Of a DNA stretch of 32,000 nt, positions 1-32,000 are shown piece by piece (position 1 is the stretch's first letter; every line of letters starts with the position of its first letter). A program made the position numbers and the translations under genes. Below the pieces are notes generated by a model. That model had not been told where the DNA came from, did not search any database, and saw only the letters and a list, made by a program, of their open reading frames with translations. Where the stretch lies: contig NZ_CP060715.1 of the NCBI RefSeq assembly GCF_014396165.1, forward strand, positions 510,001 through 542,000. Reading direction: 5' to 3'. This DNA comes from Erysipelothrix inopinata (GTDB lineage: Bacteria > Bacillota_I > Bacilli_A > Erysipelotrichales > Erysipelotrichaceae).

Positions 1-687
1 CTTTAGAATGTCAGAGTCTCCCATATATTCAACATAGACTGCTTTTTTTAAATAGAACCAGCGTCCCACAACTTCATGGATCACATTTTCGCGACTCTCT
101 GCTTCTTCAATGATACTGTTTTTAGCCCACTCTAACAAATGACTTGCTTCAAGTGTTGCATTTTCACAAAATTCATGACTGCTTCCGTAATGTTTACGAT
201 TTTGCTCTCTTTGAAGTGATTGAATCGGTGTTCGATTTAAAATCATGACTTCATAGAGTGCCGAGAGTGTATCTTCATCTTTTGAAGATAAGAAGAGCAC
301 ACGACTGCGATAAGGTCCCAAGAGAGCCCCTTGCTCCGTCATTGCATAATAACACCCTTTTGCTTCATAGTAGCTTCCATCATAGATTACGATTGCGGCA
401 TCATGATAGAAAGTCTTTGAATATAAAATATAAGAAACTTTAAGACTTTCTTGTGGTATCTTATAGATATCTTTATATCGAATAATCTTATTCGATACCA
501 AATTTTTATTCACGGTAATTGGATAATTCGTAAGAACACGACATTGCGGATCCAATTGTTGAATCTTATCCAAAACACTTCCTTCTTCTGGATTCAGTGC
601 GAGATAATCCTCGAGATATCCATTAAAGCAAGGATACAATTCACCTTCATTTTTTTCAAATTCATTTAAAACATCATATAACGCCAT
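1..687 (-). CDS. hypothetical protein (N-terminal 229 codons; ORF runs off the left edge)
   Basis: Not in the supplied ORF track. The reverse complement of 687..1 reads ATG GCG TTA TAT GAT... = MALYDVLNEFEKNEGELYPCFNGYLEDYLALNPEEGSVLDKIQQLDPQC...HEVVGRWFYLKKAVYVEYMGDSDILK, with no stop down to position 1. A G-rich SD (complement of C6 at 693-698) lies 5 nt upstream of the ATG. Plus-strand ORFs 258..443 and 451..669 are its antisense shadows. No family recognised by eye. Confidence 0.7.
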   Translation of the reverse strand, partial: MALYDVLNEFEKNEGELYPCFNGYLEDYLALNPEEGSVLDKIQQLDPQCRVLTNYPITVNKNLVSNKIIRYKDIYKIPQESLKVSYILYSKTFYHDAAIVIYDGSYYEAKGCYYAMTEQGALLGPYRSRVLFLSSKDEDTLSALYEVMILNRTPIQSLQREQNRKHYGSSHEFCENATLEASHLLEWAKNSIIEEAESRENVIHEVVGRWFYLKKAVYVEYMGDSDILK

Positions 688-799
688 AAAATCCCCCCTA
701 GCATCATTTATCATTCTTACATATTTCACATTAATATTAAAGTATTTATACCATCATCCTCAATTTATACACTATAATATAAGGAAAGGGAGGATTGCT

Positions 800-3223
800 A
801 TGACTCATACAATAATTGCACCGCAACATTACCACGAGGAACTTAAGAGAGAGTTACTTCAAAATAAAAAACATCTTCTCAATATAATGGTTCGTGATTT
901 TGACTTTGTTTTCTTTAACCCACAAACCTCAAGTAGAGAACTTGAACTTGAAATTTTTCAGGCTCTCTCTACGATTAAAACTTCAACATTAAGCTCGATC
1001 ATTGGCTTTCCTAAAACGATTGACATGTTGATAAACTTTAGTAAAGAGCTCCTTCTCTACAATATCAATCCTCATGATTTACCTCAAGACACTCCACTTC
1101 AACGAGATATTTACGCTTGTGTTTTAGTCGTCCTTGAATATCTATCTAAACCTGAAGTTCCCCAAGGATCATTCACAATTTACGAAAATGGTCTTAGTTA
1201 TGCTCAAAAATCTTTTTTAAGATTACATAATCTGTCTATGGTAGAAACACCATCACGTGCACCCCAATCAATACGTTATCGTGTCGCCTTAAACCTTCGT
1301 ACAGAAATCGAAGCTACAGTACAAGATATACTTCTCCAAAAACTTGATTACGCGGTCATAGCCATGCCCAATTTGGATTCCGCACTTCCTCTAATTGAGA
1401 GCATTCTGCCTCGCTATGGTGTTAGTTACCATTTCTATGATGACAATCAAGTGCTCGTTTCGAAGCATTTTAGAGCCCTCTTCGAATACAGTCTTAGTCC
1501 TTCAACAGAAACCTTAGTAAACGTTCTAAAGAGTAACGCCTTAAACTTTTATAATTTTGAATCCTATTTACTTCTTATGGATCATTTCAAACTTGAACTC
1601 AGTGATATCCTTAATGATTTTCCCGTGCTTGATGAATCTTGGCCACGTGATCTTTACCGTCACTACATGAATGTCACAGAAAACCTTGAAGAGTTTCAAG
1701 CAGTTCTTCAAACGCTTGTTGCCCCTTCCATTGATGAGGCAATGATAGTAGCTTACAATACACTCTGTAATATCTATCCTGTGCGTAATCTCACACCATT
1801 AAAATCACTCATCACGCAATCTCTGACACTTTACACTGAAAGTACATTACCTTTCTTCTACAGATATGTTGAAAACTTAAAATCAGCCAACACTAAGCTA
1901 AACACAATTCAATTTGTGGATTTGAGACAACTTCCTCTTCAACCTGTTGAAAATTTATATATACTAAATTTAACCGCTAAGACATTTCCTGCCACTTCAT
2001 CACATACGGGAATCATCGATGAGTCTTACCTTAATAAAGTTCCCAAATATCCGACACTTGATAAGCGAACTCAGGACACTTTATACCAACAAATGCGCAT
2101 CTTTAATATCTCGGACAACCTAACATTGTCTTTTGCGTCTTCAACTTATGAAGGCAAAAGTATCGAACCTTCATATCCGGTCGATACCTTTTGTAAGCAA
2201 AACAATGTCTCATTGTTACCTTGGCGTATCCAACAGGTTCTATCAAGAAAACAAACCGTTCATCGCTTATCACCAGAGATTGCGAAAAAACTCTTCTTAG
2301 ATGATGGTAGAATTCGTGGTTCTATCTCTTCATTTCAACTTTATACCCAGGACCCTTACCAATTCTTCATTGAGAGAGGTCTAAAACTTCAGAAACCAGA
2401 ACCCTTTGCACTTAATCCGCTCATTCTTGGTACGTTTAATCATGCCGTGATGGAGTCATTACATATTGATAAAGACGTTCAAGATCTCCATGTCATTAAG
2501 GATAGCTTCTCTCCTCGAGACTTAAAGTCACAACTCATTTTTAAACGAAACGATGACATGATGACTCGGAATATTAACTTCGTATTAAACTCAATTGATA
2601 GTTCCAAGTTCGAACCTAGTATGAGTGAGAAGCATTTTGAGGACAGTTCTTTATTTCCTTCGATTACTCTAAAAGGTATTATTGACCGAATCGATGTAAA
2701 TAATGACAATATTCTTATTGTAGACTACAAGTCATCTGCACAATCCCTTGCACAAAAAAAGGTACAATCTGGAGAACAACTCCAACTTTTAACCTATGCA
2801 ATGATTGGACATCGTAAATTCAACAAAGATGTCTTGGGTGTCTTCTACTTTGGATTTACAGATAAAAACACTAAAATAAGCCGTCGTGACTTTAAACCAG
2901 CAAGCGGCGTAGTAACCCTTGAACATGATCCCGAAGAAGCTTGGAAGCAAAATAAACGATACTCGGGATGGTATTTCCAGTCACCCGATGATAGTTTTGA
3001 AAATGTAGAATACTATGGTGGTCTGCGACAATTGAAGAGTGGCGAAATTAGTACCTTCAGAAAACCCTATGATTTCATAAAGGTTTCCAACTTACTAACC
3101 GACGTTTATGCTCAAATTACGACACAAATCCTTAACGGAGTCATTGACGCAGATCGTTTAGATTTTGAGATAGACCCTAATTTAAATCTTAAGCAAGGAG
3201 ATGATACGAATGACTCAATTTAA
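800..3223 (+). CDS. addB: AddAB/RexAB helicase-nuclease subunit B (compact AddB/RexB type)
   Basis: 807-aa ORF. SD GGAAAGGGAGG (783-793) and a TATAAT (773-778) lie upstream of ATG 800. The C-terminal RecB-family nuclease signature is GIIDRIDVNNDNILIVDYKSS followed by QLQLLTYA. The gene overlaps the start of the UvrD-like addA gene, the canonical addB-addA order. Confidence 0.85.
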   Translation: MTHTIIAPQHYHEELKRELLQNKKHLLNIMVRDFDFVFFNPQTSSRELELEIFQALSTIKTSTLSSIIGFPKTIDMLINFSKELLLYNINPHDLPQDTPLQRDIYACVLVVLEYLSKPEVPQGSFTIYENGLSYAQKSFLRLHNLSMVETPSRAPQSIRYRVALNLRTEIEATVQDILLQKLDYAVIAMPNLDSALPLIESILPRYGVSYHFYDDNQVLVSKHFRALFEYSLSPSTETLVNVLKSNALNFYNFESYLLLMDHFKLELSDILNDFPVLDESWPRDLYRHYMNVTENLEEFQAVLQTLVAPSIDEAMIVAYNTLCNIYPVRNLTPLKSLITQSLTLYTESTLPFFYRYVENLKSANTKLNTIQFVDLRQLPLQPVENLYILNLTAKTFPATSSHTGIIDESYLNKVPKYPTLDKRTQDTLYQQMRIFNISDNLTLSFASSTYEGKSIEPSYPVDTFCKQNNVSLLPWRIQQVLSRKQTVHRLSPEIAKKLFLDDGRIRGSISSFQLYTQDPYQFFIERGLKLQKPEPFALNPLILGTFNHAVMESLHIDKDVQDLHVIKDSFSPRDLKSQLIFKRNDDMMTRNINFVLNSIDSSKFEPSMSEKHFEDSSLFPSITLKGIIDRIDVNNDNILIVDYKSSAQSLAQKKVQSGEQLQLLTYAMIGHRKFNKDVLGVFYFGFTDKNTKISRRDFKPASGVVTLEHDPEEAWKQNKRYSGWYFQSPDDSFENVEYYGGLRQLKSGEISTFRKPYDFIKVSNLLTDVYAQITTQILNGVIDADRLDFEIDPNLNLKQGDDTNDSI

Positions 3224-6200
3224 TCCCCAACAACAAGCTGCTATTGATGCACTCGGCCAAAATGTTATGGTCTCCGCCTCTGCTGGTGCCGGAAAAACAA
3301 CCGTTTTGATTGCTCGTTTGATGAAACGAATTATTAAAGATGGCGTTCGTATTGATGAGATCTGTGCGATGACTTTTACAGAAGCTGCAGCTTCTGAAAT
3401 GAAAATACGATTACTAGAAAGTTTGAATAAAGAAAATACTGTATCTCCTTCTGCCTTTTTAGAAGAACAAATCACCCTTGTGGAAACTGCCCAAATTTCG
3501 ACCATCCACTCTTTCTGTCTCACAATTGTAAAGAACTATGGCTATATTTTAGGAATTGATCCAAGCCGTACAGAGTCTATTCTAGATCCTGCAAATGCTC
3601 TTTTACTACAAGAACAAGCAATGAAAATGACACTTGATCAATTTATGAGAGACGATCAAGAACAGACAATGAGAATGTTGAATATCTTCAACTCTAACCC
3701 TTTAAACTTTTCAGCTCTTGAAAGTGCAATTTACCAAACTGCTACCTGGTTACTAGGGAAAAAGAGCCCACAAGCTGAAATAGATGCAGTACTGAATACT
3801 TATCGTTCGCAAAGTTTTGATGATTTACCAACATCTTTCAAAAATGCTTTCGTACTCAGTTTTGAAAGACCTCTCGAAGCACTTAAGCAGGATTTAATGA
3901 AAATGGTAAGTGTCATTGATTCAGATTACGACAAAACAGATAAAAAGGGCATGAAATTTGAGACTCAGGCTCAAACGTGTCTCAAAGCAATTGAAGATAT
4001 TAATGATATTCTTGTAAGAATCAAAAATCACGACTCATCATTCTATGATTCTCTCGTGGATGTCTTAAACTTTAAAATAATTCCAGACGGTAAAAATGAA
4101 ACGTATACTGAACTTCGCGAACAACTTTCGAGCGGAATCAAAACTATGGTTGAAAACCATCAACCTCTTGATGCCCACATCAAATTGTTGAATAACCAAT
4201 ATGATGATATTGCTTGTTTACTTGAAATGACTACAACTTACCTTGATTACTACCAATCACTTAAAATCAAAGATAATTGCCTCGATTTTAATGACTTTGA
4301 ATCATTAGCCCTACAAATTTTAACATCGCAAAACGGCATCATTTCTGAGCTCGTTCAGTCTCAATATCAAGAAGTTATGGTTGACGAATTTCAAGACACA
4401 AATGAGTATCAAGACGAAATTATTCGACTTATCTCAAATGGTCATAATATTTTTAGAGTGGGTGATGTGAAACAATCAATTTATCGTTTCCGTGGTGCCA
4501 AGCCACACATCATGCAAAACCTTATGCATGACCAAGCAGCACTTAATCTTTTCTTAAGTTTTAATTATCGCTCCAAAGAAGATATTGTTTCCTACAACAA
4601 CTATGTTTTCGATAAGCTTATGAATCTGACCTATGGCATTCAATACAATGAGCATGACCATGTAAATACTGGAATACCCCAACAGAAAGAAGATTCACAT
4701 CCCGTTGAATTCCATATCATTGAACGTGGTGATGATTACTATCCTGCAACGCCTCACGAACAGCGTGCTCAGTATATTGCCCAACAAATTATCCACTATC
4801 ATGAATTAGGATATAAGTTCAGTGATATGGCAATTCTCGTTCGTTCCCATGGTAGCAAGAGTTATCTCAAGAAAGCCTTTGAAGATGCAGGAGTCCCTCA
4901 CTACATTGATGATCAAAGTGGCTTTTATAACTCTGAAATTATTCAAAATGTGCTCTCGCTTCTCCGTTTTGTTCAAACAGGGAGTGAATATTACTTACCG
5001 TATGTTCTCACTTCACCATTTTATAACCTGACAGATGATGAACTTGCTCTTTTGAAAATTAACCACGGATCTTTATATCAAGGACTAAGCGTCGATTTTC
5101 CTGAAATTTATGAACAAATTCAACATTTCAAACTAACATGGAAGAGTCAAAACATCATGATTACCCTTCAGGAAATCATTAATTTGAATGACCATTACTT
5201 AAACAATCTATCATTACAAGATAAAACAAACTTAGATTTCCTACTTGAAAAAACGCAACAATTCATGAGTGCTGGAACGCCTACATTGAGCCAGTATTTA
5301 ATATTTGTTGAGAAAATCGAGAAAGATACCTCAAGTGAAGCATCACCTTTAAATAAGGACGCAGATATTGTAACTGTAATGACAATCCATCAATCAAAGG
5401 GATTACAGTTCCCAATTGTATTCTTATGGGGAATGGGGGGCATACATTCCGAGATCACTATCAAACACTCCTTACTGATGATCAACTTGGAATCGCCCTT
5501 AATCATATTAGTCTTCCTTACCGCAGTGAAGAAGAGAACATCTTAAGAAATGTCATAGAGTTTAATCAAAATCATGAAGAACTCGAGGAAAGTCTCAGAC
5601 TTCTCTATGTTGCGCTAACACGTCCACAAAAGCATTTAATTATGGTCGATGTCGTTAAGGAATTTACGAGATACCCGCTATCATTTGATCTACTGTTTAA
5701 TCATAAGCGTAAAATGGATCTGCTGCTTGCAGCAAGTCCAAACTCAACCAAAGTAGTGGTTCTTTCTGCTCAAGTCATTCCAACAAATCGTTACGACCAA
5801 ATTATTGAAGAAGAATCATCGGATATCTTTGGGGGATCTTTTACCGAAGAAGTTACAGTACCTGCTCAAATAGTAAACACTCCAATTGATCTTTCCTTTG
5901 TATCTCTTGATGGTATGAAATATGGAACTACTCTCCATAATGCAATGGAAGTCCTTCCTGATAGGTTGTGGACTGATGAACAAATCAGTAGTTACGAACC
6001 AAGATTTCAAACAATATTAAAGCGATACAATACGCATCCATTTACTCAAGACATCTACAAAAACTATACAGAGTTCTACCACGAAACGCCTTATATCAGT
6101 CTCTCTGAATCTGGTGTTATCGACTTCTATGCCGTGAATGAAAGTCATGTTATTCTTGTTGATTACAAAAGTGATAATGCTGATGTATCGACCATTACCG

Positions 6201-6319
6201 AGCGTTACACAGATCAACTGAACGATTATTATGATTTACTAAAACAAGCTTATCCTAATCATTCAATTGAAGCCTATATTTATAGCTTCAATCATGATGA
6301 ATATATTAAGATTGCTTAA
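3210..6319 (+). pseudogene. addA: AddAB helicase-nuclease subunit A (UvrD-like helicase plus C-terminal RecB nuclease), reading frame broken by a 1-nt frameshift
   Basis: Two overlapping ORFs (3201..5546 and 5426..6319) together make one AddA. Motifs seen: Walker A SASAGAGKTT, DExx box VDEFQDTN, motif VI TIHQSKGLQFPIVFL, then in the other frame LRLLYVALTRPQKHL and the nuclease motif VILVDYKSD. The frame switches exactly at the G6 run 5435-5440. The likely start is ATG 3210 (MTQFNPQQ), 9 nt after GGAG 3197-3200. ATG 3201 abuts the SD. Confidence 0.8.
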
Positions 6320-6348
6320 ACATTATTTATACTATTTGAGATAACATA

Positions 6349-6378
6349 AAAAAACGTGATTGATGAGATCACGTTTTA
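6349..6378. terminator. bidirectional rho-independent terminator between convergent addA and the DcuC-type carrier gene
   Basis: Stem acgtgat (6354-6360) / atcacgt (6368-6374) with a 7-nt loop. It is flanked by an A-run on the left and a T-run on the right, so it works on both strands. Confidence 0.75.
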
Positions 6379-6387
6379 ATTTATCTT

Positions 6388-7761
6388 TTAGAAAATAATC
6401 ATTGATAGTACGAACATAAATACTGTTCCGACAATCATTGGAACTGAAGTTCTCTTAACGATGTCGAATGGTTCTTCATGTGTTGATCCAGCAACAATCA
6501 TAACAACTGCGGAAACTGGAGAAACTGCACGAAGTAGATTACCTGCAAGTCCCATTGGAACTGTAACAGCAAATGGACTGATACCTGCAGCTGCTGCTAG
6601 TGGAACCATTAATGGGACCATAGCGTAGAATAATGCAAGTCCACTACCACTTAATAGTACGATGACTGCTGTAAAGAGTACTAAGATTAATGGAAGTAAG
6701 ATTCCTGATGCAGATGTTGTTTGCATTGATGTTTGTAATGCTTCAATTAAACCAATTGCTTGAAGACCACTTACGAATGTTGATGCTGCAACAAGAAGAA
6801 CAACGATACCCATTGCATTTCCCATTCCTTTGAAGAATGATTCTGTTGTTCCTAAAACTTCTTTTCCATCACGCTTGCGAATAAGCTCGCAGAGAATAGC
6901 AATAATGAATGACATGATTGATACAACTTCAACTGATAAGTTGATATTTGTATGTGCAATTCCGTTGAATGCAAAGACGCCAAGTAGAATTAAAATTGGG
7001 AGTAAAGGTAATAATGTATACACTGTTTTGTAGAGTGCACCACCAGTAATTTCTTTAATTTCTGCAACTTCGATTTCTTTGCTTTCTTTTGCTGGTGCTT
7101 TTTTATCACAGCGTTTTTGCCAGAATGTGTGTGTCAATGCCATAACAAGTAATGTTGGTACTGATACAACTGCATGATAATTGAATACATATTCTGTAAC
7201 TGGAATACCAAGTTCAGTTGCGACTGCAACGTTATCTGCACCGAGAGGTGTTGGCATAACTGTAGCTGTAGTTGCGATAACTGCTGCAGCAGTTAATGTG
7301 GACATTCCTGATTTTTTTAATACAGGATAGAGTGTAGCTAGTAAAATAATTGATAAGTTTGATGCACTTGGAATAACAAGCGATAACAAGTTTCCGAGTA
7401 AGAATACAATAGGCACCAAGATATATGGTGATTTAATTTTATTTAATGGTTTAGTAAGTGAATTAACAGTTACTTCGTTAGCACCAATAGCGCTCATATA
7501 TGCTGTATAACCACCAAGAATTAAAATAACAAGTCCTGAGGAAGGGAGTAATTTTTTAAATTGATCAATTACCGCCTGTAGTGGGTCGACGAGTAAGTGT
7601 ACTGGTTTCTCCACAACTTGATTACCAAATAAAATCGCGACAAACATTAACATAATACCAACAGCAAATAGTGTTACTTTGATATCCATTTTCTTTAATA
7701 GCATGTAGGTAACTATAACAATAGCTATAATTCCTGATCCATACATAATTATTGGGTTCAT
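6388..7761 (-). CDS. DcuC-family (C4-dicarboxylate anaerobic carrier family) membrane transporter; substrate unknown
   Basis: 457-aa polytopic membrane ORF. It shows strong by-eye similarity to E. coli DcuC: SAIGANEVTVNSLTKPLNKIKSPYIL and RAVSPVSAVVMIVAGSTHEEPFDIVKRTSVPMIVG versus the DcuC ...LSPVSGVVVAVAG...FEVVKRTSVP segment. SD AAGGAGAAG precedes ATG 7761. Confidence 0.8.
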   Translation of the reverse strand: MNPIIMYGSGIIAIVIVTYMLLKKMDIKVTLFAVGIMLMFVAILFGNQVVEKPVHLLVDPLQAVIDQFKKLLPSSGLVILILGGYTAYMSAIGANEVTVNSLTKPLNKIKSPYILVPIVFLLGNLLSLVIPSASNLSIILLATLYPVLKKSGMSTLTAAAVIATTATVMPTPLGADNVAVATELGIPVTEYVFNYHAVVSVPTLLVMALTHTFWQKRCDKKAPAKESKEIEVAEIKEITGGALYKTVYTLLPLLPILILLGVFAFNGIAHTNINLSVEVVSIMSFIIAILCELIRKRDGKEVLGTTESFFKGMGNAMGIVVLLVAASTFVSGLQAIGLIEALQTSMQTTSASGILLPLILVLFTAVIVLLSGSGLALFYAMVPLMVPLAAAAGISPFAVTVPMGLAGNLLRAVSPVSAVVMIVAGSTHEEPFDIVKRTSVPMIVGTVFMFVLSMIIF

Positions 7762-7780
7762 TTTTTCTTCTCCTTAATTA

Positions 7781-8704
7781 TTAAATATTACATTTAGAAA
7801 TGGCATCGAGGAACCATTCCTTGAATACATCAGCATCAACATCAACAGTTACTTTCGCGTTAGCTGGTTGATTACAGTATCCTTTTAAATCCACTACTGT
7901 TGCCCCTGAAGTATAAGTACCTTGCGTTTCAATTCCTACAAATGTTTCTTCAACTTCAAACATTTCAGGTTTTAAAAGATAAGCAACCGCACAACTGTCG
8001 TACATTTTTAGTCCAGTTTTAAAACTTCCTCCACGGTAAGCTTTAAAGAGACTGTAGAACATGTTTCCAACAGGATTCATATCTTTGATGATTTCTGAAT
8101 CCTCTGGATATACTAGTGCTTTTAATCCAACATCTAAACCACACATAACGATTGGGAGACCGCTTTCGAATACAATTTTAGCTGCTTCGGGATCGACTTT
8201 AATATTGAATTCTGAATATACACCCGCATTACCACGGCCAACAGAACCACCCATCAAGACGATTTCATCAATTTTATCCGCTACTTCAGGATACTCACGA
8301 AGTAAAATTGCAATGTTAGTTAGAGGTCCAATCGGAACTAGTGTAATTTTCTCTGGTGATTCTTTAAGAACACGAGCCATTGCTTGAACTGCTGTTTCTT
8401 CAAGAAGTAAGCTATGATCTTCTTCTGGGAAGTCATAACCATCCATACCTGTTTTACCATGCACACCACTTGCATCGATTGCTTCTCTAATTAGAGGACG
8501 GCTTGCACCAACAGCAACAGGAACTTTCTTACCGTAAAATGGTAAGAGCTTCAATAAGTTCTTTGTTACTTTCTCAATACTTACATTTCCTGCAACTGTC
8601 GTGAACAGTTGTACATCCAATTCTTCTGAGAACAATGCAATCGCAATCGCAACTGCATCATCAATTCCAGGATCTGTGTCAATAATAATTTTTCTCTTAT
8701 TCAT
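7781..8704 (-). CDS. ribonucleoside hydrolase (IUNH/Rih family)
   Basis: 307 aa. The N-terminal signature KIIIDTDPGIDDAVAIAIAL is the Asp cluster of inosine-uridine-preferring nucleoside hydrolases. The start overlaps the ribokinase stop by 8 nt. Confidence 0.9.
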   Translation of the reverse strand: MNKRKIIIDTDPGIDDAVAIAIALFSEELDVQLFTTVAGNVSIEKVTKNLLKLLPFYGKKVPVAVGASRPLIREAIDASGVHGKTGMDGYDFPEEDHSLLLEETAVQAMARVLKESPEKITLVPIGPLTNIAILLREYPEVADKIDEIVLMGGSVGRGNAGVYSEFNIKVDPEAAKIVFESGLPIVMCGLDVGLKALVYPEDSEIIKDMNPVGNMFYSLFKAYRGGSFKTGLKMYDSCAVAYLLKPEMFEVEETFVGIETQGTYTSGATVVDLKGYCNQPANAKVTVDVDADVFKEWFLDAISKCNI

Positions 8705-9620
8705 TTTCTTTCTCCTTGATAAATGATTCTAATTCTAAGAATGTCGGAATTCCTTCCTGTGCACCGTGTTTTGTACAAGCACACGCTCCTGCACCACTTG
8801 CATACTGCATTACTTTTTCTAATTCCCAGCCTTTTGATAAACCAAACATCATAGCGCCAATGAATGTATCGCCAGCACCTGTTGTGTCCACAACATCTAC
8901 AGAATAAGCTTCTGTTTTAAATGCTTTATCTTTAGACATAAATATGGATCCATCACTTCCAAGAGTAAACACACAATTCTTAACACCATTATCGCTAAGA
9001 ACTTTAAAAGCTTCTTGGCAATCTTCCATGGTATAAGGCATAACCCCTGTTAAGATTTCTGATTCTGATTGATTTACTACGAGATAATCAATTAATGGAT
9101 AAAATTTTGAGTCCATGACAACAGCTGGAGCTGGATTAACTACTGTAATCATATCTCTTGATTTCGATGTCTTTAAACCTTCATAGACTGCGTATAAAGG
9201 GACTTCGAATTGAGTCAAGAATAGGTCACCTGCTTCACCAGTAATGGATTCATTAATACGTTGTGTTGAGACATTTGCATTTGCCCCTTGATTGATAATG
9301 ATTCGATTATCATGACTTGATTTGATGATAAAAGCAGTTCCTGTATGCTCATTATCACTAATCTCAACATGATGCGTATCCACGCCCATTGCTTGTAAAG
9401 CATCTAACGATTGTTGTCCATGATAATCACGGCCAACACTACCAATTAGATATGTTGGTGCTCCAAGACGAGCACTTGATGCCGCTTGATTTCCACCCTT
9501 ACCTCCAATTGCTTCGAAATAATCATATCCTGCAATCGTCTCCCCTTGTTGAGGCATACGATTGGTTGATATCATTAAGTCGTAATTAATACTCCCTAAC
9601 ACATATATACTACGATTCAT
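8697..9620 (-). CDS. rbsK: ribokinase (PfkB family)
   Basis: 307 aa. N-terminal VLGSINYDL and GGKGGNQA motifs are present. The C-terminal PfkB signature is DTTGAGDTFIGA. The gene overlaps the upstream GNAT gene by 11 nt. Confidence 0.9.
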   Translation of the reverse strand: MNRSIYVLGSINYDLMISTNRMPQQGETIAGYDYFEAIGGKGGNQAASSARLGAPTYLIGSVGRDYHGQQSLDALQAMGVDTHHVEISDNEHTGTAFIIKSSHDNRIIINQGANANVSTQRINESITGEAGDLFLTQFEVPLYAVYEGLKTSKSRDMITVVNPAPAVVMDSKFYPLIDYLVVNQSESEILTGVMPYTMEDCQEAFKVLSDNGVKNCVFTLGSDGSIFMSKDKAFKTEAYSVDVVDTTGAGDTFIGAMMFGLSKGWELEKVMQYASGAGACACTKHGAQEGIPTFLELESFIKEKENE

Positions 9621-10038
9621 AAAACATCACCATACCACTTCCAAATTTTTCATTAGGTCGTCTCATAAAACCATATTTCTCATAGAATGTCTCTTTTCCA
9701 GGAGTCGCCATCAGACCAATATATGCATCATGACACGCTACTGAACCAATATATTCTAAGACGTGTTTCATTAATAAGTCACCCAAACCTTGATGTTGAT
9801 ATGAAGGATGAACTATAACATCTTTAATGAAGAACACGATACGGTTATCACCAACTACCCGTGCAATCCCAATAGGGAACGAATCATCATAAACCACAAC
9901 ATCGAACAAATCATGATCAAGTCCTGCTTGTATATCTTCTACTTCGTAGGTTTTAAATCCAACTTGATGATGGAGTTCGAGATATATCTGAGGTGTAAGA
10001 TGATTACTTTCAATCTTAAAGTTCGAATTATATTTCAT
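9610..10038 (-). CDS. GNAT family N-acetyltransferase
   Basis: 142 aa. The acetyl-CoA binding motif region is VHPSYQHQGLGDLLMKHVLEY, with C-terminal FYEKYGF. SD AAGGTAGG lies upstream of ATG 10038. It is the first gene of the four-gene operon. Confidence 0.85.
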   Translation of the reverse strand: MKYNSNFKIESNHLTPQIYLELHHQVGFKTYEVEDIQAGLDHDLFDVVVYDDSFPIGIARVVGDNRIVFFIKDVIVHPSYQHQGLGDLLMKHVLEYIGSVACHDAYIGLMATPGKETFYEKYGFMRRPNEKFGSGMVMFYES

Positions 10039-10054
10039 GATTAAGCGCTTTACC
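10039..10054 (-). promoter_or_regulatory. LacI-type operator-like box 1 (GATTAAGCGCTTTACC; core palindrome TTAAGCGCTTTA) in the 5' UTR of the nucleoside operon
   Basis: Imperfect 12-bp palindrome centred on CG|CG-type AAGCGCTT. It is 14/16 identical to a second copy 66 bp away, sits directly upstream of the GNAT start codon, and is adjacent to a LacI-family regulator gene. Confidence 0.5.
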
Positions 10055-10068
10055 TACCTTGCACTTGT

Positions 10069-10097
10069 AGTGTATATGATATTGAAACCGCTGTCAA
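10069..10097 (-). promoter_or_regulatory. sigma-A type promoter of the GNAT-rbsK-rih-transporter operon, with an overlapping cre-like box
   Basis: On the minus strand: TTGACA (10097..10092), a 17-nt spacer, then TACACT (10074..10069). TGAAACCGCTGTCA (10083-10096) fits the CcpA cre consensus WTGNAANCGNWNNCW at every defined position and overlaps the -35. Confidence 0.5.
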
Positions 10098-10104
10098 GAA
10101 AAAA

Positions 10105-10120
10105 GATTAAGCGTTTAACC
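10105..10120 (-). promoter_or_regulatory. LacI-type operator-like box 2 (GATTAAGCGTTTAACC; core palindrome TTAAGCGTTTAA) upstream of the -35
   Basis: Second copy of the 16-bp box. The centre-to-centre distance to box 1 is 66 bp. Confidence 0.5.
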
Positions 10121-10143
10121 TAAATTATAAAAAAAATTACAGC

Positions 10144-11133
10144 CTAAGCTGCAATTTTCGGTTTGAGTACTGTATTTTCTTTATAATTCTCATCATCTAT
10201 CTGCTTAAGAAGTTGATCACATGCAATATTTCCTAACAGATTAATGTCTTGTTCAACTGAAGTAAGTGGAAGTCCAAACATCTCAGATTGCTTTAAGTTA
10301 TCATATCCAACAATCTTAATTTTATTACTTGATGTCTTTGTCTCAAACATTGCTTTAAACAAACCATATGCCATCAAGTCATTAAAAGCAAAGACTCCAT
10401 CTATATTATTATGCTCTAAAACTGATTTCCCAAACTTGTATCCTGTCTCAAAGCGATAATCACCATCGTAAATTGCATTGACATCAATTTTTAAGTTTGC
10501 TTCGTTCATTGCTTTTTCAAATCCCCTGTAGCGCTGGTTTCCGTTGTGGGTAGTAAGTCCACCTGTAAAGCAAGCAATTTCTTTACAACCCTCTTCAATT
10601 AAGTACTGTGTCGCAATATAGCCACCATATTCATGATCAAAAGAAACCTGGTTAAAATCAATTCCTTCAAATACACGGTCCACGAGTACAAAAGGAATTT
10701 CAATTTGGTGGTAAAAATTGCGTACTTGCTCGAGATTTGAATAGCTCTCAGTTGATGGACAGATTAAAAGTCCATCAATTTGGCGATCCGTTAATTCTCG
10801 AATCAATTCAATATCCTGATGAAAACTATCATCACTATTTACAATAAAGACTAAATAGCCTTTTTCCCTCATAATTTCTTCTATCTGTTTAGACAGTGTT
10901 GAAAAGAACGGGTTTTCTATATCAGGAATAATTAATCCTACAGTATGAGACTTCTGTGTTGATAAACTTCGAGCAAGATGATTGGGACGATAATTCATTT
11001 CCTCAGCAATTTTACGTATCTCATCTTTTTTACTTTGCGATATTCTTGATGGCTTATTATTAAGAACAAGCGAAACGGTAGCTTCTGATACCCCTGCAAC
11101 TTTAGCAATGTCTATAAGTCTTGTTTTTTTCAA
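10144..11133 (-). CDS. LacI family transcriptional regulator
   Basis: 329 aa. N-terminal HTH IDIAKVAGVSEATVSLVLNNK...NYRPNHLARSL, followed by a periplasmic-binding-protein-like sugar-binding fold (VGLIIPDIENPFF). TTG start at 11133, preceded by SD AAAGGGGTG. Confidence 0.9.
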   Translation of the reverse strand: MKKTRLIDIAKVAGVSEATVSLVLNNKPSRISQSKKDEIRKIAEEMNYRPNHLARSLSTQKSHTVGLIIPDIENPFFSTLSKQIEEIMREKGYLVFIVNSDDSFHQDIELIRELTDRQIDGLLICPSTESYSNLEQVRNFYHQIEIPFVLVDRVFEGIDFNQVSFDHEYGGYIATQYLIEEGCKEIACFTGGLTTHNGNQRYRGFEKAMNEANLKIDVNAIYDGDYRFETGYKFGKSVLEHNNIDGVFAFNDLMAYGLFKAMFETKTSSNKIKIVGYDNLKQSEMFGLPLTSVEQDINLLGNIACDQLLKQIDDENYKENTVLKPKIAA

Positions 11134-11245
11134 TGTTGCACCCCTTTTGTGGTAGTTCTTACCTATATCACTATTATATACAAATTCATCTTAAAAATGG
11201 AAATTAGTTTAGATAAGCTTGTCTTTATGTGTGTTATTTCAGTTT

Positions 11246-11308
11246 ATGAGCGATAAATGAGCGACAAATGAGCGACAAATGAGCGACAAATGAGCGACAA
11301 ATGAGCGT
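11246..11308. repeat. tandem repeat, 11-bp unit ATGAGCGACAA, 5 full copies plus a partial one
   Basis: Units at 11246, 11257, 11268, 11279 and 11290, with a partial unit at 11301-11308. The first unit has a C-to-T variant (GATAA). The array is intergenic, between the NUDIX gene terminator and the LacI-family gene promoter. Confidence 0.95.
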
Positions 11309-11357
11309 TAGTCATTTTTCTACACTAATATAATTAATATATATTTACTAGCTTACT

Positions 11358-11391
11358 AAAAAAAGTTCCACCTCTATATTAGAGATGGAAC
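11358..11391 (-). terminator. rho-independent terminator of the rnmV...prs-NUDIX transcription unit
   Basis: In the minus-strand RNA the stem is GUUCCAUCUCU / AGAGGUGGAAC (11 bp with one G-U, 5-nt loop), followed by UUUUUUU. It begins 5 nt after the NUDIX stop. Confidence 0.8.
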
Positions 11392-11395
11392 AAGA

Positions 11396-11821
11396 TTACT
11401 GTTCAATGAGTCCTTTACGCTGTTGAGATTCGTGGATAATATCAATGATATGTTTGATATTTCCTTGCCCAGCAAAGCGCGTGTCATCAGCAAAATTTTC
11501 TGTGACATCAATCCAAAGGAGTGGATTTTTCTCTTCGATCAACGTGACATCGTGATCTAGTTTTCCGTAAAATACCTGTAACTCAATACCGTCTAGGTGA
11601 TAACGCGTTGAAAAGAGGTAGGTTAAATCAAGATCATCACTTGAAATACCCGTTTCCTCAAACAACTCCCGATATGCACCTTCGACGGCTGTTTCGTTTT
11701 CATTTTTCTTACCACCTACAAAATTATAGAGTCCCTTATATGGATTCTTTTGACGGTGGCACATTAATACAGATTTTCCTGTCTTATCAAAGACAGCTAT
11801 AACGTTAACTTCTTTATACAT
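11396..11821 (-). CDS. NUDIX hydrolase
   Basis: 141 aa. Nudix box GGKKNENETAVEGAYRELFEETGI (GX5EX7REUXEEXGU). The start overlaps the prs stop (TAATG). Confidence 0.85.
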   Translation of the reverse strand: MYKEVNVIAVFDKTGKSVLMCHRQKNPYKGLYNFVGGKKNENETAVEGAYRELFEETGISSDDLDLTYLFSTRYHLDGIELQVFYGKLDHDVTLIEEKNPLLWIDVTENFADDTRFAGQGNIKHIIDIIHESQQRKGLIEQ

Positions 11822-12783
11822 TAGTCATTGAAGAGATCAAATAATGTACTTACAGGTTTGTGAGTTTCAATCGCTTCGATTGCTTTCGCTAACATGTAAC
11901 CTACAGATATTTGTTTAATTTTTGGTTCTTGACGCGCTTCTTCTTTTAATGGAATCGTATTGGTAACTAAGAGTTCCTTTAAAGATGACGAAGCAATACG
12001 TTCAACTGCAGGACCTGAAAGAATACCGTGCGTACATGCAGCGTACACTTCTTTAGCTCCCTTATCATACAACATATCGATACCACCCATTAAAGAACCG
12101 GCTGTATCAACCATGTCATCAATAACAATTGCGATTTTACCATCAACATCACCAATTAAGTTCATTGCTTCCGCAACATTAGGTTTTGTACGACGCTTAT
12201 CGATGATTGCGATTGTTGATCCTGGAATTACATCTGATAATTTACGAGCACGAGTTGCTCCACCATGGTCTGGTGAAACAATAACAATTTCGTCTTCGAA
12301 ATTCTTATTACGGTAGTATTGTCCAATCATTGATACCGCTGTAAGGTCATCTGTTGGAATATCAAAGAATCCTTGAATTTGCGGTGCATGAAGGTCAATC
12401 ATTACGACACGATCTGCTCCAGCTGTTGTTAAAAGGTTTGCCATCAATTTTGATGAAATTGGTTGACGTGCACGTGCTTTACGATCTTGTCGTGCATAAC
12501 CGTAGTATGGCATTACTACTGTAATTTCATCTGCTGATGCTCTGCGACATGCATCAAGTGCGATAAGCACTTCCATGTATGTTTCACTTACTGGTGAACA
12601 TGTTGATTGGATAATGAAAACAGATTTTCCCCGAACTGATTCCAATGGTTCAACTAAAATTTCTCCGTCAGCAAAATGTTTAACATCAATCTTACCTCGG
12701 TCTAAATTCAAATGCTCACAAATCTCGTCTGCTAATTCTACGTTCGACGACAACGCAAAAATAACTGTATCTTCTCTCTTCAT
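11821..12783 (-). CDS. prs: ribose-phosphate diphosphokinase (PRPP synthetase)
   Basis: 320 aa. Motifs: YYGYARQDRK, DLHAPQIQGFFDIP, and the PRPP-binding loop IVIDDMVDTAGS. Confidence 0.95.
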   Translation of the reverse strand: MKREDTVIFALSSNVELADEICEHLNLDRGKIDVKHFADGEILVEPLESVRGKSVFIIQSTCSPVSETYMEVLIALDACRRASADEITVVMPYYGYARQDRKARARQPISSKLMANLLTTAGADRVVMIDLHAPQIQGFFDIPTDDLTAVSMIGQYYRNKNFEDEIVIVSPDHGGATRARKLSDVIPGSTIAIIDKRRTKPNVAEAMNLIGDVDGKIAIVIDDMVDTAGSLMGGIDMLYDKGAKEVYAACTHGILSGPAVERIASSSLKELLVTNTIPLKEEARQEPKIKQISVGYMLAKAIEAIETHKPVSTLFDLFND

Positions 12784-12785
12784 TT

Positions 12786-14150
12786 CTATTTGCCCTCTTT
12801 ACTAATATATTTGGTACCGTAGCCAGGTTTATTTTCTTGACGGGAACGTGCAATGGCCAATGCCCCGTTTTCAACGTTTTGATTTACAGTTGAGCCCGCA
12901 GCGATCACTGCATCGTTTCCAATAGTAATCGGTGCAATCAGATTACTATTACTTCCAATAAACGCATTATTACCTATAGAAGTTTGGTATTTATGCTTAC
13001 CATCATAATTAACCGTTACAACACCACAACCTATATTAACATTTTTACCCACTTTTGTATCGCCTAAATAGACAAGATGTGAACATTTCGAGCCTTCTGA
13101 GAAGAAAGTATTCTTAAACTCGACAAAATTACCAATTCTACAGCCATCTTCAACTACAGAATTCATTCGTAAATGAGAGTTTGGTCCGACAACGACATTG
13201 TTATGAATCGTTGTGTTCATAATTTTACTGCTTTCAATGACAGTCTTCTTACCAATTGTTGCATTTTCAATCCAACAGTTTGGTAAAATCTCTGTTTCTG
13301 CACCGATGGAAGTCTTTCCATAGATGTGATTATTCGGATAAATTATAGCATCCGCTTCAATTGTAACTTCTGTTGCAATATAGGTAGTATTGGGATCCAT
13401 AATTGTTACCCCATTCACCATATGCTTAAGATTAACTTTTTGTTGCAACCATTGTGATGCTTTTAATAGTTGCATACGATCATTCACGCCAAAGTACTCT
13501 TCTGGATCATCAACACGAAGTGATTGGATCTTATGTCCATTTTTCTTCATGATTTCTGCAAGCTTGATTATATTAACTTCATCCGTTGCTGGATCATCTT
13601 TGATTTCATCTAAGTATTTGAATAGAAGTTTGTTATTTACACAGTAAATTCCCAAACTTATTTCATTAATAGCTTGTTCTGCTTCAGTTAGAGTTCTGTA
13701 ATCAACGATACGATCGATGTAGCCTTGATTATCACGAACGATACGGCGGTAGTTCGCAGGTTGTGCTACCTTTGCGGAAAGTACCGTCAAATCATTACCT
13801 TGGTGTTTCTCAAATATGTTTGCGAGTGATTCTGGTTGAATAAGTGCGCAGTCTCCTAAAACAATTAAAGTTGAGCCTTCAAGACCTCTTAACTGATTTA
13901 CACGAGATACTGCATCTCCAGTTCCATATTGTTCTTCTTGATACGCAATCTCTACACGTCCATTAAGGTATGCTTCTACCTCTTCATGTTGATGTCCTGT
14001 AACGACAACAATCTTATCAGTATCAATCATCTCTAAATGATCCACAAGATGACCTATCATTGGTTTATGAAGAATTTCATGCATTACTTTACTTTTATTG
14101 GATTGCATTCGGGTACCTTTACCCCCAGCTAGTACAATAGCATATTTCAT
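12786..14150 (-). CDS. glmU: bifunctional UDP-N-acetylglucosamine diphosphorylase / glucosamine-1-phosphate N-acetyltransferase
   Basis: 454 aa. N-terminal AIVLAGGKGTRM nucleotidyltransferase motif, with C-terminal left-handed beta-helix hexapeptide repeats. SD GGAGG lies upstream. Confidence 0.95.
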   Translation of the reverse strand: MKYAIVLAGGKGTRMQSNKSKVMHEILHKPMIGHLVDHLEMIDTDKIVVVTGHQHEEVEAYLNGRVEIAYQEEQYGTGDAVSRVNQLRGLEGSTLIVLGDCALIQPESLANIFEKHQGNDLTVLSAKVAQPANYRRIVRDNQGYIDRIVDYRTLTEAEQAINEISLGIYCVNNKLLFKYLDEIKDDPATDEVNIIKLAEIMKKNGHKIQSLRVDDPEEYFGVNDRMQLLKASQWLQQKVNLKHMVNGVTIMDPNTTYIATEVTIEADAIIYPNNHIYGKTSIGAETEILPNCWIENATIGKKTVIESSKIMNTTIHNNVVVGPNSHLRMNSVVEDGCRIGNFVEFKNTFFSEGSKCSHLVYLGDTKVGKNVNIGCGVVTVNYDGKHKYQTSIGNNAFIGSNSNLIAPITIGNDAVIAAGSTVNQNVENGALAIARSRQENKPGYGTKYISKEGK

Positions 14151-14192
14151 TTTGATCGCCTCCGTTTTTATTTTATCATATAAATGTGAAAA

Positions 14193-15026
14193 TCACTTTT
14201 TTATTCGCCCATATTTTACAAACGGATAGTCAAAAACAATTTTTTCATAGATGCGTATGGCCTCATCACGATTTTCAGTAAGTCCGAAAATAGTTGTTCC
14301 TGTTCCACTCATACAAACACCTTGAAGACCCTCGTCTTTAAGCATTCTCGCAACTTTTTTTAGTTTCGAATTCTTCTTAGATATTGCTCGTTGAAAATCG
14401 TTGTGCATATGATCACTCATAAGTTCAAAGTTTTGACTTATTAGACCTTCATGGCATAGATCGAAGTTATGGTCATAGTGAAAATGTTGGTATTTCTTTA
14501 AGAATGATTTCGTACTTACACCAAATCCTGGTTTTACCATTACGTAGTATAAATCCATATTATAATCTAGAATTTCAATTTCATCCCCAATACCCTCAAC
14601 AATGGCTGGTTTATTAAAAAGACAGAAGGGTGTATCCTCATCAATCTCACGAGCCACATCAATAAGTTCTTGTGACGTTAGGTTCAAATCGTATAAATCA
14701 TTAAGCATGTTAATGACTGCTGCGGCATCTGCACTACCACCACCTAAGCCTGATTGAGCTGGAATATTTTTTACAATTTTCACTTTAAAATTATCTTGAA
14801 TATCATATCGTTTCTTCATGATCATAATCGACTTATAGACCGTATTACGTTTGTCATTAGGAAGATACTCTTTATCTGTCTCTAGGACCATCTCAGGGCT
14901 CTTCTCGAGGTATACCATATCAAATAAATCGATTGGCATAATAATATTCTTAAATCGCAACATACCCTCTTTACGTTCTTGAGCATGCAAAAAGAACGTT
15001 AATTTTGCATACGCCTTCCTACGCAT
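14193..15026 (-). CDS. ispE: 4-diphosphocytidyl-2-C-methyl-D-erythritol kinase-like GHMP kinase
   Basis: GHMP motif IPAQSGLGGGSADAAAVINML. I prefer ATG 15026 (MRRKAYAKLTFFLHA), which has GGAG 6 nt upstream, over the longest-ORF start at 15059. TGA stop. It holds the Bacillus-like position after rsmA. Confidence 0.8.
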   Translation of the reverse strand: MRRKAYAKLTFFLHAQERKEGMLRFKNIIMPIDLFDMVYLEKSPEMVLETDKEYLPNDKRNTVYKSIMIMKKRYDIQDNFKVKIVKNIPAQSGLGGGSADAAAVINMLNDLYDLNLTSQELIDVAREIDEDTPFCLFNKPAIVEGIGDEIEILDYNMDLYYVMVKPGFGVSTKSFLKKYQHFHYDHNFDLCHEGLISQNFELMSDHMHNDFQRAISKKNSKLKKVARMLKDEGLQGVCMSGTGTTIFGLTENRDEAIRIYEKIVFDYPFVKYGRIKK

Positions 15027-15831
15027 AAAGAGCTCCGTATAACTTAAGATAGTCATCATAAGTTAAATAATCCGCACGAATGGATGGATTCAAGCCTATA
15101 CTTTCTAGAATTGTATTGTAATTACGTTCTTTATCTATTGTCTTTAAATTGTTAACAAGGGTTTTACGTCTAAATTGGAAACACTTTTTAACGAAATCAA
15201 AAAACTCACGTTCATCATAAGGCATTGATTGGTTCTTAGGTTTTAACTGGATTACGATACTATCAACATTAGGACGTGGATGAAATGTTTCTTTAGAAAC
15301 TTTTATTATCGTCTTAATATCAAAGTAGTATTGCATTTGAATGCTCAGTGCTGCATAGTCCTTTGTCTCAGGTTTTGCGGTTAAGCGATCTGATATTTCC
15401 TTTTGGACCATCACTGTCATTTGTTTAACATTCAATTCCATCAATTTAAACAATATCGGTGTCGTAATATAGTATGGCAAATTAGCACATACTGTAAGAG
15501 GTTCTTTATATTCTGATAAATCTGCTTTTAGAAAATCCTGATGAATTACAGAAACATTCTCACATTCTTCAAGACTCTCGGATAATATCTCAACCATATT
15601 CGGATCAATTTCATAAGCAATGACTTCATCATAACGTTTAGAGAGTTGTTGTGTTAAAGCCCCAAGTCCGGGTCCTATTTCCAAACACAGTCCACCTTCT
15701 CCACTTTGCCTTGCAATATTTTCAACTACTGAAGGATCTATAATGAAGTTTTGACCAAAATGTTTCTTGGCTCTACGTTCGTATTTTTGTAAAAGTTCCA
15801 TACTCACGGAATAATTAGCGATCGTTTTCAT
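15019..15831 (-). CDS. rsmA: 16S rRNA (adenine1518/1519-N6)-dimethyltransferase
   Basis: 270 aa. KKHFGQNFIIDPSVV and the SAM-binding motif CLEIGPGLGALT. Overlaps the rnmV stop. Confidence 0.93.
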   Translation of the reverse strand: MKTIANYSVSMELLQKYERRAKKHFGQNFIIDPSVVENIARQSGEGGLCLEIGPGLGALTQQLSKRYDEVIAYEIDPNMVEILSESLEECENVSVIHQDFLKADLSEYKEPLTVCANLPYYITTPILFKLMELNVKQMTVMVQKEISDRLTAKPETKDYAALSIQMQYYFDIKTIIKVSKETFHPRPNVDSIVIQLKPKNQSMPYDEREFFDFVKKCFQFRRKTLVNNLKTIDKERNYNTILESIGLNPSIRADYLTYDDYLKLYGALYA

Positions 15832-16372
15832 TTTCTTTATCTCCTAGTATTTTTGTACATTGCTCAAAAGTACATTGCATCATGTTCAGATATTTATATA
15901 GTGTTTTCGCATTAGACTTTGGAATCGATAGTGATTCAGATAAGAAATCACGTCTTTCTTGGCTGTTTGGTTTTCCAGCAAGATCTAAATCGACAAATTC
16001 ATGCCATGACAAAGTATCTTCCTGTTTCTCAAAGACCACAGCTTGCGCAAGTGCTTCGAGAATATCTTCACAGTCAGCGTGTTCAATTCCAACTTTTTGT
16101 TTCTTCTTAGTTTGTATAACATTCAGGGATGCGTGCTTACACGGTCCAACATAATTCATAATTGTTCGACGAATGTACTCACCTGGTCCATCTGGATCCG
16201 TAAAAATAAGAATTCCTTGGTTTTCATTTAGACGTTTGCATAAGTCTAGAAATTCTCTTGAGATGTGAGTGCCATTAGAATAAATTACTTTAGCATCCAC
16301 GCATTGTTCAAGCTTCTCAAGATCGTGCTTCCCCTCAACAATAATTACTTCTTTAACAAATTGTTTTTTCAT
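15815..16372 (-). CDS. rnmV: ribonuclease M5 (Toprim domain)
   Basis: 185 aa. EVIIVEGKHD and ILIFTDPDGPGEYIR Toprim motifs. Conserved rnmV-rsmA pairing. Confidence 0.9.
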   Translation of the reverse strand: MKKQFVKEVIIVEGKHDLEKLEQCVDAKVIYSNGTHISREFLDLCKRLNENQGILIFTDPDGPGEYIRRTIMNYVGPCKHASLNVIQTKKKQKVGIEHADCEDILEALAQAVVFEKQEDTLSWHEFVDLDLAGKPNSQERRDFLSESLSIPKSNAKTLYKYLNMMQCTFEQCTKILGDKENENDR

Positions 16373-16378
16373 GGAAAC

Positions 16379-16387
16379 ATTATATCA
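16379..16387 (-). promoter_or_regulatory. extended -10 promoter element (TGaTATAAT) 6 nt upstream of the rnmV ATG
   Basis: The minus strand reads TGATATAAT GTTTCC ATG. There is no SD between the -10 and the ATG. It lies just downstream of the terminator of the preceding gene. Confidence 0.4.
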
Positions 16388-16426
16388 TGATTACACAATT
16401 AAAAAAACTGACATTCAAAGAGAATA

Positions 16427-16463
16427 AAAGACTGGAATCGAAATTTAAAATTTCGCCAGTCTT
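16427..16463 (-). terminator. rho-independent terminator after the YabE-like gene
   Basis: Minus-strand RNA: AAGACUGG-CGAAAUU-UUA-AAUUUCG-AUU-CCAGUCUU, followed by UUAUUCU. The outer stem is 8 bp and the inner stem 7 bp. Confidence 0.7.
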
Positions 16464-16491
16464 ATCTGTTTCATCATGGTCATGAATGATA

Positions 16492-17325
16492 CTAAATACC
16501 GCAGTCCCACTGACCGTTATTTCGAACACGAGAATTCGTACTCAAAATCTTAACTTTAGCATCTTGTCGTCTTCCTTGGCTTAAAAGCATATCCGTTTCC
16601 GAACCTGCAAACAAGTCAATTTTAGACCCTTGTATTGCGCCACCTCTGTCTAAGACGATGGCTTGGAAAGGAACACCCGGAGTAATTCCTTGTCCACTGA
16701 CAGTATGATCTGATATCTCAACAATTGAGCATAATGGTACATCTGATGACGTCGCAATGATGTAGTAACCTTCATAAGTTACTCCTGGTTTCCAGCTTCC
16801 ATCACGCTGACGAACAGAATCAAGTCCTAATGCAATTCCTGCAGAAGTCCCTCCAGTTCCTCCTTCAGACATATTACATCCTGCACAGTTTACACCATAG
16901 CGTGTAATACGACTCGCATTATAATATGCGTCCGCTTGTGCTCTTTGACCACTTTCATAGATTGTTGGTGTTGATTCAACAACCTCTGCTGCATTTGGTA
17001 TTTCTACTCTTGATAACAAATCACCCTGTGAATTATACATTCGTTTATATTTCGTAGTTTTTGTCCCACGAATCCCATCTTGAGTTTTCGCATAGATCCA
17101 AGATGTTCCATCCGAAACAACTGAGGATTCACGTTCAATAACGCCTGCCTCTTCAAGCGGTTCAACAACTTCTTCGATGTCAAACCTATAAGGTTCCTCT
17201 TTTTCTTCATTCAATTCATTCAGTTTTGGGTATGTAATTTCGATATCGGCGTCCGCATTAACGGCACAGCCACTAATGATTGTTACCATGACCATCATGT
17301 AGATAATCAACATGTATTTCTTCAT
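16492..17325 (-). CDS. YabE-like cell-wall lipoprotein with G5-like and C-terminal 3D (MltA/RlpA-type double-psi beta-barrel) domains
   Basis: Preferred start is ATG 17325 (MKKYMLIIYMMVMVTIISGC, with lipobox ISGC), preceded by SD AAAGGAGA. The C-terminus YYIIATSSDVPLCSIVEISDH...AIVLDRGGAIQGSKIDLF resembles the 3D domain. Its position upstream of rnmV matches B. subtilis yabE. Confidence 0.75.
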   Translation of the reverse strand: MKKYMLIIYMMVMVTIISGCAVNADADIEITYPKLNELNEEKEEPYRFDIEEVVEPLEEAGVIERESSVVSDGTSWIYAKTQDGIRGTKTTKYKRMYNSQGDLLSRVEIPNAAEVVESTPTIYESGQRAQADAYYNASRITRYGVNCAGCNMSEGGTGGTSAGIALGLDSVRQRDGSWKPGVTYEGYYIIATSSDVPLCSIVEISDHTVSGQGITPGVPFQAIVLDRGGAIQGSKIDLFAGSETDMLLSQGRRQDAKVKILSTNSRVRNNGQWDCGI

Positions 17326-17356
17326 TAAAATGTCTCCTTTCAAAAAAGACCATGAG

Positions 17357-17385
17357 AATATAGCACACGATTTATGACTGGTCAA
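17357..17385 (-). promoter_or_regulatory. sigma-A type promoter of the YabE-like gene
   Basis: Minus strand: TTGACC (17385..17380), a 17-nt spacer, then TATATT (17362..17357). Confidence 0.55.
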
Positions 17386-17426
17386 CTTTTAATACTCTTT
17401 TTTTAAACTTAATTTTTTACGAAATT

Positions 17427-17452
17427 AAAAATATCCACTCGTAAGTGGATAT
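17427..17452 (-). terminator. rho-independent terminator after queT
   Basis: Minus-strand RNA: AUAUCCACU-UACG-AGUGGAUAU, followed by UUUUAAUUU. Confidence 0.8.
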
Positions 17453-17487
17453 GTAAATAATACGATAAATTATGGGAAATTATGTGA

Positions 17488-17961
17488 TTATCCGAAATAT
17501 TCTTTAATTTTCGGATTATTCACGACTGGCTTCATCAAGATAAATCCAGGTATAAATGTTGCGACAAACTCCCCAATAAATACCGAAGCAATGTTCATAA
17601 TGAGGGTTAATTCACCGTATACTGCATAGGTCAATATGATCCCTACGATTATACCGTTAATAACCGATGGCCATAGGAGTGCGACATACTTATTTTTAGT
17701 GTATGCCATCGCAACACAGGTTAAAGTAGTTGCTAAGGTACCAAATATAATATCAATTAAACCCAGAGGACTACCTAAATTGGTAATAAAACATCCGATA
17801 ATAATTCCAATTGAATGTTTTGGACTAATTAATACTAGAATTAATAGTGCTTCTGCCACACGAACTTGTATCGGTCCATATGTAAAAGGTGCCAACATGT
17901 ATGATAGTGCGACATACAATGCTGCAATAAATGCTTGTAATACTAAATCTTTCGTTTTCAT
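17488..17961 (-). CDS. queT: QueT-family queuosine-precursor transporter (ECF-type S component)
   Basis: 157-aa protein with about five TM segments. The N-terminus LVLQAFIAALYVALSYMLAPFTYGPIQVRVAEALLIL resembles the QueT family by eye. SD AAGGAG lies upstream. Confidence 0.7.
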   Translation of the reverse strand: MKTKDLVLQAFIAALYVALSYMLAPFTYGPIQVRVAEALLILVLISPKHSIGIIIGCFITNLGSPLGLIDIIFGTLATTLTCVAMAYTKNKYVALLWPSVINGIIVGIILTYAVYGELTLIMNIASVFIGEFVATFIPGFILMKPVVNNPKIKEYFG

Positions 17962-17976
17962 TCTAACTCCTTAAAT

Positions 17977-18915
17977 CTATAGTAATCGTGTTGATTTATA
18001 ACGTGCTTTTTTGCTTGCTTTAGAATCTAAATTCCAAAGCGCTTTAAAGATATTACTTGAAGACCAATAGGTAAGTGCTAAAGCTACCATCATATTCATA
18101 ATAAATACTGTAAGTGATTTTTGATCGGTAAGTGTTCCTATCATAACTATTTTTAAAAATTCAATATTTTTGAAAAGACTTAGATCTCCCATAGCTTTCG
18201 CAGCTGAAAGCGCAATATTTAGTATTTGAGCTAAGAAGATTGCAAATACAGTCATTCCAATAAGAACTTTTCCACTTCGACGGTTTAGCTCGCCTCCCGT
18301 CATCTCAAATCCACGAATCGCAAACTTAATCATGAAGTATCCTGCGATACCCGCAATGAATCCAATATATCCAAGAGCTATCCAGATCATCATTCCTAAG
18401 ATAAGTCCACAAGCTGCTCCAATATAACCAAGAAACGATCCTCCGTTGATTTTGTCAGTCGGTTTTCGATTGATTGTCGCAATCTTTGATTGCGATTCGA
18501 AGGTTTCCTCATCAAGGATTGAAAGACGTCTACCAACACGGAATATTCCGATATTGTTTTCACTTCCATGAACTGAACAAATATTACGACAGTCATGATA
18601 TCTTAAAATGAGTGCAATTTCCTTAATAATCTCAGTCGGTTCATCAGTACTTGTAAGCATTGTTTGATTCACTTCTATCAAAAGCTTCAGTCCATCTTTA
18701 TAGACCCCACCAAAAGCAATCGCAGGATGGTCCGTTCGAAGTTCTGCAATTTCATTAATTGTTGCATCAGCATTAGAAACTGAAAATGCTATGACCATTA
18801 AATTCTTGAGTGATGATGCTTCCATTGTAAAATAATAGTTGTTTTCTAATCCGTATACAGCATCAATATCATTTTGTGACTTATACGGGCCTTTATATTT
18901 ACTGATTTTTTCCAT
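17977..18915 (-). CDS. hypothetical membrane protein (about 150-aa soluble N-terminal domain plus about 4 C-terminal TM helices)
   Basis: 312-aa ORF. It lies 9 nt after the ALDH stop and 15 nt before queT. Hydrophobic segments start at FLGYIGAACGLILGMMIWIALGYIGFIAGIAGYFMI. No family recognised. Confidence 0.7.
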   Translation of the reverse strand: MEKISKYKGPYKSQNDIDAVYGLENNYYFTMEASSLKNLMVIAFSVSNADATINEIAELRTDHPAIAFGGVYKDGLKLLIEVNQTMLTSTDEPTEIIKEIALILRYHDCRNICSVHGSENNIGIFRVGRRLSILDEETFESQSKIATINRKPTDKINGGSFLGYIGAACGLILGMMIWIALGYIGFIAGIAGYFMIKFAIRGFEMTGGELNRRSGKVLIGMTVFAIFLAQILNIALSAAKAMGDLSLFKNIEFLKIVMIGTLTDQKSLTVFIMNMMVALALTYWSSSNIFKALWNLDSKASKKARYKSTRLL

Positions 18916-18924
18916 GTATGCCTC

Positions 18925-20286
18925 CTACTTGAGTAACTTTCTTATTATTTTATTTTTCTTTTTTGTATATGGTGGATAAAAATGTTTTAACGGTGACCAG
19001 TTTTTCATCGTCATCACCGATTTTCTATGACTAAATGTCGTGAAACTATCATATCCGTGATAACTACCGATTCCTGAATTTCGAATCCCACCAAAGGGAA
19101 CATTATTATTGGCAAGATGGAAAATTGTGCCATTCACCATACCACCACCAAAAGAAATCGAATTTAATATTTTATCCTTTTCTTCCTTATTATATGTATA
19201 GAGATAAAGAGCAAGCGGATTTGGGTTTTTTGAGACAATTTTCTCAATCTCATCAAAGCTATCATAAAGTATCATGGGTAAAATAGGACCAAATATTTCA
19301 TCTTCCATTATCTCACAATCGATGTTATCAATTTTGATTAAAGTGGGCTCAATTTTAGTCTCATTGTACATTCCACCCCAAATGATGTTCGAGTCATTAT
19401 CAGACAAGTATCTAACGAGTCTTTGATGATGGCTTGCATTAATTATCTTACCATAATCTTTGGCTTGTAGTGGTGATTCGCCATAAAATTTCAAAAGGGT
19501 TTCACGAAATAGTCGTTCAAATTCAGAAACTTTACTCTTGTGGATTATTAAATAATCAGGAGCAACACAAGTTTGGCCAGCATTCACGAATTTTCCCCAT
19601 ACCAGACTCTCTACAGTCTGCCCTAAATTTGCATACTCCGTAATGATTGCAGGACTTTTTCCCCCTAACTCTAAGATAACTGGCGTGAGATTTTCTGAAG
19701 CGGCTTTCATCACAATTTTCCCTACCCGAGAACTCCCTGTAAAGAAGATTAAGTCAAAGGATTCTTCAAGTAACTGAGTCACTACTTCTACTTCTCCTTG
19801 CATCGCGCAAACATACGATTCATCAAAAGTCTTTGAAATTATTTTTTGAATAACGGTTGAAACATGAGGCGTTAATTCAGAGAGTTTCACGATCGCAGTA
19901 TTTCCAGCCATCATTGCACCTACTAAGGGTATAAAAGCGAGTTGCACCGGATAATTAAAGGGAACAATTATAAGAACAGTTCCAACTGGTTCGTAATATA
20001 TCTTGCTTGAAGTTCCAAACAGAAACAAAGGTGTCTTTGCACGTGTTTTTTTCGACCATTTTCGGATATTTCGAATAGCAGTATCAATTTCGTGATATAC
20101 CATGCCTAATTCGGTAAGATATACCTCTGATTCACTTTTATTAAGATCTACCATGAATGCATCATACATTTCATTCTCATACTTTTTTAGTGCCTCTTTA
20201 AGAGATTTAAGTTGACGAACGCGAAATGAAATATCACGTGTTTCACCAGTATGATAATAGGCTCTTTGTTTTTCAGTAATTTTCAT
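18925..20286 (-). CDS. aldehyde dehydrogenase (class 3-like, NAD(P)+)
   Basis: 453 aa. Catalytic Glu motif ELGGKSP and catalytic Cys motif NAGQTCVAPDY. SD AGGTGA lies upstream of ATG 20286. Confidence 0.9.
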   Translation of the reverse strand: MKITEKQRAYYHTGETRDISFRVRQLKSLKEALKKYENEMYDAFMVDLNKSESEVYLTELGMVYHEIDTAIRNIRKWSKKTRAKTPLFLFGTSSKIYYEPVGTVLIIVPFNYPVQLAFIPLVGAMMAGNTAIVKLSELTPHVSTVIQKIISKTFDESYVCAMQGEVEVVTQLLEESFDLIFFTGSSRVGKIVMKAASENLTPVILELGGKSPAIITEYANLGQTVESLVWGKFVNAGQTCVAPDYLIIHKSKVSEFERLFRETLLKFYGESPLQAKDYGKIINASHHQRLVRYLSDNDSNIIWGGMYNETKIEPTLIKIDNIDCEIMEDEIFGPILPMILYDSFDEIEKIVSKNPNPLALYLYTYNKEEKDKILNSISFGGGMVNGTIFHLANNNVPFGGIRNSGIGSYHGYDSFTTFSHRKSVMTMKNWSPLKHFYPPYTKKKNKIIRKLLK

Positions 20287-20483
20287 AAATTCACCTGCTT
20301 GTTCTAACTATATCATAGATTTTTCATTTAATATATTTTGTTAATGGGTGTTTTTGAATTCTTAATTGAGTGTTTTGAAATATTTTTTTTAGTCAATATT
20401 TTTCCCTATATATAATATAGAAAGAGAAATCCTAAAGTTATACCCCAAATTAAGGCTCTTAAATTAATATTTTAGTAATTAAG

Positions 20484-20515
20484 TTGACAATTTTAAAAAT
20501 GTAAGCAATAATAAT
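20484..20515 (+). promoter_or_regulatory. promoter of the T-box-controlled met operon
   Basis: TTGACA at 20484-20489. An A/T-rich -10 candidate lies within AATAATAAT (20507-20515), 17-19 nt downstream. Confidence 0.5.
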
Positions 20516-20517
20516 GA

Positions 20518-20766
20518 AAAGCGATGAAAAGGAAAGTAATTTCTCGAAAGTTTTTCAGAGAGTCTGGGTTGGTGAGAGCAGGCAAACGGAAGAGTTATGA
20601 AAATGGCCTTGGAGCTATGAAGCTGAGACGTAAGTTTAGGTTTCGTCGGGTTCGCCCGTTAACGCGACAGAGTATGATAGTACTCGATAAGATTTATATC
20701 GTGAGATATGAATAAATTAAGGTGGTAACATGAGCACGCTCATCCTTAGGGATGGGCGTTTTTTTA
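20518..20766 (+). promoter_or_regulatory. T-box riboswitch leader, methionine (AUG) specifier, with intrinsic terminator
   Basis: Stem I elements: GCGAUGA...GGAAAGUA, the AG bay CAGAGAG, and the distal loop GGUGAGAGC. AUG triplets at 20597-20599 and 20603-20605 sit in the 3' side of the specifier loop. The T-box sequence is AAUUAAGGUGGUAACAUGAG (20715-20734). The terminator is CGCUCAUCC-UUAG-GGAUGGGCG (20737-20758) plus U7. The downstream genes are metNIQ. Confidence 0.85.
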
Positions 20767-20782
20767 TTAGGAGGAGACAGTT

Positions 20783-21964
20783 ATGACTTATAACATTGAT
20801 CAATACGTAGATAAACAACATGAAACATATAAAAATATCGCATTACAAATCCATGCTAAACCAGAGGTAAGTAACTATGAGTTCTTCGCATGTGAAACAT
20901 TATCCAATCAGCTCATCAAAGAAGGTTTCGAAGTAACCGTTGATGTAGCGGGCCATCGTACAGGTTTTAATGCTCGATATAAAAGTAACAAACCCGGTCC
21001 TGTCGTTGCTTTCTTAGCAGAATACGATGCCCTTGAAGGAATTGGCCATGCATGTGGTCATAATATCTTCGGTGCAACATCATCACTCTCTGCCGCGGCA
21101 CTTAAACAAGTCATCGATGAAGTCGGTGGCGAGATAAGAGTTTATGGAACTCCTGGTGAAGAAGGTGGCGAGAACGGATCAGCAAAAGGTAGTTTTGTAA
21201 GAGAAGGATTTCTCGATGATGTAGACTTTGCACTTTGTGTTCATCCCGGACATTTACATGGTCTCACAACTTCATCCCTTGCCAATGATCCCGTTGATGT
21301 TGAGTTCTTTGGAAGAGCTAGTCATGCTGCAGCATCTCCTGAAAAAGGAATCAATGCCCTGGATGCCATTATCCAAGTTTACAACTCAGTGAATGCTTTA
21401 CGACAACACTTACCCAGTGATGTAAGAATCCATGGGGTAATCACCCATGGTGGAGAAGCTGCCAATGTTATTCCTGAATATGCAAAAGCTCGCTTCTATC
21501 TTCGTGCTCAATCTCGCGTCACACTCAATGAAGTGTACGAAAAATTTGAAAACATCGTCAAAGGAGCCGCTCTTGCAACGGGATGTACCTATAAATTTGG
21601 ACTCTTCCAAAACGCAGTCGACAACACGGTAGTCACACCAAAGTTTGACCGTGTCTATGAAGAAGTTCTAAACCGTTATGGAGAAGTAATCACTCCTGGA
21701 GATGGTCTTGCGAAAGGATCTACAGATGTAGGAAACATCTCACATCGCGTTCCAACCATTCAACCACATATCAACATCTCGAATGAACCCATGGCAGGAC
21801 ACAGTATTGAATTCAAAGCTGCAGCCTGCAGCGAACTTGGTTTAGATTCAATTGCATTGGGAGCAAAAGTACTCGCTCACACAGCATATGAACTTATAAC
21901 CAATCCCGAACTACTTAAATCAATCAAGGAAGAGCACCAACAACAACTCGCTCTCAATGAATAG
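20783..21964 (+). CDS. M20-family metallo-amidohydrolase
   Basis: 393 aa. Motif AEYDALEGIGHACGHNIFG and the metal-binding region GTPGEEGGENG. SD AGGAGGA lies upstream. It is the first gene of the T-box-controlled operon. Confidence 0.85.
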   Translation: MTYNIDQYVDKQHETYKNIALQIHAKPEVSNYEFFACETLSNQLIKEGFEVTVDVAGHRTGFNARYKSNKPGPVVAFLAEYDALEGIGHACGHNIFGATSSLSAAALKQVIDEVGGEIRVYGTPGEEGGENGSAKGSFVREGFLDDVDFALCVHPGHLHGLTTSSLANDPVDVEFFGRASHAAASPEKGINALDAIIQVYNSVNALRQHLPSDVRIHGVITHGGEAANVIPEYAKARFYLRAQSRVTLNEVYEKFENIVKGAALATGCTYKFGLFQNAVDNTVVTPKFDRVYEEVLNRYGEVITPGDGLAKGSTDVGNISHRVPTIQPHINISNEPMAGHSIEFKAAACSELGLDSIALGAKVLAHTAYELITNPELLKSIKEEHQQQLALNE

Positions 21965-21973
21965 GAGATTATC

Positions 21974-23002
21974 ATGATAGAATTTCAAAACATATCGAAA
22001 ACATTCGAATCTAAAAGTAATACCGTCCATGCCGTAAGAGATGTCTCTTTCTCAATTAAGGACTCTGAGATATTTGGAGTCATTGGATTCAGTGGTGCTG
22101 GTAAAAGTACTCTCGTGCGATGCATCAACATGCTCGAAAGACCAACATCTGGTAATGTTGTCATCAACGGTGTTGTCATGAACGAACTCTCTGAAAAAGA
22201 CCTTCGTATCCAACGACGTAAAATTGGAATGATTTTCCAACAATTTAACCTCCTTGGATCACGAACTGTTTACGAGAATGTCGCATTCCCTTTAAGAAAT
22301 CAAAAACTTCCTAAAGACCAAATTCACGAGAAAGTTATTTCATTGCTTGAATTGGTAGGGATCCTCGATAAAAAGAATGTTTATCCGTCTCAGTTATCTG
22401 GTGGTCAAAAACAACGTGTCGCTATTGCACGAGCACTCGCTAACGATCCTGATATCCTTCTCTGTGATGAAGCAACCAGTGCACTTGATCCTCAAACCAC
22501 TTCAAACATTCTTAAACTTCTTAAACAAGTTAACGAACAACTAGGAATTACGATTGTTATTATCACCCATGAGATGTCTGTTATTAAAGAAATTTGTGAC
22601 CGTGTTGCGGTCATGGAAGACGGTTATGTTAAAGAACTGGATTCGGTCATTAATATCTTCTCAAATCCAAAAGCAACTATTACTAAAGACTTTGTTGCAA
22701 GCACAACAAACTATGATCAGTTGGATGATCTCATCCAAAATAGACCCGAGGTATTAAATCTTAATATTGATCAATCTCTTATTAAGATAGACTTTGTGGG
22801 TTCCAATACAAAGGAATCTGTGATTGCACATCTTACAAAAACTTATGATGTTGATGCAAGTATTATCTTTGCAAACATCGAAATTATTCAGGACGAGATT
22901 ATTGGTTCCATGGTTATTATTTTATCAGGAACTCAAAAACAAGACGCTATTAATTATCTGGAATCTCTCAATCTGAATGTGGAGGTACTAAAACATGCTT
23001 AA
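21974..23002 (+). CDS. metN: methionine ABC transporter ATP-binding protein
   Basis: 342 aa. Walker A GFSGAGKST, signature LSGGQKQRVAIARAL, Walker B ILLCDEATSALD, and a C-terminal NIL-type regulatory domain. Confidence 0.93.
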   Translation: MIEFQNISKTFESKSNTVHAVRDVSFSIKDSEIFGVIGFSGAGKSTLVRCINMLERPTSGNVVINGVVMNELSEKDLRIQRRKIGMIFQQFNLLGSRTVYENVAFPLRNQKLPKDQIHEKVISLLELVGILDKKNVYPSQLSGGQKQRVAIARALANDPDILLCDEATSALDPQTTSNILKLLKQVNEQLGITIVIITHEMSVIKEICDRVAVMEDGYVKELDSVINIFSNPKATITKDFVASTTNYDQLDDLIQNRPEVLNLNIDQSLIKIDFVGSNTKESVIAHLTKTYDVDASIIFANIEIIQDEIIGSMVIILSGTQKQDAINYLESLNLNVEVLKHA

Positions 23003-23675
23003 TTTTTTAATCGATATTGCACCAAACTTAGTTAAGTACCAAGATGAGTTCTTTCTAAGTATTAACGAAACAGTCCAAATGATGGTCATTGCAGGATTCT
23101 TCTCATTTGTAGTTGGGTTACTTCTTGGTGTCATTCTCGTAGTGACACGTAAAGGTGGCATCATGGAACAACCTCTGATTTATCAAATTCTTGATAAATC
23201 AACAAACTTATTTCGTTCCATTCCATTTGTTATCCTACTGACTGCATTAATTCCCTTAACACGTATTATTGCTGGAACTCCCATTGGTGTACGTGGTGCC
23301 ATCTTCCCTCTTGTTGTAGGATGTACTCCATTTTTCATGAGACAAGTAGATATGGCTTTATCTGATCTTGATCCCGGCCTGATTGAAGCAGCTCAATCTA
23401 TGGGTTTATCCCCATTTCAAATCTTAGTTAAAGTTTATCTAAGAGAGAGTATTCCTGCTCTTACCCGTTCCACAAGTATTACCCTTATTAGCTTACTAGG
23501 ATTAACGGCTATGGGTGGTGCTGTTGGTGCTGGTGGTATTGGTGCCTTTGTTATTCGTTACGGTCACGGACGATTCATGGCAGACATCACTTATGCATCT
23601 ATTATTGTTATTCTCTTGATGGTTTCCATCATTCAAGCTATTGCAAACATCATTATTAAGAAAACAACACACTAA
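22995..23675 (+). CDS. metI: methionine ABC transporter permease
   Basis: 226-aa polytopic protein. EAA-like loop LIEAAQSMGLSPFQILVKVYL. Overlaps the metN stop. Confidence 0.9.
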   Translation: MLNFLIDIAPNLVKYQDEFFLSINETVQMMVIAGFFSFVVGLLLGVILVVTRKGGIMEQPLIYQILDKSTNLFRSIPFVILLTALIPLTRIIAGTPIGVRGAIFPLVVGCTPFFMRQVDMALSDLDPGLIEAAQSMGLSPFQILVKVYLRESIPALTRSTSITLISLLGLTAMGGAVGAGGIGAFVIRYGHGRFMADITYASIIVILLMVSIIQAIANIIIKKTTH

Positions 23676-23686
23676 AGGAGAAACAC

Positions 23687-24490
23687 ATGAAAAAATTATT
23701 ATTAACATTACTTATTACCCTTCTCGTCCTCACAGGATGTTCAAACAAACCTGCATCTTCAGAACCAACCAAAGATGTCGTAATAGGCATGATTGGATCT
23801 GACTCCGTAGTCTGGGGCCATGTTGCGAAAGAAGCTGCTAAAGAAGGTATTAACATTACTTTTAAATCATTTACTGATTATACTCAACCGAACCGTGCAC
23901 TCAACGATAAAGATATCGATCTAAATGTTTTCCAACACCATGTCTATCTCGAAAAAGAAATTGAATCACACGGCTACAAAATTACACCTATTGCAAACAC
24001 AGCAATTGCACCAATGGGAATCTATTCAAAGAAAATTACTTCACTCGATGAAATACAAAAAGGTGCTCAAGTAAGTATTCCAGATGATATTACAAACGGT
24101 GGTCGTGCTCTTCAACTTCTCCAAGCAGAAGGAATCATCAAACTTAATGATGAAAAGTTCCCAACAATTAAAGATATCGTGGACAACCCACTCGAACTAA
24201 AATTCTTAGAACTTTCCGCAGCTAACATTCCTGGCACACTTGGTGATGTCGACTTCGCAATCATTAACTCAGGAATTGCAGTGGATGCAGGACTTATTCC
24301 TACTGAAACTGCAATCGTTCTCGAAAATGTAACAACAGATCCAAACAATCCTTATGTTAACCTAATCGCAGCACGTACAGAAGAAAAAGATAATCCAGTA
24401 TTCAAACGTATTATTGAACTTTATCAAACAGATGAAGTTCGTCAACTTATTGTTGAAGATAGTAAGGGATCAAGTTTCCCAGTTTGGTAA
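23687..24490 (+). CDS. metQ: MetQ/NlpA-family methionine-binding lipoprotein
   Basis: 267 aa. Signal peptide with lipobox LTGC. NlpA-family motifs include DYTQPNRALNDKDIDLNVFQH. Confidence 0.9.
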   Translation: MKKLLLTLLITLLVLTGCSNKPASSEPTKDVVIGMIGSDSVVWGHVAKEAAKEGINITFKSFTDYTQPNRALNDKDIDLNVFQHHVYLEKEIESHGYKITPIANTAIAPMGIYSKKITSLDEIQKGAQVSIPDDITNGGRALQLLQAEGIIKLNDEKFPTIKDIVDNPLELKFLELSAANIPGTLGDVDFAIINSGIAVDAGLIPTETAIVLENVTTDPNNPYVNLIAARTEEKDNPVFKRIIELYQTDEVRQLIVEDSKGSSFPVW

Positions 24491-24492
24491 TC

Positions 24493-24538
24493 AAAAAGTG
24501 ATGATATCCGCTATATTGCGAGTATCATCACTTTTTTA
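24493..24538. terminator. bidirectional terminator between convergent metQ and the GNAT gene
   Basis: 10-bp stem AGTGATGATA (24497-24506) / TATCATCACT (24523-24532). An A5 run lies on the left and a T6 run on the right. Confidence 0.7.
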
Positions 24539-24979
24539 CTTATACACATGACTATATTTTTCTAGATAACTTCTTTTAAAACCATTCGCCTCATAAAATT
24601 TAGAAGCCATATTATCATAACCTTCATACGGTGTCTTAAGTCTCACTTCATCAAAATGATCTTTTGCAAAATCTAACAGTAACTCCACTATTTTCTTCCC
24701 TACATTGTGACGTCGATAATCGGGATGAACATAAAGATGACGAAGCCTGCCAATCCTACTATCATGCTCATACGGATCAACTTGTATTCCTCCTACAGCA
24801 ATAACTTTGCCATCACTATTTTTAACACATAGTAATAATTCATTGTCCTCTTCGAAAGCATTGGTTCTATTATTGATTCCCACCTGAAGTTTTTTTTAAA
24901 AATTATACTCTTCATCCAAGGAAGCATTCACTAACATTTCCAAATTGTCAGATGGAGTAAAAGGTTTGATATCTAGCAT
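24536..24979 (-). pseudogene. GNAT family N-acetyltransferase interrupted by an in-frame TAA
   Basis: ATG 24979 opens MLDIKPFTPSDNLEMLVNASLDEEYNF, then TAA (24898..24896). The same frame continues KKLQVGINNRTNAFEEDNELLL...RLRHLYVHPDYRRHNVGKKIVE...FYEANGF. The ORF track shows only the GTG-initiated distal part, 24536..24883. Confidence 0.7.
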
Positions 24980-24981
24980 GA

Positions 24982-27672
24982 TTATTGCCAACTTTCTTTA
25001 CGCGTTGATTTTGTAGCTCGTTTTTCTTCATGAATTAAATTATCGTTTTTACTAATATATGACGATCTCGCTTTTATAAGTTCTTTTCGTCCCTCTTTGC
25101 TTCGTGTATAACAATATCCATACTTAATTCTGTCACGACTCAAGTTTCTAACAAATTTCTCGACACTCTTCTGGTTAATCGAAATAATTGTAGGACAAGT
25201 ATAACTCATATAATAGTTTCGTCTTTTGAAGAGTCTTTTCTTATATATTATATAACGCGGGTTTTCTATAACCGTAAAAAACTCTTCAACTGCACGAGCG
25301 TATAGTGCACTTTCTTTTTCATTCGCATTTTCCAAGTAGAAACTTGTCGTAATTTTATCATCACTCACTTTGATCACTGAATGAGCCCATCGATTAATAT
25401 GATTCATCTCTACAAGAGTATCGCAAATTGCTTTACCCAATGATTCCATTTTCTTTCTACGACCACCAAAATACCAAATAAATTTGCTGACTAAAATTGC
25501 AATAAATGAAATCAGATACTGAATCAAATAGATATTCATTCGAATTTGATTTTTTTTAGTTACGATTGAAAAGATTAGAAAAATTCCTACCGTAATAATT
25601 GCACTAATGGTGAGGCTTGATAGAATATTGTCGAAAAGAAACTCTTTATTCATTTTTATACTTTCCGGAGCTTTTACGGATACCTCATGTGTTACTTGAA
25701 CTTGAACGTTCTCATCAACTCCAACCATTTCATACCATTGAGCACGGGTTTCAGCGCGATTATTGGAACGTTCTAGCATTTCTTTATTAATGAGTTCGAC
25801 TTGCATCCGATTCAAATTATCCTTGGAAATACCTGTCCGATTTAAACCACCCGCTAAACGCGTTCCATCATAGCTTGGTCCCATGAAATTTCGGAAGCGA
25901 CGTTCCAACATCTCGTAGTCCCCACCTACATCATCAACATTATTTTTAGAAAACGGATTACCCGAAGGTGCGGGAAGTGTTACGAGATGCCATATATTCG
26001 ATACTTTCTGAGGGTTATTAGGATCCAGACGAATTGCTCTTCCACGCATTTGATTGCTTAACATATAACTTCCAACAAAACTTGCGAGAATAAGTGTATT
26101 GATTGAAGGAGAATCCCAACCTTCTCCAAGTAATGATTTAGTACCTACTAAGATTTGAACATGACCTGCTTCAAATAAATAGGTCGCAATCTTAACGATG
26201 TTCTTATTACCACCTGATATACGGTATTCACTGTATCCTGTATCATTTAATGATGTCATCGCAAATTGGAAATTGAATTCTTCCCTCTTTTTTTCAATAA
26301 CTTGTTGCAGTGTTGTTGGGAGTAAAAGCAACGAACCTGAGACCGCTCCAATACGTTCTCCTTCGATTTCTTCTCTTCGGATGAGTTCAAATATCGGTAC
26401 AGTTCCAAGAGCATTAATCGGCTCTTGTGTTCCAACAGTATTAAGATACTCTTTATGAATATAATCTGTAAGAATCAACATCCGCAACGATTGACGACGA
26501 CTTTGAAATTCATGTTTCACAATTTCTTTGATACTATCAAGCTTACCTAGAGATGATATTAAGGTTCTTGTCGTTTTTGGGTTAGCTTCAAGGTAGAGTT
26601 TATTCCCTTGCATCAAACCATATCTTTTAAAAGTAGTTATTAGCTCCTCACAGTTATCATCACCAAACTTATCTGGGTTGTTAAGTATAAATTGAAAAGC
26701 AGTTTGAATATATATTGCTTTATAAGGAGGCAATGTTCCCTTAGGAGAAACAGTACGCACCAAGTCCCGAGGACATTTAAGATCATTATGTTTCATCACC
26801 GTCAATAAGGAACTAAACTCTAATGGAGACTCGAGAATTTCATCAATCTTTAGTTCATAATGTGTCAATAACTGATACATATCAATACATTTCGTTAAGA
26901 TACCCTCTGATATTACTTCAGATACGGCTTCTTTACTCTGGGCTTCATAACTTTTTATAAACTTATTTTCAGATTCAGTTGGGAAATTGAAGTATACAAA
27001 GTCCTGATGAGGACAAAGTGTTTTTTGTTGTACAAGTTCTGGAATGCTAATCTCTTCATCAATCTCGCCACTGATTGACGTATAGTGGTCCCACTCTGTT
27101 TGGGTGCTATCAAAAGGTGGCGTTGCCGTTAATGAAATCACCGTAACATCTTTATTGATTGTGGAAATAAACTGCGTTAATGATTGTTTCCATTCCGCTT
27201 TAAGATGATGGGCTTCATCAAGACAAATAACTCCAATGTTTGCCTCTTTAATTTTCTTATAAAGATTAAAACCTTCATAGGCAAGATCTTCAGAAATATC
27301 TTCATATTCATCTTCTGAATTAATGTCAGCTTGTAGATTTAGCTTTTTATTCGCCGCATGTAAAGCTTGATAAGTAATTGAAGTAACGAGGGCTGGATTT
27401 TTAAGTGAGTAGGATACATCTGTTTCGCATCCTTCTTCCGAAAAATTATCACTCAGACGCATTCCCCATTGGTGTTGAATTGTGACTGTAGGAGAAATAA
27501 TTAGTGCAGGTTTATTAATCCTACGAATTAATTCTAGACCCAGGATTGTTTTACCACTTCCGGGTGCCGCAACGATATTAATTTTATTATCTTCGAGATA
27601 CGTTTCTGCGTGGTCGAGGACTCTTTTTTGATAGGGGCGAAATTCCCCCTTAAACTTATATTTTGAATACAT
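24982..27672 (-). CDS. SF2 DEAH-box (ResIII/XPB-like) helicase with a C-terminal two-TM hairpin and an uncharacterised basic C-terminal domain
   Basis: Motifs (numbering from the 922-aa long ORF): FRPYQ, Walker A AAPGSGKT (aa 61-68), CLDEAHH (DEAH), LTATPP, LLGEGWDSPS, QMRGRAIR. Hydrophobic segments are ILSSLTISAIITVGIFLIFSIV and IYLIQYLISFIAILVSKFIWYF (nt 25465-25629). I prefer ATG 27672 (MYSKYKFKGEF), with GGAGGA 27683..27678, over the longest-ORF start at 27750. Confidence 0.8.
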   Translation of the reverse strand: MYSKYKFKGEFRPYQKRVLDHAETYLEDNKINIVAAPGSGKTILGLELIRRINKPALIISPTVTIQHQWGMRLSDNFSEEGCETDVSYSLKNPALVTSITYQALHAANKKLNLQADINSEDEYEDISEDLAYEGFNLYKKIKEANIGVICLDEAHHLKAEWKQSLTQFISTINKDVTVISLTATPPFDSTQTEWDHYTSISGEIDEEISIPELVQQKTLCPHQDFVYFNFPTESENKFIKSYEAQSKEAVSEVISEGILTKCIDMYQLLTHYELKIDEILESPLEFSSLLTVMKHNDLKCPRDLVRTVSPKGTLPPYKAIYIQTAFQFILNNPDKFGDDNCEELITTFKRYGLMQGNKLYLEANPKTTRTLISSLGKLDSIKEIVKHEFQSRRQSLRMLILTDYIHKEYLNTVGTQEPINALGTVPIFELIRREEIEGERIGAVSGSLLLLPTTLQQVIEKKREEFNFQFAMTSLNDTGYSEYRISGGNKNIVKIATYLFEAGHVQILVGTKSLLGEGWDSPSINTLILASFVGSYMLSNQMRGRAIRLDPNNPQKVSNIWHLVTLPAPSGNPFSKNNVDDVGGDYEMLERRFRNFMGPSYDGTRLAGGLNRTGISKDNLNRMQVELINKEMLERSNNRAETRAQWYEMVGVDENVQVQVTHEVSVKAPESIKMNKEFLFDNILSSLTISAIITVGIFLIFSIVTKKNQIRMNIYLIQYLISFIAILVSKFIWYFGGRRKKMESLGKAICDTLVEMNHINRWAHSVIKVSDDKITTSFYLENANEKESALYARAVEEFFTVIENPRYIIYKKRLFKRRNYYMSYTCPTIISINQKSVEKFVRNLSRDRIKYGYCYTRSKEGRKELIKARSSYISKNDNLIHEEKRATKSTRKESWQ

Positions 27673-27756
27673 ATGCGTCCTCCATGCTTCTTCCTTATAT
27701 TTTACCCTTTTAATCTTTTGAATAGACCAATGTGAAGCATTTTTCATCATATTTTA

Positions 27757-27790
27757 TATAAAAAACCCATGAAACAATCTTCCATGGGTC
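27757..27790 (-). terminator. rho-independent terminator after tatD
   Basis: Minus-strand RNA: ACCCAUGGAA-GAUUG-UUUCAUGGGU (one mismatch), followed by UUUUUAUAU. Confidence 0.75.
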
Positions 27791-27865
27791 ATTTATTCAT
27801 TAATATATATCGGTGGAGTTCTTTAATGACTTCTCTAAAGTCATTTTTATTAATTTGTGGATTCA

Positions 27866-28651
27866 TCATATCTTTTTATACATTGTTTTGTAGTTCTTCA
27901 TTACTTGCTCTTGTAGCTCTTCCACACTCATGTTTAAATGATTTGCAATGTATTCTCCAGTATATGAAACATAAGCAGGTTCATTTCGTTTTCCACGCTT
28001 TGGCATCGGCGCTAAGTAGGGAGAATCTGTTTCAGTTAGAATTCTATCTAAAGGAATGATATCCAAGACATCGCGAACATTTCCGCCATTCTTAAATGTT
28101 GTGATACCACCAAAACCTAGATAATATCCCATATCTAAAAGTATTTTAGCATTCTCAACAGTATCGCTATAACAATGAATCACACCTTTGTTATCAACAG
28201 GATGTTTCTTCAATACATCAATCACAGTATCAATTGCCGTTGATCCATCTTTTTCATTTCTTACATGAACTGCAATAGGAAGCTGATATTGATTCGCAAG
28301 ATTAATTTGAGCAACCAATATTTCTATTTGTTTTTGGAGCTGTGTTTGATCCCAATACATATCAATTCCAATCTCACCAACACAAACAACTTGAGGATGG
28401 GTTAAAAACGATTCGAAAGTTTTGACATCTTTATAATTATCAAGTTCAGTAGGATGTACTCCAAGCGATATATGAAACTGGGGATTTCCTTCAATCTTAC
28501 TGAGAGCCTGTTTCATTTCTTCTAGTGAACCACAAATGATATTGATTAGTTGTACATTTAAGTCACGCGCATTCGCAACAATCTCATCCCATGATTCGAA
28601 TAATTCACCATATGCAATATGAGCATGGGAATCTATCCAATATTTTTCCAT
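27866..28651 (-). CDS. tatD: TatD-family metal-dependent hydrolase/DNase (YabD-like)
   Basis: 261 aa. N-terminal WIDSHAHI. Further motifs are GEIGIDMYW, IAVHVRN and the C-terminal ETDSPYLAP. Confidence 0.92.
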   Translation of the reverse strand: MEKYWIDSHAHIAYGELFESWDEIVANARDLNVQLINIICGSLEEMKQALSKIEGNPQFHISLGVHPTELDNYKDVKTFESFLTHPQVVCVGEIGIDMYWDQTQLQKQIEILVAQINLANQYQLPIAVHVRNEKDGSTAIDTVIDVLKKHPVDNKGVIHCYSDTVENAKILLDMGYYLGFGGITTFKNGGNVRDVLDIIPLDRILTETDSPYLAPMPKRGKRNEPAYVSYTGEYIANHLNMSVEELQEQVMKNYKTMYKKI

Positions 28652-28658
28652 TATTTCA

Positions 28659-30005
28659 CTACTTTCCTAAACAGAAGCGTGAGAATATTTCATCTAAAAC
28701 ATTCACATCTTCTCGTGGCATTATTACAGAGGCTAATTCAATATATGATTCATTTAAATCAATCGTCACTAAATCTAATTCCATTCCAAACTCAAGTGCT
28801 TGAAGTGCTCTTTGCATCGCTAAGTAACTCTTTTGTACTTGAGCAATATGGCGTTGATTCGAAAGTGTTGGTTTCGTAAGTGCCTTTGTATGCGTAACAT
28901 AACGATTGTTAATTTCGTTTGTTAGTGCACTGACATCTTGATTGAGTGCTGAAACATATATCTTTTCAGGGTCTCCTGATGTGAGGAGATCTTCTTTATT
29001 ATAAATAATAATACGTTCTTTATGCTTAGTAGCTTCAAGAAGATCTAGGTCATCTTGATCTCTTTCTTGAGTTGCATCGAAAACAATGATGACAAGTTCT
29101 GCTTCATCAAGAGCTTTACGACTTTTTTCAATTCCAATTTGTTCAATACGGTCTCCCGTATCACGTAATCCTGCTGTATCAATTAAATGGAGTGCTACAT
29201 TGTCGAGTTTAATCCAACCTTCAACAAGATCACGAGTTGTTCCCGCGATATCTGTTACGATTGCTTTATCTTCATTAAGTAATACATTTAGGATGCTTGA
29301 TTTTCCGACGTTAGGTTTCCCTAGAATTACCGTTTTGACGCCTTCTTTCATAATGCGTCCTGATTTTGATTCTTGAAGAATTTTCTCTAAGTCCTTCATA
29401 AAGTCTTTGGCTAACGGTAAGATAATGTCTTCGGTTAAAACTTGAACATCATCATACTCAGGATAGTCAATATTTACTTCAATGTTTGCGATAATTTGAA
29501 TTAATTTTTCAAGGAGTGGTTCAATAAGATTCTTAACATTTCCTTTTACTCCTGAAATAGCGAGTTCTTGCGCAAATTCATTCGGTGCTTGAATAAGTTC
29601 CATGACTGATTCAGCTTGAGAAAGGTCAATACGTCCATTTAAGAATGCACGTTGTGTATATTCTCCTGGTAATGCCTCACGAGCGCCTACGGATAAGCAA
29701 AGTTCTAATACTTTCTTAGTCACAAGAACACCGCCGTGACAACTAATTTCCACTACATCTTCTCGAGTGTATGTTTTGGGTGCTTTAAAGACAGACAAAA
29801 GGACCTCATCCACAGTTTGATGTGTAACGGGGTCAATGATGTGTCCATAGCTTACGGTATGTGAATCAACCTTAGTCAAATCACGAGAAAATATCATGTT
29901 TGCATAAGAGATTGCGTCAGGACCACTAAGCCGTATTACGGATATGGCACTTTCTTGAAGTGCTGTTATTATTGCTACTATTGTATCTGTTATCATAATA
30001 TCCAT
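28659..30005 (-). CDS. mnmE: tRNA uridine-5-carboxymethylaminomethyl modification GTPase MnmE
   Basis: 448 aa. G domain GKPNVGKSS, DTAGLR and NKEDL. The C-terminal FCLGK tetrapeptide is characteristic of MnmE/TrmE. Confidence 0.93.
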   Translation of the reverse strand: MDIMITDTIVAIITALQESAISVIRLSGPDAISYANMIFSRDLTKVDSHTVSYGHIIDPVTHQTVDEVLLSVFKAPKTYTREDVVEISCHGGVLVTKKVLELCLSVGAREALPGEYTQRAFLNGRIDLSQAESVMELIQAPNEFAQELAISGVKGNVKNLIEPLLEKLIQIIANIEVNIDYPEYDDVQVLTEDIILPLAKDFMKDLEKILQESKSGRIMKEGVKTVILGKPNVGKSSILNVLLNEDKAIVTDIAGTTRDLVEGWIKLDNVALHLIDTAGLRDTGDRIEQIGIEKSRKALDEAELVIIVFDATQERDQDDLDLLEATKHKERIIIYNKEDLLTSGDPEKIYVSALNQDVSALTNEINNRYVTHTKALTKPTLSNQRHIAQVQKSYLAMQRALQALEFGMELDLVTIDLNESYIELASVIMPREDVNVLDEIFSRFCLGK

Positions 30006-30049
30006 TATAAATAATTAAGCTCGCTTATTCAAATGATACACGCATGATT

Positions 30050-30598
30050 TCAAACAAAACGATCAATGAAATCAGGAACAGTCGTGGAAGCATTTTCTTG
30101 AATCTCCATTATCTCCGCACCATTCATATATGCAATGTCTCGAAGTTGGATTGCAATTTGAGTATAACGTGACGCTCCAATTACTAAGAATATATCTCCT
30201 TCGCCTAATTGGCTTACTTTCTGAATTGCTTTGGAATAGTTTGGGGCAAGATCACCATAAAGTACTGGTTTATTATAGAGTTCATGAGCATATGCCATTT
30301 CCTCATCCATAGGTAAACTACCATGGAGATGAAGCACACGTTTACTCCCTGCTTTTTCATGAAGTGAATCAACATTCATTGTGATAATATCTATGTCTGC
30401 CTTTGCCAGTGCAATATGCGCTGCATTAGGTTTTGCTTCATCAACATCTTTTTTCATCGTTGCAACGACTTCGCAATATTTCTTAGGGTGGTTGATTGCA
30501 AACTCTCGATGAAGACAATCTCGAACATCAGGACGATCCATAAAGGTATCAATTCCTGATTCTTTGCTTATCCCAGCTCCTGTAAATGCTAATATCAT
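30050..30598 (-). CDS. Sir2-family (CobB-like) NAD-dependent deacylase homologue lacking the zinc-ribbon module
   Basis: 182 aa. Motifs FTGAGISKESGIDTF, KPNAAHIALAK and ITMNVDSLHEKAGSKRVLHLHGS align with CobB motifs. No Cys pairs occur between LHGS and VLYGD. SD AGGAGGGA overlaps the stop of the upstream gene. TGA stop. Confidence 0.8.
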   Translation of the reverse strand: MILAFTGAGISKESGIDTFMDRPDVRDCLHREFAINHPKKYCEVVATMKKDVDEAKPNAAHIALAKADIDIITMNVDSLHEKAGSKRVLHLHGSLPMDEEMAYAHELYNKPVLYGDLAPNYSKAIQKVSQLGEGDIFLVIGASRYTQIAIQLRDIAYMNGAEIMEIQENASTTVPDFIDRFV

Positions 30599-30608
30599 TC
30601 AATCCCTC

Positions 30609-31232
30609 CTAATCCATAAAATGTACTTTTCTTTGAATTATTTCATAATCACTATTCAGCTTGTATTCAACTATCACTTCATAGGGATCTGCTTTGGAGT
30701 CTAGAAATTCAAGACGAGACTCTACCAGCACTGCATCATCTTTATTTTGTACAAAAACACTTTGATTTGATAGTGGTAAGGTACTTTTTAATATCCAAGT
30801 TGCTCCATACAGTTTTGCCTTCATTACAGCATCATCAGTTTCCGAAGCCAATGTAATCCATCCATTATCAGTTTTTCTCACATTCAGGCGTTGCTCTACT
30901 GTAACGCACGTTCTAAATTTTGGAATATAGATAGCATCCTTAAATTTAAGAAAAGAGTCATTCATTGTTTCATCTTCTATCGTAGCTTTAACCTTTTTTT
31001 CTGCAACTGCAGCATCAACATTACATCTTCCAATACTTTCATTGAGTGTTCGTTGTGTTCGATAACTGTCATAAACTGGTAAAGAAAGAATCGTAATGAT
31101 TGCGACAATCACCAATCCATCTCTAATTTTACTAAAGTTCTTTTTTAATGTTTCAATCTCATAACGATCATTAATTAGTATCATTGCAAGATATATCGAT
31201 AGTGTGATCAATAATATTAATAGTATTTTCAT
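30609..31232 (-). CDS. hypothetical two-TM membrane protein with an approximately 150-aa extracytoplasmic domain
   Basis: 207 aa. TM1 is ILLILLITLSIYLAMILI and TM2 is LVIVAIITILSLPVY. SD GGAGAA precedes ATG 31232. No family recognised. Confidence 0.7.
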   Translation of the reverse strand: MKILLILLITLSIYLAMILINDRYEIETLKKNFSKIRDGLVIVAIITILSLPVYDSYRTQRTLNESIGRCNVDAAVAEKKVKATIEDETMNDSFLKFKDAIYIPKFRTCVTVEQRLNVRKTDNGWITLASETDDAVMKAKLYGATWILKSTLPLSNQSVFVQNKDDAVLVESRLEFLDSKADPYEVIVEYKLNSDYEIIQRKVHFMD

Positions 31233-31258
31233 ATTGTTCTCCTATCTATCCTATATTT

Positions 31259-31287
31259 AGTGTATCTTGATTTATTTTACTTTGCAA
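31259..31287 (-). promoter_or_regulatory. sigma-A type promoter of the 2-TM / sirtuin / mnmE / tatD unit
   Basis: Minus strand: TTGCAA (31287..31282), a 17-nt spacer, then TACACT (31264..31259). Confidence 0.5.
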
Positions 31288-31314
31288 CTTCCATAATTTC
31301 CTATAAATATAATA

Positions 31315-31388
31315 AAACTCTACCCTTTTCGATGGGCTTCTGAGACGTTGGTGTTTATCAGAGAATCCACAGATATACGGTAGAGTTT
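31315..31388 (-). terminator. long-range stem structure (10-bp perfect stem enclosing 54 nt) followed by a U-rich tract; probable complex terminator of the lipoprotein gene
   Basis: AAACTCTACC (31315-31324) pairs perfectly with GGTAGAGTTT (31379-31388). In the minus-strand RNA the 3' arm is followed by UUAUUAUAUUU. It lies 48 nt after the upstream stop and upstream of the next promoter. Confidence 0.45.
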
Positions 31389-31436
31389 AAAATTAATAAC
31401 GATTTCGTTTATTTCTTTTACTGATAGTTCAGTATT

Positions 31437-31958
31437 TTAATCATACCAGAGTTGTTCAACTGTGCCTTTTATAGCTTGTTGTTCATCAAGATTTAAGAGT
31501 CGTGATGATACTGAAACTCCGTTAAATATAGGAGATACTGTATTGATGTTACCATTTTTGACAACGTAGACAACAGGGAAAACATTCCGGAAATCAGAAT
31601 CAGAAATGTATTGTTCTGATAGCTTGTTGACCTTTTCTTTGTCCTTGTCTTTGTATGAATCACTTGATGTATCAACATACATGATATCGATCTTTTTATC
31701 TTCTGCAATTTCTTCTAAAATCTCCACATAGCTCAAGCTTGTGGGATTATCTGGGTTGGCAATGAAGTAGATGCCATCCTTCGCATCTTCAATCATATCC
31801 AAGACATCAGAATATTTTGATGTCTTGAAATGATTGTCTTCTTTAAAATCCTCATAAGCTTTCATGTCAGCGTCCTTAATGCGAACGCCACATGAAGCCA
31901 AAGTTGGGAGTAAAACGAATGTCATTAACATAATTAGAATACGTTTACGCATCTTCAT
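31437..31958 (-). CDS. hypothetical lipoprotein
   Basis: Preferred start is ATG 31958 (MKMRKRILIMLMTFVLLPTLASC, with lipobox LASC). The mature part is acidic and Lys-rich with no recognised motif. The longest ORF extends to 31997. Confidence 0.7.
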   Translation of the reverse strand: MKMRKRILIMLMTFVLLPTLASCGVRIKDADMKAYEDFKEDNHFKTSKYSDVLDMIEDAKDGIYFIANPDNPTSLSYVEILEEIAEDKKIDIMYVDTSSDSYKDKDKEKVNKLSEQYISDSDFRNVFPVVYVVKNGNINTVSPIFNGVSVSSRLLNLDEQQAIKGTVEQLWYD

Positions 31959-32000
31959 GTTTTTTCTTTCGTTCAATGATGACAACAATGATACCAAGAA

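What the first reader, a model, noticed from the sequence alone, without database searches (positions are those of the whole stretch)
24536..27790. Membrane-anchored SF2 DEAH helicase with an unknown basic C-terminal domain, abutted to a GNAT gene, as a terminator-bounded two-gene unit
Seen in sequence:
- The roughly 900-aa ORF has a complete SF2 helicase core: FRPYQ, AAPGSGKT, DEAH, TATPP, GEGWDSP, QMRGRAIR.
- There is a long insert of about 300 aa between motif III and the second RecA lobe.
- About 120 aa after motif VI come two strongly hydrophobic segments (nt 25465-25629).
- These are followed by an approximately 160-aa Lys/Arg/Tyr-rich tail (NPRYIIYKKRLFKRRNYYMSY...YGYCYTRSKEGRK).
- The unit has its own SD. 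It sits between the tatD terminator (27757-27790) and a bidirectional terminator (24493-24538).
- The GNAT ATG lies 2 nt after the helicase stop.

Inference: a two-helix hairpin would tether both the motor and the tail to the cytoplasmic face of the membrane. The nucleic-acid helicases I can recall are soluble, so this is unusual. Helicase-plus-effector pairs inserted between housekeeping genes are typical of anti-phage or other conflict systems. I do not recognise this architecture as any named system.
Basis: partly seen in the sequence, partly recalled or inferred. Interest (0 to 1): 0.75.

Follow-up and report, generated by a model that had tools for sequence, protein, structure and literature searches.

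The report
Membrane-anchored XPB-like helicase, orphan family
This gene encodes an intact member of a large, unstudied family of DNA-motor-like proteins that carry a membrane anchor and a tail domain of unknown fold; the acetyltransferase gene next to it is a decaying passenger, not a partner.

Summary
Window 24982-27750 (-) encodes an SF2 ATPase with all core motifs. It has two strongly hydrophobic helices (aa 702-761) and a basic C-terminal domain of about 155 aa. Two strong terminators bound the unit.

Corrections:
- The likely start is Met27 (896 aa).
- The motif III to RecA2 gap is about 210 aa, not 300.
- The "tail" is a folded, highly conserved domain.
- The GNAT gene carries an in-frame TAA at codon 28.

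The protein belongs to a large family: at least 590 species genomes and 1076 clusters at 50% identity. Members occur in Bacillota, Pseudomonadota, Verrucomicrobiota, Bacteroidota and Thorarchaeota. The same architecture runs end to end.

The core resembles XPB, Hef and FANCM. The C-terminal domain has no Pfam, PDB or BFVD match. It evolves under the tightest constraint of any part of the protein (dN/dS 0.03).

The helicase-GNAT pairing is not conserved: 3 of 126 flanking genes are GNATs. The GNAT is broken in two different ways in two near-identical strains. Neighbours are otherwise unrelated, and there is no defence-island signal and no PADLOC hit.

In Erysipelothrix the tatD/met junction is a variable cargo site.

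Best reading: a solitary, membrane-tethered duplex-nucleic-acid translocase whose physiological role is unknown. It is a new architectural variant of a known enzyme class.

The parts
24982..27750 (-). Helicase ORF, longest reading (922 aa, stop TAA at 24984-24982). The probable true CDS is 24982..27672 (896 aa).
   Evidence: dN/dS is 0.067 against L001.
27670..27683 (-). Probable real start: SD GGAGGA (27683-27678), a 5-nt spacer, then ATG (27672-27670).
   Evidence: Sequence. Homologues P0002 and P0003 and the A1 alignment start at this Met.
26980..27663 (-). RecA-like lobe 1 (aa 30-257). It holds the Q motif FRPYQ, motif I AAPGSGKT, motif II DEAHH and motif III TATPP-YD.
   Evidence: Pfam ResIII 2.4e-17. 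Archaeal XPB/Rad25 is the only PDB sequence match: 3e-6 with the single sequence, 1.8e-10 with the profile. AF2 secondary structure.
26488..26976 (-). All-alpha domain (aa 259-421) inserted between the two RecA lobes.
   Evidence: AF2 model with pLDDT 84-94. Conserved along the family. Foldseek places the protein with XPB, Hef, FANCM and RIG-I-like helicases, which carry an insert at this position.
25951..26487 (-). RecA-like lobe 2 (aa 422-600). It holds motif V GEGWDSP and motif VI QMRGRAIR.
   Evidence: Weak Pfam Helicase_C match. Invariant columns. AF2.
25672..25926 (-). Conserved alpha/beta domain after motif VI (aa 609-693). It has no family match.
   Evidence: AF2 pLDDT 80-93. Invariant residues include D611, R618, F619, P625, R638, N655 and W672. 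dN/dS 0.068.
25468..25647 (-). Two hydrophobic helices (aa 702-730 and 739-761), read as a membrane hairpin with both ends in the cytoplasm.
   Evidence: KD maxima of 2.44 and 2.02. AF2 predicts two long helices with pLDDT 54-69. The feature is present in all 72 full-length homologues of the first set. 64 of 76 homologues have two uncharged runs of at least 15 residues or one of at least 38, and the C-flank net charge is +2.7. dN/dS 0.13.
24985..25461 (-). Family-specific basic C-terminal domain (aa 764-922). Motifs: E823, NPRY 830-833, SYxCP 849-853, YTR..GR 881-888, and a terminal Trp.
   Evidence: AF2 pLDDT 88.6 and pTM 0.82. Net charge is +6 to +18 in 26 members. No Pfam match, no PDB sequence match and no Foldseek match (best E 0.56 in PDB, 0.46 in BFVD). 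1076 clusters carry it, always at the C-terminus. dN/dS 0.028.
24536..24979 (-). GNAT acetyltransferase pseudogene. The ATG is 2 nt after the helicase stop, and there is an in-frame TAA at codon 28 (24898-24896).
   Evidence: Pfam Acetyltransf_7 at 4.8e-13 and Acetyltransf_1 at 3.2e-12 on the distal 115 aa. The same codon is CTA in L001 and TTA in L087. dN/dS 0.20.
27764..27790 (-). Intrinsic terminator of tatD, immediately upstream of the helicase.
   Evidence: -17.6 kcal/mol, z -4.3.
24493..24536 (.). Bidirectional terminator hairpin shared by the GNAT/helicase unit and the convergent metQ. It has an A-run on one side and a T-run on the other.
   Evidence: -22.5 and -24.5 kcal/mol on the two strands, z -6.8 and -7.7, with 0 of 200 shuffles reaching this.

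Best explanation
The helicase gene is a solitary, functional, chromosomally inherited member of a large uncharacterised family of SF2 ATPases. The fixed architecture is: XPB-like RecA lobe 1, an all-helical insert, RecA lobe 2, a small alpha/beta domain, a two-helix hydrophobic hairpin, and a basic C-terminal domain of about 150 aa and unknown fold.

Shown here:
- the architecture;
- its conservation from Bacillota to Thorarchaeota;
- strong purifying selection on every part, strongest on the C-terminal domain;
- the absence of any conserved gene partner.

Inferred mechanism:
- The hairpin inserts into the cytoplasmic membrane with both ends inside. The motor and the basic domain are therefore held together at the inner face of the membrane.
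- The motor works as XPB, Hef and FANCM do. It tracks along duplex nucleic acid, most probably DNA, using ATP, rather than acting as a processive strand separator.
- Because the motor is fixed to the membrane, it would reel, loop or twist the duplex relative to that fixed point, or strip bound proteins from it.
- The basic domain supplies a second nucleic-acid contact or a substrate-recognition site next to the motor.

The GNAT gene is an unrelated passenger in a variable cargo site between tatD and the met operon, and it is already inactivated.

My probabilities: architecture and solitary status about 0.9; membrane insertion about 0.8; duplex DNA translocase about 0.55; nucleic-acid binding by the C-terminal domain about 0.5. 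The physiological role is open; candidates include handling membrane-proximal or incoming DNA, repair, and defence. The overall confidence given (0.45) is for the whole statement including the inferred mechanism.
For: - Core motifs and the ResIII match are.
- Archaeal XPB is the only PDB relative by sequence. NCBIfam XPB matches at 1.2e-8 on aa 34-136.
- The full-length AF2 model has pLDDT 80.6 and pTM 0.75. Foldseek gives XPB at 4e-15 (XPB-Bax1-DNA target-normalised TM-score 0.62), and Hef and FANCM at 0.50-0.53.
- Homologues cover 96% of the length at about 40% identity.
- At least 590 species-level genomes encode a relative.
- 1076 clusters at 50% identity carry the C-terminal domain, always at the C-terminus.
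- The hairpin is present in all 72 full-length homologues of the first set and in 80 of 110 motif-bearing hits of a second, more distant set. That set includes Sphingomonas, Lentimonas, Sporosarcina and Thorarchaeota.
- Flank charges fit an in/in topology.
- The C-terminal domain has net charge +6 to +18, while the motor body averages -11.
- dN/dS is 0.067 overall, 0.13 for the hairpin and 0.028 for the C-terminal domain.
- A Rhodobacterales clade keeps the motor and the C-terminal domain but lacks the hairpin (22 of the 110 motif-bearing hits). Motor and C-terminal domain therefore form the functional core, and the hairpin is a localisation device.
- There is no conserved neighbour.
- The GNAT is decaying.
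Against: - No TM predictor such as DeepTMHMM could be run. The topology rests on hydropathy, flank charge and AF2 helices.
- No direct evidence separates a DNA substrate from an RNA one. The longest Foldseek alignments are to dsRNA-sensing RIG-I-like helicases.
- The C-terminal domain has no detectable relative, so nucleic-acid binding rests only on its charge and position. A basic domain next to a membrane could instead bind anionic lipids.
- The invariant E, R, Y and T residues could be catalytic rather than binding residues.
- Inter-domain confidence (PAE) and coordinates of the model were not available.
Confidence: 0.45

Rival explanations
1. This is a single-gene anti-phage or anti-plasmid system. 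The membrane-bound helicase meets foreign nucleic acid at its point of entry. It then either blocks or degrades that nucleic acid, with the C-terminal domain acting as a new effector or nuclease, or it triggers membrane damage through the hairpin as an abortive-infection response.
For: - Distribution within Erysipelothrix is patchy. The gene is absent from the syntenic site in E. rhusiopathiae, strain HDW6C and GCA_009828735.
- The gene sits at a variable cargo junction.
- The architecture is sensor-like: motor, insert and basic C-terminal domain, as in RIG-I-like receptors.
- The C-terminal domain has invariant E, R, Y and T residues that could be catalytic.
- One Paracoccus locus lies beside HipA and T6SS-effector-like genes.
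Against: - There is no significant PADLOC match; the best are PbeA at 7.5e-5 on motif V-VI only and the 2TM effector at 0.07.
- 276 neighbours in up to 80 species show only scattered single PADLOC hits and no assembled system.
- Contexts are metabolic or housekeeping.
- Synteny is stable across four Clostridia species.
- Purifying selection is strong and uniform, with no fast-evolving surface.
- The family is nearly absent from plasmids (2 full-length copies in 72,556 records, both on megaplasmids). The two 'phage' records are bacterial fragments.
- A clade functions without the hairpin.
Confidence: 0.2
2. This is a membrane-localised RNA helicase or translocase. It would act on duplex RNA or on RNA associated with the membrane, such as membrane-protein mRNAs or a degradosome-like assembly. 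In that reading it is a prokaryotic counterpart of the RIG-I/Dicer helicase architecture.
For: - The longest Foldseek alignments (715-735 columns, E around 1e-13) are to MDA5, LGP2, RIG-I, DRH-1 and Dicer helicases. These share the Hel1-insert-Hel2 layout plus a basic C-terminal domain.
- An rRNA m5U methyltransferase (TRAM + tRNA_U5-meth_tr) is the immediate neighbour in 4 of 80 loci.
Against: - Sequence-level relatives are the DNA enzymes XPB/Rad25.
- Motif II DEAH and motif III TATPP, with an acidic residue where XPB has its RED motif, are typical of DNA translocases of the ResIII group (established knowledge of SF2 motifs).
- Query-normalised TM-scores to the RIG-I-like helicases are only about 0.3, with rmsd 15-20 A.
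Confidence: 0.12
3. The role is linked to envelope stress. The helicase would act together with membrane-organising or stress proteins of the SPFH/flotillin and XpaC/TelA type, coupling membrane state to DNA or RNA transactions.
For: - SPFH (Band_7_1) genes lie within 10 kb in 7 of 80 Firmicutes loci, in about 4 independent arrangements. In L013 and L017 they lie directly downstream on the same strand.
- Flotillin and YqiJ/NfeD lie 2-4 kb upstream in Rhodovulum.
- In the hairpin-less Rhodobacterales clade, a conserved gene of 121-146 aa is translationally coupled to the helicase. It weakly matches the soluble part of XpaC, PF10112, at E 2e-5, 0.05 and 0.07.
- XpaC/TelA are reported as daptomycin-resistance mediators in E. 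faecium (PMC6811118, seen).
Against: - The associations are weak and partly reflect shared ancestry.
- Most loci have none of these genes, including this window.
- The PF10112 matches are below the gathering score.
- The small partner has no homologue in the 80 Firmicutes loci and no profile similarity to the helicase.
Confidence: 0.08
4. One reading: helicase and GNAT form a two-gene functional unit, a motor plus an acetyltransferase effector, of the conflict-system type.
For: - The GNAT ATG is 2 nt after the helicase stop.
- The two genes share one pair of terminators.
- The pairing also occurs in L001 and L088.
Against: - The pairing is confined to close Erysipelothrix relatives. Only 3 of 126 neighbours elsewhere are GNATs, and none clusters with this one.
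- The GNAT has a nonsense codon here and a different lesion, an internal deletion of the acetyl-CoA motif region, in a strain whose helicase is 99% identical.
- GNAT nucleotide identity between these two strains is 89.6%, against 99.4% for the helicase.
- dN/dS is 0.20 for the GNAT against 0.067 for the helicase.
Confidence: 0.03
5. The hydrophobic hairpin does not span the membrane. It would be monotopic, or buried in an oligomer interface, and the enzyme would be effectively soluble or only peripherally attached.
For: - Bacteroidota and Paenibacillus members have weaker hydrophobicity: KD below 1.6 in Chondrinema, and a longer polar loop in Paenibacillus.
- One clade lacks the hairpin altogether.
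- The inter-helix loop of the window protein carries K, K and R.
Against: - KD 19-residue means reach 2.0-3.4 over 40-55 uncharged residues in most members. This is far above any other segment of the protein.
- The sequence is unconserved while hydrophobicity is conserved, which is the signature of lipid-facing helices.
- AF2 confidence for the two helices is low, unlike all the flanking domains.
Confidence: 0.1

Closest known systems
Archaeal/eukaryotic XPB (Rad25/ERCC3/Ssl2) DNA translocase
   Same: - It is the only solved relative by sequence, covering motifs I-Ib of lobe 1 (NCBIfam 1.2e-8).
- It is the best Foldseek E-value and the best target-normalised TM-score, 0.62 to the XPB-Bax1-DNA complex.
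- It has a DExH motif II and a TAT motif III followed by an acidic residue, and an insert between the lobes.
- XPB also acts as an anchored duplex translocase (established knowledge; PMC13024598 listed).
   Different: - This protein has no damage-recognition domain in front of lobe 1.
- It has PYD where XPB has RED.
- Its helical insert is far larger.
- It scores 34 bits against the family cut-off of 610.
- It has an extra alpha/beta domain, a membrane hairpin and a new C-terminal domain.
- It has no Bax1-like partner.
Hef / FANCM / RIG-I-like helicases (SF2 with a helical domain inserted between the RecA lobes)
   Same: - The overall layout is lobe 1, helical insert, lobe 2 and then a C-terminal accessory domain.
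- Foldseek E-values are 1e-14 to 1e-11.
- RIG-I-like receptors also end in a basic substrate-recognition domain.
   Different: - There is no sequence-level match.
- Query-normalised TM-scores are only about 0.3.
- The C-terminal domain resembles neither the RIG-I C-terminal domain nor the ERCC4 nuclease.
- This protein is membrane-anchored and has no CARD or nuclease modules.
FtsK/SpoIIIE and type IV coupling proteins (membrane-anchored DNA translocases)
   Same: They share the concept of an ATP-driven nucleic-acid motor fixed to the cytoplasmic membrane by TM helices.
   Different: - Those are hexameric RecA/AAA-like pumps with N-terminal TM segments.
- This is an SF2 two-lobe motor with an internal hairpin near the C-terminus.
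- There is no homology.
Helicase-containing anti-phage systems (Zorya ZorD, Hachiman HamB, Druantia DruE, DISARM DrmA, Hna, type I/III restriction Res subunits)
   Same: They share an SF2 ResIII-type motor. Some work together with membrane components.
   Different: - There is no significant PADLOC match.
- There are no partner genes.
- There is no defence-island context.
- There is no methyltransferase or recognisable nuclease.

Membership tests
Superfamily 2 helicase/translocase (ResIII / DEAD-like N lobe plus Helicase_C lobe) | Motifs Q, I, Ia, II (DExH), III, V and VI, arranged in two RecA-like lobes | tested here: met
   All motifs can be read in the translation and are invariant in 34 homologues. 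Pfam gives ResIII 2.4e-17, DEAD 4e-10 and a weak Helicase_C match. AF2 shows two alpha/beta lobes.
XPB/Rad25 (NCBIfam NF045503 equivalog) | Whole-protein score above the curated cut-off, an N-terminal damage-recognition domain, the RED motif and a short thumb insert | tested here: not met
   The score is 34 bits against a cut-off of 610, and only aa 34-136 match. The protein begins directly at the Q motif. It has TATPPYD instead of TAT..RED.
Hef/FANCM/RIG-I-like helicases | A helical domain inserted between the RecA lobes, plus a family-specific C-terminal module (ERCC4 nuclease, or the zinc-binding RIG-I C-terminal domain) | tested here: inconclusive
   An insert is present at the equivalent place and Foldseek E-values are about 1e-13 to 1e-11. 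However, there is no sequence match, and the C-terminal module matches nothing in the PDB.
Known anti-phage defence systems (PADLOC-DB 2.0) | A significant match to a system component, together with the system's other genes nearby | tested here: not met
   The best matches are local and weak: 7.5e-5 on motif V-VI, and 0.07 to the 2TM effector. The GNAT has no match. Neighbours in other genomes form no system. DefenseFinder could not be run.
Defence-island gene (guilt by association) | Homologues sit next to known defence genes far more often than chance would give | tested here: not met
   276 proteins at positions +/-1 to +/-3 in up to 80 species were scanned. Only scattered single-model hits appeared, mostly to models that also match housekeeping homologues. 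132 different Pfam families were found among 126 immediate neighbours.
Type I/III restriction-modification Res/HsdR subunit | An adjacent Mod/HsdM methyltransferase and a PD-(D/E)xK nuclease motif in the same protein | tested here: not met
   There is no methyltransferase in the unit. There is no nuclease family match. The only NCBIfam match is local, on aa 533-590 at 9e-5.
Integral membrane protein with a two-helix hairpin (N-in/C-in) | Two hydrophobic spans of about 20 residues, positive-inside flanks, and conservation of hydrophobicity rather than sequence | tested here: met
   A dedicated predictor (DeepTMHMM/TOPCONS) and experiments were not available.
GNAT N-acetyltransferase (the downstream gene) | The Acetyltransf_1/7 fold with the acetyl-CoA motif, and an intact reading frame | tested here: inconclusive
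   The domain matches at 4.8e-13 and 3.2e-12. The frame carries TAA at codon 28, where L001 has CTA and L087 has TTA. It is a member by descent but probably a pseudogene.
Conserved helicase-GNAT operon | The pairing is retained across homologues of the helicase | tested here: not met
   The pairing is found only in L001, L088, L087 and the window. Only 3 of 126 neighbours elsewhere are GNATs.

The most novel reading that the evidence does not exclude
The family is an ancient class of membrane-tethered XPB/RIG-I-like nucleic-acid motors, found in several bacterial phyla and in Asgard archaea. Its new basic C-terminal domain recognises, or acts on, nucleic acid that arrives at or lies along the membrane. 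That would make it a previously unrecognised mechanism of surveillance, uptake control or membrane-chromosome coupling carried out by one polypeptide.
Probability: 0.2. Interest if true: 0.85.

Novelty: new variant of a known kind. Interest (0 to 1): 0.58.

Why it matters
- SF2 helicases are among the best-studied enzymes, yet I found no described bacterial SF2 motor that is an integral membrane protein (literature searches).
- This family is large: at least 590 species and 1076 clusters at 50% identity. It reaches from gut Clostridia to Thorarchaeota and keeps one rigid architecture.
- It ends in a confidently predicted domain with no relative in Pfam, the PDB or BFVD.
- Fixing a duplex translocase to a membrane changes what it can do. 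Like XPB held in TFIIH, it could generate torsion, loops or directional transport.
- The family therefore offers a tractable entry to how prokaryotes handle nucleic acid at the membrane. Nature has already made a hairpin-less soluble version in Rhodobacterales that is suitable for biochemistry.
- The case is also a caution. Tight gene spacing and shared terminators here made two unrelated genes look like a system.

Tried and rejected
- **Named families.** Pfam, NCBIfam and PADLOC on both proteins gave only generic helicase and GNAT matches.
- **C-terminal domain.** All of the following were negative:
  - Pfam at E up to 5 on 26 members, where no family recurred;
  - a profile search against PDB sequences;
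  - Foldseek against PDB and BFVD.
- **Fold ideas from secondary structure.** I considered a GIY-YIG-like or PD-(D/E)xK nuclease, and a ferredoxin-like beta-alpha-beta-beta-alpha-beta core, on the basis of secondary-structure order and the conserved E, R and Y residues. Nuclease membership was rejected: the residue order does not fit and Foldseek found no such hit. The ferredoxin-like idea could not be checked without coordinates.
- **SOS regulation.** No Cheo/LexA box (GAAC-N4-GTTC) occurs within 400 nt upstream in 62 loci.
- **Mobile-element carriage.** There are two full-length plasmid hits, both on megaplasmids in housekeeping contexts. Two 'Bacteriophage sp.' records turned out to be bacterial fragments carrying ABC transporter, NUDIX and CAAX protease genes.
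- **Hairpin origin.** I first read the hairpin as a Firmicutes-specific insertion, from the Tritonibacter homologue. I reversed this after the wider search showed the hairpin in other phyla and in archaea. The hairpin-less state is a loss in one Rhodobacterales clade.
- **Is the small Rhodobacterales partner a split-off piece of the Firmicutes protein?** hhalign probability was 0.05, and hmmsearch found nothing in the 80 loci.
- **GNAT frameshift in the poly-A run.** Rejected: the two parts are in the same frame, and the lesion is a nonsense codon.
- **Literature.** Searches for membrane-anchored bacterial helicases, bacterial RIG-I-like helicases, XPB-like/COG1061 proteins and XpaC-helicase links found nothing on this family.

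Full report
**1. The observation**

The ORF at 24982..27750 on the minus strand encodes 922 aa. Pfam finds ResIII (2.4e-17, aa 36-212), DEAD, and a weak Helicase_C match (aa 522-575). Nothing matches beyond residue 600.

Kyte-Doolittle 19-residue means reach 2.44 and 2.02 in two segments (aa 705-733 and 736-761, nt 25468-25647). No other window in the protein exceeds 1.36. The last 157 residues are 21.5% Lys+Arg.

The unit is bounded by two hairpins:
- the tatD terminator at 27790-27764 (-17.6 kcal/mol, z -4.3);
- a hairpin at 24493-24536 that folds equally well on both strands (-22.5 and -24.5 kcal/mol, z about -7) and is shared with the convergent metQ.

The GNAT ATG at 24979 lies 2 nt after the helicase stop codon.

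Four corrections are needed:
- The first ATG (27750) sits 4 nt after the terminator's T-run and has no SD. The ATG at 27672 has GGAGGA 5 nt upstream, and homologues start there. The protein is therefore probably 896 aa.
- The distance from motif III to the second lobe is about 210 aa. Of this, about 165 aa form an all-helical insert.
- The "tail" is a folded domain.
- The GNAT is interrupted by an in-frame TAA at codon 28, not by a frameshift.

**2. The protein belongs to a large family with one fixed architecture**

- The word-indexed protein search returned more than 5000 hits. The best 120 are all 870-927 aa long, cover 94-100% of the query (96% in most), and are 39-48% identical outside the closest relatives.
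Most are Clostridia and Bacilli. Acholeplasma, Izemoplasmatales, Coriobacteriales and Bacteroidota are also represented.
- A profile of the C-terminal 157 aa, searched against 1.84 billion representatives, found 1076 clusters. Among the 150 best hits listed, the domain lies at the very C-terminus. Full-length proteins are about 850-985 aa and the shorter hits look like contig-end fragments.
- A search seeded from a distant alphaproteobacterial member extended the family. It added Sphingomonas, Lentimonas, Sporosarcina, Polycladidibacter and several Thorarchaeota, at 31-35% identity and up to 98-100% coverage.

**3. Anatomy**

The full-length AlphaFold2 model (pLDDT 80.6, pTM 0.75) gives these parts:

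| Part | Residues |
|---|---|
| RecA lobe 1 | 30-257 |
| All-alpha insert | 259-421 |
| RecA lobe 2 | 422-600 |
| Alpha/beta domain | 609-693 |
| Two long helices (pLDDT only 54-69) | 702-730 and 739-761 |
| Alpha/beta C-terminal domain | 764-915 |

By sequence, the only solved relatives are archaeal XPB/Rad25, matching lobe 1 (3e-6 with the single sequence, 1.8e-10 with the profile). NCBIfam's XPB model matches aa 34-136 at 1.2e-8, but with 34 bits against a cut-off of 610.

Foldseek ranks XPB first (4e-15). Target-normalised TM-scores are 0.62 to the XPB-Bax1-DNA complex and 0.50-0.53 to Hef and FANCM. Long but loose alignments to MDA5, RIG-I, LGP2 and Dicer helicases follow. The motor is therefore XPB/Hef-like in form but is not a member of the XPB family.

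**4. The hairpin**

- In the 34-sequence alignment the two helices are not conserved in sequence but are uniformly hydrophobic.
- All 72 full-length homologues from the genome scan have a strongly hydrophobic stretch 60-130 residues upstream of the NPRY motif, with KD maxima typically 2.0-3.4.
- 64 of 76 have two uncharged runs of at least 15 residues or one of at least 38. The 15 residues after the hairpin carry a mean net charge of +2.7, and the 15 before it carry +0.5.
- Since the ATP-dependent motor must be cytoplasmic, this fits an in/in hairpin that also keeps the C-terminal domain in the cytoplasm.
- In the second, more distant set, 80 of 110 motif-bearing proteins have KD of at least 1.6. 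These include archaeal and proteobacterial members.
- 22 proteins in that set have no hydrophobic segment at all. Twenty-one are 759-790 aa long; those that carry a taxon name are Rhodobacterales. The other is Bhargavaea, 852 aa.
- The hairpin is therefore the family norm and has been lost in one clade. This shows that the motor and the C-terminal domain are the functional core and the hairpin is a localisation device.

**5. The C-terminal domain**

Modelled alone it is confident (pLDDT 88.6, pTM 0.82; secondary-structure order alpha-beta-beta-alpha-beta-beta-alpha-beta-alpha-alpha).

Invariant positions in Firmicutes are E823, P831-R832-Y833, S849, C852-P853, T882-R883, G887 and S897. Across the distant members, the NPRY and YTR..GR motifs, a Pro, and a terminal Trp persist. 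The Ser and Cys do not.

The domain is strongly basic in every member checked (net +6 to +18). The motor body averages -11.

It has no relative that I could detect:
- no Pfam match at E up to 5 in 26 members;
- no PDB sequence match;
- Foldseek best E of 0.56 in the PDB and 0.46 in BFVD.

It is also the most constrained part of the protein. dN/dS is 0.028, against 0.067 overall and 0.13 for the hairpin, in the comparison with the 86%-identical orthologue.

**6. Genomic context: the helicase is a solitary gene**

I clustered all ORFs in 80 loci with up to 10 kb on each side. No neighbour family is shared by more than a few loci apart from generic ABC ATPases (14 loci), and the immediate neighbours are almost all singletons. 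The 126 immediate neighbours fall into 132 Pfam families. GNATs account for 3.

PADLOC on 276 neighbours at positions +/-1 to +/-3 gave only scattered single hits and no system. Annotated contexts in Paenibacillus, Chondrinema, Sphingomonas and a Thorarchaeote are metabolic, regulatory or transport genes.

The family is rare on plasmids: two full-length copies, both on megaplasmids. The two "phage" records that match are bacterial fragments. No LexA box precedes the gene in 62 loci.

**7. The GNAT is a passenger, and the site is a cargo junction**

A GNAT follows the helicase only in the window and its closest relatives: L001 (86%), L088 (80%) and L087 (99%).

In the window it has TAA at codon 28, where L001 has CTA and L087 has TTA. 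L087 instead lacks about 55 codons that include the acetyl-CoA motif region. Its similarity to the window ends at about 24768.

Between the window and L087, the helicase differs at 17 of 2688 nt. The first 211 nt of the GNAT differ at 22 positions. GNAT dN/dS against L001 is 0.20.

The same junction holds different cargo in related genomes:

| Genome | What lies between tatD and the met genes |
|---|---|
| E. rhusiopathiae | Nothing: tatD is followed 30 bp later by convergent metQ |
| Strain HDW6C | A HAD hydrolase and a small ORF |
| GCA_009828735 | Two BadF/BcrA ATPases and an FtsJ methyltransferase |
| L001 and L088 | An ANT(9)-like nucleotidyltransferase ahead of the helicase |

The cargo at this site, however, is heterogeneous and not defence-like.

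**8. Mechanism**

Shown here:
- an intact SF2 motor;
- a hairpin conserved for hydrophobicity only;
- a highly constrained basic terminal domain;
- no obligate partner.

Inferred:
- The protein is held at the inner face of the membrane.
- It tracks on duplex nucleic acid as XPB, Hef and FANCM do. I favour DNA (about 0.55) because the sequence-level relatives are DNA enzymes and motifs II and III are of the DNA-translocase type.
- A fixed motor would reel, loop or twist its substrate, or clear proteins from it.
- The basic domain would add a second contact or select the substrate.

The physiological role cannot be settled with these data. I rank the possibilities as follows:

| Reading | Probability |
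|---|---|
| Non-defence handling of membrane-proximal DNA | Most likely |
| Single-gene defence or surveillance | 0.2 |
| An RNA substrate | 0.12 |
| An envelope-stress link | 0.08 |

The envelope-stress link rests on three weak leads:
- SPFH genes lie near the helicase in 7 of 80 Firmicutes loci.
- Flotillin and YqiJ lie near it in Rhodovulum.
- A conserved XpaC-like gene is translationally coupled to it in the hairpin-less clade.

**9. Comparison and novelty**

The protein works like an anchored XPB/Hef-type translocase but fails the XPB membership test. It is not in PADLOC, Pfam (beyond the generic motor domains) or NCBIfam. Sources name it only "DEAD/DEAH box helicase family protein", "superfamily II DNA or RNA helicase" or, misleadingly, "restriction endonuclease subunit R".

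Five literature searches found nothing on a membrane-integral bacterial SF2 helicase of this kind.

I rate it a new architectural variant of a known enzyme class. It is of moderate to good interest because of its breadth, its rigid architecture and its orphan domain. The two-gene "system" reading should be dropped.

Noticed in passing
L083 4552-4989, L091 5639-6004, L094 6564-7004, L095 6551-6988: In the Rhodobacterales clade whose helicases lack the hydrophobic hairpin, a conserved gene of 121-146 aa sits directly upstream. It overlaps the helicase start by 4 nt in three of four genomes. The four copies are 41-64% identical to each other. They match the soluble C-terminal part of PF10112 (XpaC) weakly, at E 2e-5, 0.05 and 0.07. 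The gene is absent from the 80 Firmicutes loci. Loss of the anchor therefore coincides with gain of a partner.
   Followed up: partly
L013, L017, L021, L003, L012, L072 and L023 (within 10 kb of the helicase); L091 1959-4421: SPFH-family genes recur near the helicase. Band_7_1 occurs in 7 of 80 Firmicutes loci. It lies directly downstream on the same strand in L013 and L017. In L021 it is followed by zinc-ribbon and TPM genes. Flotillin plus YqiJ/NfeD lie upstream in Rhodovulum, and a divergent DUF4178 pair lies upstream in Tritonibacter. The association is weak, partly due to shared synteny, and unexplained.
   Followed up: partly
P0433-P0457; L093: Several Candidatus Thorarchaeota (Asgard archaea) MAGs encode full-length members (907-970 aa, 31-34% identical to the Tritonibacter query). 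Those in which the C-terminal motif was found also have the hairpin. Whether this reflects ancient presence or transfer from bacteria was not tested.
   Followed up: no
L001 9134-9880; L088 845-1594: The closest relatives carry an ANT(9)-like aminoglycoside nucleotidyltransferase between tatD and the helicase (NCBIfam 241 bits against a cut-off of 340). The window lacks it; there tatD and the helicase ORF are 115 bp apart.
   Followed up: partly
window 24768-24979, compared with L087 4265-4715: Between two strains whose helicases differ at 0.6% of nucleotides, the adjacent GNAT remnant differs at 10.4%. All similarity ends inside the GNAT, at about window 24768. This marks a recombination or deletion breakpoint at the edge of the cargo site.
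   Followed up: partly
window 20515-20750 (+): A T-box leader (Rfam RF00230, 116.5 bits, E 2e-25) lies upstream of the M20 peptidase-metN-metI-metQ operon. That operon converges on the helicase/GNAT unit.
   Followed up: no
MT836806.1 (L089) and MT838455.1 (L090): Two GenBank 'UNVERIFIED: Bacteriophage sp.' contigs from human faecal viromes carry a family member. Around it they encode ABC transporter, NUDIX, CAAX protease and HTH genes, so they look like bacterial chromosomal fragments.
   Followed up: yes
L051, L054, L079 (upstream) and L077 (downstream): A TRAM plus tRNA_U5-meth_tr methyltransferase (RlmCD/RumA-like) is the immediate same-strand neighbour of the helicase in 4 of 80 loci, on either side. 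This may be inherited synteny with a local rearrangement.
   Followed up: no
L084 5355-6469, L085 6018-6569, L086 4426-5534: One or two SIR2-family genes lie just upstream of mnmE in three Erysipelothrix genomes. The corresponding window region (30050-31232) has ORFs of 182 and 207 aa that were not examined.
   Followed up: no
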